From Lepidodermella squamata (Eukaryota > Animalia > Gastrotricha): DNA of 64,000 nucleotides. Location: NCBI GenBank assembly GCA_047495785.1, contig JBLDXI010000021.1:868001-932000 (forward strand), given 5' to 3'. The notes beneath the pieces are model-generated. The model ran no database searches, had not been told where the DNA came from, and worked only from the letters and a program-made list of their open reading frames with translations. A program made the translations under genes and the position numbers. Of this stretch, positions 1 to 64,000 are shown one piece after another (the first letter of the stretch is position 1; every line of letters starts with the position of its first letter).

Positions 1-345
1 TAAAAAAGTTGAAAAAAACTTCTCAGGGCAGTAAAAAAGTGAATGTTGTTTCGATAAATGGTTGTGTCTTTTTTCACCGATCGATACGCCACCGTGCGTG
101 ACACGTTGCGGCGGAGAGCAATAATGACATATCATTTTTCAGCCAGCACACGGCGATGATTTTTCACAGCAGGTGCAATATCGAGGAAGTGAGCCTAGCA
201 GGTGTTATTGAAAGTAGGAGTCAAGTTCAATCACTTTTTTCATATATAATTCAAGCACGCAAGCCATCGGTACACGTCGCAGAACTACTCTGTTACGATT
301 AGATTAAACAACGACGCATGCAAGTGAAAGCATGACAGCGCCTAG

Positions 346-2649
346 ATGAAAAAATTCCCCGCAATGCAGCCAAACTCGCTGCCCAGAATCCTAGGGGTTC
401 AGACGACCGAGCTTTCCGAGGACACGTCTCCCATGGGTCGTCGGAGAATGCATGCCCAACTACCTCCTAACAGCCTACTTTCAAATAACCACCCCGAGCC
501 GATGCATTTGAAACCCGTCAATCTTGAACTTAGCGCTGTTACGTCGGTAAAAATCGTCAATTCAAAACTGCCAGATCATCCCACATCGATATCGCCTACC
601 TTGGACTTGTCAGCGATGACCAAACTCAATTCAGATCACCCGCCACCCAAGTCATCAAAACATTTTGTAGAACAAGGTAGGCTTTTTTACCCCTGAAACG
701 AATCGCAAAAATCACGATTAACTTAGATGATTTGATAAATCCTGATAGTCGCCAATCTCCGCCACCATTCATCTCTTCGGTAACCCCTAAAATGCAGGGC
801 TTGGTGTGGGGTTCAGGTGGGTTTCCAGCCCGTTTGAAACCAGCTCGAGTTAAGCGCCAAACTCATAGCGGGAGACCTCAAGAAAACTCATTTAGCGACA
901 ACCTCCGTCCGCTCGAGCCGAAATTATTCGATTTTAATGTACCCGGTTACGCTGGTAATGATAACGTGAATGACGAGATCGACGATTTGGAGGAGCAAAA
1001 TCCTACTGGACCTTTAAGTTGGCTGCGACTGGACGACGACGACAACACGAATTTATTCGGCAAGAGTCAACCGCAACCGGCTCCTCCACCAACCACTGTT
1101 AATAATAACAATAGGACAACCCACGTCATTGACTACCTTGATACTCAACCTGCACCTTCTAGCCGACGAACGGCGGGATCACCTCGAACGACGAACAATA
1201 TAGAATCATTGGACGCACTCAATTTCACCCGGGTATGTTTTAGGTTTTTGGCTGTGAAACATCGAAACCGTAAATTTAGGGTTCCAACACTAGATTCTCC
1301 CGTAACAATGTTTTTTTCATGTTCGATGTCTTTCTAAATCGAAATATGATGCTCGATAGGTCTCAGTATCACGCGTATTTTGGCCTATGAGCGGTCAGTT
1401 AAAAAATTATAAGTATTCAGCCTGCAGAGGTGATATCGATTCCAAGCATCGATTCTAGAAATCAGTGATTTTTCTGATGTCAGTCGTGAAGTTGAACAAT
1501 TTTCTACTTAGCTACTTAGCTTAAAAATCCCAGGGTCGTGGGGCAAGTGGGGCATCAGTATAGTTCAAAAAAATAAAAAGCTGGAATCCCAAAGAATCGA
1601 AACAATTTAGGGACAAAATACTTTAATTTAGCGCTGTATGGCCTCAATTTAGAAGTACAACTATGTAGCTTTATCATGTTGTCTAATTTTCGTCTAAATT
1701 TGCAACAACAATAATGCACTGTGCTGCGAAAAGGGCGAAGCAAGTTCGACTGCCTCTTACATGAAATGTTGTTTATAGCGAGGTACAACCCCGATCTAAA
1801 CACCCAGAAGGATTCAATTAAGGCGAAACTATTTAAATAGATTAATCTGTCTTGTTGTAGCCTCTTTTCAAATTATACTCTAATTTTTGTTGTTGTTGTT
1901 GTCTAGTTTTAAACCGCTTTCTATCTTGATGTCTTATAGATTTCTTTAATGTCTGAAGATGACGTCAGATGACGTCGAAACGTCACAATCTCAAATAAAA
2001 AAGGAAAATGGTCGCAAATTCTTCGCGCTGTTGTTCACATTGAAAATTACAAAAAAGAAACATCTTATCAAAACAATAATGCAACTGATTTTTTTACCGT
2101 AACCTCTCGAATCATCGATTCATGATATGGTTTATTTATTTATTCCACTACCAGATGACGAAATCTTCATCAAACGATCGCATGTCACAGTTCAGTTTAC
2201 TAACCAGCAGCATCGCCAGTAGTAACAGCACTAACCAAAATAGTAACACGCTACCTGCTGTCAAGTTATTTCCCCCGGTTTCGGCAATGCCAGTAATTCC
2301 TTCACTTGGACACCAACTGTCTAATAGCAACAACGGAAATGGAAATTCTGCTGAGTCAACTCGTCCTGGATTGCCTCGTTTACCTCCGCTGAAGCAATTT
2401 CAACCAGCCACGCCAATGCGCGGCGAAAAAGGTAAAGCCAATCCTCCTCAAACAATGTCAAGTTTGAGCTCCTCGGCAACGGCCAAATCTCTACCAGCGT
2501 TTTCAATGTCTCTAGTTGGGACAAAAGCAATGACAGCTCCTGACAGGCGAAATCTGGTGGCTGATAATGAAAAAATGCTCTCACTTAGCAATTCTGAGGC
2601 TGAATTGACCAGTGCGTTCGTCAGGGAACGCAAGGATAAAAAATCATAA
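346..2649 (+). CDS. Low-complexity Pro/Ser/Asn-rich protein of unknown function (exons 346-676, 727-1232, 2155-2649; 5' end uncertain)
   Basis: Three ORF-track segments join in frame through GT-AG introns 677-726 (phase 1) and 1233-2154 (phase 0); no recognisable domain. Confidence 0.6.
1715..2030 (+). mobile_element. 5'-truncated Penelope-like element: C-terminus of the GIY-YIG endonuclease plus 3' terminal region, inside intron 2 of the first gene
   Basis: 1715-1840 translates CTVLRKGRSKFDCLLHEMLFIARYNPDLNTQKDSIKAKLFK*, matching the PLE endonuclease tail pattern (E..FI...P.LN.Q); followed by a T-rich tract, a hammerhead core and AATAAA. Confidence 0.8.
1948..1989 (+). ncRNA. Minimal type I hammerhead ribozyme (PLE-associated)
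   Basis: UGU-CUGAAGA-U-GACGUC-AGAU-GACGUC-GAAA-CG-UC-ACA: CUGANGA and GAAA core, 6-bp stem II, palindromic minimal stem III, GUC cleavage triplet, short stem I UGU/ACA. Confidence 0.75.
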
Positions 2650-2854
2650 AACCCCGATGATTCATAAGCAGGCGTTTATTTTCTCAACTTATCAATATCG
2701 TATAAAATATTAAAATTCGTGAATGTTAAATCGGTGCGACATGGCGTGTTCCGCTTCGTTCATTGCAATGTGCCATAACTGTGGAATAAAAATAAACAAA
2801 TTCAAAATTGGATCATCCGAAAACCATTAGAATACGTTAATATATAGAGTTAAA

Positions 2855-2919
2855 TCAGCGATAAAAGGTCTGTAGGTTTTTTAAATCAGAACTCATAGTG
2901 ATGCCCGTTTTATCATCAT
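2855..2919 (-). ncRNA. Box C/D snoRNA, copy 1 of 3 (antisense to 18S AGGUCUGUGAUGCCC)
   Basis: ATGATGA...GGGCATCACT-ATGA(D')...CCTACAGACCT...CTGA; D box 76 nt from the 3' splice site. Confidence 0.88.
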
Positions 2920-3204
2920 TACATTCTACCGAATTACTTACAAATTTCAAACACAAAATCTCACCTTCGGTTCGTTTCTGCACATTATGAGGAGGATTCC
3001 GCAAGGAACATTGTCAAGATGCACCATCCGAGTGAACTATCGTTGCACGAAAGCGTCCGTTGAACGAGGTCCACATCGACCAGCTCAAAACTCTTGCGTC
3101 TTCGATAATCGAGTCCAATCATAATTGATCACTGAAACGAAATACGCACAGATTAGTGAGATGAGCGTCATACGCGAAGTTAACTTCAACTGAAATAAGT
3201 GCAG

Positions 3205-3269
3205 TCAGTGATAAAAGGTCTGTAGGTTTTTGAAATCAGTATTCATAGTGATGCCCGTTTTTTCATCAG
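3205..3269 (-). ncRNA. Box C/D snoRNA, copy 2 of 3
   Basis: CTGATGA...CTGA with guide elements identical to copy 1; D box 73 nt from the 3' splice site. Confidence 0.88.
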
Positions 3270-3445
3270 ATAGAAAGAAACATGAATAAGCAATAGAATT
3301 ATTCATTTACCACATCAATATCAAGGTGAAACCGAACAGGTCAACGTCCATAACGCAGCGTGGGGTGATTCAACATCTGAAAAGCAAATATATCTTTTAT
3401 CGAGATGAACATGATGATTGAACATATTATTTATATCAATGAAAT

Positions 3446-3510
3446 TCAGTGATATTAGGTCTGTAGGTGTTTAAAATCAGTAGTCATAGTGATGCCCGTT
3501 TTTTCATCAT
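3446..3510 (-). ncRNA. Box C/D snoRNA, copy 3 of 3
   Basis: ATGATGA...CTGA with the same guide elements; D box 69 nt from the 3' splice site. Confidence 0.88.
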
Positions 3511-3667
3511 AACTATAGGAAAATCTATCACAATAAATCAATGCTTACCTGGATAGCTCAGTTGGACAACTTTGAGTACAGTTGAAGTCAATCCTGAAAA
3601 CGAAAAAAACAGCGTGAACAGTTGAAAAGTCGAATCGAAGTTAATGAGAGGATATACAATGCGATAA

Positions 3668-3725
3668 TCAGTACAGGTGAAAGAGTTATATCATTACGGA
3701 AGTTCGGCCTATAGTGTTTCATCAC
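3668..3725 (-). ncRNA. Box C/D snoRNA of a different family (target not identified)
   Basis: GTGATGA-AACACTATAGG-CCGA(D')...ATGATA(C')...CTCTTTCACCTGTA-CTGA; D box 74 nt from the 3' splice site. Confidence 0.8.
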
Positions 3726-3926
3726 TTTGACACATTTTAACACATTCACTATGAACTTACAGATTTTAACACGCTCTCCATCATCGTAAATTATTTCGAA
3801 TTAATAATCTAAAAAATCACAATAAATTACATTCAAGTTTCTAGCACCATGAAATTTGATTCTTGCAAGCTGAATTAGTAAAAAATATCAAACGAGTCAA
3901 ATAAGGTTAATATCCATTATCCATGA

Positions 3927-4694
3927 TTATTTGTTCAGCACAATCACTTTGCCATCATCACAGCCTATATAAGCTTTTTCGGCCATATCGATGAAGAGTC
4001 CGGTTTCCAAAACACCGGGAATCATTTTTAGATGAGTGTTGATTTCGCTCCATTGTTTTGTAGTGCGCTGTGTATCAGGCGTAAACTGCCAATCCAAAAT
4101 GAAGTTGCCATTGTCGGTGACAACTGGTCCTGCTTTCTTGGCAGCCATTCGAAGCACTGCTGTGCCACCGAGGGTTTTTTCAATTTTCGATTTGACAGGA
4201 ACGTAAGCCAACGGCAACACTTCAATGGGGATACCTTTAGTCCAACGTTCGCCGAGATGTTTCGAGTTTTTTGTTGGATCAGCCACAAGTACGAACTTGC
4301 TCGCACAATAAGCGACGCATTTTTCCTAAGGAAGAGTAGAATATAGAAAATAACAAAGTATAATAATAAAACAAACCTGCAAATGGCATCCTCCTCCGCC
4401 TTTGATGCAATTTAACGATGTGTCCAATTCATCAGCTCCGTCAATAGCAACATCAAGGGAAGAACACTGTTCCAGATCAGCTACCTTTATCCCATGCTCC
4501 ATCAAAAGCTGCCGACTTTGAAAGGAAGTAGGGACGCAAGTAACATTTTGAATAGTTCCGTTCTTAACCAATGAAGCCAAATGCTTGACAGCAAAAACAA
4601 TGGTGCTTCCACTTCCGATACCAACATTCATATTCGATTTAACATAATCATTGACGGCAGCAACTCCTGCGGCTGATTTAGCAGCGTCAGACAT
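3927..4694 (-). CDS. RPIA: Ribose-5-phosphate isomerase A (exons 4694-4377, 4325-3927)
   Basis: GIGSGST, DGADE, IKGGGG..LQ|EK, GPVVTDNGN and GVLETGLF motifs. Confidence 0.97.
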
Positions 4695-5424
4695 TACAGT
4701 TGTACAGAACGACTTCGTAGGCAGAATCTATGTTACAAAAATTCTCAAGTTAATGATTATACTTAGTCGAGAAGAAACAAGTCTAACCGTGAGAGACCGA
4801 AGAAACCTCAATGTCATAAGTTCAAAACACTTGAAGCTGGGCTTACCCTTTGATCAGTATATATTCTGAAGCGAATACCTGATGCAGAAATCACTGAGTG
4901 ACGATTCTGGTAGAACAGTGGACAGTACCAAGAAGGACCGCGTGTCATGCCGGAATCCGATCCGATAGGCGCGCATCACTAGATCATATGCAACCCACGT
5001 GTGTATCAAACGATCATCACAGAAAAATTGTTTTAATTTGTTAAATAACTAAAAACAAATGAAAAAATTATTTTCCAATATTAAAATGGTTTGTCTGGGT
5101 TGAGTTTGTTTTTTGCGGCGTCGAAGGGGTGCCCCAGCGTTGTTTTTCCTTTTTTCTACGTTTTTTGCGGCCTAGTTAAGGACCGTTCTTCTAGCTGGTT
5201 TTTCAGACTAAATCTGATGCATTTGCCGGCTTTATGATATTCATTCCCTGAAACAACTTTGTGGCGGCTAGCATAAGCTATTTATGGCTCTGATTTGAAC
5301 TGGCAGAATTCAGTTTGGCTTTGATTACTCAACTCTCTATCCTGTGATGATGTTAGCGGCTCAACGTCTAGCTTTCGGCTTTCATGTTTGGATCCCAAGG
5401 TTTAATGTTTTGTATTTCTTGCAG

Positions 5425-6384
5425 ATGGATGTTAATTTAGATGTAACTCTACATAACGTCGTTTGCTGCTTCCACACGAAATGTCATATTAAACTCAAAG
5501 ACTTTTGTTTGAAAGCGAAGAATGTGGAGTACATCAAGGAACACGGGATGGTTCGCCTTCGACTTCGGAAGCCTGCAACAACGTCCAGTATATGGGCATC
5601 AGGAAAAATCTCGGTGACTGGCGCCAAAAGTGAACAAGAAGCGAAGCAAGCGGCTCGACGAGTCGCGAGGATTTTACAGAGAGCTGGATATGACATCAAA
5701 ATTTACAACTATCGCGTCGTCAATATATTGGCCAAATGCACTCTTCCTTTCGAGGTTCGCCTCGATTCTTTCGCTGGTGCCAATCGTGATAAAGGGGCGC
5801 AATATGAACCAGAACTTCATCCTGCTGTGCTGGTTTCTTTGCAGAATCCAAAAGCTGTCCTTCATGTCTTCTCAACTGGCAGTGTCACTGTTACAACCGC
5901 CAGTATCAATAACCTCTCGGCAGCTCTCGGTTTCCTTTACCCACTAGTCGTACAGCACAAAATCGTGCCATTACCTTCAGCTCCTGCCGCTCCTGTAATT
6001 CAATCCATTCCTCCGAATCCTATGTCGATTTCCCAATTCTCTGCTCAAATGGCTGGGCAGAGTAACGGGAGGCCTTATATGAATGGCATGACTCGTGCTA
6101 ACCCAGCTCTTGTCAAATCCGACTATCGGGTGGCGAGAATCGACAAGCAATATGGTGCCAAGTTTGGTGTTGTCGATGATATAGAAGAGGAAGAAGGTGG
6201 CTTGAATGGCGGCGAGCTTGCTCATCATTGCAATTATCCTCGAGGTGCTACAATCGTGAAACCAGTGGCTGACAGCCATTTCTTCAATGGTGACAGGAGG
6301 GGACTCAAACGGCGAATGAGCTGCGAAGAATCTTTAGGGCCGGCAGATGATCTCACGAGTGATACAGAATCTGGAGGTAGTTAG
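5425..6384 (+). CDS. TBPL1: TBP-like factor TRF2/TLF with C-terminal extension
   Basis: NVVCCF..KCH, LRKPATTSSIWASGKISVTGA and YEPELHPA core of TRF2 type; probable true ATG at 5425 directly after acceptor ttgcag. Confidence 0.92.
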   Translation: MDVNLDVTLHNVVCCFHTKCHIKLKDFCLKAKNVEYIKEHGMVRLRLRKPATTSSIWASGKISVTGAKSEQEAKQAARRVARILQRAGYDIKIYNYRVVNILAKCTLPFEVRLDSFAGANRDKGAQYEPELHPAVLVSLQNPKAVLHVFSTGSVTVTTASINNLSAALGFLYPLVVQHKIVPLPSAPAAPVIQSIPPNPMSISQFSAQMAGQSNGRPYMNGMTRANPALVKSDYRVARIDKQYGAKFGVVDDIEEEEGGLNGGELAHHCNYPRGATIVKPVADSHFFNGDRRGLKRRMSCEESLGPADDLTSDTESGGS

Positions 6385-6745
6385 TTTCATTATATATACT
6401 GATGCGCTAAATGAATAGAACACCTCACGACAGCTCTTTGTTCAAATCCGTCTCGCTATCTGTTCAGCAACAACGCCAGATGAATGCTTCGAGCTCTGCA
6501 CCCAGTGATATTTGATTCTTTTTAATAAACATGTTGATCTTATTATATCAGCGGGTATTATGTACTTTCTACTAGGCATTCAAGATGTGTCGACGCTTTC
6601 TCTAATTACCGTAATACGAACACATCCTTGAACGTCATGTTTACAAGCAACAAGAAGTAAATATTTCACAATTGTTGATCGGGCGATTTTTATTTTTTAG
6701 ACTTCTTACTGATCTATTTGCTTCGAATTCTTATCCGCATTAACA

Positions 6746-7915
6746 ATGCCCCAATACTTTCAATACCTGTCGAAGGAGAAGGAGGCCGAATTGAAGGCCA
6801 ATGCTGAGTACATCGTTTCGAAGGGCAAGGGTATCTTGGCCGCTGATGAGTCAACTGGAACTATTGCCAAGCGTTTCGAGGGTGCCCAGATCCCCAATGA
6901 CGAAGAAAACCGTCGCCTGTACCGCCAACTCCTCTTCACCGCCCCATCGGCTGACATCGAGCGTCACATTGGCGGTGTCATCATGTATCACGAAACCTTC
7001 TACCAGAAGGCCGATGATGGTACCCCCTTCGTCGAATTGTTGAAGAAGCGCGGAATTATGCCCGGTATCAAGGTCGACAAGGGTCTCATCCCCCTGGCTG
7101 GCACTGACGGTGAACAAACCACCCAGGGCATGGACTCGCTCGGCGAGCGTTGCGCCCAATACAAGAAGGATGGTGCTGTTTTCGCCAAGTGGCGTTGCGC
7201 CCTCTTCATCAAGCCGTACGCCCCCAGCTACGGTGCTATGATCGAAAACGCCCAGGTCCTGGCTCGCTACGCCAGCATTTGCCAACAAAACGGCATCGTC
7301 CCGATTGTTGAGCCTGAAATCCTGCAAGACGGCGACCATGACCTTGCTACCTGCGAGAAGGTCACCGAGGAGGTCCTGTCTTTTGTCTACAAGGCCCTCG
7401 CCGAACAGCACGTTTACCTGGAAGGCACCCTGTTGAAGCCGAACATGTGCACCCCCGGTGTTTCCTACGCACACCGCGCTGGTCCTCAGGACATCGCCGC
7501 TGCAACTGTCACCGCCCTGCAACGCACTGTCCCAGCTGCCGTTCCCGGCGTCGTTTTCCTGTCTGGTGGCCAGTCGGAACTCGAGGCAACCGTCAACCTC
7601 AATGCCATCAACCAGTTCCAGGGCAAGAAGCCGTGGGCTCTCACTTTCAGCTATGGCCGTGCTCTGCAGCACTCCGTCATCCGCACCTGGGCTGGCAAGA
7701 AGGAAAACGTTGCCGCCGCTCAGGACGTCCTCGCCAAGTTGGCCAAGGTAAACATTTGAAATACCTTCAATATTTGATTCATTAAATTTCAATATTTTAC
7801 CCTGTCATTTTAATTTTAGAACAACGGTCAAGCTTCGATGGGCGAATACGTCCACGGTGCCAATGATCCCACCACCGCTGGCGACTCTCTCTTCGTTGCC
7901 AAGCACGCCTATTAA
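6746..7915 (+). CDS. ALDO: Fructose-bisphosphate aldolase class I (intron 7748-7819)
   Basis: [43 protein letters not shown] and C-terminal HAY; strong C-ending codon bias. Confidence 0.98.
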
Positions 7916-8516
7916 ATCAAGAGCAAATTTGTGACTGAATTACAAAGACTTTTTCAACGTTGGAATAGACCTGCCCGAGTTTTTGATGCTATATATTTCT
8001 CGCTTATCCCTCACAGAGTATATTTTTTTCGTTTTTTCCGCACCTATTGAGAGAGATTCATCAACTACTATGCTAGTGTTTTCGATTACTGATAAAAATC
8101 AGTAGCAAAAATTGTCTATAATGTTGCCTGAATCGAGCATGCGCTTGTTATTATTGTTGAGAGGTAGCATTTAAAACGTGTATTCTTCCTTGATAATCTA
8201 GATCGCGAGTCTTTTTGTACTTCTACTCTATCCCAGTGCGGACAAGATCGACGCCATTTTTTTGCTGTGTTAGCATATTATATCATCGGACGTCTGGTGA
8301 TATATTGAAATTATTATTATAGATTCACCTGTGCTCGATTCTAATGATGTCATTCATATTTCTAACCGTCAATTGATATAATTTAATTTAAGAATATACT
8401 TATTGCCCTTGTTCACGGTTTCGATGGAGTATTTACCAATAAACTGTGTCTTGCGTTTAATGAAATGCGGTTTTTTGTTTCAAAGTTATATATTTATTAA
8501 AGAAAACTTATTGTGT

Positions 8517-9757
8517 ATGGCGGAGGCTGATGCAAACAAAAAGCCCGACGAGGCTGGTTATGAAAAATTCCCTTATCGGTCCGAGGATACTCGCAATGCC
8601 CAGAAAGAGAAGGGATTCCTTTCAAAGATTTGGACAGGTCGGGAAAATAAAACGCACGTCGACTGCGAGTCACGTGTACAATGGTGTGTTAAGAATGGTA
8701 AATTACCTGAAATTTCATTCATCCTCAGTAAATAATAATGTGTGACTAGACTACATGGTGAAGCTGATGATGGGCGCGTTGAAAGCACACGGCTGGTATG
8801 TTGCGGCTTTTTCCTTATCAAAAGAGCGATTTTTTAAGTTTGTTGCCCTTTCATTCAGCGAAGTGAAATTGGGACGGCACATTTCTTGCGAGGACTGCGA
8901 GCAAAAACTGAGTGGTGGTTTTGACCCCTCTAAATGCCAGGTTCGAGACTTGCGTAAAGCTTTCATAATGAATGGTAATTTTGTCTGGTATTCAGGTCGT
9001 TGTTTGTCAGAACCACTCGAAAAACCGCCCTGTTGTGTGTAGCGTCGTGGCTCACGAGTTGATTCACGCTTTCGACTTTTGCCGAGCGAATGCGAGATAT
9101 TCCGATTCGCTCGAACACCACGCATGCACAGAAATACGTGCGGCTAACCTCATGCATTGCAGCTACGGAGCTGCTGTACGCCACGGCTCGGTACCTTTTG
9201 GTATAGTGAAGGTAAGGTTCGCAATAGATAGGATTTATGTGTATTATTACGATTTTTTGCAGTAACTGCGTGTAAATACCGATCTTTCTTATTAAGCTGG
9301 GTGCTTTTTTTCTGCGAAACCGCGCCTTATAGCATTCTTGCCTACGCCCTAGAACATGAAAAAATCACCTTTGTATTTATCGCTGCGCAAAAAAACACCG
9401 AGAAATCGGACCCCTAGTTGATTCCACATATTATTGACAGATCGTTTATTTCGAAGAAAGCGCACATGTTCTCAAGATCATGATGAAATTTTGCGAAAGA
9501 TTCCAGGTTTATGCTAAGAATCCGAAAATTTATTTCAGGAAAGGCAGCAGGATTGCGTCCGATTCAAAGCATTGCAGTCTGTAATGGCCGTGCGACCGGG
9601 TCTACCAGTTGAAACCGCCATGATTGCGATTGATCGGGTATTCGATCGCTGTTACGCCGATCTGGAACCAGTTGGTCGGGTTCCAATGAAACACGACGAA
9701 CGTGACTTTTTCCGTGCGTATGCTGAGAGTGTTCTCTTTAAACATAAAGTGACTTGA
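8517..9757 (+). CDS. ATP23: Mitochondrial inner membrane metalloprotease ATP23 (5 exons)
   Basis: SCEDC...SGGFDP, VVVCQN, HELIHAFD (HEXXH), ACTEIRAANL, VFDRCYADLEP. Confidence 0.95.
9295..9418. mobile_element. Possible small non-autonomous element (Helitron/Helentron-like end) in the long ATP23 intron
   Basis: Imperfect inverted repeat GGTGCTTTTTT..GCG / CGCAAAAAAACACC, then hairpin CCGA-GAAA-TCGG and CTAG|T; shares GAACATGAAAAAA (inverted) with the intron near 1312. Confidence 0.3.
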
Positions 9758-9825
9758 AAAAATGAATGAAATATGAAATATCCTGGTCAAATGAAATTAT
9801 TTGAAATTAAAATGCATTTTTAGTG

Positions 9826-12800
9826 ATGAATGTGTTGAAATTAGTGTTTCCAAGCGATTCGGTTCTATCCCTGCGCAAGTATATTCAGAACATTACCGTC
9901 CCTGTCGTGAATGAGTCGGATTTGAAGGGCCTGGAAACATTTCTTGACAGTCATTTCGTCGTGAAATGTCCGTCTCTATCGCTGGACTTCGATCCTGATG
10001 GAACGACAGTGTCGCTAGATCGATTAATCGAGCTTGTAATAATCGCCTTAATTCGATCAGGTTGTCCTGAGGCGAAAAATAACTGCTTCACGTTGAACTA
10101 TGAGCTACCATTGATACCTCCGAAATCAATGCCTTTGACAGAGTGCCAAATGGCGCCGGTTTTGCTGGCGAATAAACGCAATAATTTGGTCACTCGGTTC
10201 AAGTCAAGGCAATGGCGGAAAATTCACGAAATACTCGGATCTAGAGCTTTATTCGCGCTATTGGCGAATTCATTCATCTTCACCTTGGCACCACCTTCTT
10301 GCCTGGTCCAACTTGGCGGGCCTCTGTTAACCCACGTCATCCGAGCAACTTCAAAGGACAAAATGCTGCGACGTCGTTGCTACCTGCGTTTTACGGCTGA
10401 TTTGAGGAGAAGGCGAATGTTAATTCCTCGCCTGCCTCCTCCGAAGCCAGATTTGACAAATGTAGCCGGTGAAAGTGTTTTGATTTTGTCGGGTCAGTCA
10501 AACGTGACCTCCACCTTTGTTGACCAGGAGACGGCTGACATCAAAAATTTACTGTCTGAAATGGTGCAGAACGTAGCGCATGAAGTCGACTATGCAGCGA
10601 GTTTCTCACTTTCATTTGGAGGTTTGTTTATTTTTTGAAATGTGAGCTTATCAAATTTGAGTTTAATCCAGCACCTTCAAGTCAAGTTCTTAGCCAACAA
10701 AAGCAATCAGAGGATGAACGAAAGAGGCGTCGGCTTCAAGAGCAGCCGAAGTTTAACGATTTCAAAGCGACATTTCGGTTTCAAAATGATGAAGTCGTAA
10801 TTCCTCGAATTGGAATGTTCTACAGCCGTAGTATGACCTCCTCTCGTAAATTTTTCGCCAATTTCGATGGGAAATTCGCTAAAGAACCAGCTGATAAATC
10901 CGATAACAAGCATCGAGCTATATTTGCCCGAATTTTTCTACGGACTGACAAGCCAAGTGATGCAAATGTGCTCTCGAACGAAATTTTCCGCCAAAATCCT
11001 CCCTGCCGAAAACTCTACTCATCTCTGAGTGACTACTTGCAAAAATTTGCGGCAAATTTTGGCGAGAAAAAAATTCGAAGTCTTCTCAATCGATACTGCA
11101 GTTTGCCAGATTTGCTTCGTTTGAATTCGAGGCAAGTTCGGAGGGGACGTCGATCACCAGTTTCCGTCAAGTTTTTGCTGAATTCGAAGACGCCATCCGA
11201 TAAAGTTGCTGACATGATTCGGGCGATGTTGACGAAATTGTTTCCTAAAAAATACAAAGGAGTGCGAGAATTCTGGTTCGGCAATCGAAGCAACCGCCGC
11301 AAAATGGAAAAATGGGCGCGAATGCAGGTAACTGCTGGTCGATATTGGTCAGGTAAACAAAAAAGAGCTAAGAATTCTGTATGAAAATTCTGTAATTATT
11401 TAGCCAAGGTTGGAACTGTGGTGGATGATTTCGATCTGTCAGCTGTTACTTGGCTTCAAGGCTGGTCGAGATGGGAGCGTCGCTTTCTGTTCGGCCGATT
11501 CATTTCATGGCTTCTGGGCGAAATTATTTTCGGTATCATCCGAGCATTTTTCTACGTCACCGATTCAGCCAATTACCGCAATCGTCTGTTGTTCTTTCGT
11601 AAGCCGGTTTGGAACAGCCTGTTTGATCGGCAACTGGAAGGAATGATCAGAAACAAGCATTTGCAGAAAATTCCCATGACTGGCCAAGTTGCCAAAAAGA
11701 TACACGAGTAAATGTTTTACTGAATTTATTCCCGCCCTACATGTAATTTTATTTGCAGGAAACTCACCTCTGGAAACGCTTTTCTAGCTTCATTGCGATT
11801 TCTGCCGAAGGAAACTGGTCTCCGGCCAGTTCTCGGTATGTGCGGGAAGGCTAAGTTACCAACAGGTAGTGGAGCTGCCTCCAACGCTCCGCTAACTTTC
11901 ATCCCATCAGCTAATCACTTGTGTGAAAATGCCCTGCAACATTTGCTTTTCATTCGACGAAATCGGCCTCAAATTACCGGCTCTAGCGTCCTGAACCGCG
12001 ACGAGTTTATGGCCAAATGGCGGGAGTTTATCGCAAAGCGTCAGTTAGCATCTCTCGAAATGAAAGAAAACCGCCCGTTGTACTTCGTTCGGTTGGACAT
12101 ATCAAAGTGCTTCGATATGATTGACCAAACTCTTCTTAGTTCAATTTTTTTGAACAAGGTGGTTACACCTGATGATGACGTTTTCATTCGAAAAATGGCA
12201 ACGATTCGAGTTGTCGGGGGCGTTCCGAGGTTTGCCGGCTGTTTTTGACATTTCTCATTTGCCTAATTTTATTTTTCAGGATTCAAGACAGATGGTGTAC
12301 TTCAAAAATCACCGGAGCAGCCAACAGTCTGACTGAAAGCTGTAAAATTATTCAGAACGAGTTGGGTGTGCGTTCTGCGATAATCGTCGACACAGACAAT
12401 TTATTTCGAAGCACGCCCGAGGAATTAAAATCCATTTTCTGCAAGGCGGTGGGATCTACTTACGTGCGAACCAGCCCGTCAGGAAAACGGCTGTATTACC
12501 TGTCGCAGGGAGTCGCACAAGGCTCAATTTTGTCGCCCATGCTCTGCAACATTTACTACGCTGAACTTGAAAAGCAATACATTGACGGAATTATCAATCT
12601 TGAAGAGGACTTGTTTGTTCGGCAAGTTGACGACTTTTTGCTTGTTTCGCCATCCATTGCAACTGCCTATCAATTTTTGGAGTTGTTTCTGAAGGGAATA
12701 CCGCAATTTCGTATGTGCGTGAATTTCGAAAAGTTGGAAACTAATTTACCCCAAGAAATTTTGGATCGTTTGGCACGAGAGTATTCACCCCAGTTGATGC

Positions 12801-13591
12801 TGACGAGAACAAAACCGTTGAATCGAGTTGTTCGTATGACGTGGTGTGGGCTTGAACTTGACACCGAATCGTTGACTGTCGGCATAGACTGGCAGCGATA
12901 TGTGTCCCTGCGCGTCTCGGACACGCTAACTTTCACGATGATTCGTGAGCCCTTACAATCCCTCATTCGAAAATTGAGTGCTACTGTGTATTCGTTTGCA
13001 TTGCCCATCGCGCTGGATCTGAATCTCAGTTCTGCGTCATTCGTCTCGCATGAAGTAAAGAACCATATTTTCTGATACCAAAGCATGGTCTAGCTCATTT
13101 TTTTTCAGATTTACAAGCTGTTTCTATTTTTGGCCTGTCGTCTTTACTACATGCTTCGGTTTTTGCGCAACTCTTACCCTGATCAATCTCCCGACCTATT
13201 TGTTGCGATTTGGTACAAGCTGGCTGACATGGTCGCCTCCAATCGCATTACTTACAGTGCTGTGAACAAAACTCTTGCCCATCAATCTTATTCAAACGAA
13301 ATTGATGTTGTCCAAGGCGCGCGGTCGAGTAGCTCCCTTTTCATATCAGGAAATTATCCTGTCACTCGGAGTTATATTCGCCTATTGGCTCTTTCTGCTT
13401 TGCAGTGTAAACTCAGTCAACATAAAGGTACTTATCCACTTTTGAGGAGGCTGATTTTACTGACTATGTCAAGGCTTCGTCGAAACATTGATTCAAGCTT
13501 GCTTAGTGATAGCGACAGTCTTCAGTTTTGTGATGACGGCGTCATACCAGCCAACTTTCATGAGTTAGTGAGAGGCAAGAAAATATTCTGA
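9826..13591 (+). CDS. TERT: Telomerase reverse transcriptase, about 1169 aa (exons 9826-10621, 10672-11352, 11404-11707, 11759-12229, 12280-13054, 13109-13591)
   Basis: TEN/GQ (W..I...LG...QLGG), CP-like (LLNRYC.LP), T motif (FFYVTD...LLFFRKPVW), motifs 1/2 (LRFLPK..GLRP), A (YFVRLDISKCFD), B' (QGVAQGSILSP), C (RQVDDFL), E (WCG); all five introns restore the frame. Confidence 0.97.
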
Positions 13592-13699
13592 TGTTGGGCG
13601 TTTTCTCTTTTCCATTCATATTTTTCAATAAAAAATGTTGTGCCTACAAACAGCGTCAGTCAAAACATTGAGGGGAGACAATTCAGTTTCGTTTGAACT

Positions 13700-14170
13700 A
13701 TGCTGTAATTTCTCATTCATTCATTCAGTTCCTTTTCTGGTTTAATTATAGAAAAGATCTGTTGTAGTGGATAACAGTTTGCAAGAATCCATGCGGAATG
13801 AAGAATAAAAGATTAGATTTATAGGCCAGACGTCACCTCCGACATGTTTATTGGGCCATCTTCAGGGTTCGAGCAATTTGAATCTAATGGCCGTTGCTAC
13901 AAAACAGCGTTTAAGTTGTTCGTTGACAAAAAGCGCCGTCTCAGGCTAGTTTTAGAATTTGGATACTCGCTTGAATCATCCGCGAATGAAATGGTAAGCC
14001 TGATTTCAGTGTGAATCAGCCTGCCGTAGAGCGGAAGCTGAGCGACGTTACATAATAATCCGGTGGGTCGGATTGGGCTTCTGAGTGAGAGTTTCTTATG
14101 ACAATCTTTCAATTGTTCCGAATCCTCCCTATCATAACTAAATAAAGGGGCCCACCCAAACGTCACCTAT
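13700..14170 (+). ncRNA. Candidate structured ncRNA with H/ACA and CAB-like 3' domain, directly downstream of TERT
   Basis: Several 6-9 bp stems found by eye; H box ACATAA 14050-14055, UGAG in the terminal loop 14082-14085, ACA+3 nt at 14101-14106. No canonical telomeric template seen. Confidence 0.3.
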
Positions 14171-14220
14171 GTGTATGAAATCTCGAAAAGCTAAGAGAAG
14201 CTCTTGCATTTGCATTTCAA

Positions 14221-14370
14221 ATCTCAATCACATCAATCACATCAATCACATCAAATCTCTCCTGCTTTCTTCCTCCTGCTTCCTGCTCTCATGCGCCTTT
14301 TCATGATGTCAGATACCTAAAGGCAACTTGCATGAATTGAGTGTATGGGTATGAGTATAAGTATGTTGCT
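14221..14370. repeat. Short degenerate tandem repeats: (CAATCACAT)x3, CTCCTG-type units, (GAGTAT/GGGTAT)x4
   Basis: Directly visible. Confidence 0.8.
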
Positions 14371-14709
14371 TTGACCACGGTTGACTGGGCCTGGCCTGGG
14401 CTTGGAGCATGGCGCCCGGTCGCGCTCCTGAAAGCATGCAGCGATTATATTTTCTAAAGCAAAATGTTCGTCTTTATAATACATTTAATAAATAATTTTT
14501 TTATCGAAAATTATATAAAAATTGTAACCCAAGGTCATCAATTTATAAATATATGTTGCATTTATTTTCGATTTTCGGGATGGAAAAAATCAGAGCGACG
14601 TTTCGATGAATAGGCGAGAAAGATCGGAGCTTTGATCTTGAGAGGTGAAGTTTACTGTCGAAATTATATACTTACTGCTTGATAAGTATAACGATAAACA
14701 TACTGCCAT

Positions 14710-16552
14710 ATGGATACAAGCAGCAATTCGAATGGCCCATCGCCGGGAAAACTTGTGAGCGTAAGTTTACAGCAATCAATGACTCTTTTATAGACTTTTC
14801 ACACTTCAAGCTCTGAAATATTTGATGTTAGCTACCAAAAGAAACTATTACTACCAAATTGAATATACCCCGTCCACTTGGCAGATATTAAATATGTATC
14901 GTTCTGTAAAATTTTATCAAGTGAAATCGCGCCGATTTGAGTCGCGTAGTCTACAAATGGTGTTGCCGGCAAGTAACGTCCTATGTCTCTGATACCAAGC
15001 TCTACGTCGTAAGTTTTTGGAGCCGTGTTCTGCGAGCCATCAATGCATCTTAACTGTGAAGTCATAAATGACTAATTTTTGCCAACAATTGCTAACTTGC
15101 GCCGCATATAACTCGCTCCATACAGGGTTTTATTTTTAGAACGAAGCCGATTTCGATGCAGAGTGGGAGCAATTCGAAGCTGAGATTAGCGGGGCTCCCG
15201 CTTCGGTTCCGCGTGATGCGACTCTGGAGTGTGTATCTTATCCAATAAATCCGAGGTACGATACCGATGCTCAAGCTACTATTTCATCTAAGGCTTCAGC
15301 TGCTGACGTAAGTTACTAGTTATTACAAGCCCTGTAATGAATACAAGTGAATCATTGATTTTAGGACAATACAAGAGCCAGCGCTGGCGAGGATGACGGG
15401 TCAGCTGCATACTCGCCGTCTAGTGAACCAATTTTAGATTTGTTCTCTGATTATCAAACTTCGCAAACACCGAAAGAAATCGCCGGTGGATCAATTGAAG
15501 ACACTATTCCTGATAAGCCGTCAAAGCAGGCTGAGGAGAAGAACAGTCATGAAAAGCGACGTCGTAGCCGCTCTCGCTCGCGCAACAGATCAAGAAGCAG
15601 AGATCGATCTCATCGTTCCAAAAAAGATAAACATCATTCCCATCACAATAAGTCGTCTAATCGCAGCCGTAGCCGCGACCGTCATCGCAAGCATCGTAAA
15701 TCATCAAGCAAATCACCCAGTTCCAGAAGTAGATCTAGATCTCGGTCCAGGTCATCAGATAGGCATCGTCGATCTCACAAACGTGAAAGTGACAGGGATA
15801 AAAAGGGCCATGAAGAGCGTCCAAGTTCGCTTTCTTCAGCTACTGTTGGTAATTATGGGCCGAGGTCAGCGGAACAGATGGAGAAGCAACGTCAACTGAA
15901 CGCTGCAGTTTTAACTCAAAAGCAACATGTACCAAAACGGACACCGGGAAAAGGTCGGCATCCACAGCGAAATAGCAGCGAAAGATCGGAGCGAGACGAA
16001 GAAGAGGCTCGTGGGACTGATAATTCAGGGGGACCTCCAAGTCGCTCTGCTCCAAACTTGCCGAAGAAAAAGTTGTTTGATGCAAAGATGACTCCACAAG
16101 AAAGAGCTGCTGCACTTCAAAAACAAGTCGAGGAAGCTACTGGTATCCAAATGCCCAAGTATTATAATCCATCAGCAATAAATCCACTGAAATATGCCGA
16201 GCAAATGCAGAAACGGAAATTGCTCTGGTCTAAAGCAAAGGAAGGGAAGGCAGAAAACGAAACATTATGGCAAAATACTGCCATGGCTCTTGATAGCTCT
16301 TCCTCCAACAAATTTCAAAAATTGATGGGCTTGAAGACAGCAGAAGAGACTGCGGCGGCGGAAGCTGCAAAGCAGTCATCAGTGGATTCGAAAAAGAAAC
16401 AAGAACAGCTTTTCAATCAGCTGGATCGGGAGTATGAATTTGCCCGAATGTCAACACACACGCATCGAGGAATGGGCCTGGGCTTCTCTTCGGCTGTTGC
16501 GGAGAAAGCCTCTTTTATAGCTAGTAATTCCAATTTACTGGGAAAAAAGTGA
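14710..16552 (+). CDS. RSRC2: Arg/Ser-rich coiled-coil protein, RSRC2-like (exons 14710-14760, 15140-15307, 15365-16552)
   Basis: RS domain; TGIQMPKYYNPSAINPLKYAEQMQKRKLLW and KFQKLMG...LDREYEFARMSTHTHRGMGLGF (SMAP-type C-terminus). Confidence 0.9.
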
Positions 16553-16693
16553 ATCTTGCAATCAACTCTTATTATATCCTGTTTTGTCTTGTCTTACGTG
16601 TCATTAATGTTTCGAGTAAAATCACAAGGGAGTTTTCTTATATTGATTTGCTTTTCTTTGTAGGGATATTTTGAGGTGTCTGAATTTGCGAGA

Positions 16694-17411
16694 ATGGCTG
16701 AGGAGAACATCTTTTTGTTTTATCCGAACTTGATCGGCTATGGAAGAATCATCACTGCCCTGCTAGCTCTATATTTCATGCCGACACTGCCTTGCTTCAC
16801 CATGGTTATGTATATTACATCTGCCCTCCTCGATGCGGCGGACGGTCATGTCGCTCGAATGTTCAACCAGAGCACTCGTTTTGGAGCTCTTCTCGACATG
16901 TTGACTGATCGTTGCGCAACTCTTGGCTTGGTGATGGGCCTTTCAGCCTTGTACCCAGACTGGGCATTTCTCTTCATTCTGTCGGCTGTCATCGACGTTG
17001 CCAGCCATTGGCTGTTTATGGTGACTTCGTACTTCTGTGGTAAAACTAGTCACAAGTCGGTTGGGTCACTGGATAACCCGGTCATCCAACTATACTACTC
17101 GTCGAAATCATTCTTGTTCTTCATGTGTGCCGGCAACGAACTTTTCTACTGTGCAGTCTATTTGATGAAGTTTTATCCTAATTTTTTGATCGGTGAGAAC
17201 TTTTATATTGATTCAAATTTATTGTTAATGAGCTCATTTCTTTGCAGCTGGCTTTGGAATTTGGAAAATTGTTGCCATCCTGTGCTTCCCAGTGGCCACG
17301 GGCAAATCAATCATCAGCCTGGTCCATTTAATTGCCGGTTCGCAAATGATTGGCGAGCTGGACGTGAAAGAACGGAAAGAAAAAGCAGCGAATGCATCGA
17401 AAAGCAAATAA
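16694..17411 (+). CDS. CDIPT: Phosphatidylinositol synthase (2 exons)
   Basis: ENIFLFYPNLIGYGR; CDP-alcohol phosphotransferase motif DAADGHVAR..NQSTRFGALLDMLTD; CAGNELF. Confidence 0.96.
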
Positions 17412-17684
17412 CTGAATCGAGAGATCTTACTCAACAATGATAATATATATTTATTCGAGTGATTAGGACTAAAATGGGCAGTTTTTAACTTATGCTGTTG
17501 TTCATTCGTTTAAACATTTATAAATTTCGCTTCTATCTCAAACCGATGTCTTGAGGTGGTTATCGAGGAACGCTGGCTCGTTCTATAGTCTATTGTTTTG
17601 TTTCAATAAACACTTGTTATCAATAAAATTTATTTGGATATATTTTGTGAGTATTTTTCTGTGAAATGCCCTCGTAGATTTTTG

Positions 17685-18885
17685 ATGAAAATTGGCTCAC
17701 TGATCCGAGTCTCTGTTAATCGATATTCCCAATTAAAGAGAATGGTTCATTTGCGAGCTGCAACTCATTTGTTTGACGCCATCGCCCCGCCCCAATTGGC
17801 TGCGGACTGGGATAATACCGGCCTATTGGTCGAACCCCCTTTCGAGGACGATGAGAGTTTTGATATTAAAAAAATCGTCGTGACTAACGACCTGACCATT
17901 CCCGTGTACGAGGAGGCTAGGAAGCAGTCGGCGACATTGATATACACGTACCACCCGTTGTTGTTTAAGGCAGTCAAAACATTCACAACATCGTCTGGTT
18001 GGACAGTGGGTGTTGCGCTGAAATGCATTCGAAATGGCATTGCGGTTTATAGCGCTCATACTGCGATCGATGCTATTCCAGGCGGTAACAACGACTGGCT
18101 CGTTGATGCGTTCTCTAGCTTCGGTAAAGACACTTTCAGGAACTAAAATTTCGGGATTTTCATGAAAAAATATTTGATATTCACAGGCGTTACGTCTCGC
18201 CGTCCTTTGGATCCAGCCTCCTTCAAAAAGTTACCTGTTTCACCGAATGGTCAAACTGAGTACATAACCGTCATTAAAAATGCCCCTAACAACCTTCAAG
18301 GTGTCAAGGTGCTAAAGACAACCAAGTAAAAATTCAAAAATATCCAATTGAAATCACGATTAATTTTTACAATTTTCCAGGCTAGCTGGTTTTAAGCTCA
18401 CAACTGTGATCCATTCCGAAAAGCTTTCGCTCCCTGATGACGCCACTGTGATTTATAGTGAAAAAGCGCCTAGTCAAGCCGCAACTGGCTTCGGTAGACA
18501 CGCCGAGTTCAAAGAACCGATTCCGTCGCTGGAGGCGGCGGTTGAAATCGTTAAGAAAACTATTGGGGTCGATCGCCTGCGAGTTGTGCGATCGCCGAGC
18601 GCCAAGGGCCCGATTCGATCGCTGGCAGTTTGCGCCGGGTCTGGCTCTGGTGTCTTCGGGCCAAATGCGCGTGCTGATTTGCTGCTATCTGGAGAATTAG
18701 CTCATCACGACCTGCTGAACGCGGCCGCGAACGGCTCGCACGTCATTCTATGCGAACATTCGCGATCGGAGCGCGGTTTCATGAAATCGTGGGCCGGCAA
18801 GTTGCAAGACCTGTTGCGGAAGCTGGACCCCGAAGTCAGTGTTGTGTTTGCTGAGAGCGACGCTGACCCTGTTGATATAATGTGA
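17685..18885 (+). CDS. NIF3L1: NIF3-like protein (3 exons, probable mitochondrial presequence)
   Basis: LAADWDNTGLL, YHPLLF, YSAHTAID, AVCAGSG, SGELAHH, EHSRSER. Confidence 0.95.
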
Positions 18886-19206
18886 AAAGGCGAAGGTGCC
18901 TCCCCCGCCCTGCTATTCGTAAACAATAAGATGCGACATTTATTATATTCATGTGTGCGCAAAACAATAATAGTATATAATAAAGTGCGGCTATTTTCGG
19001 CGGAATAAAACCTCGCGCCGGTGTTTGCCTCGTCGAAGAATACAATAACATTTTGATTAGGCGCCGGCGCACAGGTGAGCAGCTACTGTGGCCGGGCGAT
19101 TTCTTTCTAAGCGTGTCCGGCAAATGAAAAGCAAATAGGAGTAGAGCTTATCGGCTCGCAAATCAAGTAACTGCTCTATAGGCGATCGAGTTGACTAGTC
19201 GCAATA

Positions 19207-20282
19207 ATGAAGCAAACTTTCCAACCGTTTTACACCGCGCAGATAATTATTCATGTTGCATATCTAGTTAGTGGCCAGACTCCGCCAAGCGAGTACGAGC
19301 CAATGCTACACCAAGCAGTCGTTGAAGCGGTTTGCTCAAAAAGGATTTCTCCGAATCTCCCTTAAAGCCTTTTAAATTTAGCTAAAAACTATGAACATCA
19401 CCTACGGCGATTTGACGAAAGACGAACGGGAGGTAATAACGAGCCATGTTCGTGAAGGTGCGTTGGAGCTTCAGGTCAAAAGCGAGAACGGTGGTACGGT
19501 TACAAATGACGACCTTGGCGACGTTTTCGAGAATATTCTGAACGCGATTTCGAATAATCCCGACATCGACCTATTTTCTCATACCGAGTTCGATACATTC
19601 TGGACGGGGAAACATAAATTTAGCGAATTGATTCCCAACGGGGACATCGAAGCGAAAATTCTTGACCTTGTTATCATGAAGGTGATGATTGTACCATCAA
19701 ATTATTTCTATACCAAATATATTTTTCTTAGCTTGAAAAGGCTAATTTATATTACGACGAATTTAGCATCGATCAAAAGGACCTGATTGATGATCTAGTT
19801 AGAGCCGCCGCATTTGTCCAGAGCGAAGAAAGCCCGTCATTATCTGAGGAAATTTTGGAGCCAAAAGTAGACGATATCGTGAAAATTCTGGCAACAGATC
19901 AATACAGCGCGTTCTACAACAACTCCGAATTGATGGCGCAAGTTGGAGACATTGCAGAGCTTCCAGTCGATACGTCTGCGCTATTTTCTGAACCGTCGAT
20001 CGCACGCACCGATATGCACGCATTCTGGCAACGAAATAAGGGGATAGGTTATTCGAAAAGCCACGGCGATACAACAACTTGGCGGATAATGTACGCAGGA
20101 GACTTGGATGATGACTTGTCAGGATCAGCCTGGTCTGTACAACGAACAGGTTGACAGCTAATCTTTGTTCAGTTTGAGGAATAATTTTCTTCATTTTTCT
20201 AGATCGTTTTGCATGGCATATTTGCAATATTGCAAGTTTACTGGGTTTTGCGACCTCCAGATTCGCCTATGAACGCCTATGA
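19207..20282 (+). CDS. Repeat-domain family gene A: signal peptide, 2 repeats, short C-terminal tail (exons 19207-19329, 19382-19681, 19732-20149, 20203-20282; 3' end uncertain)
   Basis: In-frame splicing; signal-like AYLVSG-Q; repeat homologous to genes B and C. Confidence 0.65.
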
Positions 20283-20967
20283 AGTAGAAAATTTGATGAT
20301 GTATACTTTTTCCATGATAATACCGTTAGCTTTCACGTTGAGAATGAAAATAAACGAAGTGCAAGTATCATGTTGTTTTAGAAAACATCTTGGTATACTT
20401 ATTGTAATTATTTTCAGAAATTCGAAATTAACGCCGCGCCGACGTTCGAATGATGGTCGAGATTTATGGCATGGATGCAAATTATTTTGGGCTTCGATTC
20501 CCAGCCCCACTTCCAGAAGACATTAAACATTTGCGCCCACCATGCCCTGGTCCACGTGGGCAGCACGCGGGTCATCACCCCATTTGACGGTACCATAATG
20601 GGTGATAGGAACAAAGACATTCGACATTCTTGTTTCTTGTTAATGTTTTGTCGAACAAATGTCCAGCCGAAAATGTTTACACTATCTCTCCGAATTGCCC
20701 TTCGTTAACGCCAGTATAAAAATACCGCGGAGGTGTTCATAAAAAATTGTCAGCGAAATCGGCTGTAAATGTACTTTCAATCGATAGATAAAATTGACTT
20801 GAGGGCAAAGGTTTAAATTAAAATGAACAGTGCGAAACTTCCAGGTGTCGATAGCGAAGCAGCGAGCGGAAATTGGACGAAACTGCACGAACAAGGCAGA
20901 CGTATGCCTTTAATCTGTTCATTTCTGTGGTTCGACTCGTATGTTTTTCTCTCAAAACCGTCAAATC

Positions 20968-22194
20968 ATGGGCAAATATGTTTGGTTCATTGGGCTACAA
21001 GTGATCATCTTTTTGATCAGCGTTAATGGCGATGTAAATGGTGCAGATGTTCTTGGAAAGCTCAGGGAAATGACTATGAATCGGGTATGAAGTAGTATCC
21101 TCGCCAACTTTGATGGTGAATAATTGATGTTTATTTTGTGATAATCTAGCTTCTGAGGGCTGGGATCAAGTACGACGATCTGGACCAGGGTTCAAAGGAC
21201 TTCGTTGATGAACATGTGAAAAGCGTCGCAATGGAATTTACTGATGCAAATGAGACCGCGCTAAATTGTAGCAGCGACAAAGTCATAAGCTTGCTAGCTA
21301 CAGCTCCGAACAGTCCCTTCAGCTCCAAAGCATCTTTGGAACATGAATCAATGCGAACTATGGCTGCTCCGCGTCCGGAAATACACCTAAAAGTTTCGTC
21401 GGATGCTGAAGAAAATGAGGAAGAAAATGAGGTAAACTGATAGGACTCAATACTAAGCAGCTCAATTTTATGTTTTTGCTAGTACCCAGAGGATGAGTTT
21501 GATGGCCCATATGATGAAGAATGGGATGAATCAAACAGCGGCGATGGAAATGACTTTGACGATGAATTTGACCCCGAGTTTGATGTCGGCGGGGAAACTA
21601 CCGACGAGTTATTAACAAGTACCGAGGCGATCGAAACTACGGAGAAAATAACGACCAAAAGTTCGCACAAGGAGAAAACGACGACTGAAAAGTCAAGTCG
21701 ACATCATACGACAGTCGAATCACATGTTGAATCGACAGCGAAGGGGAAAACCCACAGCCCTACAAAAGCTGCGACCAAGTCTGATAATGATCCTGAAGAA
21801 GAGGACAATGGAGATGAGGACCTTGGTTCAAAGCAAACTACTAAGAAATCGCACCGCGCAACGACAAAGCCACCCGCTGAAAACACTACTCATAAGTCAC
21901 AGAAAACTACAAAAGCTGAGAAAAGTTCGAAAACTACGAAAGCTGAGAAAAATTCGAAAACTACGAAAAAGTCAAGTAAAACTACAACGAAGGCGCCGAA
22001 GAAAAGCTCGTCTAGCTCTTCTAAGGACAAAGCTGTCAGCAGTGGTAAGTATTTTATCCATTCTAATACATGCATACTTATATCAAATTTCTTTCCAAGG
22101 TCACACTTTATTCATTTGTGGAGAACTTTACTTGGCAGCATTTGGTTCACTCATCTTAGCGTCTTTGTTTCAACATGCCCAGCAGATTCAATAA
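20968..22194 (+). CDS. Repeat-domain family gene B: signal peptide, 1 repeat, acidic block, Thr/Lys/Ser mucin-like stalk, GPI-like tail (exons 20968-21084, 21150-21431, 21483-22044, 22100-22194)
   Basis: MGKYVWFIGLQVIIFLISVNG signal; 27-nt KTTKAEKSS tandem units; hydrophobic last exon after SSG. Confidence 0.8.
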
Positions 22195-22640
22195 TTTAAT
22201 TCGTTGTCATATTCATCTCAGGTGTAAAAAAATATTCGGAATTAAGTATATGCAAACGAGCTTTATGGTGTATTTTGTTTCAGTGAGATACGATGGATGA
22301 AAACAAATAAAAATTGTCAACCGCTGTCAAACATAATATCATGTATTTTTTCATCAGTCGCATTTGTATCATCATCCCACTGTCAAAATCGAAAATGACA
22401 ATTTTCCACTGCTGAAAATCACGCCAATATATTGGCGGCGAAATGGCGCTCTGTATACGCCTCGCGGCTCCGAAGCGCTGTTGACATAAACTATACGGAA
22501 GGGAGGCAAGGCTTTGGTAAATAGTAGGAATTGGCCGATGGCAAATTATTAACTAGACTCATCGCAGCGCCGGCGCATATTAGGATCGCAGCGTATAAAT
22601 CATCACTTCTGCTGTGTGTAGCCCAGTCGTTTTAATCGAA

Positions 22641-23889
22641 ATGACGGCGCCAACAAGTCGCGCGACCATCGATGACAGCCGACGCGCCAACATTTACAGC
22701 TCGCATTACTGTCTAATGATTCTCACCTTGATGACCGGTCTTATCGGCCATTTTTTCGCCATCTCCTCAGCCCAAACCACACACTCGTCCATCGTCTCAA
22801 CTTATCAAGAGCAGCTATTAGTCCTCGTTATAGCGCGGGTAAAGTACCTATTTTTGTCACTTAATTCAAATTTTTATATTTATATTTTAATTAAGCTTGA
22901 TATCGCGAAGCTTTACTACGATAATCTAGACAAAGTTTCTAAGCTTCAGGTCGATGATGTGGTACTTAATGGCGCGATAGAGCTCTCTCTGCACGAAAGT
23001 ATAGCCGAGGAAGAGCTGAGTTCAAAGGCTGATGAGTTGATGCTGCGTCTGCCATTTTTCGCCACATCAACACCCACAACTACAGTCAAGCCGATGACAA
23101 CTTCTCAAGTCAGCGAGCTTTTCCATTATCAAAATTTGTTAAAAGCTGCTGTTATTGATTACGTAAGTTTAAGTTTAAATATACTATTTGACTAATTTAG
23201 GACAAGTAACGGTCAAGAATTTTTATAGCGAGGGTATATCTAGGATGTTCTTGAAAATCTATATTCCAATCCCCACAAAATCTCCCTATTGTTGTTAATA
23301 CCTATGTTTGTTTAGCTCAGAAACAACACCATTGAGTACAGCTATCTTGGCCCTGACTCGAGAGCCATTATCGATGGTTTCATCGACAACAGCGCACTTC
23401 ACCTGGCCGAAATGCCGCAGGTCTCACAAGCTGATATTGACTTGCAATTGCGGTACATTAAGGAAAGGCTCAATAGCAGTGGCCAGGGTTATCTTTCGAC
23501 CGGTACGCCGGCAAATCCAACACCGGTAGCAATCGTAGAGGCTTCTACTTCGACAACAACTCGAAAGCCGATTTTGAGCTCTATTGCCGCGGCGGAGGGA
23601 AATTCTTCAACTGCCAGCCCAACAACGACGCGCTTCGTGACAACGAAAATTAACAACACACATTCAGCTACAACGTGGTCAGTTCTATCCACGGTGAGCG
23701 TGCTTAATGCAACAAATACAACCAGTTCAGGTAAATACTTCTTGGTTTTTTTTCTCATATGTATGGCAACCTCCATTTTTTGTAGGAGTCGTTGTTGTGC
23801 GAACGGCTGCTTATTTGATTGCTCTAATCTTTCCACTTCTCTTTCCAATTTTCGTGCATTTACTCGTGCCGCTCTGCATTTTCGACTAG
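22641..23889 (+). CDS. Repeat-domain family gene C: signal region, 2 repeats, Thr/Ser-rich stalk, GPI-like tail (exons 22641-22838, 22896-23162, 23316-23730, 23786-23889)
   Basis: In-frame splicing; same intron positions relative to the repeat and tail as in genes A and B. Confidence 0.8.
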
Positions 23890-24780
23890 TGTTGGAAAAT
23901 CAATTAGCATAAAATTGAGACGGTTATTTTGAAAAAATGAAACGAAATTACGCGTTTGAAACCGAAGAGCGTATTTTTATATATTTCGCAATTTGAAATT
24001 TTGTTTGCTGAACTTGGGCTGAGTCAAGTGTCATCGCACAGGTTCGTGTAGTCGAACTTTCGCTGCAATGAATGAACCGATCAACAGAAGGTATCGTAAG
24101 ATGTCGACTATTCTACTCACTGGCGTGGGATCATAACCTACAACAAGATCTTATTTCAGCTTGATAAGTACATCGATTTCAGCCAAGCGCGTTACCGATA
24201 GCTGTTCTCTAATCATTTCAAACGGGAATAGCTGGATTGTCGCAGATAATATGGACATGATTGAATAAGATGCCGCCGGTGTCACCGTAATTTGTTAAAT
24301 GTGCAGTTTTATTTTTGTTTTTCGCTTTTTCATGTTAGCAAACAGATATGCATATAAAACACAGATGTCTATTCCATACAGATGATTCAAGGCCGATGGA
24401 CAAGAATGATGATACTCAAGCACAGGGCTGAAAAATTGATGCTGTTCATGTCAGCGATCCCCGATAAGGATATTGACAAGTCAAATATCATCGATAATTT
24501 TGATGAAACTTTTTCGCAGTCGCAAATGAGGCGAATGTAACGCTAGCGACAGCATAACTTGGCGGAAGCTACTCGACACTCCCTCATTTCGTAAACAGCT
24601 AAAGACATATATTATAACACGAACACCTGAGATCGTGAAACTCAGGCTAAAATTTCCTTGATATAACAGTTGAACGAAAATTGAAGACAATGGGAATTTA
24701 CATAGAAAACAACAAAAATAGTAAATAAAGACAGCGCAATGATGCAAAATATGAGAAGAGTCACTTTAGCAAGGCATCAT

Positions 24781-25308
<528 letters not shown>

Positions 25309-26053
25309 TCAGACTTGAACGCCAGACGGGTGTTTTCGAAAATATTGTTGGGAACAGAAAACTTTGTGATTCAGATACAACAAACATGAATCAATGTGAA
25401 CTGTTACCGTCAACTCGAGACTCGAACTCATGGGTGCGTTTGCTTTTGACTGTGTGCCAAAAGTGGGAACAAAAAGACAAAGACCATTTTGAAAATTTAC
25501 ACGTCTTGGAATGTCACTGATAAAATAATTTGTTTCATGTAACAAATTAAGTTTTAATTGAAAATCTATATGAAACGATTCAAAAAAGTTTCTTGAATTG
25601 CTTGCTAAAATAAAGGCAGTAGTTTGTTTTCCATCATCAGGCCTTTTTCAGTCTTTGTTTAGACCTTCCAGCACCTTCCTTGCCGCACAAGCACGCTAAA
25701 TACTTTAGTGCTGGTTACTGCATCTGGCATTTTATTGCGACTCATGTGATCCTTACTTAACGTGTTAACAATTTCCGTGACCGAATTATTCTCCGAGCCC
25801 CCTCAACCCTGAAGCCCCTTCCTGGTCCCTGCGCCCCTACCTAGCAACGAAAAGGAAGCTCGTTTCTCTATGATTTTTGTGTATTGTATATCATGAATGA
25901 ATTACGTTTTTGTTGTTATTCTCAGTTCTCAGTCCCAGCTTTTACACAACTCTATGGAGTTGGAGCTTCCGTTTATTGTCTACTGTCTATTGACTTCTCA
26001 TTGAATAGACACATTTATTATTAAATTTCCAATCTCTTTATTATTGGCACAAA

Positions 26054-26301
26054 ATGACGCGCGGGAACGCCCGCGATTTGGCCCGCGAAAAGGCCGCGAA
26101 GGCCCAAAAGGGCAAGGCGAAAAATGCTGCCGAACATGAGGGCAATGCTGGACTAACACACGAACAGCGGAGGTGAGTACTTGCACATTTCTGCTATGAT
26201 GTCACTTCAAGACTGTTTCTCCCTGCGTTATCAGACTGCGCGATGCTGAAATTATGCGGCAAAAGCAATTGAAAAAGCAACAGGAGGCCGGCCAAGCTTA
26301 G
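26054..26301 (+). CDS. SERF: Small EDRK-rich factor (4F5/SERF), absent from the ORF track (exons 26054-26172, 26235-26301)
   Basis: MTRGNARDLAREKAAK...GLTHEQRRLRDAEIMRQKQ. Confidence 0.93.
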
Positions 26302-26839
26302 TCAAAGTTGGAAATAGCCGTCAAATTTGGCGATTTCATGCAATATGCCGAATACTTTTCCAACTATTATATTCTGAATTCTGATCAGCTACTTCTTGGT
26401 TTTTCGTGGAATTTATATTTGCCTTATGATCATTTGCACTTTGTACTGACACAAAACGATACATTTTAGCGTATATTACTCAGTACTGTGTACCTTTGCT
26501 GGTTGCGGCCGTTGGCGGGTTTTTCCTGCTTGATGAGTGATATAAATGTGGAGTACGAAAATCTAGACTTGTGAAGCTCATAGGACAAACGGTTGCTATT
26601 TGTGTTGAACGACCATCTTTTGCGCGTCACATGATATGAATTCATTTCCGTCACGCCAGCCATATTAATTCATTCTCAAGTATGCTGCAAGTATACCTTA
26701 GGAAACAAGCTACTGTATTCTGTACAAAACAAAAAATACTTGGAAAAATAAAAAAATTCGTTATTGCGAGTTACCGTCTTTTATATAAATTATGTTTCGT
26801 TTATTATAACCAACATGTAGATAAAATTATTTATGCAAA

Positions 26840-27393
26840 ATGGCATTAGTTGTATTGGACGACGAAATCGAAACTTCCGAGGTTCCGAAAACGAAAACGA
26901 GTTCAACCTCATACTCTAAGATCGTGCGCGGAATCCCGAAATCGGGTCGAATTTGGAAGAATTGTGACCGCAAACGGTAATATAACGATCTCTTGGTGAG
27001 AGCATACATAACAACTATTATTTGTTTCATTTAAGAAATTCCGCGAACGTTAACATGCCGGCTTTAAGATCTACTTGGGAGGAAAAGCAACAACAGAGGA
27101 AGGAAAGAGAGCTTCAAAAGTTGCAAGAGAAAGAACTGATCGAGGAGAAATTAAACGCTAAGAAAACTAAACAGAAAGAAATGGCAGAATCTCGCAAGAG
27201 AAAGTTGGAAATGGAGCGACGTGGAGAAGTGCTTGAGCCGGTAAGCTATTTGCCCAACTGACTAGGAACGATTTGTAAAACTTATTTGATGTAGATCACG
27301 GATACTCGCAAGCTCAAGAAGCTCAGCCGGAAGCAGTGGCAACAGATTAGGAAGGGCGATACTGCAATTGTGGGCCGAGTTGTTAAAGGCTGA
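26840..27393 (+). CDS. CCDC86: CCDC86/Cgr1-family ribosome biogenesis protein (3 exons)
   Basis: GIPKSGRIWK, LRSTWEEK, coiled coil, ITDTRKLKKLSRKQWQQI. Confidence 0.88.
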
Positions 27394-27840
27394 AATTTTT
27401 GTATAAATTTACCATTGTTTCGAGCTTTCGCCTATTAAAGTGAAAAGAAGCTAAATTCTGGCATGACACATTTTTATATATTCAATCTCGTCTAGGCTGC
27501 ATCGCTTATTTCTTCGTTACTTATAGGAACTTAATACACAAGATACGATAGGAAATCGATATTTTATTACCCACGTGTGGCATAATCAAATCGCCAGATT
27601 GCGAAATAATAATGACATAGCCCTACAACAGCGCTATTATCAAGACCGCTCCTACTACTACTACGGCCCGAACCAGCAGGATATAACGCAGATTTCGCCG
27701 CGGACTATTCATCTGGAAGTGATTCATTCATCTCGAGGCTGCTGCATATTGTAACAGCTCGCTGCATATCCAAGTGAGCAGACGCGCTATTTTTTATTCC
27801 TCATTTATTTTAACATCTACTCTCTTTACAGCTTGTGAAA

Positions 27841-30800
27841 ATGTTAATCAAAGAATATAGAATATGTATGCCAATGCCTGTGGAGGAATATCGAATTGGC
27901 CAGCTGTATATGATTATGGTTTGTCATTTAATTACCTAAAATTTTTAAGGTTGCTTATTAACTTCGATTTTATAGAAAAAGAGTCGCGAAGAGAGCGAGG
28001 GTGTCGATTCCGGCGTCGAAATTATAAAAAATGAGCCTTACACCGACGGTCCTGGAGGAAAAGGTGGACAATATACCGTTAAAATCTATCACGTCGGCAA
28101 GCATTTGCCATCATGGCTTCGATCGTTATTTCCGAAATCAGCGTTATCTGTTTACGAGGAGGCTTGGAATGCTTACCCTTACACAATGACGAAATTTCGA
28201 ACTCCATTTATGGAAAAATTTCAACTCGACATCGAGTCGCGATACCTAGATGACGCTGGCGACTCAGATAACGTTTTTAATTTGAAGCCCGAGGAATTGA
28301 GACAGCGGGAAGTTGGTAAGGAAAATTAATTTTCGAAAAATCGATTCTAGTTTAATTATTGTGCTTAATTTCAGTTTACATCGATATTGTCACCGATCAT
28401 GTTTCCGATGGCCATTCTTCGGAAGACCCTAGAACTTATGTCTCTACCAAAACTGGCCGAGGTCCGCTAGATGAAAATTGGAAGGCGGAATATTACGCAG
28501 AGCAACGGGCCGATTGCGCGAAAAGCCCCACAGGCGTAGCAGGGCGGGATTACAACCGGAAACGTATCATGTGTGCTTACAAATTGTGCCGAGTCGAATT
28601 TCGATACTGGGGAATGCAGTCCAGAGTGGAAAATTTTGTCAGCGAATACGGTAATTTTGGGTTAATGACCAAGCTTAAAATGATTAGGAATAGAAGCAGG
28701 AACATAAATATTTCAAGATGGAATGTAGAGCCTCCAATGAGGCTTCAATTTTGAGTTTGGAAATTTATTTGGTAGCTTAGAACCACCTGGTATATTAACT
28801 GTGTTTGAGATTTGATCGAGAAAATGAATAGCTCACTTAATTTTCACCTTATACTAATATGTTTTATTTTCTTTCAGCTCTACGGAAAACTTTAGTTCGA
28901 GCTCATCGTCAAGCTTGGTGCTGGCAAGACGAGTATATCGACCTGAGCATAGAGTATGAGTGCTATTTTCCGGTTTTCAGAATTTTCTCAGTAAATTATA
29001 TTTTTCACAGAGACATCAGAAAATTGGAGAGTGAAGTTCAAGAGATCCTAGCGGCTAAAATGAAGCGCTCGTCGGAAGAAAGGAGCTTAGAAAACAGTGC
29101 TGAGACGTCACCGAAGAAGGGCAAGAAATCGCGTCAGGGTAGTCGAGACACGTTAACCGAGTCAGAATCAGTCATGGCCATTTCATCGACAGTTGAGAAT
29201 TCTAGTTCAGCGCCGTCTTCTACCAGCAATCTAGCCGCAAGGCCTGCTCAAATTTGCCGCGACTGGTCGGTAGACGACGAATTTTTCGATGCCGAGGAAG
29301 AACTTTCTCCGTGCCTCGATGATCCACTACCTCTTTCGATTTCCACCCATCAGCCGAATGATAACAGCGATTTGAGCGACAATCCTATTCTTTTTATTCT
29401 ACTTCTTGCTGAAAACGATGAAAGTACCATGTCTTTCAACGCGATATCACATTCGTCGACTGAAGCAGCTTTTGCTTCATTCACATCCACCTTGACGGCA
29501 ACGGCGAACCGATTCGCTGTCGATGACGAGCTCGCGAGGCGGGCGGTTTTCAAAAAGTTCAATTGCCCTAATGTCGCCAAAGATGTTGCCAACACGCTAT
29601 CGCCTTTGAATCCTAGCCAGAATAGCCAAGATCAGATGTCGACGGTTCTTACTGCCTCGAGTTTACTCTTAGTTTCTTCAGATTTAGCGGCAAAACCGCT
29701 GGAAAACAGCGTCAATTTGTTGACTATTTTCCTGCAAAAATCAGTCGATGAATGCCGAGCTTCGTTTTCAGATGCCTTGAAAAACAGGCCGGTTGACGTT
29801 TATTTTCTCGCCGATGGCCACAGCTCAATAGTTTTATACGAAGCTTTGATAAGATGGCCGCAAAATTTCAGTCGAGATGGCGGGGCTAGTACGAGTTTTG
29901 GTCATAGAAAGCGATCCTCATCTAATCCGGACGAATTCAAGCGGCGAAGCTTTAATCGACATTCGTTCCAGAGTCACTATTCAATTCCGAAAGGAGCTAC
30001 CTCCTCAGTCCCTGTTGCTAGCTCCAAAAACTGCGATTCGTCCTCACAGCAGTTTGACGCATTGGAAAATATTGCTGAAAATAATTTTGTGGTGAAAACG
30101 TGTTTTTTCGTCGGTAGTCCCTTGGGCCTTGTCCTTGCCCATCGCATGTACTGTTGTGTTCCGGAAATCTTTCCGCCGAATTGTTGCCAGGTGTACAATG
30201 TGTTTTACGAAAGCGACCCGTTAGCGAGTCGCCTCGAGCCGTTGCTCCTATCGCAGTTGGGCAAAGCTGCGCCTGTCGAGTTGCCTCGCTTGCAATCCTG
30301 GAGCTGGTCTCATCAAAACTATTCAATGAAATGCCTGCTTAAAGTTTTAGACCCTCGCGAATCTGCTGCTACGTTGAATGTTCCAGAATCTGAGATGGAC
30401 AGTGAGCTGAGTGGATTTTGGGGCACGAAACGCATTGATTATCTGCTGAACTCATCCTACGCTGAAATGTCTAGTCGCGTGGGGATTTTCCGCGACACTC
30501 CCCACGGCACATTGATTCAGTTGTTGCAAGCCTCTTATTGGGAGAACAAGGATTTGGCCGCTTTTGTTCTGCAAGAAGTGTTTGGCGAGAGTAATACCGG
30601 CGACTTTCCCAGCCCGAAATCAAACATAGGCCGGTCGGAGTCGATGGCAGATCGGTCTGACGGGTCGCCTCGTCGAGGCATTTATGAAAAGTGGCTGAAA
30701 CCTCACCGGTTGTTCAAAATCAAGCGGTTGGTGCCAAACCATCACGCATCTGACGTTCTGGTTATGAGTTCTCCCGTTGGACCAGTCACGATTCGAGGTC

Positions 30801-31934
30801 GAATGGTGTACGGGGCTATGGACATTTTAGACCTCAACGGCGAGAGAGTCGATTGCCACATCGAGACAACGATTTCAAATTTGTCGAAAGAACGAGTTTG
30901 GCAATACATGGGGACCCATTTGACCGACGAACACGGCCGAGTTGCCTTCACGCTATCAGCCGAAACCTTCGAGAGCCAACCCGCCCTGCTAGCTCCCGGT
31001 TTCCACCGGGTTCTACTTGTTGTCCGAGGAGACCACTCGATCGCCTCTCTGACCCTGGCTGTTTTGCCGCCCGGATCTCGAGTCGCCCTGTTCAGCATTG
31101 ACGGTTCGTTTTCAGCCAGTTTATCGCTTTCCGGTGCAAATCCTCGACTGCACCCGGGTTGTGTTGAAGTCGTCCGGCATTGGGCGCAAGCTGGTTACGT
31201 TATTTTCTACGTCTCATCAAGACCTGAAATGCAGCAAAATCAAGTCGTTGGATGGCTAGCAAGTGAGTAATTGTTGTTTTGAATTAAATCTTGGTAATAA
31301 TTTATGAATTTAAAGAGCACAATTTTCCCGTTGGGCTCATGGCTTTCCCGTCCTCTGGAATATCGGAACCTTTCCGAGCGAAGGCGGCATTTATTCGTCA
31401 CATTGTTTCCGACAATAAACTGGATATAGCTGCTGCTTATGGATCGTCGAAAGATGTCGCAATTTACACTACTGTAAGACAGTTTTTTCGTCCACCTTAA
31501 GATTTTATTATCGTGGTTTTTTTCAGGCTGGAATCGAACCGCGGCGAATTTTTATCGTTGGCCGACCGAAACGGGTGAACCACCACGGTGTTCAAGAAAA
31601 TTACGCTGTGAATTGGCTGTCTGATGGCTACGGTGAGCACCTGCGTTGGCTAATTGCATCAGGCTACGCTTCATTTGCGCCTATCCAACAATGGTCACTA
31701 CTCCGCCAGTGGTGGACCTGCATCGCGCCGGAATTTTCGCTGAATTCGCCTCAGAATAACAACGATAATGGCGCGTCGAATAACAACAGCATTTTAGTGA
31801 TGCCGCCTCCTTTGCCGAATCCGCGACTCGTTATCACCGCTGGTCAGTACAAATTCATCAGCATAGCGAAAGACCCGGCCACAGGCCACACCCAGATCAG
31901 CAATTTGGTCGACTCTCCTATTGAAAATAACTGA
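27841..31934 (+). CDS. PITPNM: Membrane-associated phosphatidylinositol transfer protein (rdgB/PITPNM: PITP, FFAT, DDHD, LNS2)
   Basis: MLIKEYRI.MP..VEEYRIGQLYMI, EEAWNAYPY, DDEFFDAEE (FFAT), GSPLGLVL, DPLASRLEPLL, FSIDGSF.AS. Confidence 0.95.
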
Positions 31935-32356
31935 TAATGTGCCGCCCAGATTTATAATACAATCATTATTGTACTTCACAACACTGTTGTGTACACCTAC
32001 TGATGTTAGTGATCCAGGCTATAATACGACCCGCTGTTGAGAATATTATTTTTAACGTCCTGTCTATTATTTTTGCGAAGTCAGTCAATTTATAGTGAAA
32101 TGAACGGTGTTTCCAACCTGTTATTCGTGTTTTAAATAATACTGAATTAACGTTGTTTGATCTTCAAATTTCTGCAACTAAAGAGAATGCTAAACTATAT
32201 TTTACTCTTTCGATCGTGATTTTATATATCGGTAACTTGCTTCATTCTTGTCTCTCCGATATTTTTCTAATGTTGTAATGATGGGAAGAAAAAGAAATAA
32301 ACATGCAAATTTCGATTTTTATTTTACAACGCCTTTGTTTAGCTGCGTATGTATAT

Positions 32357-33632
32357 TCAAGTGAAAATGAGCTTTTTGTCGCCGTCACCGAATCGCGACT
32401 TGTTCTCCTCGAAAAGTTTGTGTAGCGCCTCCAGGTATTCGGCATGACACAGGTCCACCATTTCAGCCTCATTTTCACAACGCTTCGCTAGCTCAGCCTT
32501 GTCAAACTTCACGGGAGCGCCGACTGAAATAGAAATCAGGAAATGATCCTCCTAAATTGATTGTTGTTCAAAATTAACATACCGACATGGTTGATAGGAT
32601 GGCCAAAAGGAATGATTGACAAAAATCGACCGTATACATAAGGCAACCTAACTCGCCACATTTTCTCCAGACCGTATTTCAACCAATACCTCATTGAGCC
32701 TTCCTTCACTTCGCCTACGATGAATTGTCGATGCTCGCCGAACTGGAATATTGGAACAACAGCGGCTCTGCGAAGAAAAAATGCATGATGTAAATTGGCC
32801 AAGCGCCAAATAAATTAAATTTACCCAGTTTTCAGGGCAAGGCGGATAAACCCCTTGCGATTTAAGATATGCAAATGATAGTCATTTTCATTAGTCAAAA
32901 ACATCTCAGCGATCCCGCCAACAACCAAATAAACCGAATGGCCCGGTCCGAGCTTCAATTTGTACTCGATACTTTTGGCTTTCACGGATCCACCGCCTTA
33001 AAATTTGATCGAGATTCAATTTGTTTTACTTCAAGCTGAAATGATCAAACGTACCAAAGCTTAGCAGCCACTCTCGAAGAAACGGCCATTTGAAAAAGGT
33101 ATCAAGCGTCAATACATGGCGTTTAATACCGGGAAATAATTTGCCAAAATCAGCGCCTTCTGTTGCGATCGAACAAATGTAACCATGCCCGAAATGGCCA
33201 TGCTAAAAAAACAAATGCCTAGGGAATAATTAGGCATTGATTGCAACTGTCTTACCGGGTGTGCGGCAAATATGTAATTTTGGCTGGCGTCCAAGTCTGT
33301 GGTTTTGTAAAGCCTCACTGGGAAATAATCAGCCATCAGCTTCCAAATATGCATATGGCGGATGAAAGGCCATAGTCGGCCGCCTTAAAATAAAAGGGAA
33401 ATATCAGCACGAAACAAATTATTAAGACCTTACCTCTCGTTGATGTTTGCAGGTAAACTTCATCGTACAAATACCAGATCAGATACGCCAGTGAAATGAA
33501 ATAAAATCGAGTGAAAAGCAGCGAAAACAAGGTGATTGCGATGGTCAATGCAGTGCCGAAGACGATGATATGAACCGAAATCGCGAATAGCTGCTGGACC
33601 TTCAGCAGCGTTTTATCGAATTGGAAGCCCAT
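32357..33632 (-). CDS. DGAT2/MOGAT-family acyltransferase (multi-exon)
   Basis: DYFPVRLYKT, NYIFAAHP|HG, VGG..E, RKGFIRLALK, PIFQFGE, VG|APV. Confidence 0.92.
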
Positions 33633-34201
33633 GAAATCGTCGCAAAAAATTGAAACGATCTAGAGATAACAACGAAGAAATTCGGGTCCCATCAACGTTA
33701 TTTAAAAACGTTCAAATGAGTGCACCAATGACCAGGCAAAGCAGGAGCGCGAAGCTACAGCAAAAAATTGCTCGTCACTCAGCGCACGCGATTCCAAATT
33801 TAATTCTGAGGGCGTGGTATGCACACGATGGTTCTTCTTATCGGACGATTGGGGGCGAAATCCAAGTAGCTATCAGCCAGAAATGATAAAAAGTTTCGGA
33901 TGATGCGCTGGGTGTTCTGTTATGTAAAGCTATATAATTGTTTGTTTATGATGAGCCACGTAGGTGAGATGAGCACACAGCACACTGTTATAAAATTAAC
34001 GGCTTATGAGTCGCAAATGTTGCGCCACGTGACGATTTTCAGTTTTTCGCAACAATGACATGAACAAGATACAATATATTGCTTTCAGCTGCTGTTCGTC
34101 GGTCGAGGTTAGTAGTAATTTCATGCGAATGAGTGGTGCCGGTTGCTCAAGCGAAAACCTTACACGCTTGTTTCTTGTCGACAGTGAAGCACGCAGTCTG
34201 G

Positions 34202-34289
34202 TGAACTTGGGCTGAAAACTATAACCTTCTCAAATGAAAAACGCTGCATCAAAGTAGTCTAGACTGAAGTTTTAGGCCCACGAAGTTCA
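34202..34289. repeat. Degenerate inverted repeat (MITE-like relic)
   Basis: TGAACTT-GGGCTGAAAACT ... AGTTTTAGGCCC-ACG-AAGTTCA; TGAACTTGGGCTGA also occurs near 24009. Confidence 0.4.
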
Positions 34290-34778
34290 GCTTACTTTGT
34301 AATGATGGATTATTTTGGATGAAACTATGTTTTTTGAAGGTTAAATAATTCTAAAATTAAAACCCAAGGTGAGCAAGGTGATTCATGATTTTTCTGCGTA
34401 TCATGAGCATTTTTTATCCACCTGATTTTGGCAGTTAAGACATGATAAGGATTCTCAGCGGATGATATTTTACGAGATAGAAAAATGTAGTGAGTGCTAG
34501 CCAGCTTCAATTACAGAATCTATTGTAGGAACCAAAATTGCCAGTTGCGCAACCAAATTCAAGAGTTGGCACCAAACGCAAAATATTAAACAGTGCTATT
34601 ATTGAATATTTTGCCTGTGGAGGAACCAAATGTTGCGGAACCTAATTTAGACAAGAAAATTGTGGCTTTTCGAATATTTCCACGAAATTAAGGCTATGTA
34701 TGAATTCTATAGGGAAGAATGCGTCTTATACAGAACTTCAATTTAAAGAATAATTTAAATTTTTTAAATTTTAAGATA

Positions 34779-34894
34779 CCGTATTTCTCGAAAATATACA
34801 CCGGGGTATATTTGTGATTGAACCAACAATTTTATAGGGTTTTAATCGGGGTGGGGGATATTTTCGAGGTGCGCTTTATTTTCGAGAAATACGG
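34779..34894. mobile_element. Tc1/mariner-pogo (Tc2-like) MITE, 116 bp, TA target duplication
   Basis: TA|CCGTATTTCTCGAAAATA ... TATTTTCGAGAAATACGG|TA, perfect 18-bp TIR. Confidence 0.9.
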
Positions 34895-35136
34895 TAATTA
34901 ATTTCAAATTATGCCGATTAATCATGAAATCATTAAAAGCTTCGAAAATCGGTTTTAGGCCCATTGAAATTCGAAAATTTGGTTCCGCTAAAAGTAAGAC
35001 CCATTTTTAATAATGATCACGCCGTGTCATTGCGATTCATACGTTATCGCAACGATCAAGTGATCAAGTGATCAAATGATCAAAAATAGCACCACGAGAT
35101 AGAGTATTTATACTGAAATCACGGAAATTTTTGTTA

Positions 35137-35571
35137 GAGTGACTCTGCTCGTACATATATATGTACGCGATTTTGGCTGCTCGTACATATATTCAAATGG
35201 AAACTTAGAATTTCAGGCAATTACTCAATTTCAATCCTGGCAAGTTTATTTATTGAGGGCAAATGCCTCTAACAGCGAGGGTTCCACACACCTGCAATTT
35301 TTTACCCGTCCATCGGTTACGGTTCCTGACATTACCGACTTCGGGTAATTTTAGGTTTCAGGTTGGCTAATAATGGGTATTCACCCTGTGCATGCCAAAC
35401 TTGCAGGGGAGGTTGGTCACGCCTCGGTGCACATATGGTTAAAATTTGGAACATTTGCGATCAAAATTGATTAATCCATATAATTACAAAGTTCAGCAGA
35501 AATATTTTTAAAATATATGTACGAGCAGCAAAAATCGCGTACATAATATATATGTACGAGCAGTCATTCCG
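35137..35571. mobile_element. Mutator/MULE-like non-autonomous element with ~55-bp TIRs and 9-bp TSD
   Basis: CTGCTCGTACATATAT...CGCGATTTT..CTGCTCGTACATATATT is mirrored at the right end; TTTTTGTTA at 35128-35136 and 35572-35580. Confidence 0.8.
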
Positions 35572-35637
35572 TTTTTGTTATCGCCTATTTCAATTTTTCG
35601 ATTGAATTGATCGTGAAATTCTAGAATATTTGGTAAG

Positions 35638-35922
35638 CAGGGGCGTAACCAGCTGGTTGTTTTGATTGTTCAAACAACTACCAAAATGAAAAATCGAAAA
35701 CCCCTCGTCGATTTATTATCTCAGAAAATGGCTTAAATTGCTTTTAACGTGGAGGAAATAATCGCAAAATTTTCAAAAATTTTCTCGCTTAGCTCGAAAT
35801 CCCGATAATTTAAATATTTCCAAATTTCGGCACTCGCCGACCTTGGATTATCCAGAGAAAAATACAAATGTCTCTCTCAGATCCTTAACAACTACCGCAA
35901 CATTTTCCTGGTTACGCCCCTG
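35638..35922. mobile_element. hAT-type MITE, 285 bp, 8-bp TSD
   Basis: TTGGTAAG|CAGGGGCGTAACCAG ... CTGGTTACGCCCCTG|TTGGTAAG. Confidence 0.92.
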
Positions 35923-35970
35923 TTGGTAAGCACATGTTTTGGCGAAATAACTACTCAAAATTTGGCTCCG

Positions 35971-36111
35971 CACTCTAAGCAAAATAATCGCTGTTAACGC
36001 GTTAAAGTCGACCTTAACGGGTTATCAAGCGTTAAATCGATTGTCTCTAACGCTTATTAACGCGTTAAGGTGGACTTTAACGCGTTAACAGCCGTTATTT
36101 TGCTTAGAGTG
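35971..36111. mobile_element. Foldback palindromic MITE with CAC...GTG ends and 2-bp TSD (CMC/CACTA-like)
   Basis: ~64-bp arms CACTCTAAGCAAAATAA.../...TTATTTTGCTTAGAGTG, CG duplicated; empty-site copy at 34974-34994. Confidence 0.85.
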
Positions 36112-36584
36112 CGCTAAAAGACCCCATAAATAATTGGGACGGTCAACTTTCGGCAATTAGTGGGTAATATTACTCTGCGTTATGTTACTCATCTGCTAAC
36201 TTCATCTATTTATAAATGTAAACAATGGAGAAAATGGTTCCAAAATGATTTTTTTCCTCCATGCTTTAAACATTCATGCGAAATTTTTCAAGTTCTTTGT
36301 GGGCTTTGTGGGAGTTTTCATGGGACAATTTGGCTGTTACATTTGGGGGTCACAGAAGCTGCAGGAAACATTCCCAACAAGTTTTACCGTTTCAATACTT
36401 TTTGGTTTTTGCGTTTTTTGCACGTGGTACATGTTTTAAAAAATCAATGGCTTAGGTAAAAGAACTTTCCAGAAATCGCCGGTATAAGAATAATCACAAG
36501 CTATTTATTTTCGATCATATTCAACAACTTCAAGGATTCATAGTCTATATCGCGAAAAATATTTTATCCAGTTCTATTTTCTAT

Positions 36585-37545
36585 TTAGTCATCATGATGC
36601 ACAACATTGGTATTCGGCTTCCGATAGATACGCTCAGGTCGCCCAGCATCGTGCGCGACTGCTCGAGCAGCCGTAAATAGAAAATCGCTCAATCGATTCA
36701 TATACTTGTAAACTGATTCGCTCAGATTTTGTTCGAGCAAAGGCACCATTCTGAAATGCACCAAATGAGAAAGCATGCAGCATAATATGGTTTCATCTAC
36801 CTTCTCTCCGCTCTTCGACAAACTGATCGAGCAACATGCAACGCGCTCGAGGTCTGGCTGCCGCCCTAGTTGAAATCAATAGAAAGTAAAGAATGGCTTT
36901 ATCTAGATAAATTTTCTTTAGCTTACAGGAATAATAAAATTTCTCAATTCTGGAAGACGAGCAGTATATTCATCGATCCAAAGTTCCAATTCGTCGACTA
37001 GAGCGGGATTAAACTGTACCTTTGCTAATATAATGGCGTCATAATATCTTCAAGGCAAAGTAAAAATTCACCAATCATGCGCTCTTTAGCTTGAGCACTA
37101 GGAACTGTGGCGACGTGAGATCCAATATCTTGGATACAGCATTGTATTTTTTCCAACCGCGAGGAAAACAATTCGCGATCACCAATAACGGAACCTTTTT
37201 GTGATTGATGCGTTTCGGAGAACATGTCTGCAGCCAATCTAGCACCACGGGAAAGATTGAAATTAACATGATCCAGCTTTTTCCGGGAAGAGCTTACCCC
37301 ATGTGAGCAGTCAACTCGTCTAAAGTACCCAGTGCCTCGAAAACGCAGTCATCTTTAGATCGCCGCTCGCCTGTGAACATGGCAGATGTGCCTTGGTCGC
37401 CAGTTTTCGTGTAGATTTTCATCGATGTGAGCTTAGAAAGTGAAAGTTGTCTACGAACATGGGTAACAGGCACTACTGCTCGAGTTAAAATTGTGCGAGT
37501 AGCAAAGCGAAGAAGATTACGGGCTGGCAGAGGTAGCATTTTCAT
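36585..37545 (-). CDS. MMAB: Cob(I)alamin adenosyltransferase, mitochondrial (4 exons)
   Basis: [50 protein letters not shown]. Confidence 0.96.
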
Positions 37546-37704
37546 AAATAATTGTCCTGAATAATCACGAAATAATATCAGCCGCAAGCCGAGCGAATTA
37601 CAGGACTTATGGCGAACGAAGTCAAGGTATATCATAATTTATTCACTACGCGTATTTCCAAAAAAATCAAGCAATCGACAAAGATTCAGCAAAATACAGT
37701 CGAT

Positions 37705-38346
37705 TTATGTTTGAGCCAAATGTACTTGAAATTTACAAGAGGGCGGCGACAATACTTCAGCTGTTACTAGAGTACATGGCAATCCAAGGCCAATAAGGGC
37801 GCCTCTAAGCAAACCACATGGAAACGCCAAATACTGAAGATAAAATGAAATTATGATTATCCAATTGAATCACAAAGCTCAAACCTTGTCGGCATTCTTT
37901 TGAAAATCCGCATTCATTGACAATGGCATTAACGGGCGAAATTTGTTATCCCACATGAAATACGTCCCCTACGATTACTAGAAAGTAAAACATGTCCTCA
38001 AACGATTTTCCAAAAGCACCTGTTGGTTTGTTTTAAGATTGTCGACAGGTTTGCGATATAGTGACTGCCACAAATCCTTACAGATGAATTTCATCACATC
38101 CAACTCATCAGTAAAGCGTGGATAGTCTCGTGAGAACCTAAATTAAAAAATTAATCATCGTATAACCAATAAAAACAAAATCACTACAACATACGCCTCA
38201 ATCAGCTTCAGGCCAGTAGTACAGCCTAATGATTCAAGTTTCTTCAAAATTGCTTCATCAGTGTCTGAGGGGCTACGGAATTCATGAATCGTAGCAATCA
38301 TCTCAGCATGGAAGAGATCAAATAAGACTTCATCGGTTAACGCCAT
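37705..38346 (-). CDS. TRAPPC6: TRAPP complex subunit 6 (4 exons)
   Basis: LFDLFHAEM, LESLG...G, DVMKFICKDLW, DNLKTN, FPCGLLRGAL, CKFQV. Confidence 0.93.
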
Positions 38347-38620
38347 CTCACTCCTGAAAAATGCGATAGCAACAAAATACAAGCCTGAAGCTTAGAACAC
38401 GACTTTCGGACTTTTTGAAAAAAATACCGCCAAAACAAATAAATAATTTTTTACTATATCTTCAATCATTTCAAATATGATTTTTGAAAATACTATGCTG
38501 CTTTTTGCATAATAACCTACTTTGATTTTATGGTGGTCGTTTGAAAGAAATCGGTTGAACCGCGTAATCCGCTGTTCCCTTTCGATGATGTGGCATAGCG
38601 TTGACCCTTAGATTGTCAGG

Positions 38621-38656
38621 CAAGTGGCAAGTGGCAAGTGGCAAGTAGCAAGTTAG
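38621..38656. repeat. Heptamer tandem repeat (CAAGTGG)n in the divergent TRAPPC6/SYVN1 promoter region
   Basis: caagtgg caagtgg caagtgg caagtag caagtta. Confidence 0.9.
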
Positions 38657-38819
38657 AAGGCAAAGGATTGACGCAAACCCTCAAATCACAAATATATGGG
38701 AGATTGATGATGATGGCTTGCTGTGTTCTCTGAATTTTATCGGAAGCTTCTCGCTTTTTCTTGTTAAACTGAAACAAAACTTCCGTCTAACTTTGAATGT
38801 AGGTGTTTTCATAATAAAA

Positions 38820-40548
38820 ATGATGAAATTATGGCAGGTCTGCACGCTCTCGTCTTTGCTGACGATAGCTGTTGTAGCCAATGCTTTCCACCAAAAGAAA
38901 CATTTCTACACCTCCGTTGTATACCTGACAAAGTCTAGCTCGAGTTTGGGGGTAAGATGGCGAATCAGCAAAATTCATTTTCTAAAATTATCTTTCCTCA
39001 GGTTCTGTACGTTCAAGCATTCGTGTTTATCTGGATACTTGCCAAGATTGCCCAGAAGTTATTCTTTGGCCCTCTGCGAGTAACAGAAGTCGAGGTACTT
39101 ATTCTATTTTTTCCAACTTATATTCTCTGTTTACTATCTTATGATTTCAGCATCTTTTTGAGCGCTCGTGGTACGCTGTTACAGAGACATGCTTGGCATT
39201 CACGGTGTTCCGAGATGACTTCAGCCCCATATTTGTCGCGCAATTCACGTTCCTGCTGTTTTTCAAATGTTTTCATTGGCTTGCTGAAGATCGTGTTGAT
39301 ATGATGGAAAGAAGTCCTGTTGTTTCTAATGTGTTTCATTTCCGTATTCTGTCGTTATTGGGAATGCTAACCTGTGTGGACGTTTGGTGTATTAAAGCTG
39401 GTATTCAGACTACACTAGCTCGCGGGGCCTCGGCTCAATTGGTTTTCGCGTTCGAGTATGCGATACTTCTTACTACTATTCTCAACGTCGCTGTAAAATA
39501 CGTTCTTCATTCAATGGATTTGCGCCGCGCTCTGCCCTGGGACCGGAAAGCAGTTATTCTTCTGTACGCTGAACTGGTCGTCAGTTTCATTCGGCTGCTT
39601 CTATACACCGCCTTCATGTCACTGATGCTTGCAATGAAGATATTTGCTCTTTTCGCTATTCGCCCGACGTATTTGGCAGTGCGAGCTTTCGTTAAAGCTA
39701 CTTCGGATGTTATTCGATCTCGCATCGCTGTTCGTAACCTTAACAACTTGTTCCAAGATGCAACAGCCACCGAATTGCGAACAGTTACCGATACGGTGTG
39801 TATCATTTGCCGAGAGGATATGATGCGTGTTGCAGATGATGGAAATACTTTGACCGCGCCTTGCAAGCGCCTGCCTTGCTCGCATATTTTTCATGCCGGC
39901 TGTCTTCGATCGTGGTTTCAGCGTCAACAGACATGTCCGACCTGTCGATGCGATGTCGTTAACGTGCGAGTCCCGGCTCAGGGCGCAGGTGCTGCTCAGG
40001 CTGCTGCTAATGCTAGGCAAAACGCTGCCCAGCCGGCTGCTGCTAATATTGCCCAAAATCTCGCGGGCGGTCCTGTGCCGCCTATTCCTGGCTTCCCTGC
40101 CCCAATTCAATTGCCGAGGGCTCCAGCTGCTGGCGCTGGTACCACACCGCCTCAACCTGCTGCCATGCCTTTCGCAATGCCTGGTTTTGAGCATTTCGCG
40201 GCGTTTTTGCCTGGACTTGGCATGCCGATGCCCCCTCCGCCCCCGCCCTTCCCACTGTTGGCCGGTGGAGTCGCTGCGCTAGCTCCAATGGTTCCTCAAT
40301 CTATAACAATACCGCCGAATGAAACGCCAGCCCAACGCGAAGCCCGACTTACTGCTGAATTACAGGCTCGCGTTGAATGTCTAGAGTCGGTGAAAACTTT
40401 ACTAGATGCTGCTGTTATGCAGCTTCAAAATTATCTGGCCTTGTCTGCCACAGCCGGTGCCCAGTTGAATGCCAATATTCAGAGCGGTTCTGCGACCACC
40501 ACTTCTAATCAGTCTGTTCCGACCGGCCTAGGCGACAACAAACAATAG
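38820..40548 (+). CDS. SYVN1: ERAD E3 ligase HRD1/synoviolin (3 exons)
   Basis: VVYLTKS, FFGPLR, AFTVFRDDF, KCFHWLAEDRVD, RING-H2 CIICRE...LPCSHIFH..CLRSWFQRQQTCPTCR, Pro-rich tail. Confidence 0.97.
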
Positions 40549-40946
40549 GCACGCAAAAATCTTGAAAACTATTTTGTGATAGATCACCGCGAGGCAAGTC
40601 ACCTATGAAAAGTATCGCACTTCTGGTTGTTGCTCCTTGGTAACTCTCAAGTCGGTGAAGCTGATTGTAAAACATTCTCTCTACATCTACTTAATGTTAC
40701 TTGAAAGTGGCCGACGTAATATTATTGTCTTTATTTGCTGACTATGTAATAATATTTATCGCCTTCATTATTTGGGTCGTTGGTAAAACTCGTTGCAATC
40801 AGATGAATTTTCTCATTTAAAACGTATGTTATATATCGTATCTTTTTATGCTGCGTATCAACAACGTAAAATAATTTGCTCTGAACTGAATTTTACTTGC
40901 TATTTTTTAGAATTGTTTTGAGACGTGTGGTTAATGGTAATGCTTG

Positions 40947-43183
40947 ATGGTAGAGTGGGTTTCTACCGGTCATGTCCTCCTCCTGGTATTCCTGCTGTTA
41001 GTGGTGCCGAGTGACGGTACACGAATCAGAGGGCAATGGAGACCGACGCTGCCGTCTCAGTTCTTTCATTTCGTGGCGAGATTCGCCACGGAAGGTCGCT
41101 CTCGTGAACTCGGTGTCGAACCGTTGGTTGGAAATGCTTTCGGCAACATCACGCTGTCATTTATCGGCCAACCGACCCTCGCTCGAAGCCGACGAGACGT
41201 CTCAAATACAACGTTTGGATTCTCATCCACCTTATCGAGCAATGCTTCATCGACAGCGACTGCTAACGTGACTGAAATTCCGGTGTTGGTAGGAAATTCA
41301 ACGACATTTACGACTACGTCTATAATAGTAACGACAACTCTGCCGACAACTACGACAACGCCGAGTCCACTGGCATCTCTCAACTTCAGGCTGTTGCTTC
41401 TAGATCATGATTTTTTCAATGACGTAAGTTGCGGATGATACCAATTGCCGAATTCTCATGATAGTGCAATACAGGTTTACACGAATCGAACCTTTCCGCA
41501 CCAAATGGCCTGCAAACGAATGCTGTCTCGGATCAGCAAACTGGCTTATGATGCGAAATGCAACGATGCTGGTCGGCTTGATTTGTATCGCACCGTGCCG
41601 TGCCACAGCGGAAGTCTATGCGCAGAAGAAGACAACCCGGCCAGTGTCGTACCAGGCCACCAGTTCCAGTTCCGATTTCGGGACGCTCAGCCTCGCATGT
41701 GGTATATGGCCTTTGTCGCGTGCTACCGAGATACAGAGAAATGCGACTGGCGGCCTAGTTCAGTCGCGCCATCTCTTGGCGACGTTGTCATTGATTATGG
41801 TAAGATTCTAATCAAATCCACCTTAAGATTTATAAGAAATGATAATTATTAGATATTTGGCTGGTAAATGGAGACCCTCTGAATTTTCGACACCAGACCT
41901 CTGGGCTGTATTACTTGGCTCGTTACCAATTCAGTTATGAACTGCGTGACTTGCTGCTACTGCGACTTGCCGGCCTAGCCGCGTATTCGGTGCTATTCAC
42001 CCTGGTTATACTGATCGCATCGAAATCGACCCACGCCTTATGCCGGTTATTGATCGCGGCCTCGGGTTTCGATGCATTCGGTCTACTGGCGACAACGATT
42101 TCAACCCTAGCCTTCGGTGTCGACGGCGAGGGCGCGCCTGGGTTGATAATTTTCGGAGACCTATTGACGTCGACGGGGCAATCGTACCTTCTGCTGATTT
42201 TGATGTTTCTAGCCCGCGGCTGGACTGTCAGTTCTCGCGTTTTACGCCGGCCAGGTGCTTGCATTCTCGTGTGGATGTTCTACGTCGTGCTCAATCTAGC
42301 CTCAGTCGGCTGGCTACATTCCTCAGCCGTGTCTTTGCCAGTCATCAGCGCCGGGACTATGGCCCCAGAATGGACTACACCACCCGGCTTCAGCATCATC
42401 GCCCTACGCCTTTGCGCTTTAGGCTTCTACGCGCTTCAACTGCGCGAAACTGTGCTGGAAGAGCAATCCGCTGCTCAACTGCACTTCTACCACCGTTTCG
42501 CAGCTGCATCATTGGTGTGGTTTGTATCGTGGCCGGTTATTGTCGCAATCGCAAATTGCGGCATCATCTCCCCGCTTGATAGGCAACGAACCTTGGTTGC
42601 GTTTTCGGTGACAATCGACGCTGTTGCATTGAGTACTCTACTTCATATTTTCCGGAAATCGCTCAATGTTCCGCCGCATAAAGTCCCTATATTGAACCTG
42701 GCAACAGCTCCGCCTTCAACCAGTGGCTCGGCGTCGAAACGGCCTCATATAACTAACACCAGTAGCACGGCGATGATCGGTCTGCAAACTATATATTTTT
42801 CAATTCTTGGTGTCGGTTATTACGTTATCGATAAATTCCGTACTCTCTTCCCGTCATCGAACCCGCAAGACTACTCGCCTTTAGCGAATGCTGATGAAGG
42901 CATGGTCATGACTGAAGTCAGGCGAAGTCGCAGCAGTCGACCGCGTACAACTCCCACTGGCGTAGTCCCTCTGCTGACTGTAACGCCGCTTGGGGCGAAA
43001 GATGGGCAGGACGAATCGCCGAAATCTTCTTCGCCAGACTGGTTTGAAGTCGAGTTGTTTTCTGCTTCGGTCAATTCAAACCTGTCTGACGTCTCGAGTA
43101 GTAACCCGAAGAAACCGAGCAGCACTGGTAGCAACGAGGTGCAGGCGGACCCTGGAGCATCTTCTCAAAACCGCATTGTTTGA
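40947..43183 (+). CDS. TMEM145/GPR180-like GOLD-domain 7TM protein (3 exons)
   Basis: Signal peptide, FVARF, PC..G.LC.EED...VVPG.QF, QPRMWY..FVAC, DY|DIWLVNG, QFSYE, LARGWTV and 7 hydrophobic segments. Confidence 0.85.
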
Positions 43184-44174
43184 GCTTTCCCTTTTTAATG
43201 TTATTATTATTATTAATTCTACGTTTTCCGAGCGCGACCTGCAATATTATTAAAGCGGTATCATTGTGCTTGAAGTTTGATTGATGACATTCGATTTGCT
43301 GGATGAAGTTATAATAATAGGTGATAAAGGTTTATTTGGTTGCTTTTGATACACACAAAAAGTTAATAAAATGCGAACAATGAAAGTAACATCGTTTTTT
43401 CTTCGACTCGTTGCGCCACTATGCATAACTTGGAGCATTCAATTGGTTTGAAAGCAGGTTCCCGTTTGGCCGTCTGACGGCGTGGTTTGTATGTCGCATG
43501 TCGCTGAAATATTCTAGAAAATCACAAGTTTCCCAGTATTTTACCCAACTTGGATTTTTGATAACCAAAGTCACCCCATTTCACGTCTCAATCAAGGAAC
43601 CTTTACCAGCCTCGATTTGCATTCTACCCGATGTTGAGAGTTCAAGTGTGAACCTCGCTGCTTCCCAATTTTTAGGCAGCAGTTCACATTTAAATTGATT
43701 TTAAGTATTGCCTAGCTTCTGCATTTTCAAACAGCAGACTCATCTTGCAGTGCTGCTCAGCCGGAAAAAAGATACCCCATAAATGCATATAATTCGAAGT
43801 TTATTAGAAAAAATCAAGGTTGAAACAGAAAAATGATTTCGAGTACTCCAATCTTTGTATAATATTGAAATTATTAGTTAAACGTGCTCAAATCAATCAG
43901 CGCGAGAATGTGCATTTGCATATTATAATATATAACCTACAAAATACCAAATTTGACGCGGCAATAAAACACACACAACACTAGAAGATGAAATCAATCA
44001 GGATACAATATTTGTGGGTTAAAATTTGACTGTATGGTTCAGGCTGCAAAAAACTTGGAATTCGGCAACAACGATACTGTTCCACGGCGTGAGGTATAAG
44101 GTAAAATTTCAGAGAATCACACGTGCATTTTGGGGCATACAAATTATCAGATCACTTTCTCACAACATTCAGTA

Positions 44175-46765
44175 TCATCTGGTTTCAACGTTACTGTCGC
44201 TAGTGCTTGGCTGCGGCACAGGGCAAGACGTTTCAATTGAGCTGCTAATCAAAGATGGCGAAGCGAGACCGGTTTCGCCAGTTTCCGCCGGAACACTGGT
44301 TGAGCTATTATCCTTGGCTGATTGGGCCCGCGAACTCGGCTGCCCTAACCTTAGAAAAGACGCTGGTTCCAAGCTACCAGCCGCCCCAGCTGCGTCATTC
44401 GCATAGCCAGCGATGAGCGACCGAACCAAAGCGGACGATGAGTCATTATTCGGCTCATTGGTCAAGAGATCACTGGAAATATCGTTACTATACAATAAAT
44501 CCGCCATCAGTTGATGAAGCGGTATGGAATCGACAGCGGTAGCATTCGCGTTCGCGGACGATAGATGACTTCTGTGGGACCTGCTGCTATTTCGAGATTT
44601 CGCCCCGACTCCACCACGAACGCGACCGGGGGATTTTTGCCGGCTATTCATTGCACTGTCAAATGCAGCGTTGATGAACGCCACTTTTTGCCGATAATCC
44701 TCTGAACTCGCGCCAACGGCAGGACTATTGAGATTCGGCCAGTTGAGGAAATTCGGCGAGGTCGAGGAAGTGTTATGGACGGTTTCATCAACACCCAAAG
44801 CCTCCACGTCGTTTTCATCCTTCAATGATGAAATCCAAGCCGCTGAAGCTGCGAAAGGCAGTAAACCTGTGAAACTCGTATCCGTCGACCCATTTTCACT
44901 GGTAGGTAAAGGCCTGGGCGGGGTTAGGCCAGGAAGTCCATACAGCGAAGCAAAATCGGTCCCACCCACGGCGCCCTGTAAAGTCGGCGTCGTTGCGACA
45001 CGGCTTTCGTTCGAATTCGCAGCAATTTGACGCGAAATAGAACTCCTTACAGCGGCATCGTCGTCATCACTGGAATCGCTGTCTGACCCTGAATCACCGT
45101 TCGAATCCGATTCAGTCGCGGATTCTCCTCCGGCTGAGACTTTCACCTTCGCTTTGGTAGGCCGTCTAGCCGGAGTTATCGCAGCAGATTGGGGCGAAGA
45201 AGGTGGGACGTTCATCACAGGTGCGGAGTTGCCGCTGCTAATATTGCTACTAGCAGCAACTGAAGATAAATTATGAGCATGCAGATGTTCGAAAACCAGC
45301 TTCTCCGGCACGCCATTATCACGATGCTGCTGACTCGCGTGCTCCAGCTCTCGAATATACCAAGCTTGATCCCGGCATTTTTGCTGATAAGTTGGGGCTC
45401 TGACGTAAAAATTCAGGCCAAGTGTATCAGTTTTCGTATCTAGATAACCATCCGGAGCTAGGAGGTCGAGTCGGAAAAACCGGTTGTAGCCCCAGCATTC
45501 GCCTACTTCAAAGTCGCTGCTGAACTCACGAACAACGTTACGAGACGAATCGCTAGAGGCTTGATGAATCAATTCGACTCGATATTCATATTTACTAGGT
45601 TCAGGGTAACCGGCAGATAACTCGAGAAAAACTGACAGATAAGTCCCGCGAACTACCCCGTTTCCATCCGGGTAGACCTTCAGCCGCCACGTGAGGCCGT
45701 TAACGCGCAACGGGGCAGAATAAACAGGGTCAGCCCGTTGCTGGCAAACCGAAAATTGGCGTAATATGAAAGTCGCGGTGTCGTAAGCAGGGACAAGTTC
45801 ACTAGAGAAATCAGCAGCAACTGGGCAGCTGACAAAGGCGGCCATAGGTTTAGCGAGAGCTTGCTGGCATCTTCTCACTACTTCAGTGCTTCTGCCGATA
45901 AGTTCGTTCATCGACATTTTCACAATAGCATTCTCAGATAAATCAAGAAGAACTTCTAGCTGGTCGTATTCTTCCAGTAGTTTCGACTTTTGACCCATAA
46001 GGGTGTAAAGTTTTGTGCGGAGTTGCGCGTCCAACCGGGCTACCATATGCTCCACCGCATTTCTTATCTCCCGGACGCGCTCCTCCTTGGCACTGCGCAC
46101 ACCTTGAATATTGCGATCCAGCTCCTCGACATGAGCCATTAATTCATCAGCACGTCTTCGCAATTTTACTGCCTCGTCGCGTACCTGAACCAAATGCTCC
46201 TGGTAAACTGTCTCTAACGGGCGAAAAGCGTGTTGAGCATGTGTCCCAAACAAGGCACATTGAGAGCAAACAGGTCTACTGCAGGTTTGACAATAGACGT
46301 CCACTTGCTGTGAAAACACAGTTTTAGAGAGGAACTTTATGAAATATCATAAAAATTACCTTTTCGGGGTGGCTCTCGCAGACGTCTTTTCTGCGTCCTA
46401 AAAGAGCAGTCCCTTTGGCTTTGACTACAAGCAAAGTAGCTAGTTGCTCTGTTACTTCTTCCACCCAGCGACAGTTGACAAATTCCACAATGGCTACCGG
46501 AGCGCGACAGTGAGGGCAGAATTGCGACCGTTGCTCGCAGAGCCATCGTCGAATACACTCGTAGCAGCACATCTTTGAGCAATGAGGACAAAGTCTGGCA
46601 TCTGAATATAAAACAAATTTCAGTCTGATTTCAGAAAAACTGAATCAATTTTTCACCTTTGAGAGGTTCCATGCATATGTAACATCTGAACATCCAAGAC
46701 AAGGCTTCCACGCTAGACGCGTCCTCACCAGGCGACGGTGGAGTTGCCTCTTCCGTAGGATTCAT
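44175..46765 (-). CDS. TRIM37: E3 ubiquitin ligase TRIM37 (RING, B-box, coiled coil, MATH; 3 exons)
   Basis: FRCYICME..|[71 protein letters not shown]. Confidence 0.97.
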
Positions 46766-47779
46766 TGTTCACTACAGCTGAGAATCTAATTCATGTAACA
46801 GCTCTACATTGAAGGATTGAGGAGAAATATAATCAAATGTGATGACCAGCTAAACGAAAGATGCCGTGATTTCCCAAAAAACAATTGCATAACAGATAAA
46901 GCAACATTTCTCTCCTAATTATCTCACTTGAACAGCATTTTCCAGGGTGGATGGGATCGAAACTGAACTGAGAGTTAAGTGCCAGTTAGCAGCCGGTCGC
47001 ACGCGAATTTTCTTACCTATACTCATAGCAGCTGCAGTTATAACTGTTAACTCGCAGTCGGGTTAGCTCAGGATTACAGCCACCTGTCACCTAATAGGTC
47101 TAGAGATGGGGCCATAGTAGTGCAAAGTTTCCATGTTCTTCGCGTAAAAAAAGAAGAGAAACATGAATGAATCAAAGCGCTTACTTTAAAGACTTATTTT
47201 ACTAGGGTAATAGTAAGTAGTAAGAATGTCCATCTTCATTTACCAGTTTGGTCCATGGTTTTAAAGAACACTATTCTACGTTCTACGATTCCACGAAATC
47301 CGAACACCTTTAACGAGAGCATGTATGATGTATGTATGTATATGCGTGGGATTCACACTTGGGCGATCTTCAGAAACACTAGATTTCGCTTTTCGTGATC
47401 CGTTTTCAACACTTCCAAAACCCTTCGAACATCCAGAACGCACTTTTTCAAACCTTCCAACTTTGTTTATAATTTTTTTATGACATTTAATAATGCATGT
47501 GTAAGTATAATGATCCAAACTTTGTTTACAAATTTTAAATTTAATTAAAAATTTATAAAAATTAAGCGTCCCTAGTTGCAGCTTGCGGTCCATGCGATGC
47601 CAGATGAATGTCTCTGAATGCCTCCTCACGGACTCATGGAAGTTTAAAAGTTCAATTTGTATATTAATCGCGATTGCTTTGTCATGTGAATATCATCTTT
47701 ATCTTTATCCATTTCCCAGTCTGAGATGATTTTTATGCAAATTATTTAGGATGTCTTAAGCGTTCATATCTGTCTCGCC

Positions 47780-48685
47780 ATGGTCAGTGCATCGAATGAA
47801 GTACTTTTTGAGAAAGTAGGCGTAGCTCAAGCGCCAAGCAAGGACTATGGGCAATTGGTCATAACGAAATCTGATATAACGTTTAGGATGTGGCGTATAA
47901 CGCCCCGATCAGCAGACGCCATGAAACTGCGCCCAAAGCAATTCACTAACAGCTACGTTGATTTCCTGCACGATGAGAACTGTCATCGTGAAATTTACCG
48001 ATTTTTCGGCCCTCAAGTATTGGAAGAGGCCAAGAACTTTGCTATTGGGGGGAACGGCTTACTACGGCTTCCTGCGAAGGCTCTTGCTAGGGTTGCAGTC
48101 CACCTGAGTTTGCTTGATATCAAGCGACTCGGCAGGGTATGCCGTTCATTGAATGAGTTTTGCAATAGTGACACTCTATGGCACGCTTTGTTTGTTCGCT
48201 ATTATTCATCTTACCCAGTAATTCCAGACGCATTGGTTAAAGTCGCTGGGAAGCAAGGATGGAAGCGAGTTTTTTTCACGAATAAGTTGCAGCTTCAAGT
48301 TCAGCTAAGAAAAGAGCTTCGATTCATGGATTCCAGCCGCTCATCAAATAATTTCTCAGAAGCTGCCGGTAGCGAAGACAGCGGAAAAGTCTCTGCTTAT
48401 GACAGTAGTCCGAAACCTGGAAATGAGTTGGTAGGTACACCTAGCGAAGAAGGACATTCCGCATTTACTACTCAAATGGCTGCCAAAGAACTCAACGAAG
48501 ACACTGAAGAGCAGGGGCTTGATGACAGCGGGCCTCGTTTGAATTATCATAGTGCCATGATTGGCTCGATTGGCAATGGGCGATGGTCAACTACTCCGGC
48601 GGAGGTCGGAGATGAATTTCAGCGGGATTTGGTTAACGTAGTTCGCCCTTCAAGTACTCCAGCTGCCAACAGTTCGAGCTCATGA
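47780..48685 (+). CDS. FBXO36: F-box only protein 36
   Basis: AQAPSKDYGQLVIT...FRMWRI.PR, F-box LLRLP...CNSDTLW, GWKRVFFTNKLQLQ. Confidence 0.85.
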   Translation: MVSASNEVLFEKVGVAQAPSKDYGQLVITKSDITFRMWRITPRSADAMKLRPKQFTNSYVDFLHDENCHREIYRFFGPQVLEEAKNFAIGGNGLLRLPAKALARVAVHLSLLDIKRLGRVCRSLNEFCNSDTLWHALFVRYYSSYPVIPDALVKVAGKQGWKRVFFTNKLQLQVQLRKELRFMDSSRSSNNFSEAAGSEDSGKVSAYDSSPKPGNELVGTPSEEGHSAFTTQMAAKELNEDTEEQGLDDSGPRLNYHSAMIGSIGNGRWSTTPAEVGDEFQRDLVNVVRPSSTPAANSSSS

Positions 48686-49035
48686 CATTCAAATGTGCCT
48701 TTTTCTTGCCAATAATACCGTCATGTATATGAAATATTTTCGCAATCGCCGTGTTTGAGTATTTATGATTGTTACATGTTTTAGTTGTTTTCCGTCGGCG
48801 TCTGCGATAATAGAAAGAACATTAACATTAACTCCGCCAAATTTATGCCTTCTACTCCATTAAATATATTCAAATAATTGTTTCCGTTTATTTTGAGAAT
48901 TTAGGGTTTATTATGGTAAGGTCATGGATTACACTTGATAAACAGATTATCAAAGGTAAGACATCAATTTATCTGCAAAAGCATTTAATTACAATTTTTC
49001 TATTCAAAGAGCAGGTTTTTTTCTGGCAATGAAAA

Positions 49036-50072
49036 ATGAGTAGTCGTCTGAGACCAGAAGAGAATCGTTTGAACGGAATAATAGGCAATGCCATTCCAAT
49101 AAATTTGGACGAGCATCATACAGTTGCCAGAACCCCAAAGCCTAAAGCTGCAACGGCAACGAAGGTAAAACCATCGAACAATCATCAAAGCAACAACAAT
49201 AATCAAGCAACTGCAACGTCCACTGTGTGTACGTGTGGCTTGAGTGAAAAATTGGCTAAATCTCAAGCAAGCGAGCGTGATTACCGAGTAAAGGTGGAAG
49301 CCGCGAGTCGCAATGTTGATGAATTGAAGCGAGAATTGGCGAAAACTCTCCATTTAAGCGAGGAATCTCAGCGAGAAGCCGAGACCAAGTGGAAGAGTCA
49401 AATTGAATCGCTTGAAACTCGACTGAAAAGTGAAACTCACGCCAAAGAAGAGATTGCGAAAAAGCATGCGAAGTGCAGCGAAAAGATTCACGAAGCAACC
49501 AGTGACCTGGACCAACTTCGAGCTCTACATTCAGAGGAGCTAGAAAATATGCGAAAGAAGTATGAAGAGGAGATTGCCGCTATTCGAAAAGATCGCGACG
49601 AGCAAGTCTCATTGCGCGAGGAGAAAATAATTAAACTGAAAACTCAAATAGCTGATAAACTAACTGGAAACTCAAGGTAATTGTTTCATAAAAATGAATG
49701 GATGAATTATTTGCTAATATCAACAGTGAGCGGCAGAAACAAATCGATGATCTTTTGAAAGAAATGAACAGGCTTCAGGAGGAACATGAAATTTTGAAAG
49801 CTAAGCTACGCGTTTACGGACATTCTAAAAATGTGAGTGCTTAGGTTTGCGGAAATTTTTTCAATAAGTATATGTTTTTCGAACAGGTTCATTCAATATG
49901 TGATAATTGCACAACATCAAATGCTCGAGTCAAGGTGCTTGAAGACCGATTGAAAGATCGCGAAGTCCTCGTCAATGAATTGAGAGGAATGTGCGACAAG
50001 TATGACAGGCAGCTGAAACAAAACGAGCAACTTGTTTCTATAACGTCTGAATTTAGAACGAAACGAAAATAA
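49036..50072 (+). CDS. Coiled-coil protein of unknown identity (exons 49036-49676, 49726-49832, 49888-50072)
   Basis: Long E/K-rich heptad ORFs joined in frame by short introns. Confidence 0.75.
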
Positions 50073-50864
50073 TCGAAAACTTGGAGTATTTTTATCAACC
50101 GCTTGTTACAATCTTTCTCAACTTGATTTGTGAAAACTCAGATTTTCTTTGTGCCAAGGATGTGATCCGCTTTCATCTATGCGTTACATATTATTTGCTA
50201 GTATTTTGCGTTGAGCTTTTAGCCTCTAGTTTCTTCCCTTCGTTTTTTTCCTTTGGCTTATTTGAAATTTAGCTCTGGAATGTTTGCGTCAAATATCTTA
50301 TTTTCTTGGCTCAAATCGTGTGACTATGTCATTTCGACCTGGATTCGTTACGCATGAGTTCCATTTGCTGCGCTTCGTATTTTCTTATCAGCAAAGACTG
50401 TGATTAGTTGAACCTTTTTATCTCTGAATGTTAGTGAGACATCAAAAATATTTACTCAGACATTTCTTTTGATATTTCTAAAAATCCTAATATAGTGTCT
50501 TTTGATAAAAATAAACAATATTTTTCTTTCAAAAATCGTTTTATTTCTTTTTCAGGACGAGAACTTTTCGTCATTCTTTATCGAATAATAATTGTATATT
50601 TTTAATGTCTCAACAGAAATAGGCTTGATATAACAGCAATCGATATTTTAAAATTCCGATAATATCTGTAACTGATAGCATTTTTCATCGCTATTTTGTA
50701 CCATAAATTTATATTTTATTTACAGAAAGAGATTCTTTACAAATTTTCAATTTATAGTACAAACAACAGTGCGATGAGACGCGTGAGTTCATTGATGTGC
50801 GAACAATAAAAAGTGTTAACGACTGGTAGCAAAAACATCGATAGAAACGGTTCTAGTTTTCCTA

Positions 50865-53570
50865 TTATTTTATTTTGACAGTTCTCGGAGTTAGCGATGA
50901 TGAAACTAGTTTGACGCGTTTTTGCTGTTGATGGTGTGATGACGAAAAAAAAGATGCTGCCGATTGACCCGGTTTCGTTCCATTTTGATATGTTACTTGA
51001 TGAGATTTTGACGAGGAGCCGCCATTCGAGGTAGCATGACCCGGTCGCTTCACTTCAACCTCCTCGTGAATCGAAGTTTTCATCAACAGGTTGCCGTTAC
51101 CATTGCTAGCTCCTCCATTTCGAACAGGCGCCGAGCTATCAGTAGTAGTAGTAGTAGTACATTCCTCAAGAACTAGAAGAGGGACAGCGGCAGGGGTACG
51201 ATTAGTAGGGCCGTTTGAAGCACCATTACGCTGCCCATTGCGATGAGCAGTAGCCGGGCTGATAGCTCCGACTGGATTGTCTGTAGCCGCTAGAAGTAAA
51301 GCGTGGACGTTAGGCTCTTCCTCAGGTACGCCATTTGAAATAATGCGATGCAAATGCTTTTGCGAACTCCTCTCGTCGAATGCGAGTAAAGACTCCGCGC
51401 CAGTTGACGTCGACGGGGATTTAGAGGGCTGGCGGCTGGAAGCGTTGGACGCTGCACTTCGCCCGCTACCGGAATCATCAGTTGATGATTTACCGAACCT
51501 TCCGAGGCGGGTATGACGTCGCCTGCGGGTGACACATGCCCAAACAACTAGAGCAATTATGACTACAGCGACAAAACAGCTGACAAATGCCGTTAGCGTG
51601 ATATCGACGACAGATTCCCAGGATAGTCGAGCTGCTGTGACAAAGACATGAGTCGCAGCGGCGTGGCTTCCGACACGGTTGACTGCCATGCAAGTTATCA
51701 TGCCTTCGTTGCCTTTTTGCACGTTTGTCAGTAAGATTTGTACGATACGGCGCCGTTCGCCAACATTTGTCGGGTGAAAAATGGTTTCGCGATCGGGGGA
51801 AATGCGCCATACAACACGCGGGGATGGATCTAGAAAAAGCAAAAAATCTCTTGTATGAATGATGAATGCTGAGTTATAGCAATAATTACCTCCAAATACT
51901 TCGCAGGTAAGGTTTAGCTGTTCGCCCTCGGCTGCCGTGAAATTCTTAGCCCCGTTGATTATACGAGCCGTAGGGTGGAAACTTCGGAAGTTATTCGGCG
52001 TCAACTTGCCGAAAGGCGCCGCCGCCGGTGTGGCGCACGACGGTTCGTTGACCGGAAACTCCTCATTAACATGGCCAGCACTCCTGTCGTACAACTCTTT
52101 CAGCCACAACAAATCAGCATTGCAGTGGAACGGATTTCCGTTGACCCTCAGTTTGACTTGCGAAAGTCGAGGCACGACAAGTAGGGGCGCTGAGACCGTC
52201 GCGAGTTGCGACTGTTTCGCCGCACCATTTATTTGAGGAAATGACGATGACAAAAACGCAGTTCTAGGCAGCTCTTGCAATAAATTATTCGAAATGTCGA
52301 GAACGTTGAGCAGAGACAGTGACGAAAATGCTGATTCGTTAACAAATCGCATTCCATTCGACGACAAATTCAAATGCCTCAGACCCGGAAAAGCGCGTAG
52401 ATGTAAATCGCCAATTGACGTTATCTTATTCTTCGAAGCCGAGATATTTTTAATCGACCGATTGATAGTGTTATTCGCGAGACATAGGCAGGTCAAGTTG
52501 TTGGCGTCGATGATGAGATTCTCAACAAAAACGTCACTGGCCGCGATAAAATCAAGCGTGGTTAATTGATTGCCAATTAGAGACAATTTTTCAAGATGAA
52601 AGCCGCGCAATGATCGCGCGCCGATAACTTTGGGCGAAATCGATGCGTCGAGTTCAAGAACTGTCAACGATTTAGCAAGAGGAGCCAATGCGCTTGAAAA
52701 CTGTTGTTGAGACATATTCCTCAACGACGCGTGGTTAATTCTTAATACATTAAGGCGGGTGAGTCGTGAGAAAAGAACAGCCGAAATCGCGCCCAATTTT
52801 TCATTTTGCGACAAATCCAATACGACTAATGAAGCTGGTAGGAGTAAAACAGGGCTGAAGCTTATTCTTGCAATGTCATTGCCCTGTAAATACAACTCCG
52901 ACAGCCGGGTAAGATCCGAGAATGCATTAGGATGGATTGAGGAAATTTGGTTATTCGACAGATCCAGCCGTAATAAAGCCGTCAAACCATTGAAAGTATC
53001 GTTATCGATTTTCCGAATACCGTTCGACGACAGATTCAAATTTTCAAGACTTCCGCCGACCGGTGTGAAGGTATTTGGTTGAAGTTCGGTTATTAATAAA
53101 TCGTGCAAATCCAGTGAGACCAATGAAGGTGCATCTTGGAGGAAAGTTGCCGATAACGACAAAACCGCACCTCCATTTAGCGTAAAACTTTCCAACTGTG
53201 GAAAACGGCTTCGAGAAAAAGCACCGCCATGAATTCGAATTTTCGTCCGTTCCGAGGTTTTATTCGTACTTTCAAGCCTCAATTCGAAACTCCTTAGGTA
53301 AGGATAGGTCGGTGAGGATGACGCGAAGAAATTGTGTAGGAATAGGAATCGAATTTTGTTCGAAGATGGGCGTAACGACAGGCTTTGAGTATCTCCGGGC
53401 AAATCCGATGGGAAGTGCCCTTCGTTCATCGAACAAACGACAGAGGCATTCGAAAAGTAGCAGTCGCAGTATAATGGACACGGCGACGTGACAGGTGCGC
53501 CGCTTTCCAAGCCGGCGGCTGAATGCAAGGCCAAGAAGAAAAGCAGCAGCAAGTGTTGAATTGCTGCCAT
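50865..53570 (-). CDS. LRR + Ig single-pass receptor (LIG family); 60-nt in-frame intron 51889-51830
   Basis: Signal peptide, LRRNT CPLYCDC, many LxxLxLxxN repeats, LRRCT NPFHC, Ig domain (LTC..GDP.P.VVW...C.AVN), TM helix, long disordered tail. Confidence 0.93.
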   Translation of the reverse strand: MAAIQHLLLLFFLALHSAAGLESGAPVTSPCPLYCDCYFSNASVVCSMNEGHFPSDLPGDTQSLSLRPSSNKIRFLFLHNFFASSSPTYPYLRSFELRLESTNKTSERTKIRIHGGAFSRSRFPQLESFTLNGGAVLSLSATFLQDAPSLVSLDLHDLLITELQPNTFTPVGGSLENLNLSSNGIRKIDNDTFNGLTALLRLDLSNNQISSIHPNAFSDLTRLSELYLQGNDIARISFSPVLLLPASLVVLDLSQNEKLGAISAVLFSRLTRLNVLRINHASLRNMSQQQFSSALAPLAKSLTVLELDASISPKVIGARSLRGFHLEKLSLIGNQLTTLDFIAASDVFVENLIIDANNLTCLCLANNTINRSIKNISASKNKITSIGDLHLRAFPGLRHLNLSSNGMRFVNESAFSSLSLLNVLDISNNLLQELPRTAFLSSSFPQINGAAKQSQLATVSAPLLVVPRLSQVKLRVNGNPFHCNADLLWLKELYDRSAGHVNEEFPVNEPSCATPAAAPFGKLTPNNFRSFHPTARIINGAKNFTAAEGEQLNLTCEVFGGNYCYNSAFIIHTRDFLLFLDPSPRVVWRISPDRETIFHPTNVGERRRIVQILLTNVQKGNEGMITCMAVNRVGSHAAATHVFVTAARLSWESVVDITLTAFVSCFVAVVIIALVVWACVTRRRRHTRLGRFGKSSTDDSGSGRSAASNASSRQPSKSPSTSTGAESLLAFDERSSQKHLHRIISNGVPEEEPNVHALLLAATDNPVGAISPATAHRNGQRNGASNGPTNRTPAAVPLLVLEECTTTTTTDSSAPVRNGGASNGNGNLLMKTSIHEEVEVKRPGHATSNGGSSSKSHQVTYQNGTKPGQSAASFFSSSHHQQQKRVKLVSSSLTPRTVKIK

Positions 53571-53599
53571 TTAAAAATGTAAACACTCTCTGTCTGAGT

Positions 53600-56500
53600 A
53601 AAAAATTCTCCCTATAAACAACAACGAAAGTTAAAAATGATAAATTGAATCAAAATAATAAATCGTGTTTACAAGTCGATTTATCCTGGGAAAAATTGTT
53701 TTCTCCCAGCAGCCGCGCGGTACGGGAGAAGTAAGAAGTCAACAAGGCAATTACTTGCGGAAAAATTTTGCAATGTGCGTGCGCGGGAAAATGTTTACGT
53801 TTTTCACTTGAAATATACTACTAAAGCAGTAGTCTGCTGTTTATTGCATTTAAGTGACCAGCGCGAGCAGTTTTTAGGTGGAGAAAAACTGAAAGATATG
53901 ATGACCCCATGGGGACGCACGCGCGCGCGCTATAAAGAGGCGCCTTAATACTTTGCGTGCAAGGATTTTTATATATAATATCGTAATAATATCGGTCAAG
54001 ATCGATCACTGGTCGCCACCCGTCACACTGTTATTGACTGATGTTTATCGAGAGAGTCCGCACATTAGGATTTAAATTGCATTTCAGCGGCGGTCAGCAG
54101 CAGTTGTACGAGTGGAAAAAAATTACTCATTACTCTTTATTTTGGTCCGGCTTTATATTGCCGATTTTTTCGAAAAATATATAATATATCGAGTGTATTT
54201 CGAGAGGTACGGCTTGAAAATAAAAGATGATGCGTTTTTAATCGCGCTGCCGGGAAAAAAGTTGCGCAGGTGCACTTGAGTGGGACGCGCGGTTGTAATA
54301 AATTGTTTCGAAGATTAACCAGGGCGATATAAAAATGAAATTATTGTTATTGTCGAGTAAAACACGGTATAGATGACATATCCGGGTTGTACCTGATGCC
54401 GGTATATCTGTCATTTAGACAAGAGACATATGAAGAAAGCTCACAAGATGGATGTGCGAATAGATATCATTTTATTGCATGGCGACACTTCCGCGCGCGA
54501 TGAAATTAACGCGCGGGCTTACAACGCCACTGGCAACAGCTGCGAAACGGCGTCATTGTCGTAAAAAGCCTGCGAGGCGTGTTGAGCGCCAAAACCGCAC
54601 GCGTGTAATTCAGAGCCGAATGATATGACACCACCGTCTTAAAATTCTAAACCACCACCACCACCAAGAATTTCACGAAAGAGAGAGACAGAACGAGAAA
54701 ATGATGATGATACCACCGCACTACCGGCAACGAACGCCGCAAACAATTTTCGAGGCGATATTTTAATGTTATTACGCGCCAAACTGGAATCACACCGACG
54801 CGCGCCGCGTTGTCATTGTCGTTACAAGGAAGACAAAGAACAACAAGCTTTATTAATAAGTATTCATCGCGGTCACGGTACGCGGTAGCTCGCGTCCGTC
54901 AAAAAAGATAAACAAAACTAAAAACACGCGCGTGCCAGGTAGAGGAAGAACAATATAAATGTTGCCGCAGGGTGTTTTGCGCGCAAAAAAATAAACTACA
55001 TCGCGCGCAGGTAAGATTGCGCTAAAGTTAATAAGTTTAAAACTGTGCCGCTCATAATAATTCATCCGACTGTGCAGTGGCTCGCGCGTTAATGGCGGCC
55101 ATTTTAACGCCTCGGCGAGATGGCCTGTATGCGCTCTAAATAGAGTAATCAAATTTAAACTTTTTATCAAAAGGCGTCGGATGGGCGAGCGCGCGCGCGC
55201 AAGGTGAATGCGCGTTTAATGGCCGCTAAAATCCGGCCTAATAGCCGGCGATTCACACGACCAAATTTCACACGTGTCTGTTCACAAAGTGCCGCTACTG
55301 ACGCTCGACTGGTTTTGCGCTCGCGCACAAGGCCATCGCGCTTGGTGTAAGAAATGATAATAATAATTCATCTATCTGTCTTGTTCACCGCCAAATATCC
55401 GCCATCGCCGCCACGAATGTTCAAAACCAGGGCGAGCCTGAGGTGGTTCACTCACACAGGTGAAGGTGGAAAAAGGAAACACGTGTACCTGCTGGCCGTT
55501 GTATCGCCGGTTGTATCGTCTCTCGCGGCGCATGTGTTATCGCGCCTTTAAGGTGGCTGAAAGATGATGGCGCCGAACACGCGATGAAGATGCGGCGCGC
55601 GCAGCTCAACAATCATTAAGAATAAGCAGTAATATTATTATTTTTGAACGGTGTTTCGCTAGCGATGCGCTACCTGGCAGCACTTTTCGCACCTGGGCTT
55701 AACGTTTGTTCGTGTTGTTCTTAGATCGCGCTTCAAGGGCGGTAACTTTACGCTACTGTTGTTGTTGTTGTGTTGTTCTTGTTAAAATCGGCATGCTATC
55801 TCGTGCCGCCACGTTGGCACCAGCCCCATCATGTATATACATTAAAACCTCCGCCCCTCATTTGTTGTTCGCAGGTAGGTCTGGCATATAATATGCATGT
55901 ACGGGTTAAAACAAAGCGTAATAACATTATTACCCCTCCAAAGTGTTTCGTAAGTATAGATAATGATTATTCGCGCCTTGCAGCGGATGAGCAGCGAGAG
56001 CTAGATTTGACACACGCCCGGCCACTGTTAAAACAAAACAATAAATAAGATGCGCTCACAGCACGTGTGCGCCTTAATAAATATTTCGGCCTCGATTTAT
56101 TATGTTTAGTACAAATAACGATAATATTAGCTATTAGCAGCCTGAAAGAGAATTTCTAAATCGCCTCTAATACCTGTGATGGTGTGATTAGTACCAAGCT
56201 GGAACCGCGCGTGGCTTCAATAAACATATATTGCTGGCAGAATTTGTTACTTCGCAACGCAAAAATATTTTTGTTTTCAGGCAAAAACTTCTGTTTACAA
56301 GTCCGCCAAAAATAACACAGGGAAATGCGTGAAAAACGTCTGCAGCTATCAAAAAGTCGAGTTACTCTCGTATAATATTACTCGCCGAAAAGCGTAAGCA
56401 AATTTCTGGCGATGGAGGTCGTAAACAAACGCAACTTTGACCTGTTGCGCGCGCCGCAAACACGCGCTTTGCCCAAAAAAGGTAGCCATCACGTTCCTGG

Positions 56501-58200
56501 ATCGTGAGCGAAAAATAAATTACGCGCCTGATGGGACGTTATGGATACTTATTTAGCCGTGACGCGAACATTAATACGGCAATAAATGTCGGCCAGAAAA
56601 GTCACTCGCGCTATTGGATTTTCGCCGAAATATACCGCAACCGCAGTTAGTATATACAGGGCTGTTGCTATATATTATTAAATTGTATTAGACAGAGCAA
56701 CCGGAAAAGGGTTTAGTCAGCGATTTTCGAAGTTTTATTATTACATTTAATAATAACAATATTTCAGGGGGAAGAGGCGCCTGGAGTTCGACTTTTAAGC
56801 GTCGCGCGCGGATTTAAAACGATGATTTGTTGTTATGCATCTTTTTGGCTTTGTGAAAATTGCCGCGGCACACCAATATAAACGCAAACATTATTACGAC
56901 CAGCGCCCATGACCTGCGGCGGCGACCGATTGACTCTTAAGCCCGCGCCCGCTCGCGCGCACTCATTAAGTTGCCGATATATTGCCGATCGATAAAAACA
57001 TGCGAAACAGCGCTGTTGGGTTTGTAACGCGCGCGCGCTTTTAAGGCGACTAAAACTATTTGACGAGAGCGCGTGAGATATCTACAGCCGCGATTTACGC
57101 CACCGCCTTAATAACAAAAATTGAGTTACAATTCTATTTCTACGATGGGAATTTTTATTATTATTTGACTCGACTGCTGCTGCTGTGATGGACGCTCTTC
57201 ACATCATCGCTACCGCGCGATATTTATGGCGGAAGAAAACAAAATATTATAAAAGTAATAGCGGCTAAATATGTCACTAGTGCTGTTAAGGAGACGTCAT
57301 CGTCGCTGTTATCAAAATACAAGAGCGAATTTATAGGCGAGTTAGGAGTATCGCTTATTATCGCGTCGGGTTTTCGAGTTTGTGGACAAATAATAATAAA
57401 GAGACACAGGCACAACAAATAACAATAACAAACACAGTTAAAATACTAACTACCCATAAGTATTGACAAATTGACAGCCCAGGCAAATAGCAACACTGTT
57501 TTGACAGAGTTACGACCGCTATTGTAATCTGTGCGATAATTTAATGTAGCCGCATCCAAGTCGAGATGCGTTTAATAGGCGCTGCGTGTGGCGCCGATGA
57601 AATATAATTCATGGATAATGTCAAAAGTTACTTCCCGTTGTTCATAATCATAAAACTTCACCAGCTGTATCGGCGATGAAAAATTGCCGCATTATACGGA
57701 GCTCATTATATGCCGATAAATATTGAAATTTTTCTAAGCCGCGGCATGACGCTATTTAGCCAAAAATCGGACTGAACTCAGTAACAGGAATGCTGATGCG
57801 TTTATCTCATCTGAGAGTTCAAGTGATGATGAAATATTTTTTCAACTCGTAATTCACCGTAAAATTCTTAGTGTCAAAACTTCCTTTTATTTAATATAAG
57901 ATGAGTTGAAGTGGGATTTGTCTTTTGGTAATGAGACAATTTGATGCAATTTGCTGTCAGCGCATGTCGCTTTATAAACGTTTATCCGGGCAATGTGACC
58001 TCGGCTCAGTGGTTTTAAAAACGACTAAACGACCGGTACATTTTGATATCAGAAATTAAGCTGGAACCTGTTTATTCAAAATTTTTAACGACCGGTCGAC
58101 AAAATCGATGAAATCAAGGGGCTTTTTTTAGGGTGTCACGCAATGAATGATTTCCGATAGCCATCCTGAATAAAACATGAGTTCCTGGGCTGACGTGTGT
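53600..58200. promoter_or_regulatory. Unusually long gene-free region between the divergent LRR-Ig and NEK8 genes, rich in CGCG/GCGC; probable cis-regulatory region
   Basis: 4.6 kb without credible exons or TIR pairs in a genome whose usual intergenic gaps are 0.1-0.8 kb. Confidence 0.5.
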
Positions 58201-58274
58201 ATGTTATAGCCGCAAGACAGAATTATTGTTTCCAGCTTACGAAAATAATCTTAATTTTTTATCCTATATCAGCC

Positions 58275-60451
58275 ATGAACAACTATTTGGAAAAGGCTGT
58301 TATTGGCCGAGGCCAATTCGGGTAAGGAATTTTCTCGGGATATCGTTCCACTGAATCCAGCATAATTTACCTCAGCACGGTCTCATTGGCAACTCGGGTC
58401 AGCGACCTAAAATCTGTGGTTATCAAAAAAATTCCGTTAGACAGCTCAGACGCGAAGGAAAGAGATTCAGCCCTGAATGAAGCTCGCTTGTTGAAGGTTC
58501 TTGATCATCCGAACATTATCAACTACTTCGAAAGCTTTATTGGCGAACGAGACACTTTGATGATCGTTATGGAGTATGCGCGCGGAGGTACATTGGCCAA
58601 TTTTCTCGCCCAACAGTCAGGACAATATGTCAGCGAAGATATCGTCCTATACCAGTTCAGCCAAATGGCATTAGCTATCACCTACATCCATGCTCGAAAT
58701 GTACCGAATTTTTCTTCGTATTTCCAAAATTTTTCTAGGATTTTTTTTAGATTTTGCACCGGGATCTCAAACCTCAGAACATCATGCTTGACGAGACGAT
58801 GCGGATAGTGAAAATTGGTGATTTTGGCATCTCTACAGTCCTAACGACTAAAACAAAAGCGACAACAGTCGTAGGGACGCCTAACTATCTCGGCCCCGAG
58901 GTTTGTGAAGGCAGGCCTTACGACCAGAAAAGCGACATTTGGTCACTTGGCTGCGTTTTGTTCGAAATGCTTGCACTACAACGCGCATTCGACGGGACAA
59001 ATCTCGGTGCCATTGTAAATTTGATTCAAAAAGCTAAACTCTTGCAACCGGTGCCAAGTCACTACCCTGAATATCTACGAAAATTAGTAACTTGGCTATT
59101 GGAGAAAAATCCACATTATCGACCAACTGCCGCGCAAATTTTAGCATATCCGCCTGTCCTAATAGCGATGGCAAAGGTTCTTAGCAGTGTTGGAAAAATA
59201 ACAGCATTACCAAGTCAGCCGGGTTCGAAATCTTCGAACGCTCTACTACGGCAGCAATCGTCCCTTCCCAGCGCCGATGCGAAGGAAACCCAGCTGTGCT
59301 CGATGATCTCTCGAGATGGTGTTACAAATTTGCCGACAAAACCTTCACATTCAATTTGCTTGATAGCAACTGGTCGCGATGTAACAGCCGGTGTGTTTTC
59401 TGGAAGCGGGAAACCTTTCATCTGGGAAGAAAAGGATAGATTGGCTGCGACTCCTGAGTTCAATATACGATACCTTCAATTAGATGTCAACCTACAAGTT
59501 GTTGAAGTAGCATGTGGCGAAAACTTTGTGGTGGCCCTAAGTGATCGTGGTCTAGTTTTGACGACAGGCAGTGGTTGCTATGGGTGTTTGGGTCACGGTA
59601 GCCTTCTCGACGTAACCGAAAGTTGGCGCATTGTCGACGCTCTTCTCGGGAGTCGAATTATCGCAATATCATGCGGATCTCGTCACGTTCTTGCCGCTGG
59701 CGAAGAAAATGACCTGTACGGTTGGGGTGAGAGCACAGCGGGAAGACTTGGTAAGGTAATCGAAGAAGCTGCAGAGGGTGAAACTACGTCAACAATAACT
59801 ACGCCGAGAAAAATAGAACTGTCATCAGTCCCAGCTGAATACCGTGTCACAAAATTATTTTGTTCCAACGACTGCTCGAGCCTGCTAGCTGTTAAGCCAA
59901 ACTCGCGGTATTTCACCCTTTTCTGCTCAGGTCCAAATCGAGGCAATCGATTACTTCTAGGCCCCGGTACTCAAATAGCTCAGAGTTTCACTGAGTCCAA
60001 GTTGAACAACGACACTTTTCCCGATGGTTCTGAAATCACGAAAGTTGGCTTCGGCCTAAAACACGGAGCTTTGCTTACTTCTAGAGGAAAGGTTTATGGT
60101 TGGGGAGAGAACAAGCAGAAGCAATTGATGCTAAACGAGGCTCCACTTATCGCAAATCCTCTTCCGCTTCAAGAAGAAATATTGGCCGCTGATGTTGTTT
60201 GCGGTGATTTTTTCACACTGCTTTTGTCAAAAGGTAGCATTTCTTTTTGGTTTCATGCTTTTTTCGGTTGAAATTTTTACATGATTTTAGATGGCGCCGT
60301 AACTCTGATGGGCAATTCGATGCGCGAATGTTTCTCTCAATGGTCTGAGAACAGGAACGAATGCGAAAAAGTTAGTTATATCGCCTCCGCAGAGTCTAAG
60401 ATAGTGGTTATTGAGACGCGGAACACTCCTGAAACTATAACACCTTGTTGA
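58275..60451 (+). CDS. NEK8: NIMA-related kinase with RCC1 repeats (4 exons)
   Basis: GRGQFG, VVIKKI, HPNII, HRDLKPQN, VKIGDFG, GTPNYLGPE, DIWSLGC and RCC1 repeats (VACG, GCLGHG, ISCG.RH). Confidence 0.92.
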
Positions 60452-60690
60452 TATTCGGCTTTTCCGATGAAAAAACTGATTGTACCTGGGACAGGTAAAA
60501 TAAATAAGAAATCGCACTCACAACCACGCTTTGTATTTACATCGTTGTGGCTGCATAAATAAAATGCAAGAAGTGATGGGCGGAATTGATATTAATCTTA
60601 TACCCACGCGCATCATTTTAGCTCGCCGAGGGGGTATAAGGAGCTCATAATCCCGCTGCCAATTCACATATCGCCTTGTACTATCGCAAA

Positions 60691-61674
60691 ATGGTGGATA
60701 ACGGTTCTTTGTACGATTTGGTTTCTACGAACCTTGAATCCGTTGATATCGACACAGAAAGTACCGTCCAACTCCGAGACGACGAAAATTCGTTGCCACG
60801 CTCGCTACTCGACATGCCGAATTCTCCTTCAAGACATCAACTTGCTGCAGGAATGCGCTACTGCTTGCGCTGCAAACTTCTATTCAATGTAAATCCAACT
60901 ACTGGCGTTTCTGAAATCCCAGAAAAATGCCGATATCACCCAGGTAAACAAGGATTTTACTTCATTTGGTTATTTATTAACCTCTAATTATTAGGAACTG
61001 TTTTAGAGGAAGAGGGCTCCGCGGATAGATCGTATTCGTGTTGCGATCGAATTAGCAACCCTTATACCGAAAAACAAGGCTGCTGCTTCGCCCCTTGCCA
61101 CATTCATGACTGTCGAATGGTAGGTATGTTCGACGAAGAAGAAGAACAAGTTCCCGTTCAACAGCCTGATGCTACTAACGGCCACATTCCGAACCGCAGT
61201 GATCTGCTTGCTTTAGGTATCGCTCCTATATTCACCGTGAATGGCATTGAATATGGGAAAGTTGCCCTTGTTAATGAATCTTACGAAGTGGTGTTTGAAT
61301 CTCAAATTGAACCCAGTTTCCGCCCAATCGATTTGAACAGACCATGCACAGGCCTAACCGAAGAATTTGTGGAGAACTCAGCTGATCAGTTGCCATCGTT
61401 GCTGCATATTAAAAATACGTTGAGGTCTTTGATCGGCAATGGAACGCTTATTGTGCTGGGTAGCCGATGGAGAGTTGCGCGCCAATTCTTGAGCGATATC
61501 GACCTGACTTATCCAAGACTAAGGTTGTTGCAAAAGCCTGATTTTCAAAGCATTCGATACCCTTACGGGGCTCTCAGCAGTTGCACGGCTCTTGGCGAGG
61601 CAGTAAACGCAATGCAATCCGTCACCACATGGGCTACTGACTTATCGAGCTCAAATCAGCAGCCGGCAGCTTGA
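60691..61674 (+). CDS. REXO1-like protein with Cys/His-rich region and degenerate DEDDh exonuclease domain (2 exons)
   Basis: CLRC...CRYHPG...YSCC...GCC...HIH, then LLALGIAPIFT..G.E..KV.LV...EVVFES.I.P...IDLN...TGLTE. Confidence 0.75.
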
Positions 61675-62996
61675 ACTTGTCAGAACTACCAATCAAGTTA
61701 GCATTTGATTTTAGTAAAAGGGTTCTCTGCTTTTGCTGCTGAATTAGGAGTAAATTATGCCAAATTATGTTCAAGACTTGTTTAAGTGTCGGAAGAAATC
61801 AGCTGTCGATGATAAGAAGCTTTAATTCACAATTGCACTTTTCTACTTCGTATTTGGATATTTAGAGAATAGAACTAAAGACCGAATGAGCAATCGGAAG
61901 AATAATGACACAGCCCACTTCGAAAAAATGCACACTTGCGCTTCAGAATTCAGAATCTCAAACACGCATGGAGCAAACTCTTGTATCCTGTCCTTTCCCT
62001 CCACGGTTTGTCGAAAGTCGAAAACAGTTCGCGCAAAATACCAGCGGAGGGGCAGAAAACAAGTTGACGCAAGCACAATTATTATTATGACCGAAATCTA
62101 AAGGGAGGAGGGGTTTCAAAGATAAGAAATGAAGCTACTTCTTGGCACAAGAAGAGTGGGAAAGGTTGAGGAAGAACTTGCATTTCGAAATCTCATGATA
62201 TCGTTATGAAAACATTTCGTCTTCTACACTGAACCCACACATCCTTGCTTGCCGTACGTATCAAAATAATGTGGAAAATGCCACCTAAGACCTTAAAAGC
62301 GCGCTGGAACAGCGGAAAAAGCGCACTGCTGCACTGCGCGATGTGCGATTTTGCGATTTCCGCGCAGAATAAATGCGGCAGTTCCTATGCCCCGATTTTA
62401 ATTTAAAAGAATCTAGAATTATTTTTATTTTGAATCAGGTCAAAATATGTAGAATATTAATTTGTCCTTCACAAGCTGTCTTTTGAATATCGGGCGCCTT
62501 CAATGCTTTTTCGTCTCAGTCAGTTTTGTGAGCCTTCGTAGTTTTCAGTTAGTTTAGGGTTCTCCTGACATTAAATGTCCAGGCATTAGAGTGAGCGTTG
62601 AACGTTCAGACACGCAGCTGTTTCGCAATTTGCAACCCTACTTTCCCAAAAACCGATCGTCATGGTCTTATATATTGATAGTTATAGTTGATAGTTACGG
62701 GCGATGAGCAATGAGATACATAGTTGAGAAATTTAAGCTCCGATCAACCCTATCTGAAATGGTACACTCTGCCCTTGGCACTCCATGGATATTGTAGCTC
62801 GCGCTTTTGTTCAGTTCGTTCATTTCTCCTCCTATTCCTTACTACTTTGTATTTGCACTTAGTTACTTACTCTGTTTTGAATTACGGATTACTCATGAGC
62901 CTGTGACTCTTCCTCTGCTTTTCTCTTGCTAATCTCTTCAAATGTTTGCATTAATAGAGAAATCGTGTGTTTTAGGCGCGTTATATCTAATTGATT

Positions 62997-64000
62997 ATGC
63001 GAATCTTCATAGAGAACTCAGCGGATTCCCCGAAAGATAAATGGAAAATTGAAGTTGTGGCAAAACCGACAAATAAGGTTGCCACGTTGAAGAAAGCAAT
63101 TTTCAATTCTAAAGCGATTCCCATCTGCGAACAACGTTTGTTTTATCATTCTGTTCAGTTGGATAACGATCGTACTCTGGGATCGCATGGAATTGAGGAC
63201 AACGCTATCGTGAGCCTGGTTACTGGATATATCGCTCTTGTTACTGTTCATTTATCGGAGAAATATGCCATTAACGGACACGCATTAGGAACGATCTGCG
63301 ACCTGAAGAAAGCATGTGAGAAGTCTTTTGGCATGCCGGCGAAAAAATTATCGTTGCATGTTGAACATCGCTTGCAAAGTGAACTGCGAGATGATGTATA
63401 TTTGCTAAACGCTAATCATCGCCGTGGTCAGCGATTGTTTTTGCGAGTTACCGAAGAAAGCTATGCAATTACGTGCAAAACTCCTTCTGGGAAGCGTATT
63501 CAACTTCACGTTCGGCATGATGAAGACGTGCCATCTTTGAAAACGTCTTTCTTGAGAGCTTTAGGTGTCAACTCTGTGAATGTCGATCACATCGATTTGA
63601 GTTTTACTTTCAACGGACTTCCATTAATCGTGAATTCATCAGCGTCACTGTTGTCGCTTGGAATAACTGATTGCTCGATACTCGATGTGAGCATTCAAAA
63701 TTCGGCTAATTTCAGTGTCAAAGTGATCTCGAAGACTGGCTCGGAGTGCGAAATCGGCGACATAAATTGCATGACTTCGATTCATGCCATCAAGGAGAAA
63801 GTTGAAGCCGCGACGAAAACTCCTTCTGATCTTCAGCGTTTAAAGGTTTTTCTGGACGGTCGTGAAAATCCAAAGTATTTGCGCAAAGCACATCGTACTC
63901 TATTTGACTACGGCTTGTTAACGTCTACAACACTGCATCTTGACTGCAGCGACGCCGTTTTAGTTTCGAGCGACGTATTTGGATCTAGGTATTTCGACTA
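62997..64000 (+). CDS. Protein with at least four tandem divergent ubiquitin-like domains (runs off the window; absent from the ORF track)
   Basis: Open frame from ATG 62997: MRIFIE...VATLKKAI...IPICEQRLFY...LDNDRTLGSHGI; ITCKTPSGKRIQLHV; IHAIKEKVE...PSDLQRL...RTLFDYGL...TLHL. Confidence 0.85.
   Translation, partial: MRIFIENSADSPKDKWKIEVVAKPTNKVATLKKAIFNSKAIPICEQRLFYHSVQLDNDRTLGSHGIEDNAIVSLVTGYIALVTVHLSEKYAINGHALGTICDLKKACEKSFGMPAKKLSLHVEHRLQSELRDDVYLLNANHRRGQRLFLRVTEESYAITCKTPSGKRIQLHVRHDEDVPSLKTSFLRALGVNSVNVDHIDLSFTFNGLPLIVNSSASLLSLGITDCSILDVSIQNSANFSVKVISKTGSECEIGDINCMTSIHAIKEKVEAATKTPSDLQRLKVFLDGRENPKYLRKAHRTLFDYGLLTSTTLHLDCSDAVLVSSDVFGSRYFD

Follow-up and report, generated by a model that had tools for sequence, protein, structure and literature searches.

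Stalked GPI-anchored glycoproteins with an N-terminal head are known from mammals (CD55/DAF), fungi (adhesins of the Als/Epa type) and Dictyostelium (PsA). Orphan secreted or surface families are common among fast-evolving, poorly sampled animals. TcMUC of T. cruzi, CD24 and CD52 represent a second group, that of GPI-anchored mucins or mucin-like molecules (PMC6817596). Here we describe three genes, A, B and C, located in a window of 64,000 nt (the whole stretch of DNA that was analysed). With rather better than even confidence we favour an old and small family of tandem genes for glycoproteins of the secretory pathway with helical heads, which in B and C would stand on GPI-anchored stalks, while A would be soluble.

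Gene models and transcript support

The three genes are neighbours on the same strand with four exons each:

19207-20282, + strand: gene A, 306 aa, clean frame after splicing
19207-19329, 19382-19681, 19732-20149 and 20203-20282, + strand: exons of gene A (last exon uncertain)
20968-22195, + strand: gene B, 351 aa, clean frame after splicing
20968-21084, 21150-21431, 21483-22044 and 22100-22195, + strand: exons of gene B
22641-23889, + strand: gene C, 327 aa, clean frame after splicing
22641-22838, 22896-23162, 23316-23730 and 23786-23889, + strand: exons of gene C

The original prediction of three tandem spliced genes is borne out by these intact frames and by the introns, which are all GT-AG and 50-65 nt long, except one of 153 nt. 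Gene A contains two helical modules and no stalk. Gene B has a single module, from which an acidic stretch containing Tyr leads to a stalk rich in Thr, Ser and Lys and then to a hydrophobic tail. Gene C, whose two modules are joined by a short Thr/Pro linker, continues with a stalk that is rich in Ser and Thr and bears N-glycosylation sequons, and its hydrophobic tail is long.

RNA that disagreed with the splice model had been named as a means to refute the prediction. The RNA-like contigs X1, the only such run, agree with the model for two introns, B intron 2 (exact junction 21431|21483) and C intron 1 (exact junction 22838|22896). One loose end of an X1 contig fits the junction 23162|23316, indirect evidence for C intron 2, and no X1 contig carries a direct junction for B intron 1 or for any of the phase-1 terminal introns of the three genes. 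B and C are thereby shown to be transcribed and spliced, and the data support A, B and C as spliced, real genes.

The comparison with X2, DNA of a relative, shows gene A to be under purifying selection, as judged from its substitutions: 11 of 12 are synonymous in the spliced frames, which span three different genomic frames, and every indel is intronic. Among the substitutions listed, gene C exon 2 has three, all synonymous, and gene B has two non-synonymous and 0 synonymous ones. Frame-breaking indels relative to X2 are absent from the exons of A, B and C; the sole exonic indel is an in-frame 6-nt insertion at 21817 in the B stalk, present in X1 and X2. Were the three genes non-functional, as chance open frames or decaying copies, this would agree with the almost complete lack of X1 coverage over gene A and with the failure to find homologues anywhere searched. 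Such an origin is nevertheless extremely improbable and already refuted for practical purposes by the spliced X1 contigs with exactly the predicted junctions, by the synonymous changes of gene A across three genomic frames with indels avoiding exons, and by the significant relationship of the five modules.

A repeated helical module with a fixed intron

All five repeat copies were located where the original prediction had placed their halves:

19288-19561, + strand: module A1 (first helix 19288-19329, phase-0 intron 19330-19381, rest 19382-19561)
19640-19911, + strand: module A2 (first helix 19640-19681, phase-0 intron 19682-19731, rest 19732-19911)
21043-21329, + strand: module B1 (first helix 21043-21084, phase-0 intron 21085-21149, rest 21150-21329)
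22797-23075, + strand: module C1 (first helix 22797-22838, phase-0 intron 22839-22895, seen in X1, rest 22896-23075)
23121-23495, + strand: module C2, the most divergent copy (first helix 23121-23162, phase-0 intron 23163-23315, rest 23316-23495)

In agreement with the claim of a fixed phase-0 intron, the intron occupies the same alignment column, just before the invariant Leu, in five of five copies. The repeat unit of about 45 aa had been set too short, since an extra helix 40-57 residues past the intron extends the module to about 75 aa. Homology of the five modules is shown by alignment. Leave-one-out HMMs recovered every copy with E 3e-5 to 5e-10 against a six-frame background of 85,000 aa, in which the next best match had E > 1. 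Pairwise alignments reached z-scores of at least 5.5 in eight of ten pairs, with a maximum of 12.5, and 0 of 500 shuffles attained the observed score. An HMM of the five repeats, which had been proposed as a check, thus detects the copies mutually and, scanned through six frames, none in the rest of the window.

The structure of the 70-residue post-intron part was predicted by AlphaFold2 from the five-row alignment as a helical hairpin with helices at 13-35 and 42-57 (mean pLDDT 86.6). AlphaFold on the single sequence of A exon 2 gave a model too poor for use (pLDDT 50.7). The alignment-based model shows a helical fold of the post-intron part, and the whole module is probably a three-helix bundle. 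The check by AlphaFold and Foldseek that had accompanied the prediction therefore returned a helical hairpin, for the post-intron part, and no fold relative: the best E in Foldseek was 1.2, without a real relative, and VIA-align reached a best Z of 5.6, to generic hairpins. The predicted hairpin of a long and a short helix superposes on many PDB elements (Z 5.0-5.6, TM 0.5-0.6), scattered over the spliceosome, OST, GPCR helices and phage cores. Since these proteins are unrelated to each other and the superpositions lie under the background that the tool gives for models made of helices, no specific fold family is indicated.

The sequence searches covered parts of the spliced proteins: for Pfam and NCBIfam the exons were taken one at a time, and a query with a first helix and its remainder together came solely from C, through its in-frame intron. 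The fold searches covered the post-intron part. Within this scope, the claim that the repeat matches no domain held in every library tried. Pfam gave no family at E <= 0.1 for any exon of A, B and C, only one 11-bit chance match at E <= 10, and no SEA domain or lectin, nor any of the families with CCP, lectin-like or PA14 heads; NCBIfam gave only one 13-bit chance match. Neither a PDB sequence profile search nor the ESM Atlas yielded a real relative of the module, and no match was obtained in a word search with the 198-aa in-frame read-through of C exon 1, intron and exon 2 or in two JGI metagenome scans with single-exon queries. Nine matches in a HMMER search of 1.84 billion proteins were long repetitive proteins with scores summed from 2-14-bit pieces, and were rejected as spurious. 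As far as these sequence comparisons reach, they show detectable relatives of the module to be absent.

This absence is weak evidence, because the host lineage itself is unsampled. The best named matches of the neighbouring genes come from bivalves, vertebrates, brachiopods and annelids. The conserved neighbour rdgB/PITPNM shares no more than 36% identity with the named sequences closest to it, and the neighbouring aldolase has about 70% to named animals and 82-89% to JGI environmental contigs (sample 3300036111). A dipteran host, which the short introns had suggested, was rejected on the grounds of these taxa and identities. The lineage-specific status of the module family cannot be separated from poor sampling. 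These identities, with the high aldolase values confined to the environmental contigs, and the lack of the first helix in the searches would also fit a strongly diverged known extracellular helical domain that looks new only as the host lineage is fast-evolving and unsampled. However, not even a sub-threshold hint of such a domain appeared in Pfam (E <= 10), the PDB profile search, Foldseek, VIA-align or the Atlas, and we consider this explanation improbable.

Under the favoured tandem-family reading, each protein would start with a cleavable signal peptide, followed by one (B) or two (A and C) Cys-free modules of about 75 residues, in which a first helix and a turn with the invariant Tyr lead to a long and a shorter helix packed as a hairpin. 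The phase-0 intron that divides the first helix from the rest would be one ancestral intron, passed on when genes were duplicated and when the second exon, symmetric in phase (0-0), was itself duplicated; the latter event would have provided A and C with their second module.

Stalks, C-terminal exons and proposed anchoring

Stalks and candidate attachment signals were assigned as follows:

21402-21431 and 21483-21578, + strand: acidic stretch ahead of the B stalk
21579-22044, + strand: Thr/Ser/Lys-rich stalk of gene B (composition, tandem repeat)
23493-23730, + strand: Ser/Thr/Pro-rich stalk of gene C with N-glycosylation sequons (composition)
20203-20282, + strand: putative phase-1 terminal exon of gene A, 26 codons, weakly hydrophobic
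22100-22195, + strand: phase-1 terminal exon of gene B, candidate GPI attachment signal (frame and hydropathy, predicted junction)
23786-23889, + strand: phase-1 terminal exon of gene C, candidate GPI attachment signal (frame and hydropathy, predicted junction)

Hydropathy, together with simple rules (for signal peptides the -3/-1 rule), was the sole basis for assigning signal peptides and GPI signals. A signal-like N-terminus had been ascribed to all three proteins. B and C look good in this respect, with 15-residue hydropathies of 2.55 and 1.92 (better from Met26 in C); in A the hydrophobic core is short and the 15-residue hydropathy is below 1.5. The N-terminal cores have small residues at -3/-1, and cleavage of a signal peptide is presumed for A, B and C.

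The mucin-like stalks described for B and C were recovered: within 40-aa windows the STP content reaches values as high as 52% for B and C, and for A no more than 30%, so that B and C classify as mucin-like (PTS) and A does not. The B stalk contains a 27-nt repeat in 2.5 copies, and gene C has six N-glycosylation sequons. By composition, the stalks of both proteins would be glycosylated.

Short phase-1 last exons, hydrophobic in B and C, had also been predicted. The hydrophobicity is evident in B and C (C-terminal hydropathies of 2.08 and 2.57), and in A it is weak. Directly past an SSG site, the terminal exon of B encodes eight spacer residues, then a hydrophobic stretch 15 residues long and seven polar residues, and that of C about 26 hydrophobic residues up to the C-terminus. 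With 0-7 residues left between the hydrophobic stretch and the C-terminus, neither B nor C has a cytoplasmic tail. On inspection, B and C display the GPI layout of SSG, a spacer of 6-8 residues, a hydrophobic run and no cytoplasmic domain, which gene A lacks. The last intron of A resembles those of B and C in phase, in its size of 53 nt and in its position after a split codon starting with G. Retention of this intron leads to a stop two codons on; unspliced B and C also continue into open, partly hydrophobic frames.

B and C thus look like GPI-anchored surface glycoproteins in their sequence layout, and from this layout we infer anchoring and surface location. The cell-surface assignment originally made for all three genes does not extend to A, which has neither a stalk nor a convincing anchor signal and for this reason is probably a soluble paralogue. 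Alternatively, all three could be secreted, or be matrix, cuticle or gland proteins, with hydrophobic exons that represent transmembrane anchors or rare alternative 3' exons, and no GPI. The terminal junctions are absent from the X1 contigs, whose coverage runs beyond the B stop, the C tail is long enough for a transmembrane helix, polar residues follow the B tail, and A has no good anchor signal. However, B and C end 0-7 residues past the hydrophobic stretch, SSG lies exactly at the exon junction in both, 6-8 residues ahead of the hydrophobic run, and the dedicated phase-1 exon has a conserved position in A, B and C. We regard secretion without GPI anchors as unlikely, if somewhat less so than descent of the module from a known domain.

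With GPI anchoring of B and C, the module or modules would sit atop a Ser/Thr-rich, probably glycosylated stalk, and the separate phase-1 exon would encode a GPI-type attachment signal. The head would be held away from the plasma membrane, as a part of the cell coat that may bind or act as a spacer; the functions in glycocalyx, adhesion or recognition named in the original prediction are candidate roles. A further proposal, that the module is a new extracellular recognition or adhesion domain of an unsampled invertebrate lineage, in which anchored B and C cooperate with soluble A (for example as bridging ligand or decoy), is speculative and we give it little credence.

Comparison with known surface proteins

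The module family is a new orphan, as far as sequence goes, and the architecture of B and C is already known. If our reading is true, the locus adds a new head type to the common plan of folded head, mucin stalk and lipid anchor, and provides a clean, small case of module gain via duplication of a symmetric phase-0 exon. No long-standing question is opened and there is no sign of an unusual mechanism; the trio contributes to a view of this invertebrate genome as one with many private families of surface proteins.

Like TcMUC, CD24 and CD52, B and C are small and Ser/Thr-rich with a putative GPI signal, and proteins of that type are likewise often tandem, fast evolving and lineage-restricted. 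However, TcMUC, CD24 and CD52 have no folded helical head and no sequence similarity to A, B or C, and the B stalk, with an acidic stretch ahead of it, has an unusually high Lys content. With CD55/DAF, the Als/Epa adhesins and PsA, B and C share the predicted order of signal peptide, small folded head, Ser/Thr-rich stalk and hydrophobic GPI signal after small residues. Unlike the CCP, lectin-like or PA14 heads, the head of B and C, whose anchoring we infer here, is a Cys-free module, predicted to be helical, with no detectable relation to them.

Gene models, splicing and constraint

The window is eukaryotic, with ~42% G+C, and is dense in genes with short introns. Three-frame translation of 19100-24000 recovered all ten repeat halves of the original prediction, which, when joined at GT-AG sites, give three intact genes of four exons apiece, flanked by ordinary genes on both sides:

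Gene A: exons 19207-19329, 19382-19681, 19732-20149 and 20203-20282, plus strand, 306 aa
Gene B: exons 20968-21084, 21150-21431, 21483-22044 and 22100-22195, plus strand, 351 aa
Gene C: exons 22641-22838, 22896-23162, 23316-23730 and 23786-23889, plus strand, 327 aa
Upstream neighbours: aldolase, RT-domain gene, SMAP-domain gene, CDP-alcohol phosphatidyltransferase, NIF3
Downstream neighbours: ATG8 (minus strand), rdgB/PITPNM, synoviolin, and MATH/B-box, F-box, LRR-Ig and kinase-RCC1 genes

The introns of the trio measure 50-65 nt, with a single exception of 153 nt. The first one or two introns of each gene are in phase 0, and the last is in phase 1, interrupting a codon with initial G; retention of the last intron of A leads to a stop two codons downstream in that frame. 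A 69-codon frame (20824-21030) that starts from an upstream ATG overlaps the beginning of gene B, and a second, in-frame ATG at ~20941 would lengthen B by 9 residues. For the RT-domain gene, the Pfam match of ORF 12245-13075 is the generic RVT_1 alone (37 bits), and adjoining ORFs have no Pfam match.

Over 4,901 nt the window was compared with X1, a read run whose status as RNA is a guess, and X2, a DNA run of a close relative. X1 contigs omit precisely 21432-21482 and 22839-22895, both with GT..AG ends, corresponding to the second intron of B and, in C, to the repeat intron of module copy C1. A third X1 contig, starting at 23308, has two mismatches there and a loose end of 9 letters; the latter matches the end of C exon 2, as expected from a junction of 23162 with 23316. 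The predicted splice model is thus borne out exactly for B intron 2 and C intron 1 and by the loose end for C intron 2; no contig showed B intron 1 or any of the three terminal introns directly. In X2, none of the 12 listed indels is frame-breaking inside a predicted exon; the sole exon indel among them, which adds 6 nt to the B stalk, is present in X1 too. Among the substitutions listed for C exon 2, 3/3 are synonymous, and both of those listed for gene B (n = 2, incomplete beyond ~20,900) are non-synonymous. Since 11 of 12 substitutions in gene A are synonymous, with its three exons in three genomic frames, A is a constrained coding gene despite hardly any X1 coverage. That A, B and C are non-genes, a reading to which the scant coverage of A would be congenial, is extremely improbable beside these substitutions and the intron omissions in B and C.

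The first two introns of gene A (19330-19381, 19682-19731) show 5-6 differences plus indels per ~50 nt against X2, roughly 10%, compared to ~1.3% in exons and the A-B spacer; they may be local hot spots, or reflect divergent haplotype contigs. A TATAAA box ~30 nt upstream of 22629, where an X1 contig starts matching (region 22597-22629), suggests an own promoter for gene C. That contig's initial 30 letters have no match here and may be a leader or an assembly artefact. The B-C spacer (22196-22640) is wholly covered by X1 contigs, which could stem from an extended 3' UTR of B, from read-through or from a 5' UTR of C; in many of them there are 'opposite strands' joints, as is typical for hairpins in assemblies.

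The repeat module and its predicted fold

The five module copies (A1, A2, B1, C1 and C2) are homologous. An HMM of any four recovers the fifth with E values of 3e-5 to 5e-10 against a six-frame translation of 85,000 aa, where the next best match has an E above 1, and pairwise local scores lie above those of all 500 shuffles for 8/10 unit pairs, with z reaching 12.5. The copy that diverges most, C2, is linked via A1 at z 8.9. An HMM scan revealed no further copies within the 64-kb window. The phase-0 intron is indeed fixed, lying in the same alignment column in all five units, before the invariant Leu; going by this alignment, it is one inherited intron and not the product of five separate events. 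Exon 2 is symmetric (0-0) in each gene, at 300 nt in A, 282 nt in B and 267 nt in C, and A and C would have become two-module proteins because this exon was duplicated. Since similarity extends ~60 residues past the intron, with a further amphipathic segment, the five-unit alignment gives a module of ~75 aa and not the 45 aa originally proposed.

AlphaFold modelled A exon 2 poorly as a single sequence (pLDDT 50.7) but, given the five-row alignment, modelled the post-intron 70 residues confidently (mean pLDDT 86.6, pTM 0.68). The modelled part is helical, with a short turn at the invariant Tyr and helices at 13-35 (long), 42-57 and 64-67 (short). Because the first helix precedes the intron, and so falls outside this post-intron model, we infer only that the whole module is a three-helix bundle. 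Fold searches yielded generic hairpins only: Foldseek had a best E of 1.2, Atlas matches (TM 0.5-0.63) were spread over unrelated families, and the top VIA-align match, at Z 5.6, did not reach the background level stated for helices.

Search for relatives

Pfam returned no family for any exon at E <= 0.1, nor at E <= 10 including the C exon 1-2 read-through, and no SEA domain in the trio; NCBIfam likewise held no family for it. Among PDB sequences the profile retrieved only a designed repeat protein without a passing stretch, the ESM Atlas searched by features yielded no usable match, and neither a word search nor JGI metagenome scans found relatives. Nine HMMER matches of the profile among 1.84 billion representatives, all long repetitive proteins with summed 2-14-bit pieces, were dismissed as spurious. 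With Pfam, NCBIfam, PDB, Atlas, HMMER and fold searches blank or spurious, the module matches no described domain, as had been predicted. That the module is a diverged known domain is improbable next to these searches.

The family had also been called lineage-specific. The rdgB exon finds its best named matches (bivalves, vertebrates) at only 36% identity. The class-I aldolase (6746-7759) shares ~70% identity with brachiopod, annelid, flatworm, nematode and insect proteins, while relatives at 82-89% are confined to short environmental contigs from JGI (sample 3300036111), so that kin of the host are present in sampled environments without an annotated genome. By these identities the host is an unsampled invertebrate, probably a protostome, and a small, fast-evolving helical module would escape detection in its nearest sequenced relatives. 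Relatives were truly not found, but lineage specificity is not thereby demonstrated.

Protein architecture and comparison with known surface proteins

Of the proposed signal-like N-termini, those of B and C have a strong hydrophobic core and small residues at -3/-1, while the core of A is short; C starts with a long polar leader, and its in-frame Met26 would yield a classical signal peptide. A consists of two modules without a Ser/Thr-rich region. In B, one module is followed by an acidic Tyr-containing stretch and a Thr/Ser/Lys-rich region, and in C two modules with a Thr/Pro linker between them precede a Ser/Thr/Pro-rich region, which holds most of the six N-glycosylation sequons of C; the mucin-like stalks of B and C were thus recovered. 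The phase-1 last exon is clearly hydrophobic in B and C but only weakly so in A. In B and C it begins right after SSG and encodes a short spacer and then a hydrophobic run of 15 (B) or ~26 (C) residues ending at or close to the C-terminus, an arrangement matching that of GPI attachment signals.

On balance we favour, with some reserve, B and C as GPI-anchored, glycosylated, stalked surface proteins displaying a helical head. Both would enter the secretory pathway, their stalks would be glycosylated, and a GPI anchor would be added at the SSG lying at the junction with the last exon. The head, standing off the membrane, would form part of the cell coat and could there contact a binding partner or serve as a spacer; A would be a soluble two-module paralogue. 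Plain secretion or a transmembrane anchor, with which a hydrophobic C-terminal run might also be reconciled, is a less probable outcome given the spacer and run behind SSG.

The B stalk contains a 27-nt repeat (x2.5, 21902-21969) and, in X1 and X2 compared to the window, a 6-nt in-frame insertion at 21817, and is length-polymorphic. Between module and stalk, B is strongly acidic (21402-21578), with several Tyr in Asp/Glu context as candidate tyrosine-sulfation sites; this stretch loosely recalls the acidic domain of GPIHBP1.

Stalked GPI-anchored glycoproteins are a well-known architecture, e.g. CD55 and fungal GPI adhesins. With anchoring read from sequence, the overall plan here (stalk plus GPI) is the same as in these proteins and in the GPI mucins TcMUC and CD24 (PMC6817596). 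However, the head of A, B and C belongs to none of these families, and the trio represents a new orphan family on a familiar plan, of modest significance.
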